This document shows, piece after piece, positions 1 through 64,000 of a DNA stretch of 64,000 nt (its first letter is position 1; the number at the start of each line of letters is the position of its first letter). The position numbers were made by a program, and so were the translations under genes. The stretch comes from Nanobdellati archaeon (GTDB taxonomy: Archaea; EX4484-52; WAPT01), in the NCBI GenBank assembly GCA_027038505.1, contig JALVWC010000013.1, positions 55,795 to 119,794 of the forward strand, written 5' to 3'. Under the pieces are notes generated by a model that ran no database searches, was not told where the DNA came from, and saw only the letters and a program-made list of their open reading frames with translations.

Positions 1-605
1 CCGGGGTTGAGGTAAGCAAGCTCTTTAAGTCTTGATTCAATAACGGACGTGTCAAACTTCGTATCATCGAATATTTCCGGATCGGGTTTGAACCTTATTT
101 GTGTTCCCGTCTCTTCCGTCTCTCCTACTACTTCAACCGGAGTTACGGGTTTGCCCCGCTGGTAGCGCTGCTTCCATATCTTTCCGTCCCTTTTCACCAC
201 GACCTCCATCCATTCGGAAAGAGCGTTGACAACGCTGACACCCACTCCATGCAGCCCGCCGGAGACCTTATACACCTTCCTGTCGAACTTGCCGCCAGCA
301 TGAAGCTTCGTCATCACAAGCTCGAGGGCTGAGATACCGTACTGAGGATGGGTATCAACCGGGATACCCCTGCCGTTATCCTCCACGCTCACCGAACCGT
401 CAGAATGGAGAGTTACAACTATTCTTGTGCAGTACCCCGCCAGCGCTTCATCAACGCTGTTATCCACCACCTCGTTGATAAGGTGGTGAAGACCGCGCTT
501 CCCCACACTACCGATATACATCGCGGGCCTCCTTCTTACGGCTTCCAGCCCCTCCAGAACCTTGATCGCTGAAGCGTCATAGCTTTCCTTCCTTTCCTCA
601 ACCAT
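1..605 (-). CDS. gyrB: DNA gyrase subunit B, N-terminal part (gene continues beyond window start)
   Basis: Reverse-strand translation from ATG at 605 reads [33 protein letters not shown]...[10 protein letters not shown]...EDNGRGIPV. This is the canonical GHKL ATPase N-terminus of GyrB. No stop before position 1. Confidence 0.85.
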
Positions 606-735
606 GCTCAACCAGCCCCGCAGGCAGGATCCTTACAAGATTTAGAAAATCCGCGAGGAACATGCTTCATTGGGTAAGAAGCTTTTTATAGGTTTTGGGA
701 GATTTCGGCAAAGAACGAGGTTCTGCAAAGTTTTA

Positions 736-813
736 TGGTAGCGGGGGCAGGATTTGAACCTGCGACCTCCGGGTTATGAGCCCGGCGAGCACTCCAGGCT
801 GCTCTACCCCGCT
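736..813 (-). tRNA. initiator tRNA-Met (anticodon CAU), CCA encoded
   Basis: Reverse complement gives AGCGGGG-TA-GAGC...CCGGG-CUCAUAA-CCCGG...GCAGG-TTCAAAT-CCTGC-CCCCGCT-A-CCA. A1:U72 and the three G-C pairs in the anticodon stem are typical of archaeal initiator tRNA. Confidence 0.85.
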
Positions 814-974
814 GCGGGAAAAAGAGCGGATGCAGGTGAACATAATAAAAATAGAGGCAAGGTATTAAAAAATTTTCTGTTGTGTGATGAGAATTGTTAA
901 AAAATTCTGAATAATTAAACACAACCGCACGCTACCAAAATCTTTATAACCGGTTTTTGAACACATAATAAGTC

Positions 975-1625
975 ATGAGGTTGCTATCAAGACTCTTCAG
1001 CTCGATCAGAAGTTCTCTGGAGAACGAGGTTCTCAACGAACTTGTTGAACTCGCCAATCTGGGCACGAGCACATGCGTCCTTCTCATAAAAATGGTCAAG
1101 GATGATGATAGAAGTCTCGTGAGGAAAATCTCCAAGAACGAAATGCATGGAGACGAGGTAAGGAGGAATGTTGAAAGGCTTCTGTTTCAGGGGGCATTTC
1201 TCCCGCAATCGAGGCATCTCTTTTTCACTCTGGCGGAAAGAATGGATAATGTGATAGACAGGATTGAGGACTGCGCGAAAATTTATGAGGCAACGCAGCG
1301 CGTGGATGATAGCGTGAGGAATCACATTCTGGAAATTCTGGACATAACAAAGGACGCGTGTGATTGTTTCTGTGATGCGCTGCTCAGCTTTTTCAAGGGA
1401 GATGAGGTGAGAATGCAGGAAAAAATCACAAGGATCAATGAGCTCGAATCCAGAATAGATGACATCAAGCACGAAGTTTTCAAAAATCTCGTGAAAAGCG
1501 AGGATAACCTATTTTGGAGGGAGAAGTGCAAGGAAGATCTGATAGACACCGCTGAAGAAATAAGCGACAATCTGCAGGACGCTGCGGACATGCTGGGCGT
1601 GATAGCTGCTTCCATGAAAATTTGA
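975..1625 (+). CDS. DUF47 / PhoU-like (PhoU_div) phosphate-transport accessory protein
   Basis: 216 aa helical protein. The motif LFQGAFLPQSR...DNVIDRIEDCAKIY resembles the PF01865 signature (LPKGLFLP.DR). It sits immediately upstream of a PiT-family permease, the common DUF47-PiT pairing. Confidence 0.6.
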   Translation: MRLLSRLFSSIRSSLENEVLNELVELANLGTSTCVLLIKMVKDDDRSLVRKISKNEMHGDEVRRNVERLLFQGAFLPQSRHLFFTLAERMDNVIDRIEDCAKIYEATQRVDDSVRNHILEILDITKDACDCFCDALLSFFKGDEVRMQEKITRINELESRIDDIKHEVFKNLVKSEDNLFWREKCKEDLIDTAEEISDNLQDAADMLGVIAASMKI

Positions 1626-1638
1626 GAGGTGGTAAGCG

Positions 1639-2565
1639 TTGCATACGAACTTTGAACTTATGGCACTGCTTCTGCCACTCGCGACTGTATGTACCATCAA
1701 TGTCCCGCTCCTCGTCATTATGCCTGTCAGATCTGAAGTTCTCGACAAGAAAAGTTCAACAATTCTTCTCGTGAGTTTTGTGCTTGCAGGCTTCTATTTT
1801 TTCGGGAGGAAGGTTGTTACCACAGTCTCCGGCGGCATAGCTCAGATGAACACTTATTACTTTATTCTTGCAAGCATGCTCACATTTTTCATTATGTTCC
1901 TGCTCAGTCTGAGGGATGTGCCGTCCTCGGTTCAGCAGATCATGGTAATGTGTATAGCGGGAATAGCGCTGGGTGAGGGTGTGAATCTATACCTCGATAG
2001 ATTGGCAGAGGTCGTGCTTTCATGGATCATGAGCATGATTGCAGCGGTTCTCATTTCCTTTGCTGTAGCGCAGCCGGTGCGCAGCTTCCTGAACACCCTT
2101 CCTCCTGTAAAAAGAGAGTCCGTTTTGAGGCTGATGATGGTCCTCTCGCTAACTCTTCTCGCAACCGCTTACGGTTCAAGTACGGTTGCCACATCGCTTG
2201 CTCCCCTGTCCGAATTTGTGAGCAGCAGAACCGCGCTTTTGGAGGTGACAGCGATCTTTGTGATTTTCGGTGTTATTGCGAGATACTGGATGCTCTACGC
2301 GATACCACCAAAGCTGCTTGAGAACCTGGATGTGAGCATGGTGATGGTTGCGCAAACCAGTGCCGCTCTGTCCGTGTTGCTTTTCTCATCTCTGGGCATG
2401 CCGGTCAGCATAAATCACGCCATCTTTGCATCACTGCTCGGAATGAGCTACGTCAAAAACATCAAAATTCTGGAAAGAAAGATCGTTCACAACTTTGTCA
2501 GGAATGTCGTGCTTGTACCGCTTTTATCTTTCCTTGTGGGATTTTTTGTGGCGCTGATTCTGTAA
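1639..2565 (+). CDS. inorganic phosphate (PiT family) permease
   Basis: 308 aa polytopic membrane protein. The C-terminal repeat GMPVSINHAIFASLLGMSY matches the PiT G.PVSTTH..GA..G.G signature. It is paired with the DUF47 gene. Confidence 0.55.
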   Translation: MHTNFELMALLLPLATVCTINVPLLVIMPVRSEVLDKKSSTILLVSFVLAGFYFFGRKVVTTVSGGIAQMNTYYFILASMLTFFIMFLLSLRDVPSSVQQIMVMCIAGIALGEGVNLYLDRLAEVVLSWIMSMIAAVLISFAVAQPVRSFLNTLPPVKRESVLRLMMVLSLTLLATAYGSSTVATSLAPLSEFVSSRTALLEVTAIFVIFGVIARYWMLYAIPPKLLENLDVSMVMVAQTSAALSVLLFSSLGMPVSINHAIFASLLGMSYVKNIKILERKIVHNFVRNVVLVPLLSFLVGFFVALIL

Positions 2566-2601
2566 AAAACTTTATTAAGAGTTTAAACTTAATAAAACGC
2601 C

Positions 2602-2829
2602 ATGCAGCTCGGGGATGTCGGACGGATCAGAGAGGGGAGATACATACTGTTCTGGGTGCTCGGAGCCTTGCTCATGCTCGCGGGAAGCTGGATAGCGGGA
2701 CATCTGGAATGGACTGTGGGCACCACGAAGGCCGGATATTACGGGGCATTGATAATCGCTTTTCTGATGTTCCTTGTGGCGGGCCTTTGCTGGATCGGTG
2801 TGGCCGTGGGTGCGAGCAGGTATGTGTAA
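2602..2829 (+). CDS. small membrane protein (2 TM helices), hypothetical
   Basis: 75 aa with two hydrophobic helices. Its stop codon overlaps the ATG of the downstream HD gene (ATGTGTAA), which suggests translational coupling. Confidence 0.35.
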   Translation: MQLGDVGRIREGRYILFWVLGALLMLAGSWIAGHLEWTVGTTKAGYYGALIIAFLMFLVAGLCWIGVAVGASRYV

Positions 2830-3478
2830 CGACTGGTTTGAGAACCTTCTGAGGAACGTTGAGCTCAAGCCGGAAGAAGTGGAGCTCATCCTCATGCTTG
2901 AGGAGAGTGTGAGGAAGACCCTCAGCAAAGCTGAGAAGCAGTCCGCTGCACATAAACTGGATCATCTGCTTCGTGTTACAAAGAACGCGCTGGAAATAGC
3001 GAAAAGAGAGTCTATTGATGTGGATTACCTCGTTCTCATTTCTGCATGCCTGCTCCACGATGTTGACTCGCCATACGATAGAAAAAGAGAGCATGTTGAG
3101 CTTTCAGCAAGGAAAGCTGAGAAAATCATGAACGAGCTCAAATTCCCGAAAGAGAAGGTGGAGAAGGTTCTTAAAGTCATACGACAGCACTCGACTGAAA
3201 CTCCGGTAGAGATAACGGAAAATGAAGCAAAGGTTCTCTTCGATGCCGACAAGCTGGACGGTGTTGGCGCCATAGGCATAGCCAGGGTGTTTATGAGCGC
3301 GGGGCAAAGGAGTATGAGTATTAAGGAAGCGATAGAATGGTACAAAAAGAAGATGGAAATAGCCGAAAACATGCTACAAACAGAAACCGGAAAGAAAATG
3401 ATAAAAGAAAAGATGGATACGGTTCTCAACTTTCTGGACAGACTGGAGAGAGAGCTAAGCAAATATCATCAGGCTTAA
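2822..3478 (+). CDS. HD-domain metal-dependent phosphohydrolase
   Basis: Carries the LLHDVD...D H-D motif of the HD superfamily. I chose the ATG at 2822, which overlaps the upstream stop. The track ORF starts at 2774. Confidence 0.65.
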   Translation: MCNDWFENLLRNVELKPEEVELILMLEESVRKTLSKAEKQSAAHKLDHLLRVTKNALEIAKRESIDVDYLVLISACLLHDVDSPYDRKREHVELSARKAEKIMNELKFPKEKVEKVLKVIRQHSTETPVEITENEAKVLFDADKLDGVGAIGIARVFMSAGQRSMSIKEAIEWYKKKMEIAENMLQTETGKKMIKEKMDTVLNFLDRLERELSKYHQA

Positions 3479-3535
3479 CAAGCCCGGCATGCTGAACGGA
3501 TAAGTTAAGAAAAAAGAGAACAAATGAAGAATATG

Positions 3536-4195
3536 TTACCCTTTCCCCACCGGCTCCAGTTCCACCAACCGGATATCCTGATCCAGCATTGATCTCAGCC
3601 TGTTCACATCCCCCGGCAGGTCTATGTCTCTCCATTTACCGTAGTGCATTGGGACAACATATTTTGGCCTTATTAAGTTTGCTGCCCTTGCTGCCTGCTC
3701 CTCATCCATAACATATGTACCGCCGATTGGCAGCAAAGCAACATCAATGTTCTCGCCTGCCAGACTTTCCATTTCGGGAATGAATTCTGTGTCTCCGGGG
3801 TGATATATTTTCACGCTGCCAACCTGAAAGACGAAACCCACATAGCCCTTTTCCTTCGGGTGAAACGGCTTTTCGGGGTTGTAAGCAGGCACAACTTTTA
3901 TTCTGACACCTTTAACTTCCACCTCATCACCGGGCTTCACGGTAACGCTGTTTTCATACCCCTTCGTTACGCTTTCGGGTCCCACCACCACCGTGTCCTC
4001 CTTGCTTATCTTCCTTATGTTTTCATCGTCCTTGTGGTCAAAGTGATCGTGGCTGACGAGCACGATATCCGCTTTTGGTGGATCATCATCCAGAATGTAA
4101 GGGTCAAGATAAATAATAACATCCTTACCCGTTACCCTGAAAGAAGCGTGACCGAGCCACTCTATTTTTACATCTTCGATTTCAAGCCCCTTCAT
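3536..4195 (-). CDS. metallo-beta-lactamase fold hydrolase (UPF0173-like)
   Basis: 219 aa. The VLVSHDHFDHKD motif is the H.H.DH zinc ligand set of the MBL fold. Confidence 0.7.
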   Translation of the reverse strand: MKGLEIEDVKIEWLGHASFRVTGKDVIIYLDPYILDDDPPKADIVLVSHDHFDHKDDENIRKISKEDTVVVGPESVTKGYENSVTVKPGDEVEVKGVRIKVVPAYNPEKPFHPKEKGYVGFVFQVGSVKIYHPGDTEFIPEMESLAGENIDVALLPIGGTYVMDEEQAARAANLIRPKYVVPMHYGKWRDIDLPGDVNRLRSMLDQDIRLVELEPVGKG

Positions 4196-4314
4196 ACTTG
4201 GATATTGGAAACTGAAATGATAAAAAGTTTTTCATGAGGAGAAGGTAAGGTCCTAATGAAAATGTGAAAACGTAGTATTGGTCATACATCTGAGTGAACC
4301 TCAAAAACCGCACA

Positions 4315-4959
4315 TCAATTTTCTTCATCGACAATCATGCTGAAAATCGCTGAAAATTCGTCTGAAAGAAAACGGGTCACCGCCAGTATTCCTTTCTCGC
4401 TTGTTCTCCGTGTTTGTGCCGAGGTCAGAATGATTAAATCGCCTTTTTTCACATCAAACTCCTCTCTGAGCTCGTCAAAGTTCCATTTTCTGACATACGG
4501 CACTTTAATGTGCTTGTGCGTGCAGATCAGAATCATGGCCGACTCACAACCCATCCTTATAGCGTGGTCTCTCGCTTTGTACAGCGTCCTTACTCTCTCC
4601 TTAACGTAATTCTCAAGGACACCACCGTAAGGCACAAAACCGTCCTTGAACACATCAAATTGCACTCTCTTCGGAATGGTGAGGATTGCCTTGATTTTTT
4701 GAAACAGCACCTTTCCCTTCGGAGTTAGAGCATTTCCACGCTTTCTTTTAACAACCAACCCCTTGCTCACGAGGTGCTCCAAAATCGTTCTCACGCTCCC
4801 CTCTCCAAGTTCCGCAAGAGCAGCAAGACTCCCGCGATCCACAACCTCATTCTTTCCGATCAGCAAAAAGACCCGTAGGATATCAAGAGTATCAAACTTC
4901 TTCTGGGTCCTTGCTTTGCTTATTTTGGTTTGGTTATTGGAGCTGTGTCCCTTCACCAA
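4315..4959 (-). CDS. winged-helix transcriptional regulator with C-terminal domain of unknown function
   Basis: The N-terminal segment LAALAELGEGSVRTILEHLVSKGLVVKRKRG is a wHTH. It is divergently transcribed from nrdD and shares the intergenic region that holds a long palindrome. Confidence 0.5.
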   Translation of the reverse strand: MVKGHSSNNQTKISKARTQKKFDTLDILRVFLLIGKNEVVDRGSLAALAELGEGSVRTILEHLVSKGLVVKRKRGNALTPKGKVLFQKIKAILTIPKRVQFDVFKDGFVPYGGVLENYVKERVRTLYKARDHAIRMGCESAMILICTHKHIKVPYVRKWNFDELREEFDVKKGDLIILTSAQTRRTSEKGILAVTRFLSDEFSAIFSMIVDEEN

Positions 4960-4996
4960 ATTTATAAGCTTTCGTTATCTTTATATCTTTACACAT

Positions 4997-5029
4997 CCTC
5001 CATTGGATACGGTATCCAATAGATGGAGG
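4997..5029. promoter_or_regulatory. 33-bp near-perfect inverted repeat (candidate operator) in the nrdD promoter/5'UTR, overlapping the RBS
   Basis: Sequence is CCTCCATTGGATAC-G-GTATCCAAT(AGA)TGGAGG. The core ATTGGATAC G GTATCCAAT is a perfect 9+1+9 palindrome. TATA-like boxes TTTATAAG (4961-4968) and TTTATATC (4980-4987) lie upstream. The GGAGGTG RBS for the ATG at 5044 lies inside the right arm. Confidence 0.6.
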
Positions 5030-5043
5030 TGGGAGGTGTTGGT

Positions 5044-7176
5044 ATGAAGATAACGAAAATAAGAAAAAGAGACGGCAGGGTTGTGGATTTCGACAAGAGC
5101 AAAATTGCGAACGCAATATTCAAAGCCGCCAGGGCTGTTGGAGGTAGTGATTACGAGCTTGCCGAGAAACTCGCTGACAAAGTCGTGGAATATCTCGAAA
5201 AGACTCTCGATGCTGAGATACCTACCGTTGAGCAGGTGCAGGATGCCGTGGAAAAGATCCTTGTCGAGGATGGTCATTACAGAACCGCGAAGGCGTACAT
5301 ACTGTACCGCAAACAGCATGAAGAATTGAGGAAGTTCACGGATCTTTTTACCAACACCGAGATCGTTGAGAATTACATAAATCAGAGCGACTGGCGCGTA
5401 AAGGAAAACTCGAATATGACCTATTCCCTTCAGGGTCTCAACTTCCACATATCCTCCATAGTTGTCTCTCAGTACTGGCTAACCAAAGTTTATCCAAAGG
5501 AAATAAGGAACGCTCACATTGATGGAGATTTCCACATACACGATCTCGGCTTCCTCGGCCCTTATTGCGTGGGGTGGGATCTTCAGGATCTCCTCCTGAG
5601 CGGGTTTAAGGGTGTGAGAGGAAAGGTGGAGAGCAAACCCGCGAAACACTTCAGATCCGTGCTCGGACAGATCGTAAACTTCTTCTACACGCTTCAGGGA
5701 GAGGCTGCCGGAGCACAGGCGCTTTCAAATTTTGACACGTTGCTTGCGCCGTTCATCCATTATGACGGACTGGACGAGAAGGCCGTGAAGCAGGCATTGC
5801 AGGAATTTGTGTTCAACATAAACATACCGACAAGGGTGGGTTTCCAGACGCCTTTCACCAACATTACTCTTGATCTCAGGGTTCCGGAGTTTCTGAAGGA
5901 TCAGCCCGTGATAATAGGAGGTAAGCCCCAAGACAAGTGTTACGGGGATTTCCAGGAAGAGATGAATATGTTCAACAAGGCGTTTGCTGAGGTCATGATG
6001 GAAGGTGATGCCAAGGGCAGACCCTTTACATTCCCCATACCCACATACAACATAACCGATAACTTTGATTGGGAGAGCGAGGTTCTTGACCCCGTGTGGG
6101 AGATGACCGCAAGATACGGCATACCTTATTTTGCCAATTTTATAAACTCAGATATGAATCCCGAGGACATCAGAAGCATGTGCTGCAGGTTAAGGCTGGA
6201 CACCAGGGATCTCAAGAAGAGGGGAGGCGGACTTTTCGGTGCAAACCCACTCACAGGATCGATAGGTGTCGTTACGATAAACATGCCGAGGCTGGGTTAT
6301 GTTTCCAAAGATGATGACGAGTTTTTCGAGAGGCTCTCCCATCTACTTGAGCTGGCTAAAAACTCCCTGGAAATAAAGAGAAAACTGATCGAAAGGCTCA
6401 CCGAGCGCGGTCTTTATCCGTATTCCAGGTACTACCTCAGGAACGTGCATGCGAGGTTTGGAGAGTACTGGAAAAATCACTTCTCCACGATAGGCATAAT
6501 AGGAATGAATGAGTGCTGCCTGAATTTCCTCGGCGCGGACATAGGAACCAAAGAAGGCGTTGAATTTGCAGAGAAGGTTCTGGACTTCGTAAGGGAGAGG
6601 ATACTTGAATTTCAGGAAGAGACTGGGAACTTCTACAACCTCGAGGCCACTCCGGGAGAGGGTACATCATACAGGCTTGCGAAACTGGATAAGAAAAAGT
6701 ATCCCGATATCGTGGTGGCGAACGAAGAGGCTGTGAGAGAGAAAAAATCCGAGCCGTATTACACCAACTCGAGCCAGCTTCCCGTGAACTATTCCGATGA
6801 TCTCTTCCTGTGCCTGAAGTTGCAGGACAATCTTCAGTGTAAGTACACAGGTGGTACTGTTTTCCACATATTCCTCGGAGAGAGCAATCCGCCAAAGGAT
6901 GCTGTTAAAAACCTCGTCAAAAAAGTGTTCATGAACTTCAGAATGCCCTATATAACGATCACACCCACATTCAGCATCTGTCCAGTGCACGGCTATCTGA
7001 AAGGCAAACAACATACATGTCCAAAGTGTGCTGCCGAGGGCAAGAAAACGAGCTGCGAGGTTTACTCCAGAGTGGTGGGATACATAAGGCCTGTGGAGCA
7101 GTGGAATGACGGAAAGAGAGCAGAGTTCGAGGACAGGGCCACATTTGACACATCTTTTAAGGTTGTTGGCGCATGA
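5044..7176 (+). CDS. nrdD: anaerobic ribonucleoside-triphosphate reductase (class III), with N-terminal ATP-cone
   Basis: ATP-cone MKITKIRKRDGRVVDFDKSKI. C-terminal zinc ribbon CPVHGYL...CPKC. Glycyl-radical motif SRVVGYIRP. The track start at 5023 is probably 7 codons too early. The ATG at 5044 has a GGAGGTG RBS. Confidence 0.9.
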   Translation: MKITKIRKRDGRVVDFDKSKIANAIFKAARAVGGSDYELAEKLADKVVEYLEKTLDAEIPTVEQVQDAVEKILVEDGHYRTAKAYILYRKQHEELRKFTDLFTNTEIVENYINQSDWRVKENSNMTYSLQGLNFHISSIVVSQYWLTKVYPKEIRNAHIDGDFHIHDLGFLGPYCVGWDLQDLLLSGFKGVRGKVESKPAKHFRSVLGQIVNFFYTLQGEAAGAQALSNFDTLLAPFIHYDGLDEKAVKQALQEFVFNINIPTRVGFQTPFTNITLDLRVPEFLKDQPVIIGGKPQDKCYGDFQEEMNMFNKAFAEVMMEGDAKGRPFTFPIPTYNITDNFDWESEVLDPVWEMTARYGIPYFANFINSDMNPEDIRSMCCRLRLDTRDLKKRGGGLFGANPLTGSIGVVTINMPRLGYVSKDDDEFFERLSHLLELAKNSLEIKRKLIERLTERGLYPYSRYYLRNVHARFGEYWKNHFSTIGIIGMNECCLNFLGADIGTKEGVEFAEKVLDFVRERILEFQEETGNFYNLEATPGEGTSYRLAKLDKKKYPDIVVANEEAVREKKSEPYYTNSSQLPVNYSDDLFLCLKLQDNLQCKYTGGTVFHIFLGESNPPKDAVKNLVKKVFMNFRMPYITITPTFSICPVHGYLKGKQHTCPKCAAEGKKTSCEVYSRVVGYIRPVEQWNDGKRAEFEDRATFDTSFKVVGA

Positions 7177-7883
7177 TAGAGATAGGGGGATTTCAGAAAC
7201 TCACACTCATAGACTTTCCCGGGAAAATAGCATCAGCGGTGTTCCTTCAGGGATGCAATTTGAATTGCGTTTACTGCCATAACCGGCATTTGATCCCTCT
7301 TAAAAGGGGAAACATGAATGTTCAGGATATTCTGGAATACTTAGAAGGTGCGAGAGCGTTTCTGGACGGGGTGGTAATCTCCGGCGGTGAGCCCACGATC
7401 CAGAAAGGACTGTTGCTTTTTGCGCAGGAACTGAAAAGAATTGGGTATGCGGTGAAAATAGACACCAACGGCACAAATCCAGAGATGCTGGAACTCCTTT
7501 TGAGCAAGGGACTCGTGGATTTCGTGGCGATGGACGTTAAGGCTCCGCTCACTCCCGAAAAGTACTCCGGGGTGTGCGGCCACAGGGTGGATGAGGAATT
7601 CGTGGAAAAAATAAGAAAAAGCGTGGAAATCATAACAAACTACGGTGTGGATCACGAATTCAGAACAACAGTGGTTGAGGAACTGCTAACACCCGCGGAC
7701 ATTATCGAGATAGCACGATCTTTACCGCCCCGATCAAATTATGTTCTGCAGCAGTTCGTACCTCCAGAGATGTGCGCGGTTGCCAACAAACTGAACAAAC
7801 CCGCTGACAGGAAATTGCTCATTAAACTGAAAGAGGAGTGCGAAAAAATTCTCACGAATGTGCGTGTGAGGCTCTATGTTTAA
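7173..7883 (+). CDS. nrdG: anaerobic RNR activating protein (radical SAM)
   Basis: CNLNCVYCHN radical-SAM cysteine triad. Start overlaps the nrdD stop (ATGA). Confidence 0.9.
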   Translation: MIEIGGFQKLTLIDFPGKIASAVFLQGCNLNCVYCHNRHLIPLKRGNMNVQDILEYLEGARAFLDGVVISGGEPTIQKGLLLFAQELKRIGYAVKIDTNGTNPEMLELLLSKGLVDFVAMDVKAPLTPEKYSGVCGHRVDEEFVEKIRKSVEIITNYGVDHEFRTTVVEELLTPADIIEIARSLPPRSNYVLQQFVPPEMCAVANKLNKPADRKLLIKLKEECEKILTNVRVRLYV

Positions 7884-7893
7884 GAGGTATGCC

Positions 7894-7914
7894 TTTTTCT
7901 TGTTTTTGTTTTTC
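7894..7914 (+). terminator. oligo-T tract, archaeal-type terminator after nrdG
   Basis: CCTTTTTCTTGTTTTTGTTTTTC lies immediately 3' of the nrdG stop. Confidence 0.5.
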
Positions 7915-8014
7915 AGAACTCTGGAAGCTTTTTCTTGCTATTTTCTTGCCATTTCCTCCTCCCAACAATCCGGACCGAAAGCGGTAAAAATCTGCACAAC
8001 CAGATAATTTATTT

Positions 8015-8869
8015 ATGGAGAGAATTTTGAAGAACATTCCCGTCATAAAAGTTAAGGACTGGGCCGGAGAGAGGCTCGAAAAGTACAGGGGGGTTAAGAA
8101 AGCCGGAGAATCCTGGGAGGTCTCCGCTCATCCGAAAGGCATCAGCAGGGTTCTTGTAAGCGGAAGTGAAAAGCTCCTCACGGAGCTTCTGAAAGAAAGA
8201 GGGAATGATATCCTCGAGGGCTTCGGGGAGTTCCCCATCATGGTGAAGCTGCTCGATGTCGGGAGGATGCTCAGCGTTCAGGTTCATCCATCAGACGATG
8301 ATGCCAAGCTCCTCGGAGAGAAAGATAGAGGTAAGGCGGAATGCTGGATTGCTCTCAGCCGCGGTACGGTTTATCTCGGACTGAAAGATGATGACGCTGA
8401 TTTCTCCCCTTCCAGCCTCAATAGGATCGAGGCTGAGATTTTCGATGCGTTTCCAATACCTCCCGGACTCGTCCATACAGCCGAGAACATATTCCTGCTG
8501 GAGGTATCAACACCCTCAGACCTGACCTACAGGCTTTACGATCCCTACGGAAGGGAAACGCACACGGAAAAAGGAATGAAATGCATAAGGAAGCTGGAGG
8601 TCAGGAGGACAAGAATGAGGTTGGAGATGGAGGAGTTCGGTGTGGAGATGCTGACGGTTGAGCAGGGGAAGGGTCTCGCTTTCACCGATGATGTTTTCAA
8701 TGTGCTTGTTTCTACTGACAGCGCCCTTAAAGTTGTTGACGCCGAGACGGAACAGGCCCTCATCCTTGGAGAGTATGAGAGCTGCTTGGTGATGCCGCAC
8801 ACAAAGTATGAGGTGGTTGGCAGCGGTTATTTTGCGAGGATCTATCCGAAAAAGAAAAAGAAAGGGTAA
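8015..8869 (+). CDS. manA: mannose-6-phosphate isomerase, class I (cupin)
   Basis: WEVSAHPKG...IMVKLLDVGRMLSVQVHPSD matches the type I PMI signature (QVHPD). Confidence 0.7.
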   Translation: MERILKNIPVIKVKDWAGERLEKYRGVKKAGESWEVSAHPKGISRVLVSGSEKLLTELLKERGNDILEGFGEFPIMVKLLDVGRMLSVQVHPSDDDAKLLGEKDRGKAECWIALSRGTVYLGLKDDDADFSPSSLNRIEAEIFDAFPIPPGLVHTAENIFLLEVSTPSDLTYRLYDPYGRETHTEKGMKCIRKLEVRRTRMRLEMEEFGVEMLTVEQGKGLAFTDDVFNVLVSTDSALKVVDAETEQALILGEYESCLVMPHTKYEVVGSGYFARIYPKKKKKG

Positions 8870-9062
8870 GATGATCGCTTTGATTTTGATTATCACTGTG
8901 ACTGGTTATGAGTACTCCACCTGAATCTTGCACTCCGGCAATGCGAATTAGATAAGGGTGAGGCTTTTTTTCTTGCACAAATTGCGAAAAGCTCGCTGAA
9001 AGTTGAGATGCTCGAGGGAACGTTAGAAGGAAGGTTAGATACTGCGCCTAACTTAAAGGTTT

Positions 9063-9138
9063 TGGTAGCCCCGCCAGGATTCGAACCTGGGTCTGGGGGT
9101 CCAGAGCCCCCCATGCTTGGCCGCTACACCACGGGGCT
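9063..9138 (-). tRNA. tRNA-Gln (anticodon CUG), CCA encoded
   Basis: Reverse complement AGCCCCG-TG-GTGT...GGGGG-CUCUGGA-CCCCC-AGAC-CCAGG-TTCGAAT-CCTGG-CGGGGCT-A-CCA. Confidence 0.85.
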
Positions 9139-9246
9139 GCCGAGAATGAAATCAGAAAAGCTCTGTTCAATCGCAAACAATACCAAAAATAAAATCCCAT
9201 GAAGTTTTTAAATATTTTTCTCGCTACCTTTTCCATGTGATGTCTC

Positions 9247-11118
9247 ATGCGCGTGCTCCTGCTTCACTCCGACCACATAGAGTTCGAGCCCAAGAAGAAG
9301 GCAATAAAAGGAGCTGAAGAGGTAAAGCTGGAGAAGACAAGAGTGGAAGAAGCGCTCGTTGCCTTCGTTTCCGTTGAGAAGGGCGACGAAGCGGATCCTG
9401 AAGAAGCTGCAAGCATGCTTGTGGATGAAATTGAAAATGTCGCAAAGCGGGTTGATGTTAAGAGAGTTGTGCTCTACCCCTGGGTGCATCTCACCAACGA
9501 TCCGGCTCAACCGGGAGATGCTCTGAGAATTCTGAAGATAGCCGAGGGGAAATTGAAGGATAAATTTGAGGAAGTTGTAAGAGCACCTTTTGGCTGGTAC
9601 AAGGCATTTGAGGTGAGGTGCAAGGGCCATCCTCTTGCTGAGCTGAGCAGAACGATCAGAGTGGGGGAGAAGAAGGAGAGTGAGCGGGAGGAAGAGATAA
9701 GCGAGGCTCTTAAAGCCGAGGAGAAGCTCAAATCCCAATGGTACATCATGACGCCAGATGGCGAGCTCATCCCCGTTGAAGAGTTCGACTTCTCAGAGTA
9801 TCCCGAGCTGAAGAAGTTTGCAGACTACGAAATCTCGAAGGTTAGGGCTGTTGATCAGGTACCACCTCATGTTAAGCTTATGAGAGAGATGGAGCTTGTT
9901 GACTATGAACCCGGCAGCGATGCGGGCAATCTGAGATGGTATCCGAAGGGCGAGCTCATCAAGAACCTCCTGGAAGATCATGTCACAAACATACTGTTGG
10001 AATACGGTGCGATGAAAGTCGAAACCCCGATCATGTACGATTTCAATCACCCCAATCTGTCCAAGTACCTTCACAGGTTTCCAGCAAGACAATACGTGGT
10101 CTACTCCGGGAGCGATAGGTATTTTCTGAGGTTCGCCGCATGTTTCGGACAGTATTTGATAAAGCACGACATGATAATTTCCTACAAACATCTGCCAGTA
10201 AGACTTTATGAGCTCACCCACTACAGCTTCAGGAGGGAGCAGAAAGGCGAGCTTGTGGGGTTGAGAAGGCTCAGATGCTTCACCATGCCGGATATGCACA
10301 CGCTTGTTGCGGACGTAGAGCAGGCCAAGCAAGAGTTCGTCAATCAGATGAAACTCGCTATGAAATGGATGGAGGATCTGCAGCTGGATTATGAAGTCGC
10401 GATAAGGTTTGTCAGAGACTTTTATGAGAAAAACAGAGATTTCATAAAGAGCCTTGCGAAGATGTTAAACAAACCCGTGCTCATAGAACTGTGGGAGGAG
10501 AGGCCCTTCTACTTCATCCTCAAGTTCGAGTTCAATGTGGTGGATAGCCTTGGAAAGGCATCAGCCCTATCCACCGTACAGATAGACATTGAGAATGCGG
10601 AACGCTTTGATATAACCTATGTGGATAAAGATGGGAGCAGGAAGCATCCGCTGATTCTGCATGCGAGCATAAGCGGCAGCATAGACAGGAATCTGTACGC
10701 CATCCTCGAGAGGCAGTGGATGAGGAAGGAGAGGGGCGAGAAACCCTGCTTCCCTCTGTGGATTGCGCCAACACAAGTAAGAATCTGTCCCGTTAGCGAT
10801 GAATACTTGGATCATGCGCTTCAACTTCTTGAAAAAATCAGGAAAGAGAACATAAGGGTTGATATGGACGACAGGGATATTACGCTTGCCAAGAAGATCA
10901 TGGAAGCTGAAAAAGAGTGGGTACCTTACGTTGTTGTGGTGGGAAAGAAAGAAGCGGAAACGGGAAGGCTCTCCATTCGGGTAAGGGAAAAGAACAAGCA
11001 GATCGATATGAGTGTTGAGGAGCTCATTGAAGAAATACGGGAGAAAACGAGAGGTAAGCCATTCAGACCGCTCTACCTTCCAGAGAAGCTTTCAAAAAGG
11101 CCTCAATTCGTGGGATAA
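9247..11118 (+). CDS. thrS: threonyl-tRNA synthetase, archaeal type with N-terminal editing domain
   Basis: 623 aa. Class II aaRS core plus archaeal-specific N-terminal domain. The C-terminal anticodon-binding region is typical of ThrRS. Confidence 0.85.
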
Positions 11119-11207
11119 CATCCGGCTCTACAAAAAATAATGAAAATAGAAAAAGAAAAACGGTCAAAAAGTCAAAAGTTAAACCGAAATTTCGAATGTT
11201 CTGATCG

Positions 11208-11858
11208 TCACTTCTTTCTTGACCTCGTCTGTTTGCCGCCGGTCTGAATGTACTCCTTAATGTAGCTCTCTGCGACTTCTGCCACAAGGTCCTTGAGTCC
11301 AAGCCCGATTGCCAAAGCTATTCCAAAGGCAAACGCACCGACTATCAGCAACAGCAGATAGTTCAGGAGAGCCGTTGGTATGTGCAGCAGCTGAAGTGAG
11401 ATTGTTATGCCGACGTAGAGTATGAAGAGGAATATCAGCTTCCCTAGCATGTTGCCGTAGAATTCCTTTGTTCTGAAGATGTCGTCCTTGATGTAAAGTC
11501 CTATGCCGTAGCTTCCAAGAAGCACTGCCGCCGCGCCTATGATTCCCGGCACTATTACTATGATACTATTTAGAAGATTTACGAGTGCTGTTATCTTTGC
11601 AATCTCCGCTGCATACTCCAAGAAGTACAGGATGGTCACCCACTTAAAGATCAGCGCAAATATGAAAGCCACGCTTAAATACGTTCTCTCCTTGTAGAAC
11701 TTTTCTATTGTTGTCCTGCTGAGCAGCTTGAATGTCACTGTCTCAACCACCTTGCCCGCTATGTAACCGCCCACGAGCACCAGCGCTGCCAGCACAAGGT
11801 TCGGTATGTATGCTATGAGCTTCTGAACGAATGTTGTTGCAATCTCTCCTAACGGCAT
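11208..11858 (-). CDS. membrane protein built from conserved TM-helix repeats (MscS-associated TM_helix type)
   Basis: Three repeats of the pattern IPNLVLAALVLVGGYIAGKVVETV, VPGIIGAAAVLLGSYGIGLYIKDDIF and IPTALLNYLLLLIVGAFAFGIALAIGLGLKDLV. Basic C-terminus. Confidence 0.45.
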   Translation of the reverse strand: MPLGEIATTFVQKLIAYIPNLVLAALVLVGGYIAGKVVETVTFKLLSRTTIEKFYKERTYLSVAFIFALIFKWVTILYFLEYAAEIAKITALVNLLNSIIVIVPGIIGAAAVLLGSYGIGLYIKDDIFRTKEFYGNMLGKLIFLFILYVGITISLQLLHIPTALLNYLLLLIVGAFAFGIALAIGLGLKDLVAEVAESYIKEYIQTGGKQTRSRKK

Positions 11859-11935
11859 TCAAACACCACCTCGGGTATTTTGGGCTTTTGAAAGTGTATA
11901 TTGAATTGTATAGGCGAGATGCTTTATAAGTTTTT

Positions 11936-13042
11936 GTGCCGGAAAATGTGGGTATGAATGATGTGCTGAGATTTATTGAAAAAAGAAAAGAAGATCACCT
12001 AAAGCTCTGCATGAGAGAGGATATTGAGGCGGATATTTCTCCCGGGTTTGATGAGGTTCATCTAATACATAATGCGCTGCCAGAAATGGATATGGATGAT
12101 GTTGATGCCTCCTGCAGAATGTTCGGAAAAAAGATGAACGCTCCGATTGTGATAGAAGCAATCACGGGCGGGGCTAAAATAGCACGTAAGGTGAACGTGA
12201 ACCTTGCCAGAGCAGCAGAAGAATGCGGTATAGCGATGGGTGTCGGATCTGTAAGGGCCGCAATAGAGAATAAGGAGCTATGGTACACCTATCAAGTGAG
12301 GGATGTTGCTCCCTCCATACCCCTGATTTCAAATCTTGGAATCGTGCAGTTCTCCAACGGCTACGGGCTGGAGGAGATGGTCGAAGCTGTGGAGAGAATG
12401 GATGCCGATGCCATAGCACTTCACCTTAATCCGCTGCAGGAGGCTGTGCAGCCTGAAGGGGACAGAAAGTGGAGAAATGCGCTCAGCGTTGTTGAGGACA
12501 TAATAAAACATGTCAGCTTCCCCATCATAGCTAAGGAAACGGGGGCCGGCATATCGAGAGAGGTTGCCGTCAGGATTGAAAAAGCGGGCTTCAGCATGAT
12601 TGATGTTGGCGGTGCGGGAGGAACTTCCTTTGCCTATGTGGAGCACCTACGCCAGAAGGAAAATGATCTGGGCGTGGTGTTCAAAAACTGGGGAATCCCC
12701 ACAGCAATATCCGTTGTTGAGTGTGTCCTTTCAACCAACCTGCCTGTGATCGCCTCCGGCGGTGTGAGGAGCGGTGTGGATGGTGGGAAAGCGATAGCGC
12801 TCGGTGCAAGCTACTTTGGAGGGGCAAGACCATTTCTCAAGGCCGCAATGGAAAGTCATGAGGAAGTTAAAAAAATCATAGAGAGATGGATAAAGGAGCT
12901 CAAAATGCTTATGTTCCTGGTGGGTGCAAAGAACATTGAGGAACTGAAAAAGAAAAATGTAATCATAACGGGATTTGTAAAGGAGTGGCTGGAGGCAAGA
13001 GGCGTCAACATCAGCGCGTTTGCCACCAGAGAACAAGAATAA
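11936..13042 (+). CDS. fni: isopentenyl-diphosphate delta-isomerase type 2 (FMN-dependent)
   Basis: TIM-barrel FMN protein with GAGGTSFAYVEHLR and IASGGVRSGVDGGKAIALGA motifs. Confidence 0.85.
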   Translation: MPENVGMNDVLRFIEKRKEDHLKLCMREDIEADISPGFDEVHLIHNALPEMDMDDVDASCRMFGKKMNAPIVIEAITGGAKIARKVNVNLARAAEECGIAMGVGSVRAAIENKELWYTYQVRDVAPSIPLISNLGIVQFSNGYGLEEMVEAVERMDADAIALHLNPLQEAVQPEGDRKWRNALSVVEDIIKHVSFPIIAKETGAGISREVAVRIEKAGFSMIDVGGAGGTSFAYVEHLRQKENDLGVVFKNWGIPTAISVVECVLSTNLPVIASGGVRSGVDGGKAIALGASYFGGARPFLKAAMESHEEVKKIIERWIKELKMLMFLVGAKNIEELKKKNVIITGFVKEWLEARGVNISAFATREQE

Positions 13043-13081
13043 TACATGGAAAGTATTTGGAAATTCTCTGAATATAAAAAA

Positions 13082-13273
13082 TCAGAACTTTCTGTTTTTG
13101 ACTATCCTTACCATGTAACCGGCCACTCTATTTCTTGTTTTTTTTGTTGGGATTATGTTGAGTTTTTTAAGAACATTTTTGTTGTGCTCAAAATCAGCAG
13201 TAAATAGCTCCGGGTACTTCTCCACAAGTCTCCTTGCGATCTTCTTAACCATTGCTGTTCTTATTCTTCCCAT
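13082..13273 (-). CDS. rps17e: ribosomal protein S17e (eS17)
   Basis: MGRIRTAMVKKIARRLVEKYPELFTADFEHNKNVLKKLNIIPTKKTRNRVAGYMVRIVK is the typical eS17 sequence. Confidence 0.85.
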   Translation of the reverse strand: MGRIRTAMVKKIARRLVEKYPELFTADFEHNKNVLKKLNIIPTKKTRNRVAGYMVRIVKNRKF

Positions 13274-13297
13274 GCGTCACCACCACACCAAACTTCT

Positions 13298-14395
13298 TTG
13301 AGCCTTACCTTTAAAAATCTTCTCCCTAACACAGGATGTATGAGCAGTTCAAGGCCAAAGCTTTTTGTTTCCGTTTCTCCTCTGGGAATTTTCGTCGTTG
13401 ATGAAGCTGAAAAAATTGTGCATGAATTCATTTTTGAAAAAGATCCTGAGATGGTGGCGAGAAAACTTCTCGAAACTTCGGGTAAGCGGCTGAGCGATGA
13501 TGAAAGGGAGATCGTGGAGCGCTTCTCCCCATCTTATGAGGTGGTGTTCGAAAGGGAAAAGGAGGCACAGGCATTCCAGTTTCCGAACCCTGCAGGCAAA
13601 CAGGTCAGGAAAAACTTGTTCAGCATTGCCAGAAAGCACGGTTTTTCAAAGGACAAAAAATCCTTTGTCAGGTTCATGAGCGAGGTAGCTTATAATTACA
13701 CCAAACTCAGGCTTAAATCATCACAGTACCTTGACAGATATATCATACACCTTGCCGAAGCGATAGAGGAACTTGATAAGGCCATAAATCTTCTCGTTGT
13801 GAGATTGAGGGAATGGTACGGCATGTACTATCCCGAGTTTGTAAGGACGGAAGAGAATGAGGAAATAGTGAAGTATGTTGTGAAGAAACTGTACAGGGAT
13901 GAAGACAGCGTCGGGTTTGACATGAAGAATGATGAACTTGAGGTCATACAAAAATTTGCCTCGAGGATAGAGGACCTGTACAGATTGAGAGAGGAACTCA
14001 AAGCTGAGCTCAAGCGTAAGATGGAAGAGCTAATGCCGAACACAACTCACATCATCGGGGCGGAGATAGCCGCAAAGCTTTTAACGCTTGCAGGTAGCTT
14101 CGAGAAGCTTGCAAAGTTGCCTTCGTCCACCATTCAGGTGCTTGGAGCTGAAAAGGCTCTTTTCCGCTACCTGAGCGGAAAGGGAAAGTCCCCCAAGCAC
14201 GGGATCATATTTCTGACGCCGTACATCCAGAGAGTTCCTAAGAGAATGAGGGGCAAGATGGCAAGAAAGCTCGCGAGCAAAATAGCCATAGCGGTTAAGC
14301 TCGATTACTTTAACCCGGAGAAGTTTGAGGGGGACAAACTCAAAGCTGAGCTTGAAGATGAGATGAGGAGACTCCAGAAGGGAGGGGAAGCATGA
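13298..14395 (+). CDS. nop5: C/D box snoRNP protein Nop5 (Nop56/58)
   Basis: N-terminal NOP5NT, coiled-coil and Nop domain (GAEKALFRYLSGKGKSPKHGIIF). Real start may be the ATG at 13340. Translationally coupled to fibrillarin. Confidence 0.85.
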   Translation: MSLTFKNLLPNTGCMSSSRPKLFVSVSPLGIFVVDEAEKIVHEFIFEKDPEMVARKLLETSGKRLSDDEREIVERFSPSYEVVFEREKEAQAFQFPNPAGKQVRKNLFSIARKHGFSKDKKSFVRFMSEVAYNYTKLRLKSSQYLDRYIIHLAEAIEELDKAINLLVVRLREWYGMYYPEFVRTEENEEIVKYVVKKLYRDEDSVGFDMKNDELEVIQKFASRIEDLYRLREELKAELKRKMEELMPNTTHIIGAEIAAKLLTLAGSFEKLAKLPSSTIQVLGAEKALFRYLSGKGKSPKHGIIFLTPYIQRVPKRMRGKMARKLASKIAIAVKLDYFNPEKFEGDKLKAELEDEMRRLQKGGEA

Positions 14396-15042
14396 AGCTG
14401 CCTCAAAATATGATAAGAATTGGAAAGCACTTCGCAACCCTTGACGTGTGGAAGCAACAGGTTTATGATGAACAGATAATGGTGAGGGGTGGGAAGCGCT
14501 ACAGATTGTGGAATCCAAGGAAAAGCAAGCTCTGCGCAGCCCTTCATAGGGGTCTCAAATTTCTCCCTCTCGATAGAGGTACGAAGGTTCTATATCTTGG
14601 TGTAGCTTCGGGAACGACGGCAAGCCACATTTCGGATATTGTGGATAAGGAAGGCATAATATACGGTGTGGAGTTTTCTTCGAGGGTGATAAGAGATCTC
14701 ATGCTCATATGTAAAAAAAGAAAAAACATAGCCCCGATTTTGGGGGATGCCAGGATTCCTGCTGAATACGCACACCTTGTTGAGGAAGTTGATGTCATAT
14801 ATGAAGATGTTGCTCAACCCGACCAGATAGAGATACTGATGAGAAATGCTGAAGCGTTTCTCAAAAAGAAGGGATGGGTGATGATAGCGGTAAAAGCGAG
14901 AAGCATAGATGTCAGCAAGCAACCGAAGCGGATCTTTAAGGAGTGCAGGAAAAAGCTGGAAGAAATGTTTGAGATAAAGGCGGAGCTCAGACTTGATCCG
15001 TTCGAGAAGGATCACGCGTTCTTTGTGGGGATTATGAAGTAA
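14392..15042 (+). CDS. flpA: fibrillarin, rRNA/tRNA 2'-O-methyltransferase
   Basis: KVLYLGVASGTTASHISDIV SAM-binding motif. Start overlaps the nop5 stop. Confidence 0.9.
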   Translation: MKLPQNMIRIGKHFATLDVWKQQVYDEQIMVRGGKRYRLWNPRKSKLCAALHRGLKFLPLDRGTKVLYLGVASGTTASHISDIVDKEGIIYGVEFSSRVIRDLMLICKKRKNIAPILGDARIPAEYAHLVEEVDVIYEDVAQPDQIEILMRNAEAFLKKKGWVMIAVKARSIDVSKQPKRIFKECRKKLEEMFEIKAELRLDPFEKDHAFFVGIMK

Positions 15043-15200
15043 TTGATATTGATGGTTATTCCTGTATTTGTCTGTTCATACTGAAAAATTTGCTTGCCGA
15101 TCTAAGCCTGCGTGCTTTCTTCTATACTGAATGATTTTGTGGGGGACATTACATCTTAAATTCCAAAAACTTAATAAACAGGAAAGTCCTATGGATTTAC

Positions 15201-16229
15201 ATGCTTGCGTTTATTAAGGAGGTCTGCGAGATTAAGAGCATGAATTCTTCGGGAAGAGAGGAGGTGAGCACTCTTGAAATCAGACACGATCCGCTCACGG
15301 GGAGAAAGGCAAGGATAAACGTCACGAGAGCAAAGAGACCGCACGTCGTTACTGCGCTTGCCGAAAATGAAGGGGAAGCAACAGAGAACAATATGTGCAT
15401 TTTTTGTGAGGAAAGGTGGGATGAAACGCTTCAGAGATTTGCGGAGGAGGGAATCGGAGGGAAAAAAGGGAGGATTATCGTCGGCTCAGGCAAGAGCAAG
15501 GTTGTTCTTGTGCCCAACAAGTATCCTTTTGCAAAGAACCATACCATTGTTGTGCTTGGAGGGAATCACGAGACGCGGATATCGAGAATACACAAACAGA
15601 CCTGGATAAACGCGTTCCTTGCGATCCGCAAATATTACGAATGTCTCACATCGAAGCACGGCAGACAGTACATCTACATCAACCTTAACTTCATGCATCC
15701 CGCGGGAGCTTCGATAGAGCACCCGCACATGCAGGTTGTTTGCGAGGACTCCGTGCTTTATGCGCATCATCTACTTATAGAAGCTTCAAAAAAATTCAGA
15801 AAAAAGCACGGAAAGTGCTATTGGAACCTGCTGAGAAAGGAGGACAAGGAGAGGTTCGCCGGAAGCGGAGATTATTTTGATTTCGTGTGCAGCTTTGCTC
15901 CCGTGGCGAACGCTGAAACGTACGGGATAGGGAAGAGAAAGCCCCTTGACGGGCACACCAAAGAGGAAGTCAAAAAAATGGCATCCGATTTCTTCAGGAT
16001 GCTCAGAGCTTATGAAAATGCCGGATTCAAAAGCATGAACGCGACGATAATGTTCCCTCTTACCACAAAGGAGGCAGAAGCTCTTCCCGTTTTTGCAAGG
16101 TTTATTGTCAGACCGGATCCGAAGCCACATTACACCTGCGATAGAGGATTTATAGAAATTTTCCACGAGGAACCCGTTATCCACATACTGCCCGAGGAGC
16201 TTGCGGAAAAGCTCAGCAAACTTCTATGA
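15201..16229 (+). CDS. galactose-1-phosphate uridylyltransferase family (GalT-like, HIT superfamily branch III) nucleotidyltransferase
   Basis: CIFCEER zinc motif near the N-terminus and HPHMQV (H-x-H-x-Q) active-site motif. 342 aa, similar to GalT length. Confidence 0.55.
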   Translation: MLAFIKEVCEIKSMNSSGREEVSTLEIRHDPLTGRKARINVTRAKRPHVVTALAENEGEATENNMCIFCEERWDETLQRFAEEGIGGKKGRIIVGSGKSKVVLVPNKYPFAKNHTIVVLGGNHETRISRIHKQTWINAFLAIRKYYECLTSKHGRQYIYINLNFMHPAGASIEHPHMQVVCEDSVLYAHHLLIEASKKFRKKHGKCYWNLLRKEDKERFAGSGDYFDFVCSFAPVANAETYGIGKRKPLDGHTKEEVKKMASDFFRMLRAYENAGFKSMNATIMFPLTTKEAEALPVFARFIVRPDPKPHYTCDRGFIEIFHEEPVIHILPEELAEKLSKLL

Positions 16230-16267
16230 CCTTATTAACTTACTTTTCAGCAGGGTGACGAAGCGTT

Positions 16268-16714
16268 ATGAAATATGTGATAGCTCACGACATAAGAGAG
16301 CTTGCGGAAGACGTTGTGAAAACGCTGGGCTGGGAGTACATAGACCTCGGCAGAGTGATATTTCTAAGGAGTTACGGTTCATCATCGAAAAGGGTTGTTG
16401 CAAGATGCCACGGGCTTGGCAGGATATGGCAAAAAGCGCTGGGGCTCAAACCCCACTACATCATCGAAGTTATTTCTGAAAACTTTGACAATCTCAATCC
16501 CGAGGAAAAGGTGAAAACTGTGATTCATGAACTGATGCACATACCCAAATGTTTTGGCGGGGGGTTCAGGCACCACGACTGGGTAAATCCGAGAAATGTT
16601 AAAAGATATACAGATCTTTACCTAAGCAGAGTAAAGGAAACGGAAAATCACGGATCATCCCGCAAAATTCTCGGAAAAAGTCTCAGATCTTTACCTCCCT
16701 CTCCATCCCGATAG
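16268..16714 (+). CDS. HExxH metallopeptidase-like protein (SprT/COG1451-like)
   Basis: HELMHIPKCFGGGFRHHDW zinc-binding motif. 148 aa. Confidence 0.4.
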   Translation: MKYVIAHDIRELAEDVVKTLGWEYIDLGRVIFLRSYGSSSKRVVARCHGLGRIWQKALGLKPHYIIEVISENFDNLNPEEKVKTVIHELMHIPKCFGGGFRHHDWVNPRNVKRYTDLYLSRVKETENHGSSRKILGKSLRSLPPSPSR

Positions 16715-18665
16715 CATCGTGGATTCCGTCCAGCACCCTGAGCCAGTAATGTTTCGCTGCCAGCCACTTGTCCTTGCGGAACATCTCCACCCACTTCTCC
16801 AGCTCCTTATTCTGCTTATCACCCTCGTAAAGTTTCTCTATGTGTTTCCATATTACATCCACAACCCTTTCCGAGTCCCAGAATGTGGGCTTGAGACCGC
16901 ATCTCTCATCATACAGCCAGATCCTTGCAGCGAGCCTTCTGTGATGCTCGTAGAAGTTTATGTTAGTCTCAAAAGCCTCATTGACCATGCGCTCTATTGT
17001 CTTCTCGCTCCACCCCCGATGGAACCTGCAGAGCCCGTTGTTGGTGGAGTAAAGCTCCTTTATCGTGCGCTCTCCGCTCTTCCTCCCGAGCTCGTATGGT
17101 TCGAGCCACTCAGCATGGTAATATGTGAGGAACTTGCCCTGAATGGGCAACGGAATGAAAAAGCCAGGAACCCAGTACTGGCAGGGAGCTATCTCTCCAT
17201 CCTCTCCGTAAGGTGTGTAAACGGCAAAGTCCTTGAACTCTCCTTCGTGAGCGGGGTGATGGAACATTGATTCAAGGTCTTCAGCCGCAGCTCTTATGCC
17301 CTGCGCGAAGATTTTACCGAGATCCTCTCCATAAGCTATCTTTTCAACGAGTTTCACGGCAATCTCAGCGTTGTGGAAAGATGCTTTTACGTCCAGCCTG
17401 TCAATATCGAATACGGGTTTCTTTTTCAGATCAAAATCCTCTGGCTTCAGCATGTTGCGGTGCATGAGCTCCATTATCCAGGAGACTATGGTACCCGCCT
17501 GTATGGCATCAAATCCGAGCTCGTCCACCTTCTCCACCACCGTGTCCGCTGCCTTCATATCAACAATCCCGGAGTTGGGCCCGTTAGCCTCATAGGGTTC
17601 GTAATCCCTCTTGTAGTCCGAATATTTTTTGCACACGAGCGGGCACGGCTCTCCACAGTTCATGAATTTTCTCGGTTTGATAATCTCCTCATTAAACTGT
17701 TTGAGATAATGATTCTTTATCAGCTTCTCGTACACTTCCCTCCTCTTCTCCTCACTCCAGTACACGGAGGTCCAGTTGAGGAAGAGCATCCATGATCCCA
17801 GAGTGGAGAAGTTTACCCCGTATGTTCCTCCCGAGCCAACGGCGGGATCGTAATGGTATTTTTTACCCTTCTCCATAATGACTTCTATCATTCTTTTTCC
17901 AAACTCCTCCTCAAAGATCCTCTCCACAAATTGCTGATCGCTCAGCTTCTCGTGTTTGTGACAATCGTTCCCACCGTAAATTACCGCAACAACACCGTGA
18001 GCCTGAGCCATAACGCTGCCCAGGCCACCCCTTCCGGCAAATTCATTTATGCCATCAAGCATCTTGCCATCTCTTATGACTGTGGAGCATATAGCTCCGT
18101 AGGATGTATTGAGCGCTGCCGGTCCCACGGCAAGAACCCTGAACGGGATGTTGTTATCAGCGAACACATCTCCGTAGTTGTCTATAACGTACTGCTGAAG
18201 AGCGTAAAGGCCGCGCTTGCCCCTGTAGCCACCGTAGATGGCAAGCAGCTGGTCATTGTCCATCTCGAAGAACTCCACATTGAGTTTGCCGTTTATGTTG
18301 GAGATTCTTAGTATGAGAGGTGTGCTGCTTTCTCCCTCTATCGAACAGAAGTTAACATTCAACCCGCAAAAAACGTAGCCTGCTCCGCCCATGGTGGATG
18401 TAAAGAACCCTTTCCAGATGGGGGATCTCGCACAGAAGATCAGGCGGTGCGTGCCCGGAATATTGGATGCTGCGAGCGGTCCAACTCCGAAGATGAGAGC
18501 ATTTTTTGGATTGATCGGATGGTGACGCCACGACTCGTATCTGTTCAGGTGCATTTCAACAGCAAAGTCAACGACACCCAGAATTCTTTCGTCCTCAACC
18601 TCTTCAATCCTCCAGTTTCTGTTGCCGGTATCGATGAACAGTGCTTTTCGTTTTGGCATCGCCAT
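16683..18665 (-). CDS. tungsten-containing aldehyde:ferredoxin oxidoreductase family protein (AOR/GAPOR-like)
   Basis: 660 aa. N-terminal AFOR_N-like region (IFGVGPLAASNIPGTHRLIFCARSPIWKG...GGAGYVF). Length and composition fit the AOR family. Confidence 0.7.
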   Translation of the reverse strand: MAMPKRKALFIDTGNRNWRIEEVEDERILGVVDFAVEMHLNRYESWRHHPINPKNALIFGVGPLAASNIPGTHRLIFCARSPIWKGFFTSTMGGAGYVFCGLNVNFCSIEGESSTPLILRISNINGKLNVEFFEMDNDQLLAIYGGYRGKRGLYALQQYVIDNYGDVFADNNIPFRVLAVGPAALNTSYGAICSTVIRDGKMLDGINEFAGRGGLGSVMAQAHGVVAVIYGGNDCHKHEKLSDQQFVERIFEEEFGKRMIEVIMEKGKKYHYDPAVGSGGTYGVNFSTLGSWMLFLNWTSVYWSEEKRREVYEKLIKNHYLKQFNEEIIKPRKFMNCGEPCPLVCKKYSDYKRDYEPYEANGPNSGIVDMKAADTVVEKVDELGFDAIQAGTIVSWIMELMHRNMLKPEDFDLKKKPVFDIDRLDVKASFHNAEIAVKLVEKIAYGEDLGKIFAQGIRAAAEDLESMFHHPAHEGEFKDFAVYTPYGEDGEIAPCQYWVPGFFIPLPIQGKFLTYYHAEWLEPYELGRKSGERTIKELYSTNNGLCRFHRGWSEKTIERMVNEAFETNINFYEHHRRLAARIWLYDERCGLKPTFWDSERVVDVIWKHIEKLYEGDKQNKELEKWVEMFRKDKWLAAKHYWLRVLDGIHDAIGMEREVKI

Positions 18666-18683
18666 GGGATTGTAATTGGTGGA

Positions 18684-18704
18684 AAAACCATATAAAGGTT
18701 TTTG
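18684..18704. promoter_or_regulatory. 7-bp inverted repeat flanking a TATA box in the divergent AOR / rpiB promoter region
   Basis: AAAAACC-ATATAAA-GGTTTTT, centred on ATATAAAG. Confidence 0.35.
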
Positions 18705-18768
18705 TCTAGTTCCAAGACTTCATGATATGTGCCCACCTTATTTAAAATTTTATATGCGCTTTATCTTT

Positions 18769-19284
18769 ATGAGGGTTCTGATAGCCAGCGATCACGCGGG
18801 CTTTGAGATGAAGAAAGCGCTTGTCGGCTTTCTCAAAGAAAAGGGCTATGATGTTGTTGATCTCGGCCCCTATGAGTACGATGCTGAAGACGATTTTGTT
18901 GATTACGCGGAAAAGCTCTGCAGAAAGCTTCTGGAGGAAAAGGAAAGTGAGGATAGCAATGAAGACATAAGGGGGGTTCTCATCTGCGGATCCGGTCAGG
19001 GTATGTGCATAGCCGCAAATAAGTTCCCGGGCATTTACGCTGCTCAAATATGGGACGAGAGAAGCGCGAGGATAGCGGTTGAGCATGATAATGCGAATGT
19101 CGCCTGCTTGGCGGGCAGGTTTCTGGAAGAGGGTGTGGCAAAAAAAACTGTTGAAGCTTTTCTGCATGCGAGGTTCGGAAGGAAGGAAAAAAGGATCAGA
19201 AGGGTTGAGAAGATTAAAAAACTCGAGAGGGAGTTTATGAAAAGGCATGGCTGCGGTGTAACGGATGCCCGTGATAGGGATTGA
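18769..19284 (+). CDS. rpiB: ribose-5-phosphate isomerase B (RpiB/LacAB family) with basic C-terminal extension
   Basis: MRVLIASDHAGFEMKKALVGFLKEKGYDVVDLG is the RpiB N-terminus. I placed the start at the ATG at 18769 rather than the track's 18676. Confidence 0.7.
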   Translation: MRVLIASDHAGFEMKKALVGFLKEKGYDVVDLGPYEYDAEDDFVDYAEKLCRKLLEEKESEDSNEDIRGVLICGSGQGMCIAANKFPGIYAAQIWDERSARIAVEHDNANVACLAGRFLEEGVAKKTVEAFLHARFGRKEKRIRRVEKIKKLEREFMKRHGCGVTDARDRD

Positions 19285-19771
19285 TCTCGCGGGTAAGGAG
19301 AAAAACGATACAGGGATCTGTATTTACTTTCTCAAACAGCTGGGTGATGAAGAGCAGAAAATCGTAACATTCACCATGCACACCGATGGGGAAATTCTGA
19401 GGGTCATCAGCAGGTTCAAACCGGTTGTGGTTGCGATCGATGCTCCCCTTTCCCTTCCCGAGGAGGGTGAGGGTGCCTTTAGAACCTGTGATCGCATGCT
19501 GATCCAGCGCGGGTACAGAGTGTTGCCTCCCGTTTTCAGAGGTATGAGAATTCTTGTGGAAAGGGCGATGAGGCTGAAGGAGACGATAGAAAAGGGACAC
19601 AGCATCAAAATTATAGAAACGTTTCCAAGGGCTGTGCAGGAGATCTACGGCATTGAAAAACAAAAGGGTGTCAGTGAACACGAGTTCGATGCTTTTCTGT
19701 GTGCTCTCGCAGCAAAAGCTTATGTGGAAGGAAAATATGAGGATCTCCAAGGCATAATACTTCCAAAATAA
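19265..19771 (+). CDS. DUF429 family protein (predicted RNase H-like nuclease)
   Basis: IGIDLAGKEKNDTGICIY...VVAIDAPLSLP pattern of DUF429. Confidence 0.5.
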   Translation: MPVIGIDLAGKEKNDTGICIYFLKQLGDEEQKIVTFTMHTDGEILRVISRFKPVVVAIDAPLSLPEEGEGAFRTCDRMLIQRGYRVLPPVFRGMRILVERAMRLKETIEKGHSIKIIETFPRAVQEIYGIEKQKGVSEHEFDAFLCALAAKAYVEGKYEDLQGIILPK

Positions 19772-19805
19772 AATAATGAGTGATGAATGAAAGAAAACGC
19801 GGGCT

Positions 19806-20414
19806 TCATCTTGAACTTGCGGCCTCCTTTTCCCGCCTTACCCTCTCCTCGTATGCATAGCTTTTTGAAGGATCCTTGTTGTAAGCACCGAGAATCTCCT
19901 CTGCCAGAGCTTCAGCAGCACTCTTTTTGTTGTTGAAGCACTTCTGATATGTGCCCTGCGCTATGTGTCTCAGGGCGAGATCCACCCTCCTTTGGGGCGA
20001 GGTTACAACTGGCTCTCTCACAAATATACCTCCCTTCTGGTAAGTTATGACTTCTTCCAGCGGGGCAGCATTTTCTATCGCTTTAACGAGAATCTGTATG
20101 GGGTTCTGACCCGTTCTCTTGTGAATTATCTCGAACGTCTCATCAATAATGGCAAACACATTCAGAGTCTTTCCAACACAGTGACCGCTTGTGTACTTGT
20201 GTTTCTTACCCTTGTGACCCGGTACAAAAAGTTTGTTCGCAAGTCTCTCCACTATATTCATTTTGGACTTGTAAAACTGCTGTTTGGCATACCTTCCTCC
20301 ACTTTTGGGATATATCATTGGCTTCAGGTTTATGTAAGCCTCAAGCCCCTTATCATCCACCCTGACTTCCCTGAAACTCCACTTGTTGAAGAGCTTGATA
20401 TCCGCTCCAGCCAT
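19806..20414 (-). CDS. rps7: ribosomal protein S7 (uS7)
   Basis: 202 aa. Conserved uS7 sequence. Last gene of the rpo-S12-S7 block. Confidence 0.9.
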   Translation of the reverse strand: MAGADIKLFNKWSFREVRVDDKGLEAYINLKPMIYPKSGGRYAKQQFYKSKMNIVERLANKLFVPGHKGKKHKYTSGHCVGKTLNVFAIIDETFEIIHKRTGQNPIQILVKAIENAAPLEEVITYQKGGIFVREPVVTSPQRRVDLALRHIAQGTYQKCFNNKKSAAEALAEEILGAYNKDPSKSYAYEERVRREKEAASSR

Positions 20415-20431
20415 ATTCCCTCACACCGTTA

Positions 20432-20860
20432 TTATCTAGTTGTTCTCTTCTTTCTACCCCTCACCAGCTCCTTGAGCGAGATGCCGTTGACCATGACGAC
20501 CTTCCACCTAACTCCAGAGAGATCTCCAAACTTCCTGCCCTTTGGCCCTCCGATGCCCTCCACTATCACCTCATCGTGCTCCTGAATGTGATTTATTGCT
20601 CCGTCCATCGGACAGTATGCGGTTATCTGCTTACCATTTTTTATGAGCTGTACCCTGACACACTTCCTCATACCCGAGTAGGGCTGCTTAGCCTCTATCA
20701 TACGCTTCTCAAGTACTATACCCTTTGCCTGAGGCGCCCCCTCCAGAGGATCTGCTTTCTCCTTCAATCTAAGAACTCTTCTCTTGTAATACGGATCATG
20801 CCATTTGTTCTCTTTCTCCTTTCGTATAATGTTCCTTGCCGCATAAAGGCCGTTCGCCAT
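20432..20860 (-). CDS. rps12: ribosomal protein S12 (uS12)
   Basis: [16 protein letters not shown]...[40 protein letters not shown] chose the start at MANGLY. The track ORF starts 5 codons upstream. Confidence 0.9.
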
Positions 20861-20917
20861 ACCACCACACCACATAAACTCATGTTTTTCGGATTGATGC
20901 GCTAAGGTTTTTGAACT

Positions 20918-21343
20918 TCATTTAAGCTTCACGTCATCAACATCGAACTGTCTCTTTAAAAACTCCTTGATGGCCTTTATATTTTTGCCCTCTCTCCCGA
21001 TAATTATGGGCCTATCCTTCGGGTTTACCTCAACCTTTACAATTATCTTGCCATCATTTTTTAAAATTTTCGTGCTCTTGACATCCACCAGCATCAAATT
21101 CCTTAGAAATGTCTCGAGGTCATCAGCGTGTCTGAAGACTTTCACCCTCTTACCCAATAGGTTTTCTATCCGTCTTATCTTTTCACCCTTCTTACCGATA
21201 ACATTGGATATCCTGCCCTTTATAACGAAGTAAGCAACATCCCCAAAATCAAGATAATCCACCACCTCTGTTCTGGTCAGCTTCTCAAATGCTGAGATAG
21301 TTAGCAGGTCCTCGGTCGTATATCTCACTTTTACTGCGGTCAT
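20918..21343 (-). CDS. nusA: transcription termination/antitermination factor NusA (archaeal, two KH domains)
   Basis: KH motifs VIGKKGEKIRRIENLLGKRVKV and IIGREGKNIKAIKEFLKRQFDV. Confidence 0.85.
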   Translation of the reverse strand: MTAVKVRYTTEDLLTISAFEKLTRTEVVDYLDFGDVAYFVIKGRISNVIGKKGEKIRRIENLLGKRVKVFRHADDLETFLRNLMLVDVKSTKILKNDGKIIVKVEVNPKDRPIIIGREGKNIKAIKEFLKRQFDVDDVKLK

Positions 21344-21353
21344 TATGATCCCT

Positions 21354-21638
21354 TTACTTCTTTTTTATGTTCTTCATTATGCCGAGCACAGAGACTCCAA
21401 AGGGCTTCTGACAGAGAGCGCCGAGCTCCCTATTATCTTCTTGGAACTCTATGAATTCCGCTCCGGCAAGCTCAGCGTAGTACTTAATTCTTGATTTCTC
21501 TCCATCCGGATAGTTATAAGCCACAACAACCTTCGTGATGTTTCCTTTCTTGAGCTCCTTAATGGTGCGTTCTGCGCCAATCATCGCTTTACCAGATTTG
21601 ACAGCGTCCACTATTAATTGTTCGATATCGCTCGGCAT
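21354..21638 (-). CDS. rpl30e: ribosomal protein L30e
   Basis: 94 aa L7Ae/L30e fold (VDAVKSGKAMIGAERTIKELKKGNITKVVVA). Conserved position between rpoA'' and nusA. Confidence 0.85.
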   Translation of the reverse strand: MPSDIEQLIVDAVKSGKAMIGAERTIKELKKGNITKVVVAYNYPDGEKSRIKYYAELAGAEFIEFQEDNRELGALCQKPFGVSVLGIMKNIKKK

Positions 21639-21644
21639 ACTTCA

Positions 21645-22817
21645 TCACTCTCCATCTTCCTTGAGTCCAAGTCTGAACATGCCCGTTCCGATGGGCGGAA
21701 GGTTACCCACTATCACGTTGGCAAAGATGCTCTTCAGATCGTCCACTTCTCCCTTGGCGGCAGCATTGGTCAGGTGCTTTATCGTTTCTTCAAAATTGGC
21801 CTTAGCGAGCACCGATGCTTTCTCTCCAGCGATACCGTATCTGCCTATGGGCTTGACCACACCCGAAAAAGTCATAATATCTGCAATTAGCATTACGTGC
21901 CTCTCATCCGTATCAACACCCTGCTCCCTCAAAGTTTTTAAAGTTTCCTCTACGATGAGGTTTCTCGCGGCCTCAACACCGAGGACCTTCATGACCTCGA
22001 AAATGTGATTGGATTTTGTTCTTCTTGGATCAACACCATCCATAGTCAGAACCTTCTTCAAGTTTGTGCCAAGCGTCCTGATTATCCAGTCATCTTCGTC
22101 TTTCTCAACTATGACTTGTGTTATTCCTTTTATGCCTTTGATGTGAATTGTCCTGGCTTTAATCCTTATGGTTTGAAGATCCCTTAAATTAACCTCGCCT
22201 TTTTTTGATTCAAGTGATATTTTGTTTTTATCCTCCACCTTAACATCCACATTTCTCAAATTTTTCTTGAGTATCCTTGCCACCTCCTCTGCTGTCATAT
22301 TTATTTCAGCGAGCTTGTTCTCATCGAGAACTATCTCCACCTTCATCTCCATGAGGTTAAGGGAGTCTTCCTTCATTATCTGCTCGAGGTTGGTCTCCCT
22401 GATCTCGGCTGCTATCTTTCTTGCAGCTTCTTTATTGTTGTGTTCCTCATCAAGGTAGATTGTCATTGAAGGTGTGGAAGGCACTTTCCTTGCATCAAAA
22501 ATCTCTATGAGCCTCGGCAGACCCTTGGTTGTGACGAGCTGAACTCTACCTTCAGCGTGATATGCTCTCAGCGTTGTCTGAGTTGCCGGCTCGGAGATGG
22601 AGTGAGCCGCCACCATTCCTATAGCCTCTCCAATATCATAGAGCATCTCAAAATAACGTTTCCTGAGCTTCTCCTGTTCTTCTGGAGGAAACCTGCTTAT
22701 CTCTTCCTCATACTTCTTTGGGAGCCTGATGGATAGTACGGCCTTGTTGTTATCGGCCGTTACTTCAGATTTATTCATCTTCTCAGTACCCTTGTTCTTC
22801 TTCCCGGACGTCATCAT
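21645..22817 (-). CDS. rpoA2: DNA-directed RNA polymerase subunit A''
   Basis: 390 aa. Conserved Rpb1 C-terminal domains. Overlaps the rpoA' stop. Confidence 0.9.
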   Translation of the reverse strand: MMTSGKKNKGTEKMNKSEVTADNNKAVLSIRLPKKYEEEISRFPPEEQEKLRKRYFEMLYDIGEAIGMVAAHSISEPATQTTLRAYHAEGRVQLVTTKGLPRLIEIFDARKVPSTPSMTIYLDEEHNNKEAARKIAAEIRETNLEQIMKEDSLNLMEMKVEIVLDENKLAEINMTAEEVARILKKNLRNVDVKVEDKNKISLESKKGEVNLRDLQTIRIKARTIHIKGIKGITQVIVEKDEDDWIIRTLGTNLKKVLTMDGVDPRRTKSNHIFEVMKVLGVEAARNLIVEETLKTLREQGVDTDERHVMLIADIMTFSGVVKPIGRYGIAGEKASVLAKANFEETIKHLTNAAAKGEVDDLKSIFANVIVGNLPPIGTGMFRLGLKEDGE

Positions 22818-25312
22818 GCACCACCTATAAGCTTACCCCAGCTGCTCTTCGCGGGATCTATTCCATCTTCTCCGGGTATGAACTGCACGATACTGCCCGC
22901 AGCGTCCCTGACCGTCCAGTCGTGATCGACTCTCAAATCATGCAGGGCGTTCACAAGCCTCCTCTCCAAGTAACCAGAGACCCTGGTCTTGAGTGACGAA
23001 TCCATTATGCCCTCTCTACCTTTCATAACCTCGAAGAAAAACTCGATTGGATCGAGACCCTTTATAAAAGACGACTCAACAAACCCGTGGGCCTTCGGGC
23101 CGAGGTCTTCTCTCTTGAAGTGCGCAAGGGTCCTTCCCTTGAAGCCCCTGAAGGCCCTACCACCCCTTATCATCTCCTGGCCCACAAGCCCCGCCATGTA
23201 GGTCAGGTTCTGCAGACTACCTCTTGCGCCGGTCTTTGCCATGATCATCGCATCAGTCTCCTTGAAGTTTGCCTTTATTATTTCCTGGACCTCGTTCACA
23301 GCATTGAATAGCTCTGCCATGATAAGATCCTCTCTTGTCTCCTCAACGGTTCTACCCGGGTATGGTTCTATCTCCCCTTTGCGGTAGCGTTCTATTATTT
23401 CGTCTATCTTCTTGTAAGTCTTATCTACGATTTTTTTGATTTCCTTTTTGATGTTGGCGGGCAGATCAATGTCGGATACGGAAATTGTGAATCCTCTTAT
23501 CATGAGAGCGCGGATACACATCTTTGTCACTCTGTCGAGGAATTCCCTTGCAGCTTCATGTCCGTACTCCATATCTATCTTGTCAAGGAGCAGTCCCTTG
23601 AAGGGGGATATCGCCTTGCTGTCTATTGCCCCGCACACAAGACTGCCGTTTCTCACGACAACATAAGCATCATACTCGCAGTTCTCCTTCTTACACTCGC
23701 TGCACTTCTGGCAGCAAGCAGCCTTAAACTCTATGTTAAGGTCATCCGGCAGAAGCATGGAGAACAGTTCCTTGCCCTCGTACTCATCCTTATCGAGGTC
23801 AACATAAACACCTGCAGCAGCCAGGATCTGTGCCGCCTCCTCCCTGCTGAACTTGCTGCCTTTTTTTGTGAGAATATAAGCTCCGCTTATAAAGTCCTGC
23901 GTAGCACCGATTATAGGGCCGCCAAACCTCGGAGACCTTATGTTTTTCTCCACAAGCATTAACTCTTCCGCTTCAGCTCTTGCTTCGGCTGTCTGGGGAA
24001 CATGGAGGTTCATCTCATCTCCATCAAAGTCCGCGTTATAAGGCGGGCATGCCGCCAGATGAAGCCTGAATGTCTTTCCGGGCATAACCCTTACTCTGTG
24101 GGCCATGATGGACATTCTGTGAAGAGAAGGCTGTCTGTTGAAGAGAACTACATCCCCATCAAGCAGGTGTCTTTCAACTATGTATCCCTCAGCAAGCTCT
24201 TCAGCCAAATCTTCCTTGTTGTCTGGGAGTATTCTCTTTCTTGTTCCGTCCGGTCTTATTATATAATTCGCTCCGGGGTACTTATCGCTTCCATTCCTCA
24301 CAAGCTGCTTGAGGAATCCGATATTGTGAGACGTGACCTTTATGGGTATGGTCAGAGTCATTGCAACCTCCAAAGGGACACCGATATCATTAACACTGAT
24401 CAGTGGGTCGGGAGAGACAACACCCCTGGCGGAAAAATTAACCCTCTTGCCCGTCAGGTTGTGTCTAAATCTTCCTTCCTTAGTTTTTAGTCTCTGGGAA
24501 AGAGTCTTGAGCGGCCTGCCGCTCCTGTGCCTCGCCGGAGGCACGCCGCTGAGCTCGTTATTGAAATATGTGGCAACATGGTACTGGAGAAGTTCCCAGA
24601 GATCCTCTATTATGAACTGCGGAGCTCCGATTTCCAGATTTTCGGCAAGCCTCTGGTTTATCCTGACAATATCAACGAGCTTATGTGTGAGGTCATCCTC
24701 GCTTCTCTCGCCGGTTTCGAGAGTTATGGAAGGTCTTGCGGTTATCGGAGGCACAAGCAACAGCGTGAGCACCAACCACTCAGGCCTGCCTCCCTTCAGT
24801 CCAAGGGCCTGAGCATCCTCATCACTTATTTTTTCAAAATGCGCTCTTATTTCCTCGGGATTGAGCTGTTTTTCTCCCCTGTAGAAGTGGTATGGTTTTT
24901 CAAATTTCACCTTCTCTATCTTCGTACCGCAGTGCGGACACTGTTTTGGCACCTCCGCCTTGAGCCTATCCGCATCTGTCTTCACTTTAGACTTGTCAAC
25001 CAGTAGCTTTCCGCACTCCGGGCATGTCAGGCTTAGAAGTATTTTTATTTGCTTGAGATAAAGAACATTAAGTACGGGCTTTGCAAGCTCTATATACCCG
25101 AAGTGTCCCGGACATTCTCCGAACCTTCCACCGCAGGTTCTGCACCTTATGCCGGGGTCCACCACTCCGAGCCTGGGATCCGTCACACCATCTTTCACAG
25201 GATAGGCGTCAGCGTCATAGACCTCGGAAGTGGTCACTTTCATTACAGCGAGTTTCTTTACGTCCTGGGGGGACATGATCTCGAACTTTATGGCCTTTAT
25301 GACCTTACTCAT
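22814..25312 (-). CDS. rpoA1: DNA-directed RNA polymerase subunit A'
   Basis: 832 aa. Zinc ribbon CRTCGGRFGECPGHFG. NADFDGDEMN catalytic motif. Confidence 0.95.
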   Translation of the reverse strand: MSKVIKAIKFEIMSPQDVKKLAVMKVTTSEVYDADAYPVKDGVTDPRLGVVDPGIRCRTCGGRFGECPGHFGYIELAKPVLNVLYLKQIKILLSLTCPECGKLLVDKSKVKTDADRLKAEVPKQCPHCGTKIEKVKFEKPYHFYRGEKQLNPEEIRAHFEKISDEDAQALGLKGGRPEWLVLTLLLVPPITARPSITLETGERSEDDLTHKLVDIVRINQRLAENLEIGAPQFIIEDLWELLQYHVATYFNNELSGVPPARHRSGRPLKTLSQRLKTKEGRFRHNLTGKRVNFSARGVVSPDPLISVNDIGVPLEVAMTLTIPIKVTSHNIGFLKQLVRNGSDKYPGANYIIRPDGTRKRILPDNKEDLAEELAEGYIVERHLLDGDVVLFNRQPSLHRMSIMAHRVRVMPGKTFRLHLAACPPYNADFDGDEMNLHVPQTAEARAEAEELMLVEKNIRSPRFGGPIIGATQDFISGAYILTKKGSKFSREEAAQILAAAGVYVDLDKDEYEGKELFSMLLPDDLNIEFKAACCQKCSECKKENCEYDAYVVVRNGSLVCGAIDSKAISPFKGLLLDKIDMEYGHEAAREFLDRVTKMCIRALMIRGFTISVSDIDLPANIKKEIKKIVDKTYKKIDEIIERYRKGEIEPYPGRTVEETREDLIMAELFNAVNEVQEIIKANFKETDAMIMAKTGARGSLQNLTYMAGLVGQEMIRGGRAFRGFKGRTLAHFKREDLGPKAHGFVESSFIKGLDPIEFFFEVMKGREGIMDSSLKTRVSGYLERRLVNALHDLRVDHDWTVRDAAGSIVQFIPGEDGIDPAKSSWGKLIGGA

Positions 25313-25337
25313 GTGGCATCACACCCTCCTTCATATT

Positions 25338-28300
25338 TCATTCTTCCTCCTCACCGACCTTAAGTCTCGGGTTTATGTGCATCGCTCTCAGCTCATCAAG
25401 CAGCAGCTTGAATGCATAGCTTACCTCGGCCTCCTCCACGTTTTCGGACTTACACAACTGACATATCGGTCTGCCTTTTATGTAATCAAACATTGCTATG
25501 CTTCCGCAGTCCTTACACACATAGATCTTGGTGCGGTCGGAGCTGAACCTCTCCTTAAGTGTTATTGCCGCCCCGTGCGCTATGAGGCAGTCCTTCTCCA
25601 TCTCTCCAAACCTCAGACCGCCCTCCCTGCTTCTTCCTTCCGTGGGCTGCTTGGTGAGTAGGGTAACTGGGCCCCTTGCTCTTGCGTGTATCTTGTGTGA
25701 TGCTATGTGGTACAGCCTGAAGTAATGACCCACCCCTACGAGAATATGTGCCCCGTATTTCTTGCCGGTGACACCATCATACAGCACTTCCTTACCGTCA
25801 TACCTGAATCCGGCATTTTCTAAAGCCTTTATTATCATATCCTCGTTAGACTTGAAAACTGTACCGTTCACCCTCTCCCCCGCAAGAGCTGCGGCCTTAC
25901 CACCTATGATCTCAAGGAGCTGGCCAACGGTCATTCTGGAGGGAATGGCATGAGCATTTATTATGATATCTGGGGTTATACCATCCTTGGTGAATGGCAT
26001 GTCCTGCTCCGGAACTATGAGACCTATAACTCCCTTCTGCCCGTGTCTCGTTGCGAATTTGTCTCCGATTTCGGGCATTTTGGGTTCCCTAACCGTTACC
26101 TTTACAAGCCGATCACCCTCGTCGTTCTCAGTCACAACAACCTTATCCACTATGCCGTCCTCTCTCGGATTTACTGTCTCGGAGTTGTCTCTCACCGCTT
26201 TTATTCCCATCCTGACCTCCTTGAGAACTCCGAGGAACCTTATTGGAGAGATCTTACCCACAAGCACATCGTTGCCCTTAACCTCCGTCTCGGGAGGCAC
26301 GATTCCGTCCTCATCGAGATGTCTGTATGCAAAATCGCCCTTGAAACCTCTAACTGTCGGGTCGGGGATCCTTATCTCATCCTCCTGCCCTCCCCAGTAC
26401 CTCGTTGCCTCCGTTATGTATGTTCTGTAGAAGTATGACCTGCCCATTCCTCTTTCTATCGAAGCTTTGTTGACAATTAGTGCATCCTCCATATTATAAC
26501 CTTCAAAGGGCATTACGGCAATGACGAGATTCTGGCCAGTTGGATGCTCCTCCAGCCCTGCAAATTTTGAGGCATCGGATGCTATTATCGGAAGCTGCGG
26601 GTAAGCGAGGAGGTATGCTGATGTGTCTGTTCTTATGAGGTAGTTTTTCATGTAAAGCCCGAGGGACTGCACTATCATTCTCGTACCGTAGTTCAGCCTG
26701 TCACCCCTGTCCTTCTCCGCAAGCACAAGGAGGGAAGCGTCAACTCCGAGTATGAAAAGTGGATCAATCTCCAAGTGTGTGTGTTCCTCCGTAAGATCCT
26801 CTTCCCGGAGAGCGACATAAGCGTTTTCTTCCTCCTCAGCGTCGAGGTACTCAACTATTCCCTTTTCAACGAGATCCTTCCATGTTATCTCTCCCTTAAG
26901 GAGTTTCTCTTTCAGCTCATCCGTAAGTTTGGATTTTCCTTTCTCAACAACAATGAGGGGTCTCCTCGCCCTGCCGACATCGGTGTTTATGACAACCTCA
27001 TTCCTGTCAGCATAATATGCGACATTCATCTTCCTTGTTATGACACCCTTCCTCCTCTTCTCTCTCAGCATCTCGGCGAGCTTCTTGCCATCCGGGTGGT
27101 ATCCAATGAAGTTACCGTTAAGGTAAACCTCAGTTCCTACTATGTCTTTTTCATTAACACCGAGAGCATTCAGTGTGGAGATTATTTTGGTGTTTTCCAC
27201 CTCCGTGGCTTCTGTTGTTACCTCGGCGGCTATCGCAAGGAACTTCCTAAGCCCTATGTTCTGGCCTTCAGGCGTTCTTATGGCACATATCCTGCCCCAC
27301 TGAGTGGGATGGAGCTCTCTCGCTTCAAAATGTTCCTGTGCGGAGGATAAAGGTGAAACAACGCTTCTAAGATGGGCAACGCTTCTTATGAAGTTGCTTC
27401 TCTCGAGCCTCTGAGAGACTCCGGTTCTTCCACCAACCCAGTTTCCTGTGGCCATAGCTCTCATTATCTGCTTGGTGAAAACTTCAGAAACCACCGTGCT
27501 CTGCAGTTTCAGAAGCTTCCTGCCGCGCTTCATCATTTTCTGGTAGTTGTACTGCAGCCTCGCTATCAACCCCCATCTTCCAAGAATAACGGATCTGACT
27601 AGCATCTCCATGAGCTCGCCGACCATTCTGAGGCGCTTGTTTGCATAGTGATCTATGTCATCAGGCTCTATCTTGCCCCTTCTGAGCTTTATGAGTTTCC
27701 TCATCACCATGGCAAGGTATCTCGCCTTAATGAGCCTGCTTGCAGGGGTTGTTCCAAGATGCGGTAGGAAATAATTGTCAAGGAGGTGATAGACCCTCTC
27801 AGGTCTCTGCTCTTTTTGAGTTATTTTCATCTTTCTGCCAAGATAATCAACAGCATCATCCTTTCCATACACTTCAACACCATAAATGTTGAGGTACACA
27901 TCCTCCAGCTCGTCCTCCTCCGCATTTATGGCTTCGATTATATCCTTATCGCTGTCCATACCCAGAGCCTTTATCACCGCTATCAACGGGATGGGCTGCT
28001 GTACACCGGTAAGCCTTGTGGTTATTATCCCGTCCTTCTGCCTTTCGAATATGTGTTTTTGGACAAACCCCCTCCTTTCTGAGTTTATCCTAATAAAATA
28101 CTCTCCCTTCTTCTTCTGGAGTATCAACCTGTTGGGAGCTACCTCCTCAGAGATAACCACAACTCTCTCAGTACCGTTGATTATGAAATACCCGCCGGGA
28201 TCATCGGGATCCTCTCCGACCCTTATCAGCTCTTCCCTGCTCATCTTTGAAAGCGGGCAAAGAACGGACTTGACCATCACGGGGATTTCCCCTATTTCCA

Positions 28301-28631
28301 CAGTTTCGGTGTTGTACTCCACATCCTCGAAAATATGGGTCATCTCGACAAAAACTGGAGCAGCATAAGTTATGTTCCTTAGCCTCGCTTCGTGCGGAAG
28401 GATGGGCTCGATGTTCCCTCCGGGTTCTCTGACTTGCGGTTCTCCGACCATCACTTTACCCAGTTTGATGTAGAGCTCCTCTCCTGTTGGGAGCTCTATC
28501 GGAATCTTCCCTATCTCGTCGATTATTCCTTGCAGCCTTCTGGTGACGAAATCGTTATAAGATTCTATCTGGTGTCTGGCCAGCGCCCCATCCCTTGCGA
28601 GTTCGTCCAAAAAACTCTTGCCCAAGTTCAT
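25338..28631 (-). CDS. rpoB: DNA-directed RNA polymerase subunit B, unsplit (full-length 1097 aa)
   Basis: A single continuous ORF covers both the B'' and B' regions. C-terminal zinc ribbon [22 protein letters not shown]. Confidence 0.95.
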
Positions 28632-28879
28632 CCCTTAACCACCACTCTATAATATATTGATTCCCCGGCCGTCGGGCTCTTCCTCGTTATCTTTATTACA
28701 TCACCCGGCTTTGCCCCAAGAATCTTGGCAACGGGATCGGAAACATAAATCCTGGGCAGTTGTTTTTTGCTTATCCCGGGTTTTTCCAAAAGCTCTTGGG
28801 CTTCTTCCTCACTGAGAATCTCATGCTTCGGAACGAGTTCATGATTCAGGATGATCTCCTTCTTAATGTCAACCACCAT
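28628..28879 (-). CDS. rpoH: DNA-directed RNA polymerase subunit H (Rpb5-like)
   Basis: [31 protein letters not shown]... I chose the start at the internal ATG at 28879. The longer track ORF (to 28999) would run into tRNA-Lys. ATGA overlap with the rpoB start. Confidence 0.8.
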
Positions 28880-28942
28880 TGGGCAGTTATCTGGGTTGGA
28901 CAGGACGGGAGGGCAAGTATTTATTATTATAGGGGTGTTAAG

Positions 28943-29080
28943 TGGTGGGCCCGACGGGATTTGAACCCGCGACTCCCGGGTGTCTTCCGCTCCTGCCATA
29001 CGGCAGGGAGGGCAGTCTGGTTAAAAGCTTCGCCCTCCTCGTTAAGAGCCCGGCGCTCTACCAGACTGAGCTACGGGCCC
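28943..29080 (-). tRNA. tRNA-Lys (anticodon CUU) with a ~62-nt anticodon-loop intron, CCA encoded
   Basis: Reverse complement GGGCCCG-TA-GCTC-AGTCTGGTA-GAGC-G-CCGGG-CUCUUAA-[intron]-CCCGG-GAGTC-GCGGG-TTCAAAT-CCCGT-CGGGCCC-A-CCA. 138 nt versus about 76 nt mature. Confidence 0.8.
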
Positions 29081-29366
29081 ACCGGATAAGCGGCAAGTGA
29101 TATTGTTTATTTGATGGTGAACATGATATGTGGGTTAGATTTTTAATACTTTGTGCATGACCAAGAACCTTACACCCTCATCATATCATACCTCAAATTT
29201 ATAAACTTTATGGTTGGGTTGTTTGGAAAATCTGATGATGTGAGAGACAGGATATGAGATATGCTATCCCTTTTGTGGAACAGATGATAACAAAAAATGC
29301 ATAGCCGCCCAAAACATTATTGAACAGCTTGTTGAAACGCCCTTATGTTCAATCTCGATTTATTTT

Positions 29367-29681
29367 TTATTTTTGGTCCACTCTCATCCATTTCTTTATT
29401 TCCTCGGGAATATTTGGAGGGAGCTCAAGTCCCTTCTCCAGCAGTCTCTCGAGACACCGTGCCATTAGCATTGGTGCAAGCACATTTATGGTTCTGTATT
29501 TTTTCATCAATTTTTCTATGATCCTCTCATCTGAAACGCTCAACACATTTCCCTCATTGTCTATCTCTATACCATCAACCTCCTTGGCCAAAGTAACAGC
29601 GGCTTTACCCATAATTTTTCGCATACCGTACACTATCTCACGTGCCGCATATAAATAACACACATCTACCAAAGCGGTCAC
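29367..29681 (-). CDS. hypothetical protein, 104 aa, co-oriented immediately upstream of the V4R-domain gene
   Basis: ORF with no recognisable motif. 19-nt gap to the V4R gene on the same strand. Confidence 0.35.
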   Translation of the reverse strand: MTALVDVCYLYAAREIVYGMRKIMGKAAVTLAKEVDGIEIDNEGNVLSVSDERIIEKLMKKYRTINVLAPMLMARCLERLLEKGLELPPNIPEEIKKWMRVDQK

Positions 29682-29700
29682 CTCGTTGTTTACTTCATAT

Positions 29701-30123
29701 TTATTCTTTCTTTATGGTGATTTTGCACTTTTCTCCAGGGATGAGATCCGGAGTTATCGAGAGCAGGGCGCCTCTTATTTCTCGCAGCATACCCGCCACT
29801 ATTCCCCCCACCGGACAAGCTGTTTTTCGAATGGGATATCCACCCACCTTCTTTGGGCACACATTGCAGCCCTTTATCTCAACTTCCACACCATCATCGG
29901 TTTCAACTATCCTTATGTCGTCTGCAATTTTAAATTCCTCCCCCAGCTTGTCAAATATTTCTTGAGTTGTGCTGTTCTCGTTTATGCCCCGTGCCTTCAG
30001 CTCTTTGGCAATCTCTGTACCGATGCTGGCCCCGATAATGTTAACTATATCCTGCGCACCGCTCGGAAAGGTATTGTCTATACCAGCACACATCCCAATC
30101 AAAACACGATATATCATCTTCAT
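29701..30123 (-). CDS. V4R (4-vinyl reductase) domain protein
   Basis: C-terminal GCNVCPKKVGGYPIRKTACPVGGIVAGMLRE matches the cysteine-containing V4R small-molecule-binding domain signature. Confidence 0.55.
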   Translation of the reverse strand: MKMIYRVLIGMCAGIDNTFPSGAQDIVNIIGASIGTEIAKELKARGINENSTTQEIFDKLGEEFKIADDIRIVETDDGVEVEIKGCNVCPKKVGGYPIRKTACPVGGIVAGMLREIRGALLSITPDLIPGEKCKITIKKE

Positions 30124-30881
30124 TTAGATCACCCCACAAAATTGTTATCAGAGATTTTTAATTTGGCTTATCGACCGTTTGAAAGAGAGTTTGCTTCAGG
30201 TTCAATCCATTATTTTCCAGTACACTATTTTCATTACTATGGCAATACTATATATTTTTTTCGTTTTCTATACGGGAGCCATTCAAACAAGGAAAGAAAA
30301 CACCACGAGAATGCAAGTTCGGGTGAGACGCCTTCCTGTGGAGATTCAACACAACATACCTCCCACTAAGACGCAAAGATAGAAAGCCTGTAACGGTATT
30401 TTACCGGAATGGTTATTTAAATCGGTATCGATCGCGGGCCGGTGTCGAATTTTTCGAGGATAAGGATGTTATAATGGGGTGTGGAAGATTGTTCAGCAGG
30501 AATATCAACACCCCGTCCGAGTTTCATACGGATAATAAATGCGATCGATGAAATTGTGAGATTTAGCGGGATTGTACAGCCTCATTAACATTTATATATG
30601 CACACGAGTTATCAGTGTTTATTATAGAGAGGGTGGCTTATGAGAAAAGGAGAAGGAAAAGCTCAAGGAGTCGTTCACGAGAACCACGGATATACTGATA
30701 AAGCTCAAGCGCCAGATCCTCGAGTTCCAGAAGAAAATTAAGGAGTAAGGGCAGATTTTGAAACTAAAAAATTTTAAAATACAATCCACATAGGTACTTC
30801 TTGGAAGCGGGCGGTATGGGGGAGGTTCGGAGAAGTTATTCCGATATCCCGATGTTGCCTGCAACTGCTCAGTTTTGAAGC

Positions 30882-30994
30882 GCCGCGGTCGCATAGCCAG
30901 GTAGTGCGGTGGCCTCGAGAGCCACTGCCCGCAAGGGCGCGCCGGTTCAAATGCAGAGAGCCTTACCCTGCTGAAAATCCGGCCCGCGGCGCCA
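30882..30994 (+). tRNA. tRNA-Ser (anticodon CGA) carrying a 26-nt insertion (putative non-canonical intron) in the T-loop
   Basis: GCCGCGG-TC-GCAT-AGCCAGGTA-GTGC-G-GTGGC-CUCGAGA-GCCAC-[long variable arm TGCCCGCAAGGGCGC]-GCCGG-TTCA[AATGCAGAGAGCCTTACCCTGCTGAA]AAT-CCGGC-CCGCGGC-G-CCA. 113 nt against about 87 expected. Removing the 26 nt restores a canonical TTCAAAT T-loop. Confidence 0.7.
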
Positions 30995-31129
30995 GTTCAT
31001 AGTTTGATAACCTAGGCAGTACAATACGGATCTAATGGATATTCTGTCCCTTTCATCAATTGACAGATAAATAAGAAATTTTTCGATTGTCTTCCCCGCA
31101 GAATTCACATAGATATTGTGATCAGGTTT

Positions 31130-31993
31130 TTATCCCTTCACCGTTGATCCGCTCTCGTTGTCCTCCAGAAAGTATTTTAGCGCTTCCTGAATCGTACCGA
31201 CTTCCACGACCTTAACGCTAAGGTTCCACAGCGCGGTTTTTACCGGCACGTACTCCACATCGCAGAACCTGACGCCCTTTTGCCATTCGTAGCAGAACTC
31301 CCTTTCCTTGTAATCATAAAGCTGTTTCAAGCCTTTGGGTACGAGGAAGTACTTCATGTGGAGGCTGTCCGCAACCTTGGCCTTTTCCACTATCTTGCTC
31401 GCTGCCCCGATCGTGCCGTCATGGTTTATGCTCCCCGTCATCATGACATCGTCCCTGAGCTTCCTGCCTGTGAGCGCCGCATACGTTGCAACAGCTATGG
31501 AAGCGCCACCGCTTCCCCCCTCGAGCTCCGTGGCGGGAGCTTCAATATCGTAGTAGAGGTCCACTTTGCTTAAGTTTATGTCCGCAAGCTTTGCCGCCAC
31601 AAGTGCGGCCTTTCTTATGGACTCTTGAGTGTCATCGTTGACCAGCACTTTACCGATTCTTATGTAAATTCTGCCCTTCCCCTTCACGGCCCTAACGTGC
31701 ACAACCGCATATACACCGGTGTCGTTCGCCATCACCGCGGGAATGATTATGGATGCAGTGCCGTTGTTGACAAGCTCCTTTTTTCCCTCAAACGAGGACC
31801 ATGGAACAGCACCACCTTGAGATGTTCCTGTTTGATGAATTTTTGGGCTAAGGATGAACTTTGCAAGATGGCTTTCCACACCAGCGAAGACTCCGATCAA
31901 AAAGGAAAGCAGAATGAGAAGCAACACTAATCCGCCAGACCCACATGGCGAAGTTACCAATTTTCTCCCTTTTTTACCCCTTCTTTTCGACAT
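31130..31993 (-). CDS. membrane-anchored Lon-like S16 peptidase domain protein without AAA+ module
   Basis: N-terminal signal anchor (LVLLLILLSFLIGVFAGV). C-terminal GGSGGASIAVATYAALTG...DVMMTGSINHDGTIGAASKIVEKAK aligns with the Lon proteolytic domain Ser-Lys dyad region (DGPSAG...DVAMTGEI...GGLKEK). Confidence 0.6.
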   Translation of the reverse strand: MSKRRGKKGRKLVTSPCGSGGLVLLLILLSFLIGVFAGVESHLAKFILSPKIHQTGTSQGGAVPWSSFEGKKELVNNGTASIIIPAVMANDTGVYAVVHVRAVKGKGRIYIRIGKVLVNDDTQESIRKAALVAAKLADINLSKVDLYYDIEAPATELEGGSGGASIAVATYAALTGRKLRDDVMMTGSINHDGTIGAASKIVEKAKVADSLHMKYFLVPKGLKQLYDYKEREFCYEWQKGVRFCDVEYVPVKTALWNLSVKVVEVGTIQEALKYFLEDNESGSTVKG

Positions 31994-32030
31994 CCCGATC
32001 TTCCTCCGAAAAACAAAACATCCATAATTA

Positions 32031-32312
32031 CGCGGCAGGGCTTCCCGGGGGTGGAGCGATGCCTTCTCCTCCGACAGGAATGCTGCCTACCTCCCCTCCG
32101 CTGATCTCCGAGCACGGATGCAGAGGCTTAGGGCTGCTCCCTTCCGGGCCTGACCCGGTTCACCCCTGCAGCCGCCTCGGAGGGCAGAAGGTCATTGTTC
32201 AGCAGCAAGCTGCCGGAGGAGCGCAACTCGCCCGCCCCCCGGTTTTCGGCCCCGCCATGAGCCCGTTTGCGGTTACAGGGAGGGGCTAGCTCCCCGGCCT
32301 AGCCCTGCCGCA
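32031..32312 (-). ncRNA. ffs: signal recognition particle RNA (7S / SRP RNA)
   Basis: Reverse strand reads GCGGCAGGGCUAGGCCGGGGAGCUAGCCCCUCCCUGUAACCGCAAACGGGCUCAUGGCGGGGCCGAAAACCGGGGGGCGG ... GGUCAGGCCCGGAAGGGAGCAGCCCUAAG ... CCCGGGAAGCCCUGCCGCG. It shows the archaeal Alu-domain pattern, the universally conserved helix-8 motif (GGUCAGGCCCGGAAGGGAGCAGCC) and 5'/3' terminal pairing. A TATA box sits about 25 nt upstream and an oligo-U tract lies downstream. Confidence 0.85.
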
Positions 32313-32333
32313 AGTAAGAATAGAATAGTGGTA

Positions 32334-32341
32334 TTTTAAAT
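32334..32341 (-). promoter_or_regulatory. TATA box (TTTAAAAT on the minus strand) for SRP RNA
   Basis: Located about 25 nt upstream of the inferred SRP RNA 5' end at about 32312. Confidence 0.55.
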
Positions 32342-32490
32342 AGTTTTGGATTGAATGCGCTCTGCAGCTTCCACTGGAAGGAAGGTAAAAAGTAAGTGGA
32401 AAGTGCTGTGATGGTTGTGAGAGTATGTCTTTTTTATTATTTATGTTTTGTTGTGATTAAATTAAAAGTTACGCGCACAGCAAAAGTCCT

Positions 32491-33726
32491 ATGGGCAAGA
32501 TCATAGACCCTGCATTGTGTGTGAAATGCAAGGGTAAGAATCTGTGTGGAAAGCCATGCTACTTCGTGGAAATTCTGAAACTCGGCAAAAAATCCCTAAA
32601 GATAAGAGAGCGGGACGAATTCTGCTCCCCTCCTTCGGTGTTCATCGGAAGGTTCGGCTACCCGCATGTAAGTGTGGGGGCGCTCTGCGTTAAGGATTTC
32701 AGCTTTCCGCATTATTACGATGACCCCAAGCTCTGGTTTAAAGAAAGGTTAAGTGTTGCGAATGTTCTCTCAAAAAGGCTGAGCATGGTGAATCCGGCTT
32801 TCAAATCTCACGTTAAGATGAATGATGGGGTTCTCGAAACCGTGCGGGAAATAGCCATGGCGAAGAAAAGCACGCTGCTTGAGGTGGAGTTCAAAAAGAG
32901 ACCCAGGATAAAAATCGAATTCTCCCATGTCTTTTCTCCCGTGGGTATGAGAGGTCTGGTTAAGAAGCTCGCACTGGAAGAAAATCCACGAGTTGATAGG
33001 AGAATAGAGAAAGCTTACTACGACACCGATTTAAAAGCTTCAGAGGCCGTTACCGAGCTTTATCGGAGAGGAGTGAATGAGAACGCCATATCCAGAGTTC
33101 TGTCCGCGGGCATGCTCGGAAGGGAATCTCAGAGGAAACTCGTGCCGACAAGGTGGAGCATAACTGCTGTTGACGACATGCTCGGTAAATATATGATTGA
33201 AGAGATAAGATACCACAAACCCGTCGATTCGATCAGGATTCATTATGCGGAGTACAACGGCAATCGCTTCTGGGTTCTGCTGCTTCCCTCAACCTGGAAA
33301 TTCGAGCTGGTGGAGATTGCCCATCCTATCGCTGAATGGAAAAGATTCGGCAGGAGGTATTATATCACAAAGGATTACGAGGACTTCACATCCCGTAGGA
33401 GTTATGTAGAGGAGACTGCCGGCGGTTATTACGCTTCCAGGCTCGGTGTGCTCGAGCATCTCAAGAAGCTTGAGATGCAGGCAGCAGCGCTTGTTGTGAG
33501 GGAGATACTCCCGAACTACTGGGCCCCGTTGGGTGTGTGGCTCGTCAGGGAGACTGTGAGAGAAGCGATGAGAAGACCTCCAGTTATTTTCAGCAGTTTG
33601 GAAAACGCGGTTGGATTTGTTGAGAGTCAGATGAAGGCAAATGTATCTCTCAGAGCTGTCAGCACTCTCCTGAAAAAGGTAACGGAAAAACAGACATCAA
33701 TCCTTATGTGGAGAAATAAAAAATAA
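32491..33726 (+). CDS. NreA-like protein (DUF650/DUF651 family, archaeal DNA-repair associated), putative
   Basis: 411 aa with an N-terminal cysteine cluster CVKCKGKNLCGKPC. Assignment is from recollection of the Nre family architecture and was not verified. Confidence 0.35.
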   Translation: MGKIIDPALCVKCKGKNLCGKPCYFVEILKLGKKSLKIRERDEFCSPPSVFIGRFGYPHVSVGALCVKDFSFPHYYDDPKLWFKERLSVANVLSKRLSMVNPAFKSHVKMNDGVLETVREIAMAKKSTLLEVEFKKRPRIKIEFSHVFSPVGMRGLVKKLALEENPRVDRRIEKAYYDTDLKASEAVTELYRRGVNENAISRVLSAGMLGRESQRKLVPTRWSITAVDDMLGKYMIEEIRYHKPVDSIRIHYAEYNGNRFWVLLLPSTWKFELVEIAHPIAEWKRFGRRYYITKDYEDFTSRRSYVEETAGGYYASRLGVLEHLKKLEMQAAALVVREILPNYWAPLGVWLVRETVREAMRRPPVIFSSLENAVGFVESQMKANVSLRAVSTLLKKVTEKQTSILMWRNKK

Positions 33727-33762
33727 AAGGAAAAGAAGGACGCAAAGAACATCAAAACTTTT

Positions 33763-34059
33763 TTATTTTTTCTTTTTCTTTGCGCCCTTCTTCTCTATCC
33801 TTTCGATCCCGATCTTCCTTACGACGGGCTTCCACACCTCGCTTCCCATCCAGGAAGGCGCATTTGGCGGGGCAGGTACCTTCTTCCTGCTTCCCTCGTA
33901 GATGTGGATCTTGTTGGTTCCCCTCTCCCTGAGCCTTATGGTTGTGTAACCTCTTGTTGCTGCCTTCAAAGCTGCCTGTCTCGGCTGTCTTCCGGTAAAG
34001 ACCCCTATTTCATTCCCGTTTTCATCCAGCAGAACAAAGTACCTCTTCTTTCCGGCCAT
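33763..34059 (-). CDS. chromosomal protein MC1
   Basis: RYFVLLDENGNEIGVFTGRQPRQAALKAATRG...IRLRERGTNKIHIYEG...APPNAPSWMGSEVWKPVVRKIGIERIEKK is closely similar to Methanosarcina MC1 (FVLRDE.GNEHGVFTGKQPRQAALKAANRG...IRLRERGTKKVH...APKNRP.WMP...KPFVKKIGIEK). Lys-rich C-terminal tail. Confidence 0.8.
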   Translation of the reverse strand: MAGKKRYFVLLDENGNEIGVFTGRQPRQAALKAATRGYTTIRLRERGTNKIHIYEGSRKKVPAPPNAPSWMGSEVWKPVVRKIGIERIEKKGAKKKKK

Positions 34060-34163
34060 TCATGCCACCTCTTTCGCTTGTTGTGATTATTTAGGTGCTC
34101 GCAACTATATAAAGGTTTTCCGCTCCTTATGCTGTTTTTTCCAAGAGAATCGACAAAAGCCGT

Positions 34164-35462
34164 TCACAGAAAAAGCTCATGATAACTGGCGATGATCTCA
34201 CCGCTGAGCATCACATGCTTAACGCAACCCGGAAATGTTATGCCTTCGTAAGGTGTCCATCCGCACTTGGAACGTATCATGTCATTGTTAACTTTTGTCT
34301 CATGTTTAAGATCAAGAATCGTTAGATTTGCCGCACACCCCTCCTCTATCCTTCCCTCGTTCTCCAGACCCACAAATCTTGCCGGGTTGTAAGAGCACAT
34401 TCGAAGTATGAGGACCGGATCAAACTTTTCCTTCTCCAGGAGCCACGTCAAAAACAAGCCGTAGGTATCGAGCTGAGGCACCCCGCTGGGAGGGTTTTCG
34501 CTTTCCTTTTCTTCCGTGGTGTGGGGAGCGTGATCGCTTGCAAGAAAATCCGCAGCACCGCTTCTGACCATTTCGATCAGCTTCGCGCGTCTCTCCTCGT
34601 CCCTTAGGGGAGGGTTCATTTTGAGATATGCTCCCTTCTTCTTCATGGCGTTCTTGTTGAAAAACAAATGGTGAGGTGTAACCTCACAGCTCACCTTCAT
34701 CCCGCGTTCCTTGGCTTTGAGTATCATTTCCATGGCTTCGGGTGTTGAAACGTGAGCTATGTTGAAGTGAACTTCGGGAAAGCGCTCAGCAATCTTTAGT
34801 GTTTTCTCAACGCAGACGTATTCTGTTTCTGGAGCTCTTATTTCCGGATATGCAGCTATACCTAACTTCGAGTTTTTGAATTTTTCCTGTAGCACATCAA
34901 CCATGCTCTGCTCCTCGCAATGCAGCGTTATGGGCAGACACGCCTTCCTTATCTCCTGCAGAGCGCCTTCCAGAACCTCATAATTTACGGTCATGTTTCC
35001 CGTGCTCTGGCACAGAAACGCTTTGTAACCCACGATCAGATCCTTCATCCCGCTCAGCTCGGTTATGTTGTCGGTGGCCACGCCCCCGTAAAACTGCACG
35101 GGAATCTTTGCCTTCTTTGCCAATCTTACTTTGTTCTCTATTCTTTCTTTCGTTGTCCCTGTCGCCGGTGTGTTGGGCATATCAACCACTCTGGTCACGC
35201 CTCCGTTCAGAGCTGCCATGCTTCCCGTTCTGAAATTCTCTTTGTGCGTCCATTTCCCGCTTTCGTCCTCTCTCAGATGCACATGAATATCCATGAAGCC
35301 CGGGAAGATAAGGCAGCTGTGCTCAGCTTTTATCTTCTCCCTTCCTTTGATGCAGCTTAGGGAGACTTCAGCAATTTTGTCATTATCAATTCCTATGTAC
35401 CCTTCCTTAATACCGTCCAACGTTACGAACCTACCCTCAACAACGATATCCCGCATAACCAT
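34164..35462 (-). CDS. pyrC: dihydroorotase
   Basis: Amidohydrolase motifs FPGFMDIHVHLRE...DMPNT. Directly downstream of pyrK-pyrD on the same strand, with a 1-nt overlap. Confidence 0.8.
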   Translation of the reverse strand: MVMRDIVVEGRFVTLDGIKEGYIGIDNDKIAEVSLSCIKGREKIKAEHSCLIFPGFMDIHVHLREDESGKWTHKENFRTGSMAALNGGVTRVVDMPNTPATGTTKERIENKVRLAKKAKIPVQFYGGVATDNITELSGMKDLIVGYKAFLCQSTGNMTVNYEVLEGALQEIRKACLPITLHCEEQSMVDVLQEKFKNSKLGIAAYPEIRAPETEYVCVEKTLKIAERFPEVHFNIAHVSTPEAMEMILKAKERGMKVSCEVTPHHLFFNKNAMKKKGAYLKMNPPLRDEERRAKLIEMVRSGAADFLASDHAPHTTEEKESENPPSGVPQLDTYGLFLTWLLEKEKFDPVLILRMCSYNPARFVGLENEGRIEEGCAANLTILDLKHETKVNNDMIRSKCGWTPYEGITFPGCVKHVMLSGEIIASYHELFL

Positions 35463-37237
35463 TACCTTTTATGATAAGCTCCCACAGCTTCCTCAAGCCT
35501 CTCAAACCCTCTTTTTTCAAGCTCCTCCTCAAGCTCTTTCTGAATTGCGGCAAAAACGCTTATTCCTCTGTGAACTATGGCACTGCCTATCTGGAAGAGA
35601 GAAGCACCGCAGGCAGCATATTCAAAAGCGTCTCCCCCATCAAATATTCCCCCAACTCCGATGATGGGGATGTTCAGCTCTTCGTAGAGTTCATAGACAA
35701 CTTTCTTACCGACTTCCTTGTGCTTTCTTCCGGACATTCCTCCGTAACCCGTGGGATTGCCGAGCAGCTTGATCTCCTTCCCGTCCATTCTTATTGTGGG
35801 TTTAGCGCGTTTTGTGTTTATGGCGGTTATTGCGCTTGCTCCGCCTTCCTCGGCGGCTTTGGCAACAGCGACGTAATCGCAATTCGGCGAGATCTTAACA
35901 CTTACGGGCACGCTGTTCTTCTTTCCAACCCCCACCACAGCTTTTGTTATGCTTCTGACCAGCTCAGGGTCGTTCTCCACGCTGGATATCTCGGTGTGGG
36001 GACATGAAACGTTTATCTCTATCATGTCCGCGCCGTATTCTATAGCTTTGGATGCAACATAAACGCATTCCTCCTCGTTCTGGCCGAAGATACTAACAAT
36101 TAGGGGAACGTTAGCCTTCTTTGCATCCGTTATGTCGAGCCTGTAATTATCTATGCCGGGGTTGGGCAGACCCATGGCATTGACATATGTTCCCTCATCC
36201 ACCTCAGCAAAAGTCGGGTTGGGAAATCCCGTTCTTTCCTCTTTTCCCACCGACTTTGTGACCACGGCCCCAGCTCCGTTTCTGGCGTAGCGATAGAGGA
36301 GCATGCCCGAAACGCCAAAACCTGCGGCGTTCATGAAGGGATTGCCAAACTTTATGCCAAATAGCTCCATGCTCAGCCTTGGGTTCATCTCAACTTTCAA
36401 TGGAGGGATCGGTGGAGAGGAAATATCGTTGCCAGCTATCGCAATCCTTTTCCCGCTTTTGTCGCGCTTCCACCTTCCGAATTCCGTATTTAGCAGGAAT
36501 TTCCCATCAAACACAGGACCATCCTTACACACCCTGAAACCGAAGATGTCGCAAGCACCGCAGGCACCCCTCGCACATTTAACTATCCTTTCTATGGATG
36601 CCTGCACCGGAATGTTTCGAGCTGCTGCGATCTCGCACACCTTACGCATCATTATCTCCGGACCGCATGTGAATATCATATCGGGCTTTTCTTTTCGCAA
36701 CTCCTCCTTCAACAAATCCGTAACGAAACCCCTGAACCCGGCGCTCCCATCGTCTGTCGCTACCTTTACATCACCCGCTTTCCTTAAGTGTTCAGCATAG
36801 AGCAAATGTTCCCTGCCTCTCGCTCCCAGAAAGCTCGTGACATGCACGCCCTTTTCCTTCAGCTTCTCCGCAAGGAAACGGAGCGGAGCCGCTCCGCATC
36901 CTCCAGCCACGAGCCATGCTGACTCAAGCTCGTAAGACGTATCGAAGCCATTACCGTAGGGGCCGCGCAACCCCAGCTTATCCCCCGCCTTCAGTTCATG
37001 AATCTTTGATGTGCAATCCCCCACCCTCGCTATGGCAAGCTCGATGACACCTCTTGATGGATCAGCATGGGCGATGCTTATCGGAATCTCATCCACCCCT
37101 AGGAGGAGAACCATGAGAAACTGTCCTGCCCGGGCCTTTCGTGCTATGTCGGGAGCGAGAAACACGAAGGTCTTTATGGCTGGCGTTTCGTCCCTTATCT
37201 CGGTTATTTCGTAGAACTGGGGAAGTTTCGTTGTCAT
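35462..37237 (-). CDS. pyrKD: fused dihydroorotate dehydrogenase: electron-transfer subunit (PyrK) N-terminal half plus class 1B catalytic subunit (PyrD) C-terminal half
   Basis: N-terminal 260 aa has the FNR-like fold (AGGCGAAPL NAD motif) and the 2Fe-2S cysteine cluster CARGACGACDIFGFRVC. The C-terminal 320 aa has class 1B DHODH motifs (GNPFMNAAGFG, VVTKSVG, NPTF, GLPNPG, EINVSCPHT, IIGVGGI). The ORF is continuous. Confidence 0.8.
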   Translation of the reverse strand: MTTKLPQFYEITEIRDETPAIKTFVFLAPDIARKARAGQFLMVLLLGVDEIPISIAHADPSRGVIELAIARVGDCTSKIHELKAGDKLGLRGPYGNGFDTSYELESAWLVAGGCGAAPLRFLAEKLKEKGVHVTSFLGARGREHLLYAEHLRKAGDVKVATDDGSAGFRGFVTDLLKEELRKEKPDMIFTCGPEIMMRKVCEIAAARNIPVQASIERIVKCARGACGACDIFGFRVCKDGPVFDGKFLLNTEFGRWKRDKSGKRIAIAGNDISSPPIPPLKVEMNPRLSMELFGIKFGNPFMNAAGFGVSGMLLYRYARNGAGAVVTKSVGKEERTGFPNPTFAEVDEGTYVNAMGLPNPGIDNYRLDITDAKKANVPLIVSIFGQNEEECVYVASKAIEYGADMIEINVSCPHTEISSVENDPELVRSITKAVVGVGKKNSVPVSVKISPNCDYVAVAKAAEEGGASAITAINTKRAKPTIRMDGKEIKLLGNPTGYGGMSGRKHKEVGKKVVYELYEELNIPIIGVGGIFDGGDAFEYAACGASLFQIGSAIVHRGISVFAAIQKELEEELEKRGFERLEEAVGAYHKR

Positions 37238-37271
37238 TGCTGTGTTGAATGGAAAGAAAAAAATTTATATT

Positions 37272-37380
37272 TGGTGGACCGGCCGGGATTTGAACCCGGG
37301 GCCTCCGCCACTCTGGCGCGCCACCAGCTCATGGCTGCGCGGTGCCAAGGCGACGTCCTTCCAGGCTAGACCACCGGCCC
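37272..37380 (-). tRNA. tRNA-Ala (anticodon GGC) with a ~33-nt anticodon-loop intron, CCA encoded
   Basis: Reverse complement GGGCCGG-TG-GTCT-AGCCTGGAA-GGAC-G-TCGCC-UUGGCA-[intron CCGCGCAGCCATGAGCTGGTGGCGCGCCAGAG]-U-GGCGG-AGGCC-CCGGG-TTCAAAT-CCCGG-CCGGTCC-A-CCA. Confidence 0.8.
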
Positions 37381-37456
37381 ACAGAGACATGCTAAATAAC
37401 TCCGACCAGCTCAGGGGAATGGTTTTTGAACACTTTTTAAAAATTTTACTTGCGCC

Positions 37457-38215
37457 TCACAGCTCCCGTATTTCTATGCCTTTCGAAGTTATCTCAAAAG
37501 GTATGTGCTTCACCTCATGCCCTGTTTTCCTCATCTTAACTATTTTTATGCTGCGAAATTCATCCTCCCCGAACTCAAGATAGTCCATCAACACAACGCC
37601 GTCGGCTATGAACTCGGAGAGCTGATCCCTTGTGTAATACGGCTGAGAGCCGGAGATCTCGGAGGTGAGGAGCGATGTAAAACCGAGGGACTTAAGCTTC
37701 CTTATTAGCTCCGTGATGGTGGTTCTCGCCACGAGGGGATGGGTTATTTCCGCGCCGTCCTGAATCAACAGCTCCTGTTGGGCTCTTGCGTACTCCTTCG
37801 TGTAAGTGTGGAGAAGCGCGTAAGTATAGTAAAATGTTATGGAGTCGAGAACAAACCTCTGGGGTTTGAGATCTTTCTTAAGTTCGTTTAACTTGTCATC
37901 AAACAGAGGGATCTCATCCCTCTTAAGTTCCACCACCTTCAACTTGTTTTCTTCTTCCAGCTTTTCGATATCCCATCCGAAAACGGCGGCCTGCTCTATT
38001 ATGTCTTTTCTGACCTCTTCCAGCGCCACATACACGCCGGGCTCGTTGAACATAGTAGCACCGTTGATCAGGAACTGAAGGGACAGTATGGTCTTTCCCG
38101 ATCCGGGGGGACCGCACACAACAACAGCACTCCCTTTGGGTATGCCTCCATTAATGGCCCTGTCAAGTTTCGGTATGCCGAACATAACCCTCTTTATTGA
38201 CAGCCTGCTGGACAT
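37457..38215 (-). CDS. KaiC-like / RecA-superfamily ATPase (single domain, COG0467-like)
   Basis: Walker A VVVCGPPGSGKTILSLQF. 252 aa. Confidence 0.7.
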   Translation of the reverse strand: MSSRLSIKRVMFGIPKLDRAINGGIPKGSAVVVCGPPGSGKTILSLQFLINGATMFNEPGVYVALEEVRKDIIEQAAVFGWDIEKLEEENKLKVVELKRDEIPLFDDKLNELKKDLKPQRFVLDSITFYYTYALLHTYTKEYARAQQELLIQDGAEITHPLVARTTITELIRKLKSLGFTSLLTSEISGSQPYYTRDQLSEFIADGVVLMDYLEFGEDEFRSIKIVKMRKTGHEVKHIPFEITSKGIEIREL

Positions 38216-38338
38216 GCTTTAATTTACACACACCACATATTTAATAAACTTTCCGTTTGGAGTCCGGTTCTCAAGCGTTGACCCCCCCATTCAATAGCGG
38301 GAAAAATTAATAAATAAGGGTGGCGGTTTAACATCTTC

Positions 38339-39367
38339 ATGGAAGTTGGGAAGGATCAGAAACTTGTAGAGCGTTTTCTTTCGGATTTCGTGGATGAACT
38401 CGTGAAAAAGCATGGCGAAGCGATAGATTTCATACTTCTATTTGGTAGCGCTGCAAGAGGGGAGTGGAAGCGCGGCGCGAGTGATATCGATCTCATCATC
38501 GGAGTTAAGAGCAGGAAGTATGTTGAGCCCGTGAGAAGCTATGCTGAAAAACTCTTCTGGGAGCTTGACGAGAAGCACGGTACTCTTTTCCATAAAGTCT
38601 GCTCTACGGCAGGAAAAAGCAAGCTGGACAGAGCTCTGCGGAAAGCCAGGCTTTACGTACCGTTCGAGGTCTTTGCTCCTGAGGATATGGACTGGGAGAG
38701 AGGTGAGATAAAAAGGAACGACCTCAAGCTGGGAGCCAAGCTGGTGGCATCACAATCCATGCTCTTCTTGAAAATGAAGAGGGAGGGAAAGATTCTCTAC
38801 GGGAGGGATATAAGAAAGGTTATAAGGGTCAAACCCACCTTGTGGGAGAAATTCAAGGCGATAATGGTTCCGTTTTACATGACCCTCCTAAGCTCGATTG
38901 GCGCTCCTTTCTTCCCGAAGCTCTGCCTCAAGCTTTCGTCCAAAGCCGTTCTTTATTCCATTGAATCTGCTCTGCTCTTCATGGACAGGCCCGTAAGGGT
39001 TGGGGTGGAAAGGAACAAGAAAGCGCTGGAAAGGCTGATGAACAGAAAAGTTGAGATGAAAGCAAAGTTCCTTAATTCCGCGGAGCTGGACGTTGTTTTC
39101 ACCTTCAGTTACAGGAAGCTAATAGATCTGGACTTCGTTGATAAAGCTCTCGAGATAAAGTACAGCTTCGATAAAGCCTGCGAGAAAATGAGTAGGAAGG
39201 ACATTCTCGCTTTCTGTCTCAAAGCCCTGAGGTTCGTGGTAATGCTCAATTTCTTTGCCCTCTACCACAATGCTAAAACGAAACGGTACATGCAAGCATT
39301 AACACTCTTCATCATCCTGCTGATAACGTATCTTCTGCTGGTTCTCGTTGCTATCAGGCTTGCGTAG
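38339..39367 (+). CDS. Pol-beta-superfamily nucleotidyltransferase domain protein with long helical C-terminal region and C-terminal transmembrane anchor
   Basis: N-terminal LLFGSAARGEWKRGASDIDLIIGV (GS...DxD NTase motif). About 200 aa of unknown function follow. Terminal hydrophobic helix LTLFIILLITYLLLVLVAIRLA. Confidence 0.55.
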   Translation: MEVGKDQKLVERFLSDFVDELVKKHGEAIDFILLFGSAARGEWKRGASDIDLIIGVKSRKYVEPVRSYAEKLFWELDEKHGTLFHKVCSTAGKSKLDRALRKARLYVPFEVFAPEDMDWERGEIKRNDLKLGAKLVASQSMLFLKMKREGKILYGRDIRKVIRVKPTLWEKFKAIMVPFYMTLLSSIGAPFFPKLCLKLSSKAVLYSIESALLFMDRPVRVGVERNKKALERLMNRKVEMKAKFLNSAELDVVFTFSYRKLIDLDFVDKALEIKYSFDKACEKMSRKDILAFCLKALRFVVMLNFFALYHNAKTKRYMQALTLFIILLITYLLLVLVAIRLA

Positions 39368-39378
39368 AAAAAGTCTGG

Positions 39379-39879
39379 CTATTCGTAAATCTCGAGGCTT
39401 TCCTGTCCGCTTTTTTTTATTTTCTGACCGTCCCACCTCTCCTCCAGCTTCTTAAAAACAACATTTCTGAACGGTATGAACTCGTTGACCCAGAACTCGT
39501 ATATCTCCCTTATTCCCCTGCAAAGCTCCTCCTCGTCAAGCGTTGTTGAGATGCGATGAAGCATCCACATCTTGCTCTGCAGCTTGAACCACATTCTTTT
39601 GAGAGCCTCTCTCTCATCCACGGTGAGCATCTTGTACTCGTAGCTCGATCCGAGCCTCATGCCTGAGATGAGGCTTTCGAGCAGTGCAAGCATGGTGTTG
39701 ACGGTTTGGGCCATGCACTGTGCTATCTCATAGAAGATGAACTTCGCGGGTCTGCTCAGGTTTGAGACATCGAAGAGAACCGCGATCTCTTCAAAGGGCG
39801 GCAGTCCGTAAAGGTCACGCCTGGAGTCGTAGAATTCCTTCGCAGCCTCAAAGCCGTTTTTGGAAGAGTCGCTTTTCAT
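39379..39879 (-). CDS. hypothetical protein (166 aa), no recognisable domain
   Basis: ORF only. Convergent with the nucleotidyltransferase gene. Confidence 0.35.
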   Translation of the reverse strand: MKSDSSKNGFEAAKEFYDSRRDLYGLPPFEEIAVLFDVSNLSRPAKFIFYEIAQCMAQTVNTMLALLESLISGMRLGSSYEYKMLTVDEREALKRMWFKLQSKMWMLHRISTTLDEEELCRGIREIYEFWVNEFIPFRNVVFKKLEERWDGQKIKKSGQESLEIYE

Positions 39880-39987
39880 GGTGATAGGAAGCTGAACGAA
39901 AGTTTAAAACCGTTAGCTTATGTTGATGTATCGAGAGATTAGCAATTTTACAGTGTTGTTTCGATCAGGCTGGCAAAGGTGGAAACA

Positions 39988-40499
39988 TCAAAACTCCCTC
40001 ATCATAATTACCTGAGCTATCAGCGTGCCATCGTTCCACCGAATGGCATTCGGAACGCGTGCAACCTCCTTAAAGCCAAGCGTTTCATAGAACCTCCTTG
40101 CGATGTGATTGTTCTCGAAAACCGATAGAATGATGTATTTTACCTCATTCTTCCAAACTCTTTCGCACGTGCGTAACACTCGTGGAACAGCAACTTGCCG
40201 ATACCTTTGCCTCTGTAGTCTTTGCTCACAGCTATGCCGAACTCCGCAAGATGATTCTCCCTTCCCTCATTTCTCTCAAGCCTGGCCGTGCCGACAATCT
40301 TTCCGTCGGCCTCCGCAACAACAAAAACAAGCCTGTTTTCTCCCATCTTTTCGAGCTGCTCCTTGAGCTACCTTTTCTCCTTCTCTAACGTGATCTTTCT
40401 GTTACAGATTATGTACGTCCTCTCTTCCACGAGCTCGTTAAAGTAAGAAAGGAGCGCTTCGGCATCTTCCATTTCCGGCCCGCGTATCAAAACGTCCAT
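39988..40499 (-). pseudogene. GNAT N-acetyltransferase disrupted by an in-frame TAG and a 1-nt frameshift
   Basis: From ATG 40499: MDVLIRGPEMEDAEALLSYFNELVEERTYIICNRKITLEKEKR-TAG(40368-40370)-LKEQLEKMGENRLVFVVAEADGKIVG...YRGKGIGKLLFHECYARAKEFG. The frame is then lost in an A-run near 40160. The downstream frame continues KYIILSVFENNHIARRFYETLGFKEV, the GNAT motif B region. The ORF track shows two fragments (40140..40346 and 39988..40179). Confidence 0.6.
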
Positions 40500-40595
40500 A
40501 ATGGATTACGCGGCTGGGAAACTTTTTAAATTCTAACCGCTCCAGAGAACAGTAGAAGCGCTTACACATGACGATAATGATGTCCGTGGTGCTGA

Positions 40596-40669
40596 GCGCC
40601 GGTGGTCTAGTGGTATGATAGCGGCCCCCCAAGCCGCTGACCCGGGTTCGATTCCCGGCCGGCGCACCA
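40596..40669 (+). tRNA. tRNA-Gly (anticodon CCC) with C instead of U at position 33, CCA encoded
   Basis: GCGCCGG-TG-GTCT-AGTGGTA-TGAT-A-GCGGC-CCCCCAA-GCCGC-TGAC-CCGGG-TTCGATT-CCCGG-CCGGCGC-A-CCA. The anticodon loop CCCCCAA has C at position 33 instead of the near-universal U. Confidence 0.75.
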
Positions 40670-40792
40670 CAGGATCCCGAACTCAAGTAAGGATGTTTCT
40701 CCGGAGGAAGCACCGCTTGGCATTCCGGCAGGTACACGCTCATAGAAGCCGGATTACAAATTGTTATAAATTTTGTAGTCCCACATCCACTC

Positions 40793-41893
40793 ATGAACTT
40801 TGTTCGGTTTTGCAAGTTTTTCGTGAGAGAGTGGTTGTTGTCGCTTTACGCCCTGCTCTTTCTTTTGCTTATGATCTTCTATCACCCTTCCATCAGGACA
40901 CTTTTTTCCGTGCTCGATGTCCGCGCGTGCCTGTCAATCTTCGGGTTTCTTGTCGTTCTTCAGGGACTGAGAGATACGGGATTCCTCAGGTGGCTGGCGA
41001 ACAGGATCGCGGAGCGTTCCAGCAATGCGAGGCAGTTCGCTCTCGCCATGGTGGCCGGCACCGCGTTTCTTGCAGTTTTTGTCACCAACGATCTGGCCCT
41101 GTTCACATTCGTGCCCATCGTCATCGCCGCCCCCGTTAGAAGAGACCTGAAGTTCCGCATGCTCGTACTTCTTGCCCTCGCCGCAAACGTTGGCGCTTTC
41201 CTGTCACCCGTTGGTAACCCACAGAAGATCCTCCTCTGGCAGGCTTCCAGCACAGATGTTCAGCACTTTTTAAAGCCGTTTATGCTACCGTTCGCCCTCC
41301 TGATAATGGGGCTGTTCTCCTATACCGCCGTGCTTGTTCCCCCGGTACCGATCAGTGTTGAGGGGAGTCCTATCGTGCTCGACAGAAACGTGGTATATGA
41401 AAACACGCTGGTCTTTTCAGGGTATCTGATGCTGCTTTTCTTGGGACTGTGGTGGATCGGCGTCTTTCTGGCGGTTTGCTATTTCATCTGGAGACATCCT
41501 GGAGTATTCAGGCGGATGGACTGGGCGTTTGTTGCCCTGATACTCTTATTGTTTATGGATTTCGGGATTTTGTCCAGATATTTCGATATTTCAAAGTTTT
41601 TCTCTGAAAAAGTTCTATCTTCCGAAAAAGGAGCATTTCTGGTGTCGGTTCTGCTAACGCAGTTCCTGTCGGATGTCGCAACCGCAATTCTTCTTGAACA
41701 CTATTCCAGCCAGTATGTGGCCATAGCGATGGGAGCAACCGTGGGTGCCCTTGGCCTCGTTATCGCGTCCGTTGCGAATATAATATCGGTTCGCCTTTCC
41801 ACCGAACGGAGAAAGTATCTGAGATTTCATAAATATTCCCTGCCGTTTTTCATCTTTGCCCTCACCGTCGTGTGGTTGACCATGAGTGTTTAA
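40793..41893 (+). CDS. ArsB/NhaD-superfamily permease-like integral membrane protein
   Basis: 366 aa polytopic. Segment MVAGTAFLAVFVTNDLALFTFVPIVIAAP resembles the S.FLDN...P region of the ArsB/NhaD ion transporter superfamily. Confidence 0.4.
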   Translation: MNFVRFCKFFVREWLLSLYALLFLLLMIFYHPSIRTLFSVLDVRACLSIFGFLVVLQGLRDTGFLRWLANRIAERSSNARQFALAMVAGTAFLAVFVTNDLALFTFVPIVIAAPVRRDLKFRMLVLLALAANVGAFLSPVGNPQKILLWQASSTDVQHFLKPFMLPFALLIMGLFSYTAVLVPPVPISVEGSPIVLDRNVVYENTLVFSGYLMLLFLGLWWIGVFLAVCYFIWRHPGVFRRMDWAFVALILLLFMDFGILSRYFDISKFFSEKVLSSEKGAFLVSVLLTQFLSDVATAILLEHYSSQYVAIAMGATVGALGLVIASVANIISVRLSTERRKYLRFHKYSLPFFIFALTVVWLTMSV

Positions 41894-42025
41894 AACCAGA
41901 TAACGACCATTTTCCCCAGAGATGGCGCTCAGAGAGGAACGGAAGACAACGTTGACACTAATAAACATTAATATATTACCTTTCCCAAAATTTATAACAG
42001 CACTTGTGGTTATCAACATGTTGAG

Positions 42026-44050
42026 ATGAAGGGAGGTGCCGGGGTAATGGATCTCAGAACAGCGCTCCGAAAAATGGGAGAAATGCAGAAGAGGATGGGA
42101 TCTGCAGCATCAAACAAGTTGAAAACGAACAAAACAAACACGGGAATTATTTCTTCCGAAAAAAGAGGAGAATCAACAGGTTCTATCGCTTCACGAAATT
42201 CGCGTGGTGGTGATAGCTATGCTCGTACTTTAAAATTCAGCGGTTTACTTTCCAGAATGGCAAAAAAGCTAAAAGAATATGAGAGAATACAGGAGGAAAA
42301 GAAAAGAAAAAGCGACATACTACCTATTTTCGCCGCTCATGTTGAGGGCGGGATGCCTTCAGCTTCAGCCGCACCTCCGGCTTCCGGCATTGCTTCACCT
42401 CAACAGGTCAGTACCAATAATACCGGAGGAGTAGGTGGTGGGTTGGTTGAAGTGGAAGGCGCTCCTGCATTTGAATCTCTGACCGAGGTCTCGGAAGAGA
42501 CGCTCGGCTTCATGAAGGAAATGTTCTATCTGACAAAGGAAGCGAGTGAGGAATCGAAAAAGGAAATAAACCTCAAATATCCCCTCGTTCCTCCCAATCC
42601 GAAGCCCAACGAACCGGTTTATGCATGGGCTCACATCCATTGGGACACAAAACTGAGGGGTCTGATCTATGAAGTACACGAACCCGAAATAACCCCTGCC
42701 GAGAGGCAGAAACTCGAGGAGATAAAGAGGATCATGGAGGACAAAATTGACATCTCTCTCGATCTCATAGGGAAGGGAGCTGCCATCAACTACCTTAAGA
42801 GGATGCTGAATAAGGTCGTGACTGCCTACGGATTCAACCTCACCCCCAGACAGAGGGATATCTTTGAGTACTACATCCTGCGGGATTTCATAGGGCTCGG
42901 TAAGATCCAGCCCTTAATGAATGACCCGAACATCGAAGATATAAGCTGCGATGGTGTAGGTATTCCGGTTTTCGTCTATCACAGGAATCCACGAATTGGC
43001 TCGCTCCGCACCAATATCGTTTTTGAAAACAACGAAGAGCTTGACGAGTTCGTGATTAAACTCGCTCAGTGGTGTGGGAGAAGCATCTCCGTTGCTGAAC
43101 CTTTGCTTGACGGTAGCCTTCCGGATGGCTCGAGAGTTCAGGCGGTGCTCAGCACTGATATCGCGAGGCGCGGATCAAACTTCACGATCCGTAAGTTCAG
43201 CAAGGAACCTCTGACCCCTGTGCACCTCATGGAATACGGTACAATCAACGCAAAAGCTCTTGCTTATCTTTGGTATGTGGTCGAGCACAACGGTTCGATG
43301 CTCGTTTCCGGTCCGACAGCATCCGGTAAAACAACGATTCTCAATTCCATCTCCCTATTCATAAAGCCGGAGGCGAAGATAGTCAGTATAGAAGACACGC
43401 CCGAACTAAGACTGCCTCACGAACACTGGGTACCCGAGGTTGCAAGGACGAGCGTATCAGGAGGCAAGATGGGGGAGGTCACCATGTTTGATCTTGTGAG
43501 GGCAGCGCTGAGGCAGAGGCCAGATTACATCATAGTCGGAGAAGTAAGGGGTGAGGAAGCTTATGTGCTGTTTCAGGGAATGGCAACCGGTCATGCCGGC
43601 CTGGCTACGATTCATGCCGACTCCTTGGAAAAGCTCATAGACAGACTTACAACTCCTCCGATCAACTTACCTCCTTCCCTGCTTGAAATTTTGGACGTTA
43701 TCATTCTTGTCAAGAGGTTCAAGTACAAGGGAGAGTTTGTGAGAAGGGTGACCAATATTTACGAGGTCAAGGGATACGATGCTGTTAATAAAAAACTAAG
43801 ATGCGTTGAGGTGTTTACATGGAACCCCCGTAATGATGAGATAGAGGTTGCGAGCAAATCTTACCTTCTTGAAAAGATGAGGGAAATAGCGGGAATGAAC
43901 GAGAAGGAGCTCGCAATCGAGCTGAGTAACAGAGAAAAGCTGCTTCAGTGGGCCAAAGAAAAGGGCATAAAGAATTACCGGGATCTCGGAAGACTCTTTG
44001 CGCAGTACTATTCGGACCCTGTCCGTGTCATGGAAATGATCGGTGAATAA
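42026..44050 (+). CDS. type II/IV secretion system ATPase (archaeal FlaI/UpsE/TadA-like) with ~170-aa low-complexity N-terminal extension
   Basis: Walker A VSGPTASGKTT. Asp box, Walker B DYIIVGEVRGEEA and His box GHAGLATIHAD. The N-terminal 170 aa are Ser/Gly/Ala-rich and predicted disordered. Confidence 0.85.
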   Translation: MKGGAGVMDLRTALRKMGEMQKRMGSAASNKLKTNKTNTGIISSEKRGESTGSIASRNSRGGDSYARTLKFSGLLSRMAKKLKEYERIQEEKKRKSDILPIFAAHVEGGMPSASAAPPASGIASPQQVSTNNTGGVGGGLVEVEGAPAFESLTEVSEETLGFMKEMFYLTKEASEESKKEINLKYPLVPPNPKPNEPVYAWAHIHWDTKLRGLIYEVHEPEITPAERQKLEEIKRIMEDKIDISLDLIGKGAAINYLKRMLNKVVTAYGFNLTPRQRDIFEYYILRDFIGLGKIQPLMNDPNIEDISCDGVGIPVFVYHRNPRIGSLRTNIVFENNEELDEFVIKLAQWCGRSISVAEPLLDGSLPDGSRVQAVLSTDIARRGSNFTIRKFSKEPLTPVHLMEYGTINAKALAYLWYVVEHNGSMLVSGPTASGKTTILNSISLFIKPEAKIVSIEDTPELRLPHEHWVPEVARTSVSGGKMGEVTMFDLVRAALRQRPDYIIVGEVRGEEAYVLFQGMATGHAGLATIHADSLEKLIDRLTTPPINLPPSLLEILDVIILVKRFKYKGEFVRRVTNIYEVKGYDAVNKKLRCVEVFTWNPRNDEIEVASKSYLLEKMREIAGMNEKELAIELSNREKLLQWAKEKGIKNYRDLGRLFAQYYSDPVRVMEMIGE

Positions 44051-44052
44051 TA

Positions 44053-44991
44053 ATGCCGATTTTTAACAAGGATTCGCGCACAAGCCAAGCACATCAAGAG
44101 GAGGACAAACATTCCACCATGGTATATTTTGCGGGGATAGCCTACAGGTTGTTCGGAGATCTAGTTAACAGATATTTTGTGGATTTCTTTCGGGATTTAC
44201 AGGTTGATCTTAGAAAAGCAATGATACCCCTCACGCTTACCGAGTATCTCTCGCTGGCTGTGGGAGCCGCAACCTTCATGTTCTTTTTTCAAACTCTGTT
44301 TCTCAGCATCCTGTTCACCTTGCTTTTTAAAAGTGTGCTTTTTGGTGTGTTTGGAGGGGTGCTTGGAGGAGTTGTGTTTTCCATCCTTACATTTATTATT
44401 CTTTACATGTACCCCACAATAATCGTTGGAGAAAGGAAAAAAAACATTGATGACACGCTCCCCTTCGCGACTCTTTACATGGCCACCATGGTAGGAACCG
44501 GAGCACCGCTTGTAAGCGTATTCAAAATGCTTTCCCGGTTTAAGGAGTACGGGGAGGTTGCGAGAGAGGCCAAAAGAATTGTGGATGCTGTGGAGATAAC
44601 AGGGGCGCCCATAACCCGGGTGCTGGAGGATGTTGCTGAGAGGACACCCTCCGAGGCATTCCGCGAACTCCTGTGGGGGATAAAGAGCACGATAACCATC
44701 GGGGGTGATCTGAGGGCATACCTTTACGAAAAAGCCCGCGGATTCGTGCAGGAATACAGAAGGAGGCTCGCTTCCTACACAAACCAGCTCATGATGTTTC
44801 TCGAGATCTACATAAATGCTGTAATAATCGGTGTGGTATTTTTTGTGATCCTCACAAGCGTGATAGGTATCCTGGGTGTTGGAGCGAGCACAATCATCTT
44901 TATCCATTACGCTCTCATATTTGTATTGCTGCCCGTGGCGACGGTGGCAACGGTGCTGTTAATAAGGGGAATACAGCCGGCTTCCGCGTGA
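44053..44991 (+). CDS. type IV pilus platform membrane protein (T2SSF domain, TadB-like)
   Basis: T2SSF-domain pattern PFATLYMATMVGTGAPLVSVFKML...ITGAPITRVLEDVAERTPSEAFRELLWGI flanked by TM helices. Confidence 0.7.
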   Translation: MPIFNKDSRTSQAHQEEDKHSTMVYFAGIAYRLFGDLVNRYFVDFFRDLQVDLRKAMIPLTLTEYLSLAVGAATFMFFFQTLFLSILFTLLFKSVLFGVFGGVLGGVVFSILTFIILYMYPTIIVGERKKNIDDTLPFATLYMATMVGTGAPLVSVFKMLSRFKEYGEVAREAKRIVDAVEITGAPITRVLEDVAERTPSEAFRELLWGIKSTITIGGDLRAYLYEKARGFVQEYRRRLASYTNQLMMFLEIYINAVIIGVVFFVILTSVIGILGVGASTIIFIHYALIFVLLPVATVATVLLIRGIQPASA

Positions 44992-45984
44992 TTGAGGGGA
45001 AAAGATATGAGTCCTGGAATTTTTCAAAGGGCGGGTGACAGGAAGAAGTCCAAACTGGAGGAGAAGAAAACACTTTACGAATACCGTTATCTTTTCATCT
45101 TGGGTTTTTTCATCATCATATTGCTGGGTGTTGTGTTCAGCCAGATAAACTACAAGCTAATGCCACTCTTCGTAATGCTCGGTATGTTCACTTGTATCTT
45201 GCCATACTTTGTTGTTGAGTACATGGAGTTTGCCAAATACAAAAAAATGGAGGATTATTTTCCCTTCTTTCTAAGAGACTTTGCGGAAGCCATAAGAAGT
45301 GGGATGACATTTCCCGCGGCGCTGAGAATGACGGCCAAGGTAGATTACGGGGCGCTTTCGGCAGAAATAAGGAGAGCTGCGGCCCAGCTTTCGTGGGGAG
45401 TGCCGTTCGTAAAGGTGCTTTACAAGATGGGACAGAGAATAAGGGGTAGCAGAATTCTGAGGCAGTGCATAGCGATAATCATCGAGACATTCAACTCGGG
45501 GGGAGACGTCGCAACCACGATGGATTCCCTTGCTGACAGCATGACCACTCTGCGTGAAATGGAAATGGAAAGGAGAGCCGCATTAAGCCAGCAGATAATC
45601 GTCATATATCTCGTGTTTTTCATTTTCCTCGGGCTTCTCATAGGAATGGATAAGTACCTACTGCAGAGGTTCATGACAACATTCCAGAGCGCATCAACAG
45701 CGACAACCGAGGTGGGTGGAATCGGAGGCTTATCCATCAGAATGGAAGATTACTGCAATTATCATATCGCTCTTCCGATATGCGTATTCGGTAAAATGTT
45801 CGGATTTAGCGGTACAGACCTTTATTTCAAGAGCATGTTTTTGATTATGGCCATAATCCAGAGCGTGTGTCAGGGAGTACTTATAGGTATCATGGTGGAG
45901 AACAACGCAAAAGCGGGATTTAAACACATAGCCATAATGCTCAGTATATCGCTCGTGGCACTCCCACTCTTCCTGGGAGGTTGA
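44992..45984 (+). CDS. type IV pilus platform membrane protein (T2SSF domain, TadC-like)
   Basis: Second T2SSF domain FPFFLRDFAEAIRSGMTFPAALRMTAK...IIETFNSGGDVATTMDSLADSM. Abuts the preceding gene. Confidence 0.7.
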   Translation: MRGKDMSPGIFQRAGDRKKSKLEEKKTLYEYRYLFILGFFIIILLGVVFSQINYKLMPLFVMLGMFTCILPYFVVEYMEFAKYKKMEDYFPFFLRDFAEAIRSGMTFPAALRMTAKVDYGALSAEIRRAAAQLSWGVPFVKVLYKMGQRIRGSRILRQCIAIIIETFNSGGDVATTMDSLADSMTTLREMEMERRAALSQQIIVIYLVFFIFLGLLIGMDKYLLQRFMTTFQSASTATTEVGGIGGLSIRMEDYCNYHIALPICVFGKMFGFSGTDLYFKSMFLIMAIIQSVCQGVLIGIMVENNAKAGFKHIAIMLSISLVALPLFLGG

Positions 45985-46724
45985 GAGACATGAAGAGAGC
46001 TCAGACCAACGTGGATTTCGCGATAAGTATTACCATTTTTATAGTGGCATTATCGTTCTATTTCTACACCGCTGCCGGAAAAATCATAGGAAGTAATGTT
46101 GCACTGAGAGAACTTAAAAGGGAAACGCAGTGCGGAGGGGCTGCAGCAATTCTTATGGGAAAGCTCATAAACCCAGATATGAGCATCAACACCAATTACT
46201 ACAACGCATTCGTGAAAGATTGCCCTCTATCCCCTCCACCCAACACCGTGGACTGGAATAAATACGAGGACTTCCTCAAATCCATACACGGGGAAAATAT
46301 TACGGCATACCTTCGTATGGATCTGTTCATTGTGAGTTCTTACCTCTCGCCACAACCAGGAAACGATAAAATAAAAGAGGGCACTATATCTTTCAACGGC
46401 ACCACTTATCCGGTTGTAATGTGGGAAGAAAACGGGGTTGTTTATGCCAACATCTCCGGTGTTGGGAATTGGATAAAAAAAGGAGACGTAATTGACATAT
46501 TTGGCGGTAAATATGTTGTGGAGGATGAATATATTGAGAAAAAAAATGTGCCGGATGAGGACAAAGGAGGGTACATCCTTCTTCGAAAAAAAGATCCTAT
46601 CAAACAGTGCGGTGCTTTACCCCCATCACCCACAGAAGAGGGACGTGTTAGTGCGATAACTTACCGCTTTTTCGCGACATATAACGGGCAAATAGTCAGG
46701 GTGGACTTTATATGCATGGATTAA
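45981..46724 (+). CDS. pilin-like / FlaF-G-like protein with N-terminal class III-type signal/anchor
   Basis: MRDMKRAQ-TNVDFAISITIFIVALSFYFY is a basic N-terminus followed by a hydrophobic helix. 247 aa. Start overlaps the previous stop. Confidence 0.45.
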   Translation: MRDMKRAQTNVDFAISITIFIVALSFYFYTAAGKIIGSNVALRELKRETQCGGAAAILMGKLINPDMSINTNYYNAFVKDCPLSPPPNTVDWNKYEDFLKSIHGENITAYLRMDLFIVSSYLSPQPGNDKIKEGTISFNGTTYPVVMWEENGVVYANISGVGNWIKKGDVIDIFGGKYVVEDEYIEKKNVPDEDKGGYILLRKKDPIKQCGALPPSPTEEGRVSAITYRFFATYNGQIVRVDFICMD

Positions 46725-48487
46725 ATGTCAGGAATTACCGAACCACGATTAAAAAGCGGATCTTCGGGAATCAAAAACGGAAGGGGTTTTTGAAAACACT
46801 CGAGGCAGTAATAGCGGGTTTAATGTTGCTGATGTACATGAATTACTTCTCCGCTGCTCCACTTAAAATCAAGGGTACAGAAGCCAGGAATTACATGACA
46901 TACTCAACATTACTCATGGCCACAACAATGTCAGACGCTCAAAATACACTATACAGCCTGGACGAGGACGCATCAGGCAGACTGCTCAGAATTCTAAGCG
47001 GGAGAGAGTCCAAAATAAAATTTTATCTTAATGGAATACCCCGCAAATACCTTTATGTGGGATTCCTTTTGCCACCAGAGGGAAAATTCAGCGTGAGTTT
47101 GAACACCATTAACCAAGTGCCATGCTCGAATACAACCAACTGCACCGCGATTACTGGAAAGTGCATAGAGTTCGATCTTGACGGGAATACCGCATACTTC
47201 GTTAATGAAAGTGTCATTGCGCTTCTCAATGAGAGTGGTCTGTGTGATCCCAATCGGCCGGACCTCATGATTTATCCTCAAATGCAATTCGAATACGGAG
47301 GGCATTACTACAAGTTCTTAAGAAAGGTCGAGACAGGATCACGAACAATAAACCTAGATTTTCTCAAAATCGATAGATATGTTGCATTTCACCGAAAATA
47401 TCCGGAACTCAGTACGGGATCGTTTTATCTAAACGGGAAGGACATACACATTTATTTTGATCCCATAACTTACCAGTTCCTGACACCAGATCTAGATGCG
47501 GTGTTAATTTTCAACCGCAGTAATGGCTTCAGTCCAGAGGAGGTTGAGGCTCTGCGGGAATTTGCAGAAAAAGAAGGAGGTATTCTGTGGGTTGCTGATG
47601 TTAATGCGAGCTTCCCGACCCTTCTGGGAGACCTTGTGGGTGTGCGATGGAATGGCAGTTATACCTATCCGGGGTCGGCAGCGCCCTCCATCTTTAATTA
47701 TTATCTGAGCAATTTATCCAACGCCAGATACATCGATGGTTATGAAGTTGTGGAATATTTCGAGCATCTCTGGATAGGGATTCCTACACACCTCCTTAAT
47801 CTCTCCGCTCCGGGAGTTAATATCTCGTGCATCGTCAGCGGGAACACAACCCGCCCGATAAGATATGGATGGCTAAATGTTTCCGGGGAACCCCACGCTT
47901 TCATAGTATTGAACGAAAGCTCGCCTGTTTACAACACACTCTATATCGCGAAACACCCCGACGATCTTGACCTGTGTGACGCTCCAAACGATTATATCAG
48001 GGTGAATGAAACCAACAATACTTTCTGGCTGAATGTGAGCATTGGGGGACAGTACTATCTAAACAACATTACCCTGCGGAAAATCCAGCCGTATAGCGGA
48101 TCACCAATCTACTTTACCTTCAACAGAACACATGTGTTCAGGGACTTGACTCCCGTGGAAGAAGGATACAATGCTATAATACCGATTAAGAACGACTCCA
48201 CAAGACTAATAGTTCATTCCCTTTATGACAGGGTTGCAGACGGTCAGTTTCCAGCACCCGTGCTGATCTTACAGGAAATAAACAACACCTACAGATCTGG
48301 ATGGATGACCGCTCAGATCAACGGAACCGATGAGGAAGAACTTTTCGCTGATGCATTGTTATGGGTGATGAGAAAACACAGCTACAAGATGCTTACGGAC
48401 AGGGGCTACCAGTACAGTTTTGTTATTCCTGTTGCTTGGATTAACGAAACAAAGTTGATTGGGTCCGCTGAAATCCGGGTGTGGTGA
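46712..48487 (+). CDS. large secreted protein with type IV prepilin-like (class III) signal peptide and ~30 N-glycosylation sequons
   Basis: N-terminus KRKG-FLKTLEAVIAGLMLLMY has G at -1, F at +1 and E at +5 as in type IV prepilins. 591 aa with many N-x-S/T sequons (NTTNCT, NESV, NRSN, NASF, NGSY, NLSN, NISC, NTTR, NVSG, NESS, NETNNTF, NVSI, NITL, NRTH, NDST, NNTY, NGTD, NETK). Confidence 0.6.
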   Translation: MHGLNVRNYRTTIKKRIFGNQKRKGFLKTLEAVIAGLMLLMYMNYFSAAPLKIKGTEARNYMTYSTLLMATTMSDAQNTLYSLDEDASGRLLRILSGRESKIKFYLNGIPRKYLYVGFLLPPEGKFSVSLNTINQVPCSNTTNCTAITGKCIEFDLDGNTAYFVNESVIALLNESGLCDPNRPDLMIYPQMQFEYGGHYYKFLRKVETGSRTINLDFLKIDRYVAFHRKYPELSTGSFYLNGKDIHIYFDPITYQFLTPDLDAVLIFNRSNGFSPEEVEALREFAEKEGGILWVADVNASFPTLLGDLVGVRWNGSYTYPGSAAPSIFNYYLSNLSNARYIDGYEVVEYFEHLWIGIPTHLLNLSAPGVNISCIVSGNTTRPIRYGWLNVSGEPHAFIVLNESSPVYNTLYIAKHPDDLDLCDAPNDYIRVNETNNTFWLNVSIGGQYYLNNITLRKIQPYSGSPIYFTFNRTHVFRDLTPVEEGYNAIIPIKNDSTRLIVHSLYDRVADGQFPAPVLILQEINNTYRSGWMTAQINGTDEEELFADALLWVMRKHSYKMLTDRGYQYSFVIPVAWINETKLIGSAEIRVW

Positions 48488-48499
48488 GGTGAAAAAACC

Positions 48500-48889
48500 A
48501 TGTTTAGGTTTAGAAGAGAATCTCTAAGAAGGAAACGAAGAAAAGGACAGTTTTATCTTCTTGCGGTCATAGTCCTTCTTCTCAGTTTTGGTCATTTACT
48601 GTCCTCTTTGGGTGGTAATCTCGTCTTTGACCTCAGCAAGGTGATGGGTAATGAGTATTATCTGATAAACTTCAAAATCACGAGAGACATAGAGTTGCTA
48701 AACAAAACGTGCACAAGAGAACAGCTAGATATTTATGTTCCCTGGTATATGAGCGTGGTATCACGTGAGTATTCCAAACGGGGTATCGTGATCAAGTGGT
48801 TCTACGGTTATGGGTTTACTCCACGGATTTTGAAGTTCACCATAGCATCTGAAGACTACTACTTAGAAAAAATTATGACTTTGAAGTAA
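48500..48889 (+). CDS. small pilin-like protein with archaeal class III signal peptide
   Basis: MFRFRRESLRRKRRKGQ-FYLLAVIVLLLSFG has the [KR]GQ cleavage motif followed by a hydrophobic helix. 129 aa. Confidence 0.55.
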   Translation: MFRFRRESLRRKRRKGQFYLLAVIVLLLSFGHLLSSLGGNLVFDLSKVMGNEYYLINFKITRDIELLNKTCTREQLDIYVPWYMSVVSREYSKRGIVIKWFYGYGFTPRILKFTIASEDYYLEKIMTLK

Positions 48890-48917
48890 GACCTTGGGGG
48901 AAGAACTCCGGTGGATT

Positions 48918-50099
48918 TTATACTACCGATGCGGCAACATCGCCAAACATCTTGCGGAATGCTTCTTTATCCTTCTGCTTCATAAGCCTGAGCAGAGGTA
49001 TGTAGGTTCTTGCCACATTTCTGGAGCAGTGCAGCTTCTTGGACAGTTTCTCCAGCAGCTGGAGTAACTGCTCCCTTTCCTCCTTGCTCTGACTGAGCCG
49101 CTTGAGTTTGGCGGGATATCTGTACTTCACGAACTTTCTGTACTTTTGATCTTTGGCCGTAGCCACACCCACGGAGAGAAGCTGCATGATGTAAACTATG
49201 AATCTCCAGTATTGCTGTCTTACGATCCTCCCTCTGAAAACATCCGCCCTTGAAATAAAATAGTATGCCCTGAGCAGATCATCGACCTTCTCATACTCAA
49301 GCGGGACGTTTTCCCTCACCCATAAAATGAACTCATCAGGATCCTTTTCGAGGTTGGAAACGGCCCAGTTTGCAACGTCAGCTTTCTCCGTCTTGAAAAT
49401 TATGCGCAACGCCTCGAATATATTTCTCTCAGTGTCTCTGTAACCGGCGATTTTAACATCCTCGAGTGTTATTTTGCTCTTCCCTTCCGCTATCAGCTGC
49501 AAATCGTTTATCGCAGCTTTCAAATCGCCGTTAGCATTGTTCGCGATCATGCTGATCGCTTCCTCATCAAACTGAATTCCCTCTCTTATCAGTATCTCCT
49601 TGAGCCTTCTGGCTATGCTCCTCGCATCCACTTTTTTGAATTCCACCATCTCGCACAGGTTTCTCAGCGGACGTAATGCTGGCACATACGGATCGTTCGC
49701 TATCAGAATAATGGGGAATCTCGTTTTCCTGATTATCTCGATGATGGCAGCAACAGCACCTTTGTCCTCAGCACCCGCTATTCCATCAACCTCATCGAAA
49801 ACCATGAGCTTTCCTTTATAGAAGAGTGATGATTGCTGCATAGCACTTTCGAACTTGTCCTTTATGACTTCCCCCGCCCTGAGATCGGAAGCGTTCGTCT
49901 CTATCAGGAAGAGGTTGAATTTTTTTGCAAGCAAACCCATGAGCGTTGTCTTGCCCACACCCGGCGGGCCGTAGATGAGGAGGGCCTTTTTCGGTTCGTT
50001 CTTCCAGTTGGAAAGCCAGTTGAGAATCCGCGCTACAGCTTCTCTGTTCCCCACGAACTCCTCAAGGGTTTTTGGAGCATGCTTGTGTATCCAGAGCAT
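48918..50099 (-). CDS. rfcL: replication factor C large subunit
   Basis: HKHAPKTLEEFVGNREA...LLIYGPPGVGKTT...MVFDEVDG AAA+ clamp-loader motifs. 393 aa. Confidence 0.75.
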   Translation of the reverse strand: MLWIHKHAPKTLEEFVGNREAVARILNWLSNWKNEPKKALLIYGPPGVGKTTLMGLLAKKFNLFLIETNASDLRAGEVIKDKFESAMQQSSLFYKGKLMVFDEVDGIAGAEDKGAVAAIIEIIRKTRFPIILIANDPYVPALRPLRNLCEMVEFKKVDARSIARRLKEILIREGIQFDEEAISMIANNANGDLKAAINDLQLIAEGKSKITLEDVKIAGYRDTERNIFEALRIIFKTEKADVANWAVSNLEKDPDEFILWVRENVPLEYEKVDDLLRAYYFISRADVFRGRIVRQQYWRFIVYIMQLLSVGVATAKDQKYRKFVKYRYPAKLKRLSQSKEEREQLLQLLEKLSKKLHCSRNVARTYIPLLRLMKQKDKEAFRKMFGDVAASVV

Positions 50100-50198
50100 A
50101 TTTTACTTTGGGAGACGAACAAATTTAAAGAAAACCTCTCCAAACCACAGGTTTAGCATCAGAGACTAAAAAATTGATTAAAAGTGGGGTGGTGACGA

Positions 50199-52478
<2,280 letters not shown>

Positions 52479-52503
52479 TTAACGAAGAGGGGAAGATACT
52501 GTA

Positions 52504-52968
52504 TTACTCGACCTTCACTCTGGTGCCTTTCGTGCCCTCCTTGGCCTTCGGTATCCTTATCTCCAGCACACCGTTCTTGTAGGTGGCCTTGGCTTCTTCC
52601 GGCTTCACCTCGGCAGGTAATGGTATGACTCTGTAGAAGCCCCTGTAACTCCTCTCCATTCTGTAAATCCCTTCTTTCTCTTCCTTGTGCTCTTCTTTTA
52701 TCTCGGCCTTTACTTCTACAGCATTCTCCGTTACGTTGACCTCGATGTCATCCTTCTTCACCCCTGGTAGCTCCACGGTAACAATGACCTCCTTATCAGT
52801 CTCAAAGACGTCCGCCAGTGGCTCTCTGAAACCTTCAAGGGCCGGGCCTTTCCATCCGAATTTTATTCTCGCGGGACCGAACTCGAAGTCCCAGTCCTCC
52901 TCAAACAGCCTTTCCATCCTGTCTATAAGCCTATGCATCTCTTCAAAAGGATCACGTCTCCACACCAT
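52504..52968 (-). CDS. hsp20: small heat shock protein (Hsp20/alpha-crystallin family)
   Basis: Alpha-crystallin domain VTVELPGVKKDDIEVNV...RMERSYRGFYRVIPLPAEV. 154 aa. Confidence 0.85.
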   Translation of the reverse strand: MVWRRDPFEEMHRLIDRMERLFEEDWDFEFGPARIKFGWKGPALEGFREPLADVFETDKEVIVTVELPGVKKDDIEVNVTENAVEVKAEIKEEHKEEKEGIYRMERSYRGFYRVIPLPAEVKPEEAKATYKNGVLEIRIPKAKEGTKGTRVKVE

Positions 52969-53086
52969 ATCCCATCACCTCCTGATCTTTGTATAATTGA
53001 TTTTGTTTTTGACGAAATCATCTCAACAATAATTATAATTTATCGAAAGATTTAAAAAAGTTTTACAGTGGTAAATATGATTAATT

Positions 53087-53488
53087 ATGAGGAAGGAGAT
53101 CACGGTAAAAGAAAAAAAGCTCCCGGATGAAGAGAGTTTTGAGGAAATGCTCGAGTGGATTTGTGATTGCCTGGGATTGGTTAAGGGAAGGGATATCGAA
53201 AAGACATCCGCAAAGCTTTTGCTGTGCATCCTGAAACATTCCATAAAAAACGAGCCTGCAAAGCCTGAAGTTCTCGCTCGGGAAGTGAAGCTCTCCAGGA
53301 GTACGGTGATACACCACATCCAGAAGTATGTGAGGGCGGGCATGATCGTGAGGACGCAGGGCGGCTACGAGTTAAGGGAAAGGACGCTGGAAGGAACCAT
53401 AAGGGAAATAGAGAGGGATATAGAAAAGGAGTTTGAGAGAATAAGAAGGATAGCAAGGAAGATAGATGAGGAACTGCGCAGTTCATGA
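53087..53488 (+). CDS. winged-helix transcriptional regulator, candidate heat-shock regulator (Phr/HSR1-like by context)
   Basis: wHTH segment PEVLAREVKLSRSTVIHHIQKYVRAGMIVRTQGGYEL. Divergent from the hsp20-cdc48 pair. Confidence 0.45.
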   Translation: MRKEITVKEKKLPDEESFEEMLEWICDCLGLVKGRDIEKTSAKLLLCILKHSIKNEPAKPEVLAREVKLSRSTVIHHIQKYVRAGMIVRTQGGYELRERTLEGTIREIERDIEKEFERIRRIARKIDEELRSS

Positions 53489-53669
53489 AAGATCGCCTTA
53501 TTTTTTGCACATTCAATTCGGCTTCCCCCAACGGCGAAAAATTAAATATTTAAAAATCTTACCCAACACAAACAGTACATTACCCTCATGACCCAACACG
53601 GAAACATAACAAAGTTTCCTGATGCTGTAAAATTAAACCATACAAAAAATTCTACAGGACGGTGATGGA

Positions 53670-54194
53670 ATGGCAACGGTATATGATGTGGATCCGAACA
53701 TGCTGATTGAGAGAGCGGCACAGAAGCTGAAGGGGGTCGATGCCATAAAACCGCCAGCATGGGCTGCTTATGTGAAAACAGGCAGACATAAGGAAAGAGT
53801 CCCCGACCAGCCGGACTGGTGGTACTACAGGGCTGCTGCCATCCTGAGGCAGATATACATAAGGCCGAGGGGTATTTCAAGGCTTAGAAGGAAGTATGGA
53901 GGCAAGAAAAACAGGGGGCATGCGCCCGAAAGATTTTATCCGGGAAGTGGGAGCATAATAAGGAAGTGTCTACAGCAGCTTGAGGTGGCGGGGTTTGTTA
54001 AGAAAGGCCCGAAAGGGAGGGAGGTAACTCCCGAAGGTAGGAGCTTTTTGGATAAAATTGCAACTGAGATTGTGAGGGAACTGGAGGAGAAGGAAAGGAG
54101 CACAACTTCACAGACTGAGAAGGGGGACGTGAAGGAAAAGAAGGATAAAAAGGGGAAGAAAGAAAGCAAAACCAAAACAAAAAATTCAAAGTGA
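53670..54194 (+). CDS. rps19e: ribosomal protein S19e (eS19) with K/E-rich C-terminal tail
   Basis: [57 protein letters not shown] is the eS19 signature. Confidence 0.85.
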
Positions 54195-54227
54195 GGTGCA
54201 CAACCGTTCTTTTGGGTGTGGTGTCTC

Positions 54228-54563
54228 ATGGATGAGCTCGCTGAGATAAAGAGAAGGAAAATGGAGGAATACATGAAGGCAATGCAGCTCCAGAATGCTG
54301 AAGAAGCTGAGGCTGCCAGACAGCAGGCAGCCATTGAAATGCAGATAAAAGCCCTCATGCAGAGGCTGCTTGAACCTGCAGCCAGAGAGAGGCTCGCAAA
54401 TGTAAGGCTTGTCAAGCCGGAGCTGGCAAAGCAAGTTGAGATGCTCATACTCCAACTGTATCAGTCGGGAAGGATAAGGCAACCGATAACTGAGGAGCAG
54501 CTTAAGAGCCTGCTGAACGCTCTTTCAAGCGGAAAGAAAGAATGGAATATCAAAAGGCTGTGA
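54228..54563 (+). CDS. PDCD5-like dsDNA-binding protein (conserved member of the S19e-L39e-L31e-aIF6 cluster)
   Basis: MDELAEIKRRKMEEY...LEPAARERLANVRLVKPELAKQVEMLILQL is the PDCD5/TFAR19 fold pattern. I used the ATG at 54228. Confidence 0.7.
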   Translation: MDELAEIKRRKMEEYMKAMQLQNAEEAEAARQQAAIEMQIKALMQRLLEPAARERLANVRLVKPELAKQVEMLILQLYQSGRIRQPITEEQLKSLLNALSSGKKEWNIKRL

Positions 54564-54577
54564 TGTGGTGAGCATCT

Positions 54578-54757
54578 ATGGGCCGTTACAAAACGGGATG
54601 GCAGAAGATGAAACTGGTCAAAGCCAAAAAAAGCGCAAAAGCGGCTCCACGCTGGATAGATCTGCGCGTCTTTGGCCTCGGAAGAGCGAGGTTCAGATCC
54701 GTTAAGAGGTTCCGCTCAAGACACTGGAGAAGGGGTGCAAGCAAAATAGACTTTTAA
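54578..54757 (+). CDS. rpl39e: ribosomal protein L39e (eL39)
   Basis: 59-aa ORF MGRYKTGWQKMKLVKAKKSAKAAPRWIDLRVFGLGRARFRSVKRFRSRHWRRGASKIDF. It is not in the ORF track (under 60 aa) but sits at the conserved position between PDCD5-like and L31e. Confidence 0.7.
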   Translation: MGRYKTGWQKMKLVKAKKSAKAAPRWIDLRVFGLGRARFRSVKRFRSRHWRRGASKIDF

Positions 54758-54770
54758 GGCGGTGGTCTGA

Positions 54771-55244
54771 ATGACCGAGGTGAAGGTTGAGATACAAAGG
54801 GAGATGCTTTACACAGTCCCGCTCAAGTATGCGTGGTACGGGCCTCACAACGATAGAACGAGAAAGGCTGTTGACATACTCAAGAGATTCATCATGAGAC
54901 ACATGAAGGTTAAGGAGGTAAAGATAACGCAGGAGCTTAACGAGAAGCTGTGGGAAAGGGGGATGAAAAATCCGCCCCGCAGGATAAGAGTCAGGGCCGC
55001 AAAGGTTGGTGAGGACCTTGCATGGGTAACCCTGCCGGAGCATAAGTTCCCGTTTGAGAGGGTAAAGAAGGAGGAAAAGGAAGAGGCTGCTGAAAAACCC
55101 GAAGAAAAGAAGGCTGAAGGAGAAGAGAAAAAAGCAATTGAGGATGAAGGTAAAACGGTGGTAGAAACAAAGGAAAAGGAAAGCAAAGTAAAAGAGAAAA
55201 AACGGGTGGGGAAAAAGAAGCTGAGAAAAGCACAGCGAAAATGA
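54771..55244 (+). CDS. rpl31e: ribosomal protein L31e (eL31) with long K/E-rich C-terminal extension
   Basis: REMLYTVPLKYAWYGPHNDRTRKAVDILKRFIMRHMK...RIRVRAAKVGEDLAWVTL. Confidence 0.85.
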   Translation: MTEVKVEIQREMLYTVPLKYAWYGPHNDRTRKAVDILKRFIMRHMKVKEVKITQELNEKLWERGMKNPPRRIRVRAAKVGEDLAWVTLPEHKFPFERVKKEEKEEAAEKPEEKKAEGEEKKAIEDEGKTVVETKEKESKVKEKKRVGKKKLRKAQRK

Positions 55245-55335
55245 AAGAAAAGGAGAAAACTAAGGAAGAAGGGGAGGAAAAGAAAGAGAGTGAGGAGAAT
55301 AGCGGAAAAAAATAAAACTCCGGTGATGTTCTCGG

Positions 55336-56007
55336 ATGGTTCATGTTGCAAAGATAAGCTACAACGGAGATATAAACATAGGGTTGTTCGCAACAGCAAC
55401 CGACAGGTTCGTACTCACACCCCATGATTACCCGAGGGTGGATGAGGTTCTCCATGTGCCTCAGATATTCTGCAGTATTGCAGATACACCTCTTATAGGT
55501 CTGTTCGTGGCAGCCAACTCAAATGGACTGCTTCTGCCGAAAATAGTGGAGGAAAAGGAAAGAGAGACCATAAAGAAAGCTTTGAGGGATGCGGGCATAG
55601 ATATCAACATCGCCACCCTCAGATCCAAGCACACGGTGCTCGGCAACCTCGTGGTTTGCAATGATAAAGGAGCTGTGATATCCGAAAACCTGAAATCATC
55701 GAAAAAGAAGATAGAGAACACCCTCGGTGTGGAGGTGAGCATCTCAAGAATCGCAAGGAGTAAGCTCCCCGGGAGCTACACGGTAGCAACAAACAAGGGC
55801 TTTTTACTCTCCAACCTCGGCAGCGAGGAGGACTACGAGGTGCTGGAAAAGACCCTGCATGTTGAGGGTGATCTGGGTAGCGTGAACTTTGGTAGCTGTT
55901 TTGTGAGAAGCGGCATTGTTGCTAACTCTTACGGCTACGTGGTGGGCGAGCAGACAACCGGAGTTGAAATAGCAAGAATAGACGAGGCGCTTGGCTTTCT
56001 GAAATAA
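55336..56007 (+). CDS. eif6: translation initiation factor 6 (aIF6)
   Basis: ISYNGDINIGLFATATDRFVLTP...LIGLFVAANSNGLLLP pentein repeats. Confidence 0.85.
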   Translation: MVHVAKISYNGDINIGLFATATDRFVLTPHDYPRVDEVLHVPQIFCSIADTPLIGLFVAANSNGLLLPKIVEEKERETIKKALRDAGIDINIATLRSKHTVLGNLVVCNDKGAVISENLKSSKKKIENTLGVEVSISRIARSKLPGSYTVATNKGFLLSNLGSEEDYEVLEKTLHVEGDLGSVNFGSCFVRSGIVANSYGYVVGEQTTGVEIARIDEALGFLK

Positions 56008-56053
56008 AAATGTGATAAAAAAAGAGCGGAATTTGGAGCTTAGCTTTAATATC

Positions 56054-57364
56054 TCACGGCACAAGCCTCTCCGGATCCCTGGGTGTTAGTGATGCTTCTC
56101 TGACATTTTTCAGGTTGAGCATTTTCATCGTTAACCTCTCTATTCCGAGGCCAAAGCCAGCATGCGGTGGCATTCCATACTTGAAGAAGCGCAAATGATC
56201 GAATTGCTCCACGGCAAGACCTTTGTCCTTTATGTTCTTCACCCTCTCCACATACCTGTGCTCTCTCTGCCCTCCTGAAGTTATCTCAAGCCCACGATAA
56301 AGCAGATCGAATGAATGCGTAATTTCGGGATTGTCCTCATGCCTCATGAGATAAAATGGCTTCTTAGCAAATGGGAAGCTGTGTACCAGCACGAACTCGC
56401 TTTCCTCATTTTCTGCAAAGTAGCTGCAGAGCCTTCTTTCACCCTCCGGAGTTAGATCGTGCTCATCAGTTTCAACACCCAAACCCTTCAGAATTTCGTT
56501 GGCCTCCCAAAAACTGACCTCCGGAATCTTTTTGGGAAAGGTGATCTCAACACCCATTTTCTCAAGGAACTTCATCACCAACTCGTCCTTATTTAATTTT
56601 TCAAACGCATATCTTAACATCCCTTCCTGAATTTCAAGCACATCCTTCATGGTTGTCACAACCATTTCCACATCAAAGGAAACGTACTCACAGAGGTGCC
56701 TTGGCGTGTGGTGCGGCTCCGCTCTGTAAACCATACCAACATCGTACACCCTATCTATGCCGGAGACGAGCACGCTCTCCTTATAAAGCTGCGGACTCTG
56801 GGCAAGGAAAGCTTCCTTGTTGAAGTAGAGAATCGGGAAATAGTCCGCTCCACCTTCAGTAGCGGCGCTCGTTACCCTTGAGGTGAAGATCCTCACAAAG
56901 CGATTCTTCCTCAGGAATTCCTCCATGTATCCCACGAGCTTGCTCTGGAAGATGAAGATTCCAAGCACATCCGGATTTTTCATGTCTATGAAGCGCCAAT
57001 CAAGCCTTTTGTCCAGCGTGCTCTCTATTTTCCCGGACACATCTATTGGAAGCGGTGCCTCACTTTCAGCCATAACTTCAATTTTGGATAGAACAACCTC
57101 CCTTCCACCGTAGGGGGCTTTCTCGTTAGCAACAGCCTTGCCTTCCACAACAACAAAATCTTCTTTTGAGAGGTTCTTCACTTTCTCGAATACCTCATCT
57201 CCGCACGCCTTTCTATTTGCCACAACCTGAATTAGGCCTGTCGGATCACGAAGTATTACGAATGCGAGCTTGCCAAGATCCCTTATCTCATAGACGTGGC
57301 CGGCAAGCTTCACCTCCTCATCCGGCTTGATCTCGGCTATGTATCTGTTCCTCAGCATTGTCAT
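56054..57364 (-). CDS. aspS: aspartyl-tRNA synthetase, archaeal type (class IIb)
   Basis: ATEGGADYFP, AFLAQSPQLYKE, GGQREHR, KYGMPPHAGFGLGIERL and TPRDPERLVP motifs match archaeal AspRS. 436 aa. Confidence 0.8.
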   Translation of the reverse strand: MTMLRNRYIAEIKPDEEVKLAGHVYEIRDLGKLAFVILRDPTGLIQVVANRKACGDEVFEKVKNLSKEDFVVVEGKAVANEKAPYGGREVVLSKIEVMAESEAPLPIDVSGKIESTLDKRLDWRFIDMKNPDVLGIFIFQSKLVGYMEEFLRKNRFVRIFTSRVTSAATEGGADYFPILYFNKEAFLAQSPQLYKESVLVSGIDRVYDVGMVYRAEPHHTPRHLCEYVSFDVEMVVTTMKDVLEIQEGMLRYAFEKLNKDELVMKFLEKMGVEITFPKKIPEVSFWEANEILKGLGVETDEHDLTPEGERRLCSYFAENEESEFVLVHSFPFAKKPFYLMRHEDNPEITHSFDLLYRGLEITSGGQREHRYVERVKNIKDKGLAVEQFDHLRFFKYGMPPHAGFGLGIERLTMKMLNLKNVREASLTPRDPERLVP

Positions 57365-57420
57365 ACCCCCAAAACAGTTGTAATGCTGTTTGTTTTTTCA
57401 AGCTGAGTTTTTTATTTGTA

Positions 57421-57744
57421 TCATCCGGCGAGATAATTGTAGAAAAACACCCAGGCGGCATACCATGCTGTCAAAAAGGGAAAGACGGTCAGACCTTTTA
57501 TTTCCCCTTTTTCAAGAGATTTTATTGCTCGAACCATCCCCTGGTGGTAAACAAAAAGGAAGAGCAAACCGGTGATTATTGCTGTGCTGCTCTTTGAGAT
57601 GAGCGCGGCAGAAGCGTAACCCATCATGATGCCGAGGAGTATGGAAAGTGTGGTTACAATCAGGCCAATATTTTCGCGCGATTTTTCATCAGCTTTGCCA
57701 TCCTTTTTGCTTTTTTCGTGCTTTTCCTTCTTATCACCCGCCAT
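57421..57744 (-). CDS. small membrane protein, hypothetical
   Basis: 107 aa. Lys-rich N-terminus followed by 2-3 predicted TM helices. Confidence 0.35.
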   Translation of the reverse strand: MAGDKKEKHEKSKKDGKADEKSRENIGLIVTTLSILLGIMMGYASAALISKSSTAIITGLLFLFVYHQGMVRAIKSLEKGEIKGLTVFPFLTAWYAAWVFFYNYLAG

Positions 57745-57776
57745 GCTCTTAAAGTGCAGCGGGAGCTTTTTAAATG

Positions 57777-58879
57777 TTAGTCAAACAACATCTCCTCCTC
57801 GATTCTCGAAGCAAGAGAGAAGACGAGCAGCATAGCACCTAAGACCACAAAGGTAAGGTTCAGGTTAATGTCCATGCTTTTTCCCACGGCAGGATTCATG
57901 AAGACGAGCAGCAGGGATCTTGTCATACTTATGAAGGAAAGAGTCGTGGCTCTTGTCTGAGATTCAAGAAATTTGTTTATGTAATTTATCATAACTTGTC
58001 CCCTTGCCATTCTGAACGCTAATCCGAGGGATATAGCAACTATCAGCGCAATCCAGTTTGAGGATGTTCCAAGCACAAGGTAACACACAGCAGGGAGCAT
58101 GGCAGATAACAACAGATAGTTCTTTTTTCCACCAACCATTCTCTCCATTTTCTCAACAAGATGAAGCGTGATTATTTCGCTTGCTATTATACCAGCATGG
58201 ACAAAACCAAAGAGTGCAATGGGAAATCCAACCTGCATCAGCTTGGCCTGATAACACCAGATGAAAAAGTAGGTTAATGTATTGACTACAACAGCATCCA
58301 GCGCAAGCGTCCTGACCTCCCTCGAACTTCTGATGAGTTTAATGCTCCTTTTCAAAATCTGGGAGTAGGCGACATGGTCATGCTTTTCATGCAGTGCCGG
58401 CTCCTTCAGTGTTAATGCTATCAGAAACGCGAGAAAGAAGGGAATAGCCGTTAAAAGCATGGTTGCCCTCACACCAAAATAATGCGCGATCACACTGCCG
58501 ATAGGAGCCGAAATTCCCATTCCAAGCAGGTCAATCTGCCCAGTCGTATGAAAACCCTCTTTGATTCCTTCTCCCTTCCGATCTCCTTCAGCGTGTCGTA
58601 AACAAAGGCCTCCTCAGCTCCGGAGAGAAAGCTAATTCCTGTTCCAAAAAGGGATTCAGCAAGAACAAAGATCCAGAAATCCGGGTAGCTGGTATAGATG
58701 ATGGCTCCAGCTGTAATGAGGAGAAAACCGATGGCGATGGAAACCTTTCTCCCGAGTTTGTCAGCCACAACACCCGTTGGTGCCTCCCCCACCAAAATCG
58801 TACCCTGAAAGATGGCCTGCAACACCATGATTCGGGTGAAATCCAGACCGCCCCACAACGTAAAAAACGGGATAAGCAC
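57777..58879 (-). pseudogene. MFS transporter disrupted by frameshift and lacking a canonical start codon
   Basis: Two overlapping ORFs in different frames (58490..58879 and 57777..58520) together give an MFS topology. Upstream in-frame sequence ...IKELAGNIKKVYILNFLTSFEFFSAVLIPFF has no ATG/GTG/TTG before TM1. Confidence 0.5.
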
Positions 58880-59012
58880 AGCTGAAAAGAACTCGAATGA
58901 TGTTAGGAAATTGAGAATGTAAACTTTCTTTATGTTTCCCGCGAGCTCTTTTATTCATGGAATGTTTGAATACGGAATCCATATAAAAAGGTTGTTGCCG
59001 AACAGAAATGAT

Positions 59013-59480
59013 ATGGTGGAGATCCGTGAGGCGTCTTTGCGGGATGTTGAAGCCATAGTCGAATTGAACAAGAAACTGGCAGACATCCATGCTGAAATTG
59101 ATGAGATTTATAAGAGAGGGTGCGAAACTTCCAAGGGCTTCAGAAACCATGTTGAGAGCTTAATCTCCAGCGAGAATGCTTCGCTGTTGGTTGCCGAAAT
59201 GGATGGCAGAGTAGCGGGCTACATGATTGGGTTAATCGAGAAACCAAGACCGTTCTTAAAGCTTGAGAAAATTGGCAGGATTTCCGATGCGTACGTTGAC
59301 TTTGAGTACAGAAAAAAGGGTGTCGGTAGAGCGCTTCTTAACCGCTTGCTGGAATGGTTCAGGAGTAATGGAGTTGAGTACATCACGCTTTCCGTTGATG
59401 TTAGAAACAGAGCTGGTTACTCTTTCTGGAGGAAGATGGGCTTTGAGGACTGGATGGTGAGGATGATAAGGAGGGTTTAA
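59013..59480 (+). CDS. GNAT family N-acetyltransferase
   Basis: LVAEMDGRVAGYMIGLI...DAYVDFEYRKKGVGRALLNRLLEW...ITLSVDVRNRAGYSFWRKMGF are the GNAT motifs. I chose the start at MVEIREASLRDVEA. Confidence 0.75.
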   Translation: MVEIREASLRDVEAIVELNKKLADIHAEIDEIYKRGCETSKGFRNHVESLISSENASLLVAEMDGRVAGYMIGLIEKPRPFLKLEKIGRISDAYVDFEYRKKGVGRALLNRLLEWFRSNGVEYITLSVDVRNRAGYSFWRKMGFEDWMVRMIRRV

Positions 59481-59482
59481 AA

Positions 59483-59761
59483 ATGCTGGAAGAGATGGGA
59501 GATGGCACTGTGTTGCACGTTATTGTGGTGCCAAACGCAAAAAAGAACGAGATTGTCGGAGTGGATGAAACCAGAGGAAGGCTGAAGGTGAAGATAAGAG
59601 CACCTCCTGTTGAAGGAAGAGCAAACAAAGAGCTTGTTGGCTTTCTCTCCAAACTTTTTGGCGCGAGAGTTGAAATTTTGAGGGGGGAGAAAAGCAGGGA
59701 GAAAGATGTGCTCGTTGCTGGAAAGGGTGTTGATGAGATCAGAGCATTGCTGCATTTGTAA
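59483..59761 (+). CDS. DUF167 (YggU/UPF0235) family protein
   Basis: VLHVIVVPNAKKNEIVGVDETRGRLKVKIRAPPVEGRANKELVGFLSKLFG is the typical DUF167 sequence. Confidence 0.7.
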   Translation: MLEEMGDGTVLHVIVVPNAKKNEIVGVDETRGRLKVKIRAPPVEGRANKELVGFLSKLFGARVEILRGEKSREKDVLVAGKGVDEIRALLHL

Positions 59762-59843
59762 ATTATGAAGATTCGCAGCCCCTTCGCATGAGCTTCCACA
59801 CACTAAAAAAGTTTTATAGTCGGAAATCATCACATTAAATAAA

Positions 59844-61076
59844 ATGTCCTGCTTCAGGAACCTGCGGGTTTTTTACATCAATTCGATACTGGACGAGATT
59901 CTGTACGCGCTCCTCAACCCGATCTTCGTCATCTACATGCTAAATGCCGGCATCACGCAGATGCAGCTGGGCACATTAATGGCGATATATTTCCTCCTGC
60001 CAACGGTACTCATGCCGGTTGTAAGCGCTCTTGCAGACATCTGGAGCAGGAAAAAAGTGGCCATGCTCTGCTTCTCGCTGTTCCCGTTTGCTTACCTTCT
60101 GATGTATTATGGCGATTATCATGCTTTCCTTCTTGCAATTCTGCTGATGGGAGCTGGTTCGACTGCAAACACATCCTTCACAGCATGGATGATGGACGAG
60201 ATAAAGAGGTATTACGGCGAACATACCTGGGTGGAGCACACGAGCAGGATCGAAAAGTACGGGAAAGCAAGCTTCGTTCTGGCAAGTTTGACAGCTTTTG
60301 TCTTCCTTTTCAGGATGAGCGAAATAAAGGGGGATGTTACCCGCATACTCAGGTATTTTTGGATCATAGCCATGGTTATTGAAATTTCAAACCTCCTGAA
60401 CATCGCTCTTGCGGAGGAGACGGTTGTGAGAAAAAAGACAGCGAAATTAAAGATGAAAGAACGCCTGCGGGGAATTTTAAAAGTTTACGGGCAGGCAATA
60501 AGGACAATAAGAAGCTCCACCACGCTCAAATATCTCATGCTAAGCTTCCTGCTTTATACAGCTGCTTACTCCATCCTATCGGTTGGCTTTTTTCCTTACA
60601 TAAAGAGCGTTCTCGCTATAAAGGAGCAGTTTTTCAATCTGATCTATCTCGCATCATCGACCATAGCAATTCTGCTCTACCATTACAATTCGCGCATAGT
60701 TGCAAAGATGAAAGGAGAGATACGGGCAATTATTTTTGTGGAACTGATCGTGCTGTTCCTTATCTTCATCCTGCTTTTTAATGTCAGCTCCTTGCCCGCT
60801 CTATTCTTGCTTGTTCTGATCATGGGGATAGAGGTCGGCACAACACCCATCTATAATTCCCTGATCAACAGGCCGATACCTTCAAAAATAAGGAGCACCC
60901 TGCTCTCGTTTATGGCTGTTCCCGCCGGTATTATGGGTGCATTTGCATCCCTGCTCTACGGATTTGTTGCGCAGAACTGCGGTATGACTGCGGTACTTCT
61001 GCTGGTGTTCGTGTTCGCATGCATTGGAGTTGTTCCTCTCTTCATCATCCTGCGGACGGATGACAGCGCTTTTTAA
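59844..61076 (+). CDS. MFS transporter
   Basis: 410 aa with 12 predicted TM helices. N-terminal region resembles the degraded MFS upstream. Confidence 0.65.
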   Translation: MSCFRNLRVFYINSILDEILYALLNPIFVIYMLNAGITQMQLGTLMAIYFLLPTVLMPVVSALADIWSRKKVAMLCFSLFPFAYLLMYYGDYHAFLLAILLMGAGSTANTSFTAWMMDEIKRYYGEHTWVEHTSRIEKYGKASFVLASLTAFVFLFRMSEIKGDVTRILRYFWIIAMVIEISNLLNIALAEETVVRKKTAKLKMKERLRGILKVYGQAIRTIRSSTTLKYLMLSFLLYTAAYSILSVGFFPYIKSVLAIKEQFFNLIYLASSTIAILLYHYNSRIVAKMKGEIRAIIFVELIVLFLIFILLFNVSSLPALFLLVLIMGIEVGTTPIYNSLINRPIPSKIRSTLLSFMAVPAGIMGAFASLLYGFVAQNCGMTAVLLLVFVFACIGVVPLFIILRTDDSAF

Positions 61077-61205
61077 GTTGCAAGCGATAAAGCCCGTTTC
61101 AAAAGGAGACGAGTTTTCAACAGGCTGAACCGTAACACGGTAACTACAATTCCGCCGCATATTTTTCCAGAATTTTTGAAACTTCGCCTTTTTCATCCCT
61201 CATTA

Positions 61206-61769
61206 TTATTCGTTTCGGCAGTGTATCGAGAAATACCATAACTTTGCCGTTTGTTTTTTATAACCCTTAACTTTTTCCCATTCTATGAATCTGGCTCCAA
61301 AAACTATGCCCTTTTCGTAAATTTCATACGACCTTTTCATGCTGACGACAATAAACCAGAAGGGAATCCAGAGGAAGGAAAGGAGCGGAGACATTGATCC
61401 GATATTGTGGTTTTTCGTTGTGATGTACTGAACCATGGCGATCACTATTGCAACCGAACCCGCAACCAGAACACCCAAAGTCATGAACTTCCATTCCCTT
61501 GTCTCATCTTTGAGAGGGTAACAAATGGCGGTGGCGAGCTTTTTACCTTTGTCCAGTTTTTCAATTTCCTTTTTTGCTTTGCTTATTGAATAGACAAACA
61601 AAAACCCGCTGAATCCCAGCAAAGATGCGACAACCACCAGGAGGGTGTTCAAACCTATTTTTTGGTAATATACCGCAGAGGCAGTTATCGTCGCACTAAC
61701 TATACTTATCACCACAAGAAGTACGATCGCCTTAGCCAAAATATTATTTCTGGTTTTCATTTCATCCAC
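61206..61769 (-). CDS. membrane protein, hypothetical (4 TM helices)
   Basis: 187 aa ORF with hydrophobic helices. No motif recognised. Confidence 0.35.
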   Translation of the reverse strand: MDEMKTRNNILAKAIVLLVVISIVSATITASAVYYQKIGLNTLLVVVASLLGFSGFLFVYSISKAKKEIEKLDKGKKLATAICYPLKDETREWKFMTLGVLVAGSVAIVIAMVQYITTKNHNIGSMSPLLSFLWIPFWFIVVSMKRSYEIYEKGIVFGARFIEWEKVKGYKKQTAKLWYFSIHCRNE

Positions 61770-61870
61770 CTTACGGGTATTTTTGATAACAAGCGGAGTT
61801 TTTATCGGCTCAGGATTAGTTTACCAATCAAAGCGCAAACATTAAAAATCTTACCCACTTATATTTTCTC

Positions 61871-61989
<119 letters not shown>

Positions 61990-62072
61990 TCCTTTTCCAC
62001 ACTTTATATTGATTTTTACCGTTTTGCCTTTGATTTCTCTGCTCTTGCCATAAAAAATAAAAAAAAGGAGGA

Positions 62073-62357
62073 TCAAACCTTTCTAACAGTATATCCTGCA
62101 ATAACACCTTCCTTCAGCCACTTGGTAAGCAGATCATCCACCTCCCTGCTTCTCAAGGGCAGAACATCGCGAGGGCAGTCAAGAACCCTTTCCTGCCCGT
62201 TCTCCCTCACATAAACTTCAAGGTGTGTTATCACAAACTCATAGTTCGGTGCAGAATTCGAATCTCTGATTCTATAGGGTTTCAAATTCTTTTTTAGAAA
62301 CTCCTCATCCACAGGACCGTAGACCACCCTTTCGGTAGGTTCCACAAAGACCCTCAC
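62073..62357 (-). CDS. hypothetical protein (94 aa)
   Basis: ORF only. Confidence 0.3.
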   Translation of the reverse strand: MRVFVEPTERVVYGPVDEEFLKKNLKPYRIRDSNSAPNYEFVITHLEVYVRENGQERVLDCPRDVLPLRSREVDDLLTKWLKEGVIAGYTVRKV

Positions 62358-62449
62358 CCGCCATTACATCACCTCCGTGCAATTTTTTGTTCGGATGATA
62401 TGGATATGAGTCCCATGATATAAAAATTTTTCTAAAGGAATTCAGAAGC

Positions 62450-63676
62450 ATGCATGCCTATAAAGCAAGGATACTTTACGACGGAAATTCCGTGCTTAGG
62501 GATGTTTACGTTGTGGTGGAAAATACCGACATCGCGGATGTTACAGAGATAAAGCCGGATTGTGAGGTCATTGAGTGTGAAGTTATCACTCCCGCTTTTA
62601 TAGACGGGCACAGCCACATAGGTATGGTAAGGCACGGCGAGCCTTATGAAGAAGATGAGACCAACGATCTTCTTGCCCAAATAATGCCCTCGAATAACCC
62701 CTTAAATTCCATATACTTCGATGATAGGGCTTTTGAGGAAGCTGTAAGCCACGGCGTGCTTTACTCTGTTGTTGTTCCAGGCAGCGGCAACCTGGTGGGA
62801 GGACAGGCGATACTTATAAGGAATTTCGCAAGGAACAGAGCGGAAGGCTTTGTCAGGCAGGTGGGTTATAAAATGGCACTTGGTTATAACCCCCGCTCAA
62901 CAACATCCTGGAAGGGCACGAGACCCTCGACAAGAATGGGAGTTTATGCCATGCTTGAGGCAAGGCTCGAGAGGTTGAAGGCAAAACTAAAGCTGCACGA
63001 GATGGAGAAGGAAAGGAAAAGAAAGAAGCTTCAGAAAATGGTCGATAGAGGTAAGATGAGCAGGGAGGAGATGGAGAATGAGCTTAAAGAGATGGAGGAA
63101 GAATTCCAGCTCTCTCTCAGCGTCACAGAAAGGCACCTCATCTCTCTCCTCAGGAGGGAGAAACTCGCCAAGGTTCATGTTCACAAGGAAGATGATGTTC
63201 TTTACCTTCTCGAGCTGAAGAAGAAATTCGGCATAAACTTCGTGGCGGACCACCTTTGTGATGTTTTCCGCAGGGATATCTTTAATTTACTTGCAGAGGA
63301 AGGCGTGTCGGTAACCTATGGCCCGATAGATGCATTTGCATATAAGGTGGAGTTGAAGCACGAGAGCTACCGCAATGTAAAACAGCTTGTGGAGTCCAGC
63401 GCTTCCTACTGCCTGATGACGGACTATCCCGTGGTGCTTGCAAGGAACCTGTTCTTGCAGACAAGATATCTCCTCATGTACGGGAAAGAGAAGCACGAAG
63501 CTATAGGTGTTATCAGTAAAAAAGCTGCTGAGATCCACGGTTTCGATGACATTCTGGGCACGGTTGAAAAAGGCAAGCTTGCGAGCTTTCTCATCTGGGA
63601 TGGAGATCCCTTTGTTCTCGGAAGCAGGGTTGTGGGTGTGGTTGCTGAGGGCAAATACATGGATGTTGAACACTGA
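62450..63676 (+). CDS. amidohydrolase-family metal-dependent hydrolase with internal K/E-rich coiled-coil insertion
   Basis: FIDGHSHIGM metal-binding HxH motif near the N-terminus. 408 aa. Central segment RLERLKAKLKLHEMEKERKRKKLQKMVDRGKMSREEMENELKEMEEEF is inserted within the barrel. Confidence 0.6.
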   Translation: MHAYKARILYDGNSVLRDVYVVVENTDIADVTEIKPDCEVIECEVITPAFIDGHSHIGMVRHGEPYEEDETNDLLAQIMPSNNPLNSIYFDDRAFEEAVSHGVLYSVVVPGSGNLVGGQAILIRNFARNRAEGFVRQVGYKMALGYNPRSTTSWKGTRPSTRMGVYAMLEARLERLKAKLKLHEMEKERKRKKLQKMVDRGKMSREEMENELKEMEEEFQLSLSVTERHLISLLRREKLAKVHVHKEDDVLYLLELKKKFGINFVADHLCDVFRRDIFNLLAEEGVSVTYGPIDAFAYKVELKHESYRNVKQLVESSASYCLMTDYPVVLARNLFLQTRYLLMYGKEKHEAIGVISKKAAEIHGFDDILGTVEKGKLASFLIWDGDPFVLGSRVVGVVAEGKYMDVEH

Positions 63677-63720
63677 AATCCCTTTTCTGTTTAAAAAATT
63701 TTGAACCCAAAATATAAACA

Positions 63721-64000
63721 TGCGCGGAACACAGATACTGATTTTGTTCGGACTGCTCACGCTTGTTTTGATAACATCCGGATGCGTTTCCAACACCGAT
63801 AGATCTGCAGGTATAACCACCAAGGAAAAATTGACCGTCAATCTCCCCAAAAAACCCCTGAACAAGAGCGCCCTTCTCATAATAGCACCGCAGAATTTCA
63901 GGGATGAGGAGTATTCCGTGACAATGGATGTATTGAAACGAAGCGGAGTGCGTGTTACTGTAGCATCCCTCAAAAAGGGTGTGGCGAAGGGCATGCTGGG
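63721..64000 (+). CDS. DJ-1/PfpI family protein with N-terminal signal peptide / lipobox-like cysteine (partial, continues beyond window)
   Basis: MRGTQILILFGLLTLVLITSGC signal then ALLIIAPQNFRDEEYSVTMDVLKRSGVRVTVAS, which is the DJ-1/PfpI N-terminal pattern. No stop codon before the window end. Confidence 0.5.

Follow-up and report, generated by a model that had tools for sequence, protein, structure and literature searches.

A conserved 17-bp palindrome between nrdDG and a divergent DUF4443 gene: a probable operator of a non-NrdR winged-helix regulator in archaea

In the 64-kb window (i.e., the whole stretch of DNA analyzed here), the region separating the nrdDG genes from a divergent regulator gene contains a palindrome, the core of which (5003-5019) is probably a DNA operator of the protein encoded by the divergent gene. 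This protein, a winged-helix regulator of the DUF4443/PH0730-like type, would repress nrdDG in this genome, and we assign this reading a probability of about 0.78 on the basis of comparative sequence data. The site is conserved in all the orthologous loci recovered, it occurs together with this family of regulators, and in the window it is located just downstream of a TATA-like box.

The nrdD Locus of the Window

The regulator gene was found on the minus strand at positions 4315-4959, where the first-pass annotation had placed a divergent winged-helix ORF of 214 aa, and this length was confirmed. Its reading frame begins with a TTG codon, and in the homologue P0001 translation begins at the codon that corresponds to the GTG at 4956. 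The N-terminus is probably a winged helix of the PH0730 type, with a match to the Pfam family PH0730-like_N (PF22167), other winged-helix families being only weakly matched, and the C-terminal domain belongs to DUF4443 (PF14544; 52.2 bits as against a Pfam gathering cut-off of 27, E = 6.4e-14). Neither a zinc ribbon nor an ATP-cone was detected in this protein using Pfam, the ATP-cone present at the locus being that of NrdD, and the earlier statement that the regulator is not an NrdR is therefore correct.

On the plus strand, nrdD (5044-7176) encodes a class III ribonucleotide reductase with an N-terminal ATP-cone (Pfam NRDD, E = 4e-202; ATP-cone, E = 6e-26), and nrdG (7173-7883) encodes the radical-SAM activase (Pfam Radical_SAM and Fer4_12). 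Since the start of nrdG overlaps the stop codon of nrdD, the two genes can be taken to form a single operon; nrdG is syntenic in all the orthologous loci. Directly downstream of the regulator gene, a gene encoding a protein with the metallo-beta-lactamase fold (3536-4195, minus strand) may be co-transcribed with it; this gene occupies the same place in L001 (95% identity), the locus carrying the closest homologue of the regulator, and in L003 (32%).

Farther away in the window, a 591-aa ORF (35462-37237, minus strand) consists of a PyrK-like NAD/Fe-S electron-transfer module fused to a dihydroorotate dehydrogenase and is adjoined by a gene for a dihydroorotase-like amidohydrolase (34164-35462).

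The Palindrome and the Surrounding Promoter Elements

The palindrome is 33 nt long (4997-5029) and reads CCTCC ATTGGATAC G GTATCCAAT AGAT GGAGG in the window. As had been noted at first sight, it includes a perfect 19-bp core (5002-5020), consisting of two 9-nt arms around a single base. The portion conserved between genomes is limited to 17 bp, TTGGAYAC-N-GTRTCCAA, which corresponds to the operator core TTGGATAC-G-GTATCCAA at 5003-5019. The outer arms are lineage-specific, and neither of them is conserved in any other orthologous locus among the nrdD-regulator loci recovered and compared: the left arm (CCTCC, 4997-5001) is replaced by CCTTT in L001 and is missing from the other loci, and the right arm (GGAGG, 5025-5029), which belongs to the upstream member of a tandem pair of Shine-Dalgarno-like elements, is degenerate in L001 (GGGAAGTG). 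The 19-bp core occurs only once in the window, even with three mismatches allowed, as against 0.02 matches expected from shuffled sequences. A scan for second copies of the operator, again with three mismatches, yielded only one other match (58966-58982), a number that chance would explain (0.76 expected); the window therefore carries a single copy of the operator, from which a wider regulon cannot be defined.

The nrdD gene starts at the ATG codon 5044-5046, a further in-frame ATG being present at 5023. Two GGAGGTG elements precede it in tandem (5025-5031 and 5032-5038), and only the first of them overlaps the outer arm of the palindrome. The second, which ends 5 nt before the ATG, is probably the functional ribosome-binding site (RBS): it is the only one of the two that is intact in L001, where the regulator is 93% identical, and it stays unpaired in the predicted RNA fold. 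The overlap between palindrome and RBS described in the first-pass annotation holds in the case of the outer arm and the first GGAGGTG, but the conserved core is clear of the second.

The two TATA-like elements reported earlier just upstream of the palindrome were located at 4961-4967 (TTTATAA), where the element adjoins the start codon of the regulator, and at 4980-4986 (TTTATAT), 16 nt upstream of the operator. Both elements are kept in L001 and in L201 (a 64%-identical relative), and the 15/16-nt distance between TATA box and site is also found in these two loci. The box at 4980-4986 is probably common to both divergent promoters: read on the minus strand, this AT-rich box is approximately 25 nt away from the TTG/GTG start of the regulator gene, and this start lacks a Shine-Dalgarno element, which suggests that the TATA box is shared and that the regulator mRNA is leaderless. 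Judging from the usual archaeal spacing between TATA box and transcription start site (TSS), transcription is predicted to start near 5009-5011 in the case of nrdD and near 4956-4959 in that of the regulator, giving a leaderless mRNA. The center of the palindromic site (5011), 33 nt before the ATG, coincides with the predicted TSS of nrdD. A scan for bacterial promoters and terminators yielded nothing, but a scan of this type is not applicable to an archaeon.

The operator is also bracketed by the arms of a long-range inverted repeat, TTTCGTTATCTTTATA (4970-4985), which covers the BRE/TATA region of nrdD, and TATGAAGATAACGAAA (5043-5058), which covers nrdD codons 1-5. Complementarity between the two arms extends to 15 of the 16 positions, far more than chance would give, as none of 300 shuffled sequences exceeded 13 of 16. 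This repeat was considered as part of a larger operator or as an RNA structure, but neither reading was adopted: it is kept at 14 of 16 positions in L001, is absent from L201 and all the other loci, and its arms would not be carried by any one predicted transcript. It might be a mirrored copy of the promoter on the minus strand, and it is doubtful whether it belongs to the operator.

Conservation of the Site in the nrdD-Regulator Loci

The regulator has few homologues: a set of 5.8 billion proteins contained only 13 clusters of them, and taking one genome per species yielded 80 loci. The closest homologue is encoded by a metagenome-assembled genome also named 'Nanobdellati archaeon' (L001), with 93% identity at the protein level. 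The seven closest of these 80 homologues (46-93% identity) form a separate group, and in all the six close loci in which upstream sequence is available, the regulator gene is divergent from nrdD-nrdG. The motif is present in each of these six intergenic regions, although the regions themselves are mutually unalignable. Among the 73 more distant homologues (23-34% identity), nrdD was never found within 5 kb of the regulator gene.

When metagenome contigs were scanned blindly with the motif, at least 120 of them matched. Among the matches listed, ten are located exactly between nrdD and a DUF4443 gene (L085, L095, L107, L130, L132, L153, L165, L170, L196, and L198), none adjoins nrdD without a DUF4443 gene, and about 110 have no queried gene nearby and look like chance matches. 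The same arrangement, including the site, was observed in three loci obtained by exact-protein look-ups (L201, L202, and L203). The first-pass annotation had pointed to the orthologous nrdD promoters as the place where the palindrome should recur, and TTGGAYAC-N-GTRTCCAA was identified in 20 of the 20 recovered intergenic regions in which a DUF4443/PH0730-like gene is divergent from nrdDG; these loci, with regulator identities of 42-93%, represent some six to seven lineages or sequence groups and are not all independent. The 20 distinct site sequences available from 17 nrdD-regulator loci show invariant TTGGA and TCCAA blocks, T or C at position 6 and A or G at position 12, and a variable central base and flanks.

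In one of the metagenomic loci (L170), the nrdD gene (1396-4458) carries an in-frame insertion of approximately 320 aa (…RVGFQ/CLSEDTEIL…FITGN/TPFTN…), which looks like an intein.

Placement of the Site and Sign of the Regulation

The position of the site with respect to the nrdD promoter varies between lineages. The window, L001, and L201 share an arrangement in which the TATA box is followed after 15-16 nt by the site, and then by the Shine-Dalgarno element and the ATG. The site runs right up to the ATG (…CCAAYATG) in L003 and L196, as does the second of the two sites present in L002, L007, L095, L107, and L153, and it ends 6 nt before the ATG in L130 and L170. In the two-site loci, the starts of the sites are 48-49 bp apart and one of the sites is found shortly before the TATA box of nrdD. 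Lastly, L004, L005, L132, L165, L198, and L202 carry a single site located 4-5 nt upstream of a TTTTATA box, and the ATG follows this box after 21-22 nt.

A dimer of the regulator would bind to the 17-bp core with one winged helix at each TTGGAYA half-site. Starting 16 nt past the TATA box at 4980-4986, the site would cover the predicted TSS of nrdD near 5010, and the bound regulator would block the recruitment of RNA polymerase, which is the standard geometry of repression in archaea. The TATA box would also serve the leaderless regulator gene, in which case the operator would lie upstream of the promoter of the regulator. Sites downstream of BRE/TATA and overlapping the TSS are typical of archaeal repressors, as documented in the case of TrmBL1, Tgr, MDR1, and Phr (PMC4158304), and it is in view of these precedents and of the place of the site over the predicted TSS that we interpret the role of the regulator in the window genome as repression of nrdDG. 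The dimeric repressor operator occluding both TSS and RBS that the first-pass annotation described is thus supported as an operator covering the predicted TSS, but its overlap with the RBS is only partial.

The operator might also be real and be used in the opposite way, the regulator activating nrdDG, or acting in both directions, by recruiting TBP/TFB from upstream of BRE/TATA. The fact that roughly one in three orthologous loci has its sole site directly in front of the nrdD TATA box, and that one of two sites occupies this place in L002, L007, L095, L107, and L153, is consistent with activation, since TrmBL1, Tgr, and the TrmB of Halobacterium are associated with activation where their sites are upstream (PMC4158304); the site in the window is likewise upstream of the predicted promoter of the regulator itself. 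We nevertheless regard this alternative as unlikely, because the site lies between TATA box and ATG, as expected of a repressor, in the window, L001, L201, L003, L196, L130, and L170, the second site of the two-site loci is also located there, and the upstream sites, which are only 4-5 nt from the TATA box, overlap the BRE, so that TFB could equally well, or with more likelihood, be excluded. Either the sign of the regulation may vary from one lineage to another or, in the group with upstream sites, the BRE may be occluded by the bound regulator.

The Motif Follows the DUF4443 Family

In 717 kb of sequence surrounding the 80 DUF4443 genes, all the 11 matches to the motif with at most one mismatch are located within 125 bp upstream of a DUF4443 gene, and they include loci devoid of nrdD (L008, L011, and L020). 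With the relaxed motif TTGGATA-N3-TATCCAA (at least 13 of the 14 half-site positions), 19 sites were detected, as against approximately 0.1 expected according to our own estimate of 43/4^14 per position, and all 19 are located at gene starts beside the regulator. The motif, as such or relaxed to TTGGAT-N5-ATCCAA, is thus also present ahead of remote DUF4443 homologues without nrdD in their vicinity. No gene other than the DUF4443 gene is shared by all the loci carrying the motif: the other flanking genes differ, and consist of nrdDG, DUF4430 and S-component genes, DUF6580, cbtB, or transcobalamin-like genes. The half-site variants (TTGGATA, TTGGATG, and ATGGATG) also track the subfamilies of the regulator, the ATGGATG variant, which has a longer spacer, occurring in Methanomassiliicoccales.

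Since the motif follows the regulator family rather than nrdD, the divergent winged-helix protein is, by comparative evidence, the probable cognate factor of the palindrome, a role for which the first-pass annotation had named it as a candidate. It could be argued, as the link between protein and site is drawn from comparisons, that some factor encoded elsewhere binds the motif and that the DUF4443 gene is simply a co-regulated neighbor; with a DUF4443 gene as the sole gene shared by the motif loci, and half-sites that change along with the regulator subfamily, this is very improbable.

In Methanomassiliicoccales (L018, L022, L049, L027, and L066, at about 4900-5000), ATGGATG-N6/7-CATCCAT precedes the DUF4443 genes, which adjoin genes for an ABC ATPase of two domains and for conserved proteins of 207 aa and 505 aa; we take this neighborhood to be possibly a methyl-coenzyme M reductase activation (A2/marker protein) cluster. 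Other conserved neighbors of the distant DUF4443 genes were discarded as potential targets, as they belong to lineage-specific, unrelated clusters (L10e, EF-1beta, RNase HII, gamma-carbonic-anhydrase-like, DUF2124, and NMT1).

A Probable DNA Site Rather Than an RNA Hairpin

The palindrome had alternatively been viewed as an RNA hairpin in the 5' UTR of nrdD, sequestering the RBS and thereby exerting translational or riboswitch-like control. The transcript can indeed fold between 4992 and 5062, with CCUCC paired to the first GGAGG (-16.5 kcal/mol), and use of the TATA-like box at 4961-4967 would place the entire palindrome within the transcribed 5' UTR. This fold is no better than those of shuffled sequences, however (z = -1.08; 27 of 200 shuffles are equally stable). 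It also leaves the conserved and well-spaced second GGAGGTG unpaired, and even L001 and L201 fail to keep the arms extending to the Shine-Dalgarno element. In the six loci in which a single site precedes the TATA box of a leaderless nrdD (L004, L005, L132, L165, L198, and L202), the site is outside the nrdD mRNA altogether, which contradicts the hairpin. It is also the sequence that is invariant and not merely the pairing: positions 6/12 and 7/11 vary independently of each other, giving the stem-breaking combinations C.A and A.C. Lastly, the motif precedes unrelated genes in both orientations, and no Rfam family matches at the palindrome. We therefore reject the hairpin as highly unlikely. Judging from the shifting position of the element, the independence of its inner positions, the ordinary folding energy and the lack of conservation of the outer arms, the conserved element is a sequence-specific DNA site.

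That the palindrome is a chance feature or the functionless remnant of a repeat element, for which its single occurrence in the window is the sole support, has a negligible probability and was rejected, as only 0.02 matches are expected by chance and the core is kept across regulators down to 42% identity in the midst of unalignable intergenic DNA.

The Rfam scan of the whole window detected SRP RNA (of the archaeal type), 5S rRNA, and tRNAs only, and no riboswitch. Among the tRNA matches, two were missed by ARAGORN (28946-29080, 135 nt, and 37275-37380, 106 nt, both on the minus strand) and are probably intron-containing archaeal tRNAs. The SRP RNA and these tRNAs agree with the origin of the window from an archaeon.

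A Possible Corrinoid Effector

A ligand bound to the C-terminal DUF4443 domain presumably switches the DNA binding of the regulator. The most likely ligand would be a corrinoid (B12), in which case nrdDG, which encode a B12-independent reductase, would be off when B12 is available. This proposal comes from the genes controlled elsewhere in the family. In the Woesearchaeota-type loci L008, L011, and L020, the motif precedes a divergent operon encoding a secreted DUF4430 protein and a membrane protein resembling an ECF S-component; in Hadarchaea, it precedes the genes for a DUF6580 membrane protein and a DUF4430 protein; and in the loci from Thermoproteota and Brockarchaeota, it overlaps the ATG of both the S-component-like and the DUF4430 genes. 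The targets in L073 and L079 combine an alpha/alpha-toroid with DUF4430, i.e., the architecture of transcobalamins, DUF4430 being the C-terminal domain of these proteins (PMC4350170). In Nitrosopumilales, the site is located between the regulator gene and cbtB (PF09489, E = 1e-9), which encodes a cobalt transporter's small subunit. The best match of a neighboring gene in L014 is a corrinoid ABC transporter ATPase (NF007082, E = 3e-85, which is under the equivalog cut-off). The 'BtuD-like' matches found in Methanomassiliicoccales and Methanosuratincola are weak and correspond to generic ABC ATPases, and were left out as evidence about B12.

The Nitrosopumilales loci L048, L057, L060, and L063 (about 4604-5001) show the DUF4443 gene divergent from cbtB, with a conserved GTCGGATGGTTTATCCAAC between the two.

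In bacteria, B12 riboswitches precede the genes for B12 transporters and also those for the B12-independent NrdDG where NrdJ is present as well: D. vulgaris and Desulfuromonas, both of which possess the B12-dependent NrdJ too, have B12 elements before NrdDG (PMC545781). With the family targets DUF4430, S-component, and CbtB on the one hand and this bacterial precedent on the other, a corrinoid is the simplest effector common to all the targets. In L201, a cob(I)alamin adenosyltransferase gene (PF02572; 3758-4309) is located 3.3 kb past nrdG, which points to the use of adenosylcobalamin in this lineage. We know of no B12 riboswitches in archaea.

As regards the regulator itself, a fold search with the model of the C-terminal domain yielded no match apart from the GAD insertion domain of AspRS and GatE, and hence no clue to the ligand; this is not a known B12-binding fold, the protein has no B12-binding Pfam match, and neither a conserved histidine nor a conserved histidine motif appears in the alignment of homologues. 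A search of the window with phmmer, using representatives of DUF4430, S-component, DUF6580, CbtB, BtuD, and CobA, detected no corrinoid or cobalt genes, and no class II ribonucleotide reductase was found among the ten window ORFs scanned (all those of more than 500 aa except two RNA polymerase subunits). Identity between the nrdD-linked clade and the uptake-linked clades is no more than about 30%, so that the ligand of the former could also have changed. Taken as a whole, we tentatively propose, as a possibility rather than the expected outcome, that the DUF4443/PH0730 proteins might be cobalamin-responsive archaeal transcription factors which would take up a corrinoid through the GAD-like domain, bind TTGGAT-N5-ATCCAA when loaded, and repress the DUF4430, ECF-S-like/DUF6580, and CbtB uptake genes in many archaeal phyla.

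Comparison With Known Regulatory Systems

The mode of regulation proposed here for nrdDG is familiar from archaeal factors of the TrmB, MDR1, and Phr type; the protein family, the motif, and the link with ribonucleotide reductase are new. A member of the family from Pyrococcus horikoshii, PH0730 (PDB 2p8t), is known from structural genomics and has only 29% identity to the window regulator. In the literature searched, PH0730 appears once, incidentally, in a listing, with no function, DNA site or target, and nothing was found on DUF4443 or DUF6580. Although a crystal structure has been available since 2007, no paper on the family was found, and the present results would provide the first function, DNA motif, and set of targets for the DUF4443/PH0730 family.

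A close functional parallel is NrdR, which is also a dedicated factor, often encoded nearby, recognizing a palindromic site in the promoters of ribonucleotide reductase operons, including nrdDG. NrdR consists of a zinc ribbon and an ATP-cone (PMC12176259) and its site of two partially palindromic 16-bp boxes with a 15-16 bp linker (PMC13584703, PMC12176259), whereas the window protein combines a winged helix with DUF4443 and its putative site is a single 17-19 bp palindrome of unrelated sequence. Even where two sites occur, they differ from NrdR boxes in sequence (TTGGAYAC-N-GTRTCCAA) and in having starts 48-49 bp apart. No regulator of this kind was found in the published literature, and the system would thus be a case of transcriptional control of an archaeal ribonucleotide reductase by a factor other than NrdR.

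Like TrmB, TrmBL1, and Tgr, the regulator would be an archaeal winged-helix protein with a separate effector domain, acting at an inverted repeat with an outcome set by the place of this repeat with respect to BRE/TATA, and like them it is often encoded beside a target transporter operon. It differs from TrmB in that there is no sequence relationship and no match to the TrmB Pfam families, the effector domain and targets are different, and the TGM motif of the TrmB type is TATCAC-N5-GTGATA instead of TTGGAYAC-N-GTRTCCAA. It also differs from the MarR family, to which it has no Pfam match, by its own GAD-like C-terminal domain; to our knowledge, a sensor domain set apart at the C-terminus is absent from MarR proteins. 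In the CarH/LitR-type factors, B12 is bound by a flavodoxin-like domain with a DxHxxG motif; the window regulator differs from these factors too, having no match to the B12-binding Pfam families and a GAD-like C-terminal model.

The bacterial cobalamin riboswitch (RF00174) would have the same regulon logic if the effector is a corrinoid, bringing together uptake genes and nrdDG, but it is an RNA, whereas the window system would rely on a protein and a DNA site, with B12 sensing suggested by gene context. The targets of the family (DUF4430, ECF-S-like, CbtB, and NrdDG) match those of the bacterial B12 riboswitches, which makes this regulator and its 17-bp site concrete candidates in archaeal B12 homeostasis. 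The hosts are mostly uncultured DPANN-type archaea depending on partners for cofactors, and a reductase switch responding to B12 would bear on this dependence. If the corrinoid proposal is right, the DUF4443 family would be the archaeal protein counterpart of the B12 riboswitch.

Follow-up and report, generated by a model that had tools for sequence, protein, structure and literature searches.

In the BHB motif of archaeal precursor tRNAs, the 5' strand runs through the outer helix, a central helix of 4 bp, a 3-nt bulge, and the inner helix, and the 3' strand runs through the inner helix, the central helix, a bulge, and the outer helix. The archaeal splicing endonuclease cuts after the second base of each bulge, a rule taken from the geometry of the canonical introns at position 37/38. 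Position 59/60, in the T-loop, is reportedly where the split tRNA-Glu genes of Nanoarchaeum equitans, said to have been described by Randau et al. in 2005, are joined. The same position is one of those at which non-canonical BHB introns recur in archaeal tRNAs, as listed for Crenarchaeota/Thermoproteales, namely 20/21, 22/23, 25/26, 29/30, 30/31, 45/46, 53/54, 56/57, and 59/60 (Marck & Grosjean 2003 and Sugahara et al. 2008, via the review PMC4090602). For ARMAN-2 (Candidatus Micrarchaeum acidiphilum, DPANN), Fujishima et al. (2011, PMC3239211) described 59/60 introns in pre-tRNA-Pro(GGG), where the motif is a strict hBHBh', and in pre-tRNA-Cys(GCA), where it is a relaxed hBH that is cut in vitro by the organism's ε2 EndA. 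According to some of the literature, enzymes of the α4 type act at the canonical position only (PMC3239211); Kaneta et al. found that tRNA genes are disrupted more often in several DPANN lineages whose α4 enzymes have the L3 loop, and expect that these lineages hold still-unidentified disrupted tRNAs (PMC5829648). The tRNA intron share is about 8% in Euryarchaeota versus about 48% in Crenarchaeota (PMC4090602).

The gene discussed here lies at positions 30882-30994 (+) of a 64-kb stretch of DNA that was analysed at its full length (hereafter the window). Its sequence reads as a class II tRNA-Ser(CGA) gene with an encoded CCA and 26 extra nucleotides in the T-loop, where 33 nt (UUCAAAUGCAGAGAGCCUUACCCUGCUGAAAAU) separate the two strands of the T-stem in place of the 7 of a normal T-loop. 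Base pairing is intact in every arm, as are the invariant bases U8, A14, G18G19, U33, G53, U54U55C56, A58, C61, and G73. An earlier sequence-only reading had described an intact class II tRNA-Ser(CGA) at these coordinates, with a 26-nt T-loop insertion made up of the helices UUCA/UGAA and GCAG/CUGC, an AAU bulge, and an 11-nt loop; the sequence reads as described, every arm being paired and each of these elements present. The features of the locus are listed below, all on the + strand and read from the sequence unless another basis is given in parentheses.

30766-30781 (+): candidate A/T-rich box AAAAAATTTTAAAATA, possibly a TATA or promoter element (conserved in the alignment with contig L005, see below)
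30882-30951 (+): 5' exon, tRNA positions 1-59, ending GCCGG-UUCAAA (sequence; ARAGORN on the in-silico splice; SPLITS-like scan)
Acceptor stem (+): GCCGCGG / CCGCGGC
Positions 8-9: UC
D-arm: GCAU-AGCCAGGUA-GUGC
Position 26: G
Anticodon arm (+): GUGGC-CUCGAGA-GCCAC, with anticodon CGA at 30916-30918
Variable arm, long: UGCCCGCAAGGGCGC
T-stem: GCCGG / CCGGC
30941-30945 / 30979-30983 (+): BHB outer helix h, the same T-stem, 5 bp, GCCGG / CCGGC (sequence; in all folds)
30946-30949 / 30972-30975 (+): BHB central helix, 4 bp, UUCA (tRNA 54-57) / UGAA (sequence; minimum-energy structure at 70 and 85 °C)
30950-30952 (+): 5' bulge AAU, predicted cut 30951/30952 (BHB geometry applied to the sequence)
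30952-30977 (+): predicted intron, 26 nt, tRNA position 59/60, U-GCAG-AGAGCCUUACC-CUGC-UGAA-AA (ARAGORN after splice; SPLITS-like scan)
30953-30971 (+): inner hairpin h', GCAG / CUGC, 4 bp, 30953-30956 / 30968-30971, with an 11-nt loop at 30957-30967 (sequence; folds)
30976-30978 (+): 3' bulge AAU, predicted cut 30977/30978 (sequence; BHB geometry; fold)
30978-30994 (+): 3' exon, U60, CCGGC, CCGCGGC, G73, CCA (sequence; ARAGORN after splice)
30991 and 30992-30994 (+): discriminator G73 and encoded CCA

Excision of 30952-30977 restores a T-loop of 7 nt (GCCGG-UUCAAAU-CCGGC), and UUCAAAU is the T-loop of tRNA-Met, tRNA-Lys, and tRNA-Ala in the same window. Five registers, from 56/57 to 60/61, yield one identical mature tRNA-Ser(CGA) sequence; since the cut falls after the second bulge base, only 59/60 fits the BHB geometry, and the intron is therefore assigned to 30952-30977. 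Once the T-stem is taken as the outer helix and the second AAU bulge is counted, the motif is a complete hBHBh' and not a relaxed hBH: it has the strict 3-4-3 form, and its central and inner helices consist of Watson-Crick pairs throughout (8 of 8). The sequence-only reading had seen a relaxed hBH-like motif with the intron somewhere around position 56-59, having taken UUCA/UGAA as the outer helix without noticing the second bulge at 30976-30978; the BHB geometry places the junction at 59/60 and not at 57/58. We consider it very unlikely that the insert is an intron of the relaxed hBH type (bulge-helix-loop) near 57/58, one that only a broad-specificity (αβ)2 or ε2 endonuclease could process. 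Such a motif can be drawn from UUCA/UGAA, a single AAU bulge, GCAG/CUGC, and the loop; ARMAN-2 tRNA-Cys provides a precedent for a relaxed intron at 59/60 (PMC3239211); and the imperfect BHB of the tRNA-Lys(CUU) gene in the window (described below), with its C·A mismatch and 2-bp inner helix, hints at an enzyme that tolerates imperfection. However, hBH and HBh' motifs have a bulge or a flanking helix missing or aberrant, and tRNA-Ser(CGA) has its two bulges of 3 nt as well as a helix on either side: with the second bulge and the T-stem of 5 bp the hBHBh' is complete and strict, no relaxation is needed, and the alternative registers, although they give the same product, misfit the cleavage geometry.

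When 30952-30977 is removed, ARAGORN calls a tRNA-Ser(cga) of 87 nt with a normal cloverleaf. On the unspliced gene ARAGORN makes no call, and the Rfam tRNA model scores 16.7 bits against a threshold of 29 bits; both tools miss such genes by design, so that these misses are not evidence for a pseudogene. In a SPLITS-like procedure every BHB candidate in the window was listed and excised, and the product was run through ARAGORN. This check, of the ARAGORN or SPLITS type that had been proposed with the sequence-only reading, returned exactly the 59/60 junction, and over the whole window it found no other tRNA with a non-canonical intron; extra solutions for tRNA-Gly, tRNA-Gln, and tRNA-Lys were rejected as spurious, consisting of G·U-only helices that overlap intact tRNAs. 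Loose BHB patterns are common by chance, amounting to about 600 per strand in 64 kb when the tRNA context is ignored, so that the motif alone proves nothing and its significance comes from its register inside an otherwise perfect tRNA. Motif counting was for this reason dropped as a measure of significance in favour of an in-register shuffle of the 26-nt insert, in which only 40 of 2,000,000 trials (2e-5) gave an all-Watson-Crick BHB that restores the 7-nt T-loop; under the loosest BHB definition the frequency was 1.3e-3. The minimum-energy fold of the whole precursor includes the complete BHB at 70 and at 85 °C, whereas at 37 °C the A/U-rich central helix (UUCA/UGAA) is not formed in the nearest-neighbour model. 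The two higher temperatures suit the host, because its tRNAs and rRNA have 65-73% G+C in a genome of 47% G+C.

A species-representative genome collection that we scanned for tRNA-Ser(CGA) orthologs gave one true ortholog, in WAPT01000002.1 (contig L005, 'Nanobdellati archaeon'), with the same gene in the same neighbourhood and the same 26-nt intron; a second match, inside a Halopseudomonas contig, was discarded as a chance hit. The two introns differ at 2 positions only, both within the 11-nt loop (p≈0.17 for both landing there), and compensatory changes are absent from the BHB helices. The exons are identical at 85 of 87 positions (97.7%), against about 85% identity in the flanks; one difference is a D-loop base, and the other turns a possible U·G pair at the bottom of the variable arm into U-A in L005. 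For one additional species, this conservation of exons and BHB is weakly suggestive of purifying selection. Contigs carrying homologs of RpoB or of the adjacent Lon_C protein were also examined. In more distant relatives the SRP RNA-Lon_C neighbourhood is conserved (Lon_C protein 60-69% identical), but no tRNA-Ser stands beside their Lon_C gene, and this synteny route yielded no further tRNA-Ser(CGA) orthologs. In the collections searched, the intron-bearing tRNA-Ser(CGA) thus occurs in two species only.

These results bear on whether the gene is dead or decaying, its T-loop broken by a 26-nt insertion and its BHB-like fold coincidental, which was the alternative left standing by the sequence-only reading. 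One could point to the silence of ARAGORN and Rfam on the unspliced gene and to the relatives that lack a tRNA-Ser at the syntenic site; moreover, a tRNA-Ser(UGA) can in principle read UCG, so that the gene might be dispensable. Yet all stems and invariant bases are intact and show none of the broken stems, lost invariants, or decay relative to the ortholog that mark a pseudogene; the all-Watson-Crick strict BHB sits in the sole T-loop-restoring register (p≈2e-5); the exons are far more alike between the two species than the flanks, one of the exon changes preserving a pair; and the intron helices are unchanged in L005. UCG accounts for 27 of 320 serine codons (8.4%) in 13 genes of the window, so that a UCG decoder is needed. 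We accordingly judge a dead tRNA highly improbable, and the original preference for a substrate of the archaeal splicing endonuclease over a dead gene appears well founded, judging by the strict BHB and the intact tRNA. That the insert arose in assembly or binning, or marks where a mobile element once integrated, is scarcely credible, even though the source is a metagenome-assembled contig and the 3' halves of tRNA genes are common integration sites: the identical 113-nt gene was assembled in at least three independent data sets (ENA ERZ23491300, Logan SRR13622958, and Logan SRR18691003), a diverged copy exists in another MAG, the window holds no direct repeats, integrase, or second copy of the insert, and 26 nt are too short for a mobile element. 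The second copy was sought over the 64-kb window in a search for intron transposition. At 26 nt the tRNA-Ser intron is too small to be a group I or group II intron or to contain a C/D-box sRNA, and these readings were dropped; no known RNA family was found around the tRNA-Ser gene in Rfam.

The host is archaeal by the markers in the window: SRP RNA, 5S rRNA, RpoH-RpoB-RpoA'-RpoA'', Nop5-fibrillarin, MC1, and Nre. Its RpoB is 100% identical to that on JALWJO010000006.1 (assembly GCA_027081555.1), and its Lon_C protein, with the adjoining tRNA gene, is found at 100% identity on an ENA metagenome scaffold and in two Logan assemblies. Close relatives have RpoB proteins with 82, 77, 62, and 59% identity, followed by many matches at 50-56%, of which those named to a phylum all belong to Candidatus Aenigmatarchaeota except one Micrarchaeota. 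The host is placed among the DPANN archaea, to which the title 'Nanobdellati archaeon' of the L005 record also points, as a thermophile-like, probably thermophilic, organism with Aenigmatarchaeota as its nearest group (about 52-56% RpoB identity). Two side observations concern gene content. In the window, a 148-aa ORF (16268-16714, +) matches the Pfam family PhageMetallopep (putative phage metallopeptidase; E=2.4e-25) and adjoins, on the opposite strand, a gene of the size of an aldehyde:ferredoxin oxidoreductase. In the relative with 77% RpoB identity (contig L006, 1-6450), an Mrp/Mbh-type membrane-bound hydrogenase cluster lies upstream of rpoH-rpoB, so that this relative has a broader metabolism than DPANN archaea commonly show.

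Six tRNA genes occur in the 64 kb, all of which encode CCA: 736-813, 9063-9138, 28943-29080, 30882-30994, 37272-37380, and 40596-40669. Introns interrupt three of these genes: tRNA-Ser(CGA) at 59/60, and the two listed next at the canonical site.

37272-37380 (-): tRNA-Ala(GGC), with a 32-nt intron at the canonical 37/38 site (ARAGORN intron mode)
28943-29080 (-): tRNA-Lys(CUU), with a 61-nt intron at the canonical site (imperfect BHB)

The tRNA-Ala(GGC) intron lies in a strict hBHBh' (UCGCC/GGCGG, UUGG/CCAG, bulges CAC/AGU, inner CGCG pairs), and from such a canonical intron in the same window the host evidently runs the BHB splicing pathway. In tRNA-Lys(CUU) the central helix, CUCU/GAAG, includes one C·A mismatch besides a G·U pair, and only 2 bp make up the inner helix. 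The core of this intron, GAGGGYGAAGCTTTTARCCAGACTGCCCTCC, is conserved in the relative with 77% RpoB identity (L006 9519-9660, +), where the intron is 65 nt long; no Rfam family matched within it. The tRNA-Lys(CUU) intron may carry a function of its own, or it may indicate a tolerant endonuclease. An intron load of three in six tRNA genes is unusually high for an archaeon outside TACK, and high by euryarchaeal standards. Neither EndA nor RtcB was found among 48 ORFs of the window scanned with Pfam, nor in the window and the retrieved loci by tblastn with M. jannaschii EndA, a query that had been verified against PDB 1A79.

With the rival readings weighed, the T-loop insert of tRNA-Ser(CGA) is very probably a functional 59/60 intron, for whose removal EndA and RtcB would be responsible. 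The strict hBHBh' of the precursor would be built from the T-stem, the bases 54-57 paired with the intron's UGAA, the two AAU bulges, and the intron hairpin. EndA would then cut each bulge behind its second base, at 30951/30952 and 30977/30978, and an RtcB-type ligase would seal UUCAAA onto U-CCGGC; the product would be an 87-nt tRNA whose T-loop, UUCAAAU, is normal. That cleavage and ligation take place, and through which enzyme, we infer; the other BHB introns in the window imply a BHB splicing pathway in the host.

Upstream of the gene, comparison of 30766-30881 with L005 places the A/T-rich box AAAAAATTTTAAAATA about 100 nt before the tRNA-Ser, followed by a G-rich spacer that is partly conserved; at -25 to -35 from the tRNA-Ser 5' end no TATA-like box is conserved between the window and L005. 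Were the A/T-rich box a promoter element, the transcript would have a long 5' leader; the arrangement as a whole suggests either such a leader or a small RNA that has gone unrecognised. Further upstream, the stretch 30130-30880 (about 750 nt) holds no convincing gene. At about 30650-30748 (+) a coiled-coil ORF has only its 3' end (...EKEKLKESFTRTTDILIKLKRQILEFQKKIKE*) in frame in the window, directly preceded by a stop; the coiled-coil reading frame of L005 extends further 5' than the window copy.

Metagenome data were scanned once with the pattern GCCGG-TTCAAA-[insert]-TGAANN-TCCGGC, representing a T-arm with a 59/60 intron, and 101 contigs proved to carry the same type of T-loop insert. ARAGORN accepted 21 of the matches as valid tRNAs after excision at 59/60; 4 of these 21 were the copies of the tRNA-Ser described above, and the other 17, from the metagenome contigs, were Pro-UGG, Leu-CAA, Tyr-GUA, Val, and Ala tRNAs. 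Several other matches that we inspected are multi-intron tRNAs, and no further tRNA-Ser(CGA) was present among the 101 contigs. The contigs L010, L018, L053, L047, and about 20 similar ones from soil or sediment have multi-intron tRNA genes with a nearly identical short 59/60 intron (A-CAGGNC...CCTG-TGAA-TG) and introns elsewhere as well; this family is typical of TACK archaea and shows that T-loop introns are common in environmental data. Two other metagenome contigs, L091 (around 2018, -) and L016 (around 3529, +), contain tRNA-like genes in which a BHB insert at 59/60 is combined with a long variable arm and the anticodon loop CUGACCA (apparent anticodon GAC); ARAGORN does not call either gene even after excision. 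The earlier statement that such introns are rare outside Thermoproteales-like lineages is overstated in view of the ARMAN-2 introns at 59/60, the tRNA disruptions of DPANN archaea, and these metagenome contigs (PMC3239211, PMC4090602, PMC5829648).

The main value of the result lies in annotation. Intact but interrupted, the tRNA-Ser(CGA) gene is invisible to ARAGORN and, at threshold, to the Rfam tRNA model; the annotation of this MAG would therefore report tRNA-Ser(CGA) as missing and understate the completeness of the genome, and recognition of the intron recovers this 'missing' tRNA. It also adds one more case of tRNA disruption in DPANN archaea, useful for tracing how the architecture of the endonuclease and the disruption of tRNA genes have co-evolved, and leaves the current picture unchanged. 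A broader idea, which we put forward as doubtful, is that the Aenigmatarchaeota-related lineage may be an unrecognised intron-rich group with an endonuclease of a type uncharacterised at non-canonical sites, e.g., an α4 enzyme bearing the 'L3' loop of DPANN archaea, and that the 59/60 intron may be related, as a cis form, to the 59/60 split in Nanoarchaeum; if so, introns and split genes would be linked within DPANN.

The 59/60 kind of intron is itself known; what appears to be new here is its occurrence, with a strict BHB, in a class II tRNA-Ser(CGA) of a little-known, thermophile-like DPANN lineage. The tRNA-Ala(GGC) intron in the same window has the same strict hBHBh' and presumably uses the same enzyme, but it lies at 37/38 in the anticodon loop, where the intron mode of ARAGORN sees it, and not in the T-loop. 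With the Crenarchaeota, and the Thermoproteales in particular, the gene shares a transplantable BHB signal outside the anticodon loop, the 59/60 hot spot, and the property of being missed by ordinary tRNA finders; those archaea, however, have an (αβ)2 EndA, often relaxed motifs, and multiple introns per gene, whereas we find one strict motif in a DPANN-affiliated host. The split tRNA-Glu of Nanoarchaeum equitans resembles it in the T-loop site, in a BHB-like junction processed by EndA, and in a thermophilic DPANN host; there the halves are separate genes joined in trans, while here a cis intron of 26 nt is all that separates the two exons, which lie on one strand. ARMAN-2 tRNA-Pro, finally, has in common with tRNA-Ser(CGA) the 59/60 site in the T-loop, the strict 3-4-3 BHB, a short intron, and a DPANN host; it differs in carrying two T-loop introns where the class II tRNA-Ser(CGA) has a single one, and the lineage described here is thermophile-like and nearest to Aenigmatarchaeota.

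Follow-up and report, generated by a model that had tools for sequence, protein, structure and literature searches.

On the minus strand of the window, that is, the whole 64-kb stretch of DNA analysed here, positions 32034..32309 very probably constitute the organism's signal recognition particle (SRP) RNA gene, in which helix 5 runs straight into helix 8 without helix 6. As an SRP RNA gene it is ordinary, and its one notable property is that helix 6 is absent across the lineage. We regard the deletion as a stable, inherited character, since it recurs in two related species and in at least five other metagenomic sequence lineages.

In the canonical particles of archaea and eukaryotes, SRP19 acts as a clamp on the helix 6 and helix 8 tetraloops, with helix 6 serving as the SRP19 docking site and as a partner in the helix 6-helix 8 adenosine clamp. 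Helix 8, which features a symmetric and an asymmetric loop and a GGAA tetraloop, binds the M domain of SRP54, while ribosome-proximal and GTPase-activating roles fall to the Alu domain and to the helix 5 hinge loop. Reviews call helix 6, SRP19 and the adenosine clamp universal in archaea and eukaryotes; the need for archaeal SRP19 has been debated since the viable Haloferax deletion.

Identity, relatives and putative transcription signals of the SRP RNA gene

An earlier note, made from the letters of the window alone, had placed an archaeal SRP RNA on the strand opposite a predicted open reading frame (ORF) and named the Rfam family Archaea_SRP (RF01857) as the means of checking it. In a gathering-threshold scan of the 64-kb window with Rfam 15, RF01857, which belongs to the SRP RNA clan CL00003, was the sole SRP match and reached 145.1 bits (gathering score 96.5, E 2.9e-33), covering the model from position 1 to 317 without truncation and thus bearing the proposal out. 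At the level of sequence, the gene is homologous to archaeal SRP RNA over its full length. The 5' part of the minus-strand RNA reads GGCAGGGCUAGGCCGGGGAG...CCCUGUAACCG...GGCGGGGCCGAA, exactly as the note had quoted it, and the segment 32309..32034 begins with GGCAGGGCUAGGCCGGGGAGCUAGCCCCUCCCUGUAACCG and ends with GGGAAGCCCUGCC. The bounds that had been proposed, 32031..32312, were right to within 3 nt per end; the 5' and 3' ends of the 276-nt RNA probably lie where the Rfam match places them. Local GC content peaks at 0.685 over the gene compared with ~0.38-0.50 in the flanks, in agreement with the GC-rich stretch noticed before.

A gene for Nre lies 181 nt upstream of the SRP RNA in divergent orientation, and relatives were found through the Nre protein sequence. 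Among 185,579 species genomes, only two close Nre matches exist, WAPT01000002 ('Nanobdellati archaeon S144_79_esom', 73% identical) and JAPDKB010000002 ('archaeon S5B5_HD70', 70% identical), the next match being 44% identical. In both relatives an SRP RNA neighbours Nre, in the same orientation as in the window (loci L003 and L004), and only these two keep the RNA beside Nre, as no SRP RNA was recovered by synteny at the more distant Nre loci L005-L082. Moreover, the exact Nre protein of the window is also present in an ENA metagenome assembly (L001) and in a Logan assembly (L002), so that independent assemblies carry the locus; the sequence of the window is found in ENA assembly ERZ23491300 and in run SRR13622958.

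The following putative transcription signals flank the RNA:

32332..32349, minus strand: putative archaeal promoter, an A-rich BRE-like CCAAAA(C) followed by a TATA box
32009..32018, minus strand: oligo-T run TTTTGTTTTT, 16-25 nt past the RNA 3' end

The TATA box CTATTTAAAATA occupies 32332..32343 (-), its centre being ~28 nt upstream of the Rfam 5' end, which is close to the distance of about 25 nt given in the earlier note. The promoter block ATCCAAAA.TATTTAA does not vary between the window, L003 and L004, while the adjoining spacer diverges, and similar A/T boxes occur at an equal distance from the RNA in the metagenomic loci L093/L121 and L103. Judged from its position and this conservation, the BRE/TATA element is a candidate promoter of the SRP RNA gene. 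The oligo-U run that had been described as a terminator is likewise in place, T-runs follow the SRP RNA in L003 and L004 too, and a role as archaeal terminator appears plausible.

Domain architecture and the missing helix 6

The Rfam alignment, supplemented by a minimum free energy (MFE) fold and by covariation, assigns the parts of the RNA as follows:

32301..32309, minus strand: helix 1, 5' strand GGCAGGGCU (Rfam alignment and MFE fold)
32246..32300, minus strand: Alu (small) domain, helices 2-4 (model positions 10-64, high posterior probability)
32167..32242, minus strand: helix 5, 5' strand (Rfam alignment; covariation in the distal half)
32168..32169, minus strand: junction where helix 6 is expected (40 model positions, 141-180, deleted; 0 nt inserted)
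32125..32166, minus strand: helix 8, predicted SRP54 M-domain site (model positions 181-228)
32045..32124, minus strand: helix 5, 3' strand (Rfam alignment, MFE fold and covariation)
32034..32042, minus strand: helix 1, 3' strand AGCCCUGCC (Rfam alignment and MFE fold)

Helix 1 comprises 9 bp between the RNA termini, whose complementarity had been recognised beforehand, and its pairing is kept by different sequences in other lineages, for instance GAGGGGGC/GCCCCCUC in L093. The Alu domain features the motif UGUAAC (UGUNR) at 32272..32277 (-) and shares 97% identity with L003 and L004 and 65-83% with the other lineages devoid of helix 6. The hinge (5e-5f) region on the 5' strand of helix 5 is marked by ACAAUGA, a conserved internal-loop sequence, and C113, A115, G117 and A118 of the same strand are invariant in 10 sequences. 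The invariant helix 8 motif GGUCAGGCCCGGAAGGGAGCAGCC, which had also been named in advance, is found at 32132..32155 with its GGAA tetraloop at 32142..32145, and a 40-nt helix 8 block is identical among the window, L003 and L004.

Within helix 8, archaeal SRP RNAs share the 35-nt block GAACCGGGTCAGGCCCGGAAGGGAGCAGCCCTAAG letter for letter with bacterial large SRP RNAs and with many high-GC bacterial 4.5S SRP RNAs, an exact conservation of the SRP54/Ffh site across domains.

At the junction between helix 5 and helix 8, the cmscan alignment reads [40] in the model against [ 0] in the RNA, and the RNA measures 276 nt versus 317 positions in the RF01857 model. The deleted model positions 141-180 correspond to the helix 6 hairpin, as read from the alignments of three metagenomic controls (L092, L096 and L124), where an 18-bp stem with a GGAG or GGAA cap occupies them. 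The same helix 6 deletion is present in the orthologues L003:2441-2716 (147 bits) and L004:3630-3906 (139 bits). Hence, the expectation of an RNA composed of Alu plus S domains held for the Alu domain, helix 1, helix 5 and helix 8, and failed for the S domain as a whole, which is incomplete for want of helix 6. Since it does not have this helix, the RNA is classed as a homologue of archaeal SRP RNA in the sense of a structural variant, and not as a canonical member.

Distribution of the deletion in metagenomes

When metagenomes were scanned with the 35-nt block of helix 8 common to the window, L003 and L004, 43 loci (L083-L125) were returned, the majority of which are bacterial, either 4.5S RNAs or large SRP RNAs with dnaX downstream. 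Thirteen of the 43 are archaeal-type. Six of these, falling into three sequence groups (L092/L099/L104/L114, L096 and L124), keep helix 6 and measure 311-332 nt, while the remaining seven, in five sequence groups (L093/L121/L125, L123, L103, L102 and L105), are without it, a share that is biased because the query came from an RNA that itself has no helix 6. The metagenomic RNAs devoid of helix 6 measure 266-284 nt and score 134-171 bits to RF01857, and the same 40-position deletion with 0-1 nt inserted was found in L093, L121, L123, L103, L102 and L105. A pattern consisting of the helix 5 anchor ACAATGAC, a gap and the helix 8 motif yielded zero metagenome matches, because the helix 5 anchor is too lineage-specific.

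The taxonomy of the metagenomic loci goes no further than the archaeal type of the RNA, AT-rich flanks with TATA-like boxes and few neighbouring genes. The flanks of the RNAs without helix 6 are AT-rich and several of them feature TATA-like boxes at ~-25 to -30, while the few annotated neighbours, TrmB, ThyX and a PilB3-type ATPase, are compatible with archaeal hosts.

Structural support and covariation

Secondary-structure folding, which had been suggested as a further check, gave a stable structure for the 276-nt RNA, with an MFE of -164.2 kcal/mol and z = -5.7, and none of 200 dinucleotide shuffles folded as well; in this fold, the Alu domain and helix 8 are not separated by any hairpin. 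The same holds for single-sequence MFE folds of all short RNAs (0/10 with such a hairpin), which adopt an unbranched rod leading from helix 5 into helix 8, whereas all three controls (L092, L096 and L124) form a three-way junction with a GGAG/GGAA hairpin.

Covariation was assessed on nine S-domain segments in a MAFFT alignment built without structural guidance (A3), as the full-length MAFFT alignment of 10 RNAs misaligned the 3' halves. For A3, the RNAalifold prediction is a single uninterrupted helix that leads into helix 8, with 26 of 45 pairs changed on both sides. Standard pairs occupy 92.2% of the cells compared with 34-50% when partners are slid by 1-3 columns, both-side changes occur in 27 pairs compared with 8-16 when slid, and the covariation score amounts to 0.572 compared with 0.09-0.16 when slid; on none of these measures did any of 500 shuffles of A3 reach the observed value. 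In the helix adjoining helix 8 (columns 33-54 with 89-112, helix 3 of the structure predicted from A3), 17 of 21 pairs changed on both sides. Covariation in A3 thus supports the long helix 5 that connects the Alu domain with the S domain.

Between the window and L004, compensatory changes convert CUGCAGGGG/CCUCUGCA into CUGUACCGG/CCGGUACU and, in a second instance, CUCCUCCGG/CUGUCGGAGGAG into CUCGCUGGG/CUGCCCGCGAGC. The core of helix 8 yields no covariation evidence, since it served as the exact query of the metagenome search and is therefore invariant by construction. Both RNAalifold and the MFE fold draw this core as a pair of small hairpins and not as the canonical, loop-rich helix, which is treated here as an artefact of the energy model, the columns in question being invariant and carrying no evidence.

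Alternative explanations

The set of an Alu domain, helix 5 and helix 8 without helix 6 is also that of bacterial large SRP RNA (Rfam RF01854), so that a Bacillus-like RNA acquired by horizontal transfer comes into consideration. The 35-mer of helix 8 is identical to that of many bacterial SRP RNAs, and identity in the Alu domain discriminates poorly, amounting to 70% with the bacterial L090 versus 62-77% with the archaeal controls. Because pairwise identity outside helix 8 separates archaeal from bacterial large RNAs poorly, the decision was left to clan competition. In this competition RF01857 wins for the window, L003, L004, L093, L121, L123, L103, L102 and L105 (the output lists the winning score alone), that is, for the window RNA and for 8/8 other scanned RNAs without helix 6 despite the 40-position deletion, while RF01854 wins only for L090, a true bacterial large RNA of 271 nt followed by dnaX. 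Furthermore, the match extends over the remainder of the archaeal model from one end to the other, its length unchanged, and the putative promoter is of the archaeal TATA type and conserved. A bacterial origin is hence most unlikely, and since clan competition keeps the archaeal model throughout, we read the RNA as an archaeal SRP RNA that lost helix 6 and not as a bacterial import.

Equally improbable is that the gene represents a decayed or redundant copy, with a canonical, helix 6-bearing SRP RNA gene residing elsewhere in the genome. Such a pseudogene would account for the missing canonical feature, and the inspected DNA amounts to 64 kb of the genome; yet the deletion is clean, with 0 nt inserted, and identical in a species whose Nre shares no more than 70% identity, compensatory substitutions have preserved all other helices, the promoter block does not vary, and the same architecture recurs in at least five further sequence lineages. 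Moreover, one SRP RNA gene per genome is the rule in archaea. The compensatory pair changes in the RNA therefore mark the deletion of helix 6 as an inherited, selected architecture and not as decay.

The least tenable alternative concerns the ORF on the opposite strand:

31945..32289, plus strand: 114-aa ORF antisense to the RNA gene, spurious

This ORF exists exactly as the earlier note described it, including its richness in Pro and Gly (29% Pro+Gly), and the verdict that it be discarded was upheld by every coding test run (Pfam, conservation, frame and codon positions). It could be argued to encode a protein, alone or overlapping the RNA gene, since it starts with ATG, remains open for 114 codons and is open in the same frame across the RNA in L003 too; this has next to no probability, however, as an open frame of this length is expected from a 68% GC RNA gene alone, in which stop codons are few. 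No Pfam family was matched at E<=0.01, the ATG and the N-terminus are not conserved in L003 or L004, and a 1-nt indel in L004 shifts the frame and alters the C-terminal part. The 39 differences from L004 inside the ORF are spread over codon positions 1, 2 and 3 as 15/11/13 without third-position excess, and it is in the pairs of the RNA helices that compensation is found instead. In addition, the 5' end of the ORF shares 49 nt with the start of the Lon_C-like gene on the opposite strand (31130..31993). The absence of a Pfam match, of a conserved start and of codon-position bias, together with the frameshift in one relative, is the reason for discarding the ORF.

Genome context

The genome context of the window is archaeal. 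Its genes include those for unsplit RpoB, RpoA', RpoA'', L30e, NusA, S12 and S7 as well as Nop5, fibrillarin, S19e, L31e, eIF6, MC1 and Nre; furthermore, the threonyl-tRNA synthetase (ThrRS) carries an archaea-specific editing domain, and intron-bearing tRNAs are present. Nanobdellati, the label borne by the nearest relative, is the NCBI name of a kingdom under Archaea that includes the DPANN phyla. Judged by the genes of the window, the genome does not seem to be a strongly reduced one. Three genes of the window may serve for orientation:

25338..28631, minus strand: RpoB, unsplit, 1097 aa
33763..34059, minus strand: MC1 chromatin protein
35462..37237, minus strand: fused PyrK-PyrD dihydroorotate dehydrogenase, 591 aa

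The window also encodes NrdD with its activase, an AFOR-family enzyme, Cdc48 and a type IV pilus-like ATPase with two T2SSF proteins. A 148-aa protein (16268..16714, +), whose gene sits between an unannotated ORF and the AFOR-like gene, matches the Pfam family PhageMetallopep (putative phage metallopeptidase) with E 2.4e-25. The overlapping ORFs 57777..58520 and 58490..58879 (-) match positions 135-342 and 28-114 of the MFS_1 profile, respectively, which suggests that 57777..58879 (-) is one MFS transporter gene split by a frameshift, be it a sequencing error or a pseudogene.

Directly downstream of the SRP RNA and on the same strand, a gene for a Lon_C (S16)-like, small membrane-anchored protease is located at 31130..31993 (-). 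Such a gene follows the SRP RNA also in L003, in L004 and in the divergent L105 (L105:1111-1869 (+)), which is likewise without helix 6, and the SRP RNA and the Lon_C-like protease may constitute a conserved gene pair, as judged from this synteny. On the other side, between the convergent Nre and MC1 genes, lies an inverted repeat of 28 nt (33730..33795, 82% complementary, 10-nt spacer), which gave weak miRNA-like Rfam matches and is probably a terminator hairpin shared by Nre and MC1, situated partly in their lysine-rich coding tails.

Several further RNA genes were noticed. An unannotated tRNA-Ser(CGA) with a long variable arm is encoded at 30880..30994 (+), and its presence explains the GC-rich patch at 30800..31000. 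Its T-loop is split by a non-canonical intron of 26 nt (~30953..30978); the gene was missed by Rfam at the gathering threshold and by ARAGORN, which calls a tRNA-Ser after in silico removal of the 26 nt. The region is kept in L003 (82%) and L004 (78%), a TATA-like TTTTAAAATA is found ~100 nt upstream, and a leader of ~70 nt may occupy 30806..30879. ARAGORN found 3/5 of the Rfam tRNAs in the window; the two that it did not report, 28946..29080 (-) of 135 nt and 37275..37380 (-) of 106 nt, presumably contain introns. A stand-alone 5S rRNA (88 bits) is present at 61872..61988 (+), and neither 16S nor 23S rRNA is found in the window.

SRP19 and the proposed assembly of the particle

Transcription of the SRP RNA would be driven by the BRE/TATA element ~28 nt upstream and would end at the oligo-T run that follows the gene. 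In keeping with established SRP biology, helix 8 is predicted to bind the M domain of SRP54, and the particle would deliver ribosome-nascent chain complexes to FtsY and SecYEG, while the hinge loop of helix 5 with its invariant ACAAUGA and the Alu domain would serve ribosome-proximal and GTPase-activating functions. Because helix 6 is the docking site of SRP19 and its partner in the clamp, the S domain would have to assemble independently of SRP19, as it does in bacterial SRP.

This raises the question of SRP19 itself. None of the 67 ORFs of the window encodes SRP19, SRP54 or FtsY. An SRP19 profile built from PDB 1LNG, PDB 1KVN and human SRP19, used without a positive control, gave nothing below E=1 in the six-frame ORFs of the window and 125 loci (~1 Mb). 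On a tentative reading, to which we give somewhat less than even chances, several uncultured archaeal lineages, at least some of them DPANN/Nanobdellati, lost helix 6 together with the SRP19 gene; their S domain would then consist of two components, SRP54 and RNA, as in bacteria, next to a retained archaeal Alu domain.

According to a review, SRP19 co-exists with helix 6, both being present in every archaeal group surveyed by 2010, and the helix 6-helix 8 adenosine clamp is considered probably universal (PMC2905702). Archaeal SRP54 binds SRP RNA in vitro without SRP19, and a Haloferax SRP19 deletion is viable and shows no translocation defect (PMC2905702).

Comparison with known systems

With the archaeal SRP RNAs of RF01857, such as those of Methanocaldococcus jannaschii and Archaeoglobus fulgidus, the window RNA shares homology over the whole model, helix 1, the Alu helices 2-4 with UGUAAC, the long helix 5 with its conserved internal loop, and the CAGG/AGCA loop and GGAA tetraloop of helix 8, as well as, in putative form, the TATA promoter and the oligo-T terminator of archaeal SRP RNA genes. 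It differs from them in being devoid of helix 6 (~40 nt with a GNAR tetraloop) and, at 276 nt, in being shorter than the usual ~300-330 nt. With bacterial large SRP RNA (Bacillus subtilis-type scRNA/6S, RF01854), on the other hand, it shares the set of helices, the closing helix included, and a similar length of ~270 nt; in such bacterial particles Ffh/SRP54 alone occupies the S domain. Unlike RF01854 members, however, the window RNA is best matched by the archaeal model, resides in an archaeal genome and is preceded by a putative archaeal promoter; the likeness concerns the way of working and does not amount to membership.

Among archaea, Thermoplasmatales SRP RNA features a degenerate helix 6 loop, AAAG instead of GNAR (PMC2905702). 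The SRP19/helix 6 module thus looks relaxed in Thermoplasmatales, yet helix 6 is present there, whereas in the window RNA it is gone; the relaxed helix 6 may represent a step towards loss. Another departure from the canonical form is the SRP RNA of Thermoproteus, which is permuted and circularised; circularisation re-establishes the order, and no helix is lost (Plagens et al. 2015, PMC4731332). That gene is likewise non-canonical and can escape standard annotation, while the gene of the window is collinear with one helix deleted. In the published full-text literature, to which the search was confined with subscription papers and database notes outside its scope, neither an archaeal SRP RNA without helix 6 nor a report of SRP19 loss in DPANN was found.

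Significance

At the level of annotation the outcome is routine, as an SRP RNA gene replaces a spurious ORF and any Rfam-based pipeline would find the gene. In lineages of this kind, SRP RNA finders that are keyed on length or on helix 6 may fail, as may SRP19 when it is taken for a marker of all archaea. With regard to evolution, an archaeal SRP RNA has probably converged on the Bacillus-type architecture. Lineages without the SRP19 docking helix, in which the deletion has been kept through speciation while other parts of the RNA evolved by compensatory change, allow a comparative test of whether loss of SRP19 tracks loss of helix 6. If both were indeed lost together, these archaea would constitute a natural knockout demonstrating that SRP19 is dispensable in archaea, and their RNAs a previously unrecognised structural class of archaeal SRP RNA.

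Follow-up and report, generated by a model that had tools for sequence, protein, structure and literature searches.

A block of six co-oriented genes in a 64-kb window (the whole stretch of 64,000 nucleotides that was analysed) encodes a T2SSE ATPase, a pair of T2SSF membrane proteins and a trio of proteins bearing class-III-like signals. On balance, the block probably represents a chromosomal type IV filament (archaeal type IV pilus) operon of the euryarchaeal/DPANN kind, in which the three pilin-like proteins p247, p591 and p129 would constitute a minor-pilin priming or tip complex with p591 as the adhesive head and would rely on a shaft pilin encoded in trans. For the tip-complex part of this reading, the argument is one of analogy and of protein size and sequence features. 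Because the motor and the split platform are already well documented, the locus does not represent a novel type of machine; what is modestly new is the pilin set, with p591 belonging to a rare family with a predicted GATase1/GldG-like domain.

The way in which DPANN archaea, as cell-dependent organisms, find and attach to their hosts is largely unexplained, and pili have been repeatedly invoked. DPANN pilins are usually left unannotated, as in the statement that 'no pilins were annotated' (PMC9563170). The locus provides a concrete and conserved candidate set, namely three class-III-signal proteins with a split-platform motor in one DPANN clade, and its value is that of an annotation lead and a candidate adhesin.

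Locus layout and genomic setting

The six open reading frames occupy positions 42026-48889 of the plus strand (674/312/330/247/591/129 aa as longest ORFs) with the lengths and the overlapping or abutting order given in the original prediction, and their successive junctions, from 5' to 3', are a gap of 2 nt, an exact abutment, overlaps of 4 and then 13 nt, and a gap of 12 nt (Table 1). Independent gene calls on Logan contigs bearing the same locus yielded proteins of 667/312/325/244/591/129 aa, and since these calls are shorter, the later starts listed in Table 1 for the ATPase, F2 and p247 are likely the true ones. The sequence GGAGGTG is located just upstream of ATG 42047, and the TTTATAA of a putative promoter lies ~30 nt 5' of ATG 42026 and ~50 nt 5' of ATG 42047.

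Table 1. Features of the pilus locus and its surroundings, numbered from the first letter of the window; in signals, the slash precedes position +1.
Feature	Position	Strand	Details
Single-domain KaiC-like ATPase	37457..38215	-	Pfam KaiC 2.2e-60; outside the pilus operon
Putative archaeal promoter	41985..41997	+	A-rich BRE-like stretch, then TATA-like TTTATAA at 41991-41997; read from sequence
PilB/AfGspE-type secretion ATPase	42026..44050	+	674 aa longest ORF; likely start 42047, 667 aa
Platform half 1, F1	44053..44991	+	312 aa; T2SSF 1.6e-15; corresponds to N-terminal half of FlaJ/PilC
Platform half 2, F2	44992..45984	+	330 aa; T2SSF 3.2e-20; corresponds to C-terminal half of FlaJ/PilC; likely start 45007, 325 aa (independent gene call)
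Pilin-like p247	45981..46724	+	Class-III-type signal MKRA/QTNVDFAISITIF; likely start 45990, 244 aa
Large pilin-like p591	46712..48487	+	Signal KRKG/FLKTLEAVIAGLML; 591 aa; 22 N-X-S/T sequons
Pilin-like p129	48500..48889	+	Signal RRKG/QFYLLAVIVLLL; globular C-terminal part

The locus had been described as atypical in composition, which does not apply in the nucleotide sense, the GC content of the block being 0.43-0.49 vs 0.42-0.52 across the window; in the sense of gene content, the split platform is known from other systems and the pilin trio is unusual. The block is flanked by genes for a CitMHS transporter, RFC and Cdc48 (Pfam), and it is not regarded as an island because its housekeeping flanks are syntenic in two related loci (L001 and L002) and its GC content is ordinary. 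An archaeal SRP RNA was also found inside the window.

The nearest loci belong to 'Nanobdellati' and Aenigmatarchaeota metagenome-assembled genomes (MAGs), and together with the SRP RNA they assign the window to a DPANN archaeon. The full six-gene order is shared by four other DPANN loci (L001, L002, L004 and L005), and the pair of a p247-like protein and a large protein recurs in L008-L010, L012, L041 and L057. All six genes are under purifying selection, with dN/dS values against L002 of 0.05-0.19 (0.10 for p247 and 0.19 for p129), and in the comparison with L001 divergence is 2-3 times faster in the pilin genes than in those of the machinery. One MAG, NJEA01, harbors paralogous ATPase/F1/F2 loci, one (L012) with the present pilin set and another (L021) with PilA-type pilins bearing MKG/ISP, which suggests that pilin sets are exchanged between modules and fits the modular model of archaeal pilus loci (Makarova 2016).

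ATPase and split platform

The predicted complement of one ATPase and two T2SSF platform proteins is borne out by Pfam, as the ATPase matched T2SSE (8.7e-38) and each of F1 and F2 carries one T2SSF domain, all above the gathering score. The conserved core of the ATPase comprises the Walker A motif GPTASGKTT, the Asp box IVSIEDTPEL, the Walker B motif RPDYIIVGEVRGEEA and the His box TGHAG, which align to those of Archaeoglobus fulgidus GspE (AfGspE) and FlaI, and residues 1 to ~200 appear by eye to be of low complexity. Against PDB sequences, the protein matched AfGspE (2OAP) with 409 bits over residues 212-670, covering the core and the C-terminal domain, followed by S. acidocaldarius FlaI with 306 bits and CpaF with 165 bits. 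The NCBIfam models of FlaI (439 bits, cut-off 550) and TadA (184 bits, cut-off 373) were both matched below threshold, and the C-terminus is PilB3_C-like with 25.6 bits, under the Pfam cut-off of 27. In a neighbor-joining tree, unbootstrapped and built without an Epd (Clade 1) reference, AfGspE grouped with a Thermoplasmatota clade, the sister group of the DPANN loci, and FlaI fell outside. By these sequence comparisons the ATPase is closest to AfGspE, which is assigned to Clade 2 in the Makarova scheme, and not to Ups/Aap, the archaellum ATPase FlaI or bacterial Tad ATPases. The Tad part of the label "Tad/Ups-like" in the original prediction is not supported, given the distance to TadA and CpaF, and neither is the proposed resemblance to Ups/Aap, since AfGspE is the nearest relative of solved structure and, among the loci surveyed, fused platforms occur only in the most distant ones.

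The platform halves correspond to different parts of one protein. F1 covers positions 9-248 of a 555-position FlaJ model and F2 covers positions 180-449 of a 465-position FlaJ model (both NCBIfam), and in alignments with the fused platform proteins of Bathyarchaeia and Nitrososphaerales loci, F1 pairs with the N-halves and F2 with the C-halves. As judged from these alignments, the split platform is one FlaJ/PilC divided into N- and C-halves. Our survey recovered the ATPase-F1-F2 arrangement in ~35 DPANN and Thermoplasmatota loci, and fused-platform relatives were found only among the most distant ones, whose ATPases are ~35% identical and far off in the tree. The split had been thought unlike well-characterised archaeal systems, a view that the literature does not support: the Epd pilus of M. 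maripaludis depends on two essential PilC paralogues, EpdJ and EpdK (PMC4371748), two TadC genes are reported for Clade 1 as well as for many loci of Clade 2 (Makarova 2016), and two platform genes are found in System 1, including its DPANN members, and in Systems 4A and 4B (Sivabalasarma & Albers 2026).

Three pilin-like proteins

Each of p247, p591 and p129 has a single N-terminal hydrophobic helix after the signal motif, and all three carry sizeable C-terminal parts. The signal of p247 (MKRA/QTNVD) has Gln at +1 and Asp at +5, that of p591 (KRKG/FLKTLEAVIAG) has Phe at +1 and Glu at +6, and that of p129 has Gln at +1 with no acidic residue nearby. The regular expression used for class-III signals is loose and also matches many spurious ORFs; the motifs are unlikely to have arisen by chance because positional orthologues retain them even in lineages with ATPases of only 52-59% identity. 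The originally claimed set of three proteins of 247, 591 and 129 aa with class-III-like signals stands. The positional alignment of the p247 family conserves [KR][GA]/Q-x-x-[IVL]-[DE]-[FY], the p591 family conserves KG/[FY]x[HK]xxE, and the p129 orthologues in L001, L002, L004 and L005 have the same RKG/QF motif at the same position. Cleavage of the three signals is presumed from these motifs. A signature of Gln at +1 and an acidic residue at +5 is typical of EppA substrates (PMC4371748).

Beyond its signal, p247 contains a conserved Cys and a C-terminal beta strand. Its family comprises 19 clusters, the named ones being hypothetical proteins of Aenigmatarchaeota, and weak matches to the N-terminus of DUF7287 were obtained in 9 of 11 family members. 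p591 belongs to a rare family, of which 13 representatives were counted among 1.84 billion. In its AF2 model, whose quality is moderate (pLDDT 69.7; 110 residues score under 50), a long N-terminal helix (H17-46) is followed by a predicted alpha/beta domain resembling GATase1, ThuA and GldG (GIFT) and then by beta-rich C-terminal domains; a Foldseek search of the model against the PDB gave no significant match. The GATase1/GldG-like domain is probably non-catalytic because the wider family has no invariant Cys or His. The 22 sequons of p591 compare with 5.4 expected, and their density is 3.7 per 100 aa vs 0.38 for a set of 15 further large window proteins, most of them cytoplasmic, which suggests a surface-exposed and heavily N-glycosylated protein.

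The large size of p591, which had been considered not to fit archaeal systems, has precedents in arCOG02911 minor pilins of 250-550 aa, in the two 'relatively large pilins' of the H. volcanii PilB4 locus and in large adhesin-like class-III proteins noted in several archaeal systems (archaeal pilus literature). A GATase1/GldG-like domain as a pilus component is not mentioned in two archaeal pilus censuses (Makarova 2016; Sivabalasarma & Albers 2026). The ATPase and platform fall within a described family, so the departure from known systems that was anticipated for the whole locus is confined to the pilin trio, which matched no Pfam or NCBIfam family above threshold.

Neither a canonical PilA-type major pilin nor a PilA-type N-terminus was found in the window. 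A prepilin peptidase was likewise absent from the window, as judged by a motif scan that gave no candidate and by the multi-transmembrane ORFs, all of which are transporters or channels, and from the Pfam-annotated called genes within ~10 kb beyond each window end. A second cluster, encoding four class-III-like proteins, is located ~2 kb past the 3' end of the window.

Relation to known systems and proposed assembly

The closest described relatives are probably those of Clade 2 (arCOG01817, including AfGspE/AF0659 and the H. volcanii PilB3 and PilB4), which shares with the locus the AfGspE-like ATPase and the weak, sub-cut-off PilB3_C match. Two tadC genes and a minor pilin of 250-550 aa are present in many loci of Clade 2 (Makarova 2016), and the tandem ATPases of related Thermoplasmatota loci are reminiscent of the arrangement described for Aciduliprofundum. 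The signature of Clade 2 is the arCOG02911 minor pilin together with PilA or arCOG03926 major pilins; by description, arCOG02911 is all-beta and Ig-like, in contrast to the alpha/beta GATase1-like model of p591.

The Epd pilus (Clade 1/System 1), a system reported in DPANN (Sivabalasarma & Albers 2026), also has one ATPase beside two platform paralogues (EpdL with EpdJ and EpdK), and it has several minor pilins. Its pilin signals (RAQI, KGQV) combine +1 Gln with an acidic +5 residue, a pattern seen here in p247, whereas p129 has the +1 Gln alone and p591 has neither. However, the locus and window contain neither the 9-TM EppA peptidase nor a short Flp-like major pilin of ~70 aa lacking a globular domain (arCOG06620 type), although other parts of the genome may encode them, the locus has no DUF2341/PilY-like adhesin and no MinD/FleN, and the at least 11 genes of Epd compare with six here. 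Bacterial Tad, believed to have arisen from an archaeal system akin to Epd (archaeal pilus literature), likewise places two T2SSF platform proteins (TadB/TadC) beside a single ATPase, but differs in its ATPase scores, as given above, and in the Flp pilin, secretin and TadZ, which are missing here. The Ups/Aap pili of Sulfolobales (Clade 4) share the order of ATPase, platform and pilins, and an adhesive role is plausible for both; they differ in having a single fused UpsF/AapF, and F1 matched only the N-half of the UpsF model with 66 bits (cut-off 400).

Bacterial minor-pilin tip complexes comprise GspI/J/K in the type II secretion system and PilVWX-PilY1 in type IVa pili. The likeness to these complexes is functional only and consists of co-encoded pilin-like proteins of graded size, the largest with an extra globular domain, together with acidic residues near +5 in some, though not all, of the pilin-like proteins. 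In the assembly proposed here, the three preproteins would insert into the membrane and be processed by a class III signal peptidase whose gene lies elsewhere; in having Gln at +1, p247 and p129 resemble EppA-type substrates. The ATPase would dock on the F1+F2 heterodimer and drive the extraction of the preproteins from the membrane, and the extracted subunits would form a helical fibre held by their N-terminal helices. The trio would act as the priming or tip complex following the logic of GspI/J/K or PilVWX-PilY1, since none of its members resembles a small, abundant major pilin and the largest is a predicted N-glycosylated globular protein with a probably non-catalytic GATase1/GldG-like domain. 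With the shaft pilin supplied in trans, p591 would be displayed as an adhesive, probably glycan-contacting head, and the likely use in a DPANN archaeon would be attachment to a host cell or surface. A more specific version, rather unlikely in its full detail and offered tentatively, is that the trio forms an undescribed, lineage-specific tip or priming complex of Aenigmatarchaeota-like DPANN on an ordinary split-platform machine, in which p591 would be a glycosylated, non-catalytic GATase1/GldG(GIFT)-like adhesin recognising host glycans for episymbiosis.

The pilus might instead be self-contained, with p129 or p247 as the major shaft pilin, p591 as a minor subunit or adhesin and nothing supplied in trans. 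The conservation of the six-gene module as a unit with no further pilin gene attached, the absence of a PilA-type gene from the window, and p129 itself, which is within the archaeal pilin size range and has a clean RKG/QF signal, are all in keeping with this arrangement. It is nevertheless considered unlikely, as p129 is seemingly missing from the Aenigmatarchaeota loci L008-L010, L041 and L057, where the p247-like and the large protein are retained, other members of this ATPase clade (L018, L021 and L022) adjoin PilA-type pilins, and the four class-III-like proteins past the window could supply subunits.

A bindosome-like or pseudopilus display, in which a short stalk positions p591 as a substrate or glycan binder for nutrient scavenging, is improbable. 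Class-III-signal binding proteins have been proposed to 'functionalise' archaeal TFF machines (Sivabalasarma & Albers 2026), and among the proteins related to p591 in fold are ThuA-like and GldG/ABC_transp_aux members with links to sugar use or transport. However, neither Pfam nor NCBIfam matched p591 to a solute-binding-protein family, the CitMHS, RFC and Cdc48 flanks include no adjacent ABC transporter, and the weak NCBIfam matches to BasE (240 bits) and BasF (37.5 bits) are below the cut-offs of 1000 and 1300, respectively. Even less credit is given to a DNA-uptake pilus, as suggested for Undinarchaeota and Nanohaloarchaeota, since the speculation in print that DPANN archaea use their pili to take up DNA for nucleotide salvage (PMC7414124; PMC9563170) is itself an inference and no likeness to a DNA channel, DNA receptor or nuclease was found in the locus or its flanks. 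A horizontally acquired archaellum or bacterial-type Tad pilus, which the FlaI model as best NCBIfam match and the TadB/TadC-like split platform might recall, is effectively refuted by the sub-cut-off FlaI and TadA scores, the higher score of AfGspE than of S. acidocaldarius FlaI, the absence of archaellin, FlaF (ArlF), FlaG (ArlG) and FlaH (ArlH) in or next to the six-gene block, the syntenic flanks and the ordinary GC content.

The KaiC-like ATPase encoded upstream in the window was considered as an ArlH candidate and rejected, scoring 51 bits against a cut-off of 215. KaiC ATPases are candidate type IV pilus regulators (Makarova 2016), and in both L001 and L058 an orthologue of this protein is encoded a short distance upstream of the pilus ATPase gene, in divergent orientation; it is possibly a loosely linked regulator of the pilus locus.

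The pilus operon and its chromosomal setting

The six ORFs claimed by the original prediction, encoding a secretion ATPase, two platform protein halves (F1 and F2) and three pilin-like proteins named by their lengths (p247, p591 and p129), are present on the + strand at exactly the coordinates and lengths it listed; adjacent genes overlap by as much as 13 nt or are parted by up to 12 nt. The kind of system, a type IV pilus, was borne out as well by Pfam matches above the gathering scores, namely T2SSE on the ATPase (8.7e-38) and a single T2SSF domain each on F1 (1.6e-15) and F2 (3.2e-20). Independent gene calls of the identical locus on two Logan contigs gave products of 667, 312, 325, 244, 591 and 129 aa, which favours somewhat later starts for three of the genes, probably ATG 42047 with GGAGGTG just 5' for the ATPase, 45007 for F2 and 45990 for p247.

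Coordinates of the pilus genes, neighbouring features and genes in related loci
Feature	Sequence	Coordinates	Strand	Length
ATPase ORF	window	42026-44050	+	674 aa
F1 ORF	window	44053-44991	+	312 aa
F2 ORF	window	44992-45984	+	330 aa
p247 ORF	window	45981-46724	+	247 aa
p591 ORF	window	46712-48487	+	591 aa
p129 ORF	window	48500-48889	+	129 aa
tRNA match 1 (Rfam)	window	28946-29080	-	135 nt
Dihydroorotase gene	window	34164-35462		
PyrK-PyrD fusion	window	35462-37237	-	591 aa
tRNA match 2 (Rfam)	window	37275-37380	-	106 nt
KaiC-like ATPase	window	37457-38215	-	
GNAT acetyltransferase	window	39988-40346	-	63 + 68 aa
Intein-bearing ATPase gene	L041	8026-12012		
Intein-bearing ATPase gene	L057	8143-13707		
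Intein-bearing ATPase gene	L032	1763-5047		
Second pilin-like cluster	L063	7730-11590		

The ATPase is 96% identical to that of L002, a locus in a 'Nanobdellati archaeon' MAG, and 73% identical to that of L001 from an unclassified archaeal MAG, followed by homologues of 50-59% identity, mostly from Aenigmatarchaeota MAGs. The window also carries an archaeal SRP RNA, besides a 5S rRNA, and the source organism is therefore a DPANN archaeon. Housekeeping genes surround the operon: a CitMHS transporter gene on its upstream side and, downstream, those for RFC large subunit, Cdc48 and Hsp20. Their synteny in L001 and L002 makes this a stable chromosomal operon rather than an island. The nucleotide composition of the block is ordinary, since its GC of 0.43-0.49 falls within the window range of 0.42-0.52, and a mobile or horizontally transferred origin was rejected on this ground together with the conserved flanks. 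Purifying selection acts on all six genes (dN/dS 0.05-0.19 versus L002). Measured against L001, dN is 0.34-0.56 in the three pilin-like genes and 0.18-0.23 in the motor, a two- to threefold faster divergence of the pilin-like genes, as expected of exposed components.

A motor of a described class with a two-gene platform

Residues 212-670 of the ATPase align to A. fulgidus GspE (AfGspE, PDB 2OAP) with 409 bits, versus 306 bits for S. acidocaldarius FlaI and 165 bits for bacterial CpaF. It retains intact Walker A (GPTASGKTT) and Walker B (RPDYIIVGEVRGEEA) motifs as well as intact Asp and His boxes. AfGspE (AF0659) has been assigned to Clade 2 of archaeal pili, arCOG01817 (Makarova, Koonin & Albers 2016; PMC4858521), so the Ups/Aap affinity first suggested for the locus was not upheld. 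In a neighbour-joining tree, which is rough and only indicative as it was built with no bootstrap and without EpdL (Clade 1), PilB1-5, UpsE and AapE, the window ATPase falls within a DPANN clade whose sister group unites Thermoplasmatota ATPases and AfGspE; FlaI lies outside both groups and the ATPases of Nitrososphaeria and Bathyarchaeia are far off. An archaellum is effectively excluded, as S. acidocaldarius FlaI matched less well than AfGspE and the NCBIfam FlaI model scored 439 bits, under its cut-off of 550; so is a bacterial Tad system, given the far weaker TadA score (184 versus a cut-off of 373) and the low CpaF match; BasE was also much weaker than FlaI (240 versus a cut-off of 1000).

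F1 and F2 are a single FlaJ/PilC encoded in two genes, because F1 aligns with FlaJ models over their N-terminal half and F2 over their C-terminal half, and the same half-by-half match was seen with fused platform proteins of 480-630 aa from distant loci. The original prediction took this split, together with the large pilin-like protein, as setting the locus apart from known archaeal pili, and neither point held. The order ATPase-F1-F2 recurs in nearly all closer related loci (~35 in all) from Aenigmatarchaeota, Nanohalo-, Iain- and Woesearchaeota and Thermoplasmatota, and fused platforms in the surveyed loci accompany almost only ATPase relatives that are ~35% identical. In M. maripaludis, EpdJ and EpdK, both essential and encoded beside EpdL, were explicitly likened to TadB/TadC (PMC4371748), 'two TadC components' were described for Clade 1 and two tadC genes for 'many' Clade 2 loci (PMC4858521), and TadB/TadC-type clusters are on record for Nanohaloarchaeota and Undinarchaeota (PMC9563170). 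The 2026 census of Sivabalasarma & Albers lists two platform genes in System 1 (methanogens, DPANN), 4A (some DPANN) and 4B. A two-gene platform is thus not unusual among archaeal pili.

The check by ATPase phylogeny and gene neighbourhood gave a divided answer: the machine, in a DPANN clade next to the AfGspE group, belongs to an already described class, that of euryarchaeal/DPANN split-platform type IV pili, whereas its pilin trio is unannotated.

Two variations were observed among the related loci. In several relatives from Aenigmatarchaeota (L041, L057 and L032; products of 1094-1854 aa), inteins with LAGLIDADG homing endonucleases interrupt the gene for the pilus ATPase, and that of L057 is long enough that it may hold more than one; the window's own ATPase lacks inteins. 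Thermoplasmatota loci L026-L030 carry two tandem paralogous secretion ATPase genes upstream of a single F1/F2 pair, followed by very large proteins (880-1410 aa) with N-terminal hydrophobic helices, resembling the Aciduliprofundum arrangement described by Makarova 2016.

The pilin-like trio and the structure it may build

The N-termini of the three proteins read MKRA/QTNVDFAISITIF (p247), KRKG/FLKTLEAVIAGLML (p591) and RRKG/QFYLLAVIVLLL (p129). The first gene after F2 keeps [KR][GA]/Q-x-x-[IVL]-[DE]-[FY] in 10 further loci, and positional orthologues of the large and small proteins show M(x)KG/[FY]-x-[HKR]-x-x-E and RKG/QF, respectively. A +1 Gln with a +5 acidic residue is the reported signature of EppA peptidase substrates in Methanococcus (PMC4371748). 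The class III status of p247, p591 and p129, formally a prediction, is well supported by this conservation; our FlaFind-like regular expression was too permissive, matching many spurious ORFs, and was not used alone as evidence. The N-terminus of Pfam DUF7287, for which no publication turned up in the literature library searched, was weakly matched by 9 of the 11 p247-family members. For p591, a word-indexed homology search (10-sequence alignment) returned only the two relatives already known, the other 11 coming from the exhaustive representative search only, and its AF2 model from a 12-row alignment of representatives reached a pLDDT of 69.7. The modest novelty of the locus lies in this trio, which is unannotated and clade-restricted and includes a rare GATase1-like predicted glycoprotein.

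A complete motor is co-encoded with three conserved class-III-type proteins. Neither a prepilin peptidase, by a GxGD-type motif scan plus Pfam on every multi-TM ORF of the window and among the annotated genes of the ~10 kb read beyond each end, nor a PilA-type pilin over the same range was found, and the proposed pilus model is incomplete without them; their absence from such a locus is common in archaea, whose genes for both often lie in trans (PMC4858521, PMC4371748). In the favoured model, a peptidase encoded in trans would trim the three preproteins, and the ATPase, docked on an F1/F2 heterodimer, would assemble them via their N-terminal helices into a minor-pilin or tip complex in which p591 forms an adhesive head, the shaft itself being supplied in trans. 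This model is preferred because none of the three resembles a typical shaft pilin, p129 was not found in several loci retaining p247-like and large proteins, and paralogous same-clade motors are paired with PilA-type pilins instead, an example being L021, against L012, in one MAG. A self-contained pilus is the main rival; a display system of the bindosome type and a pilus for DNA uptake are less likely.

A second cluster lies ~2-6 kb past the 3' end of the window (L063; roughly window-equivalent 65.8-69.7 kb), with four co-oriented unannotated proteins of 145, 164, 231 and 748 aa bearing N-terminal hydrophobic helices. Three of the four carry class-III-like motifs (KKGG/LSYTQVF, KMKG/LGLEIPIF and KNKA/FASVLAVAILL), and the largest contains 23 Cys. 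Neither an ATPase nor a platform gene lies next to the cluster, and a test for paralogy showed no detectable similarity to p247, p591 or p129. The cluster may represent a set of pilins provided in trans.

Other genes near the operon

The KaiC-like ATPase has a single domain (Pfam KaiC 2e-60) and is not ArlH; in L001 and L058 its orthologue lies a short way upstream of the pilus ATPase, in divergent orientation. In the window and in L002, an insertion lies between the KaiC-like gene and the operon and holds a nucleotidyltransferase, an ORF of 166 aa, a split GNAT gene, a tRNA-Gly and the CitMHS transporter. The GNAT gene is apparently split into two overlapping short ORFs, a division also made by independent gene calling on a Logan contig; either a frameshift or a pseudogene may account for it. 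The two Rfam tRNA matches probably contain introns, as they are unusually long and were missed by ARAGORN. Adjoining the dihydroorotase gene is one for a fused dihydroorotate dehydrogenase, in which residues 6-266 correspond to the electron-transfer subunit PyrK and residues 288-588 to the catalytic subunit PyrD.
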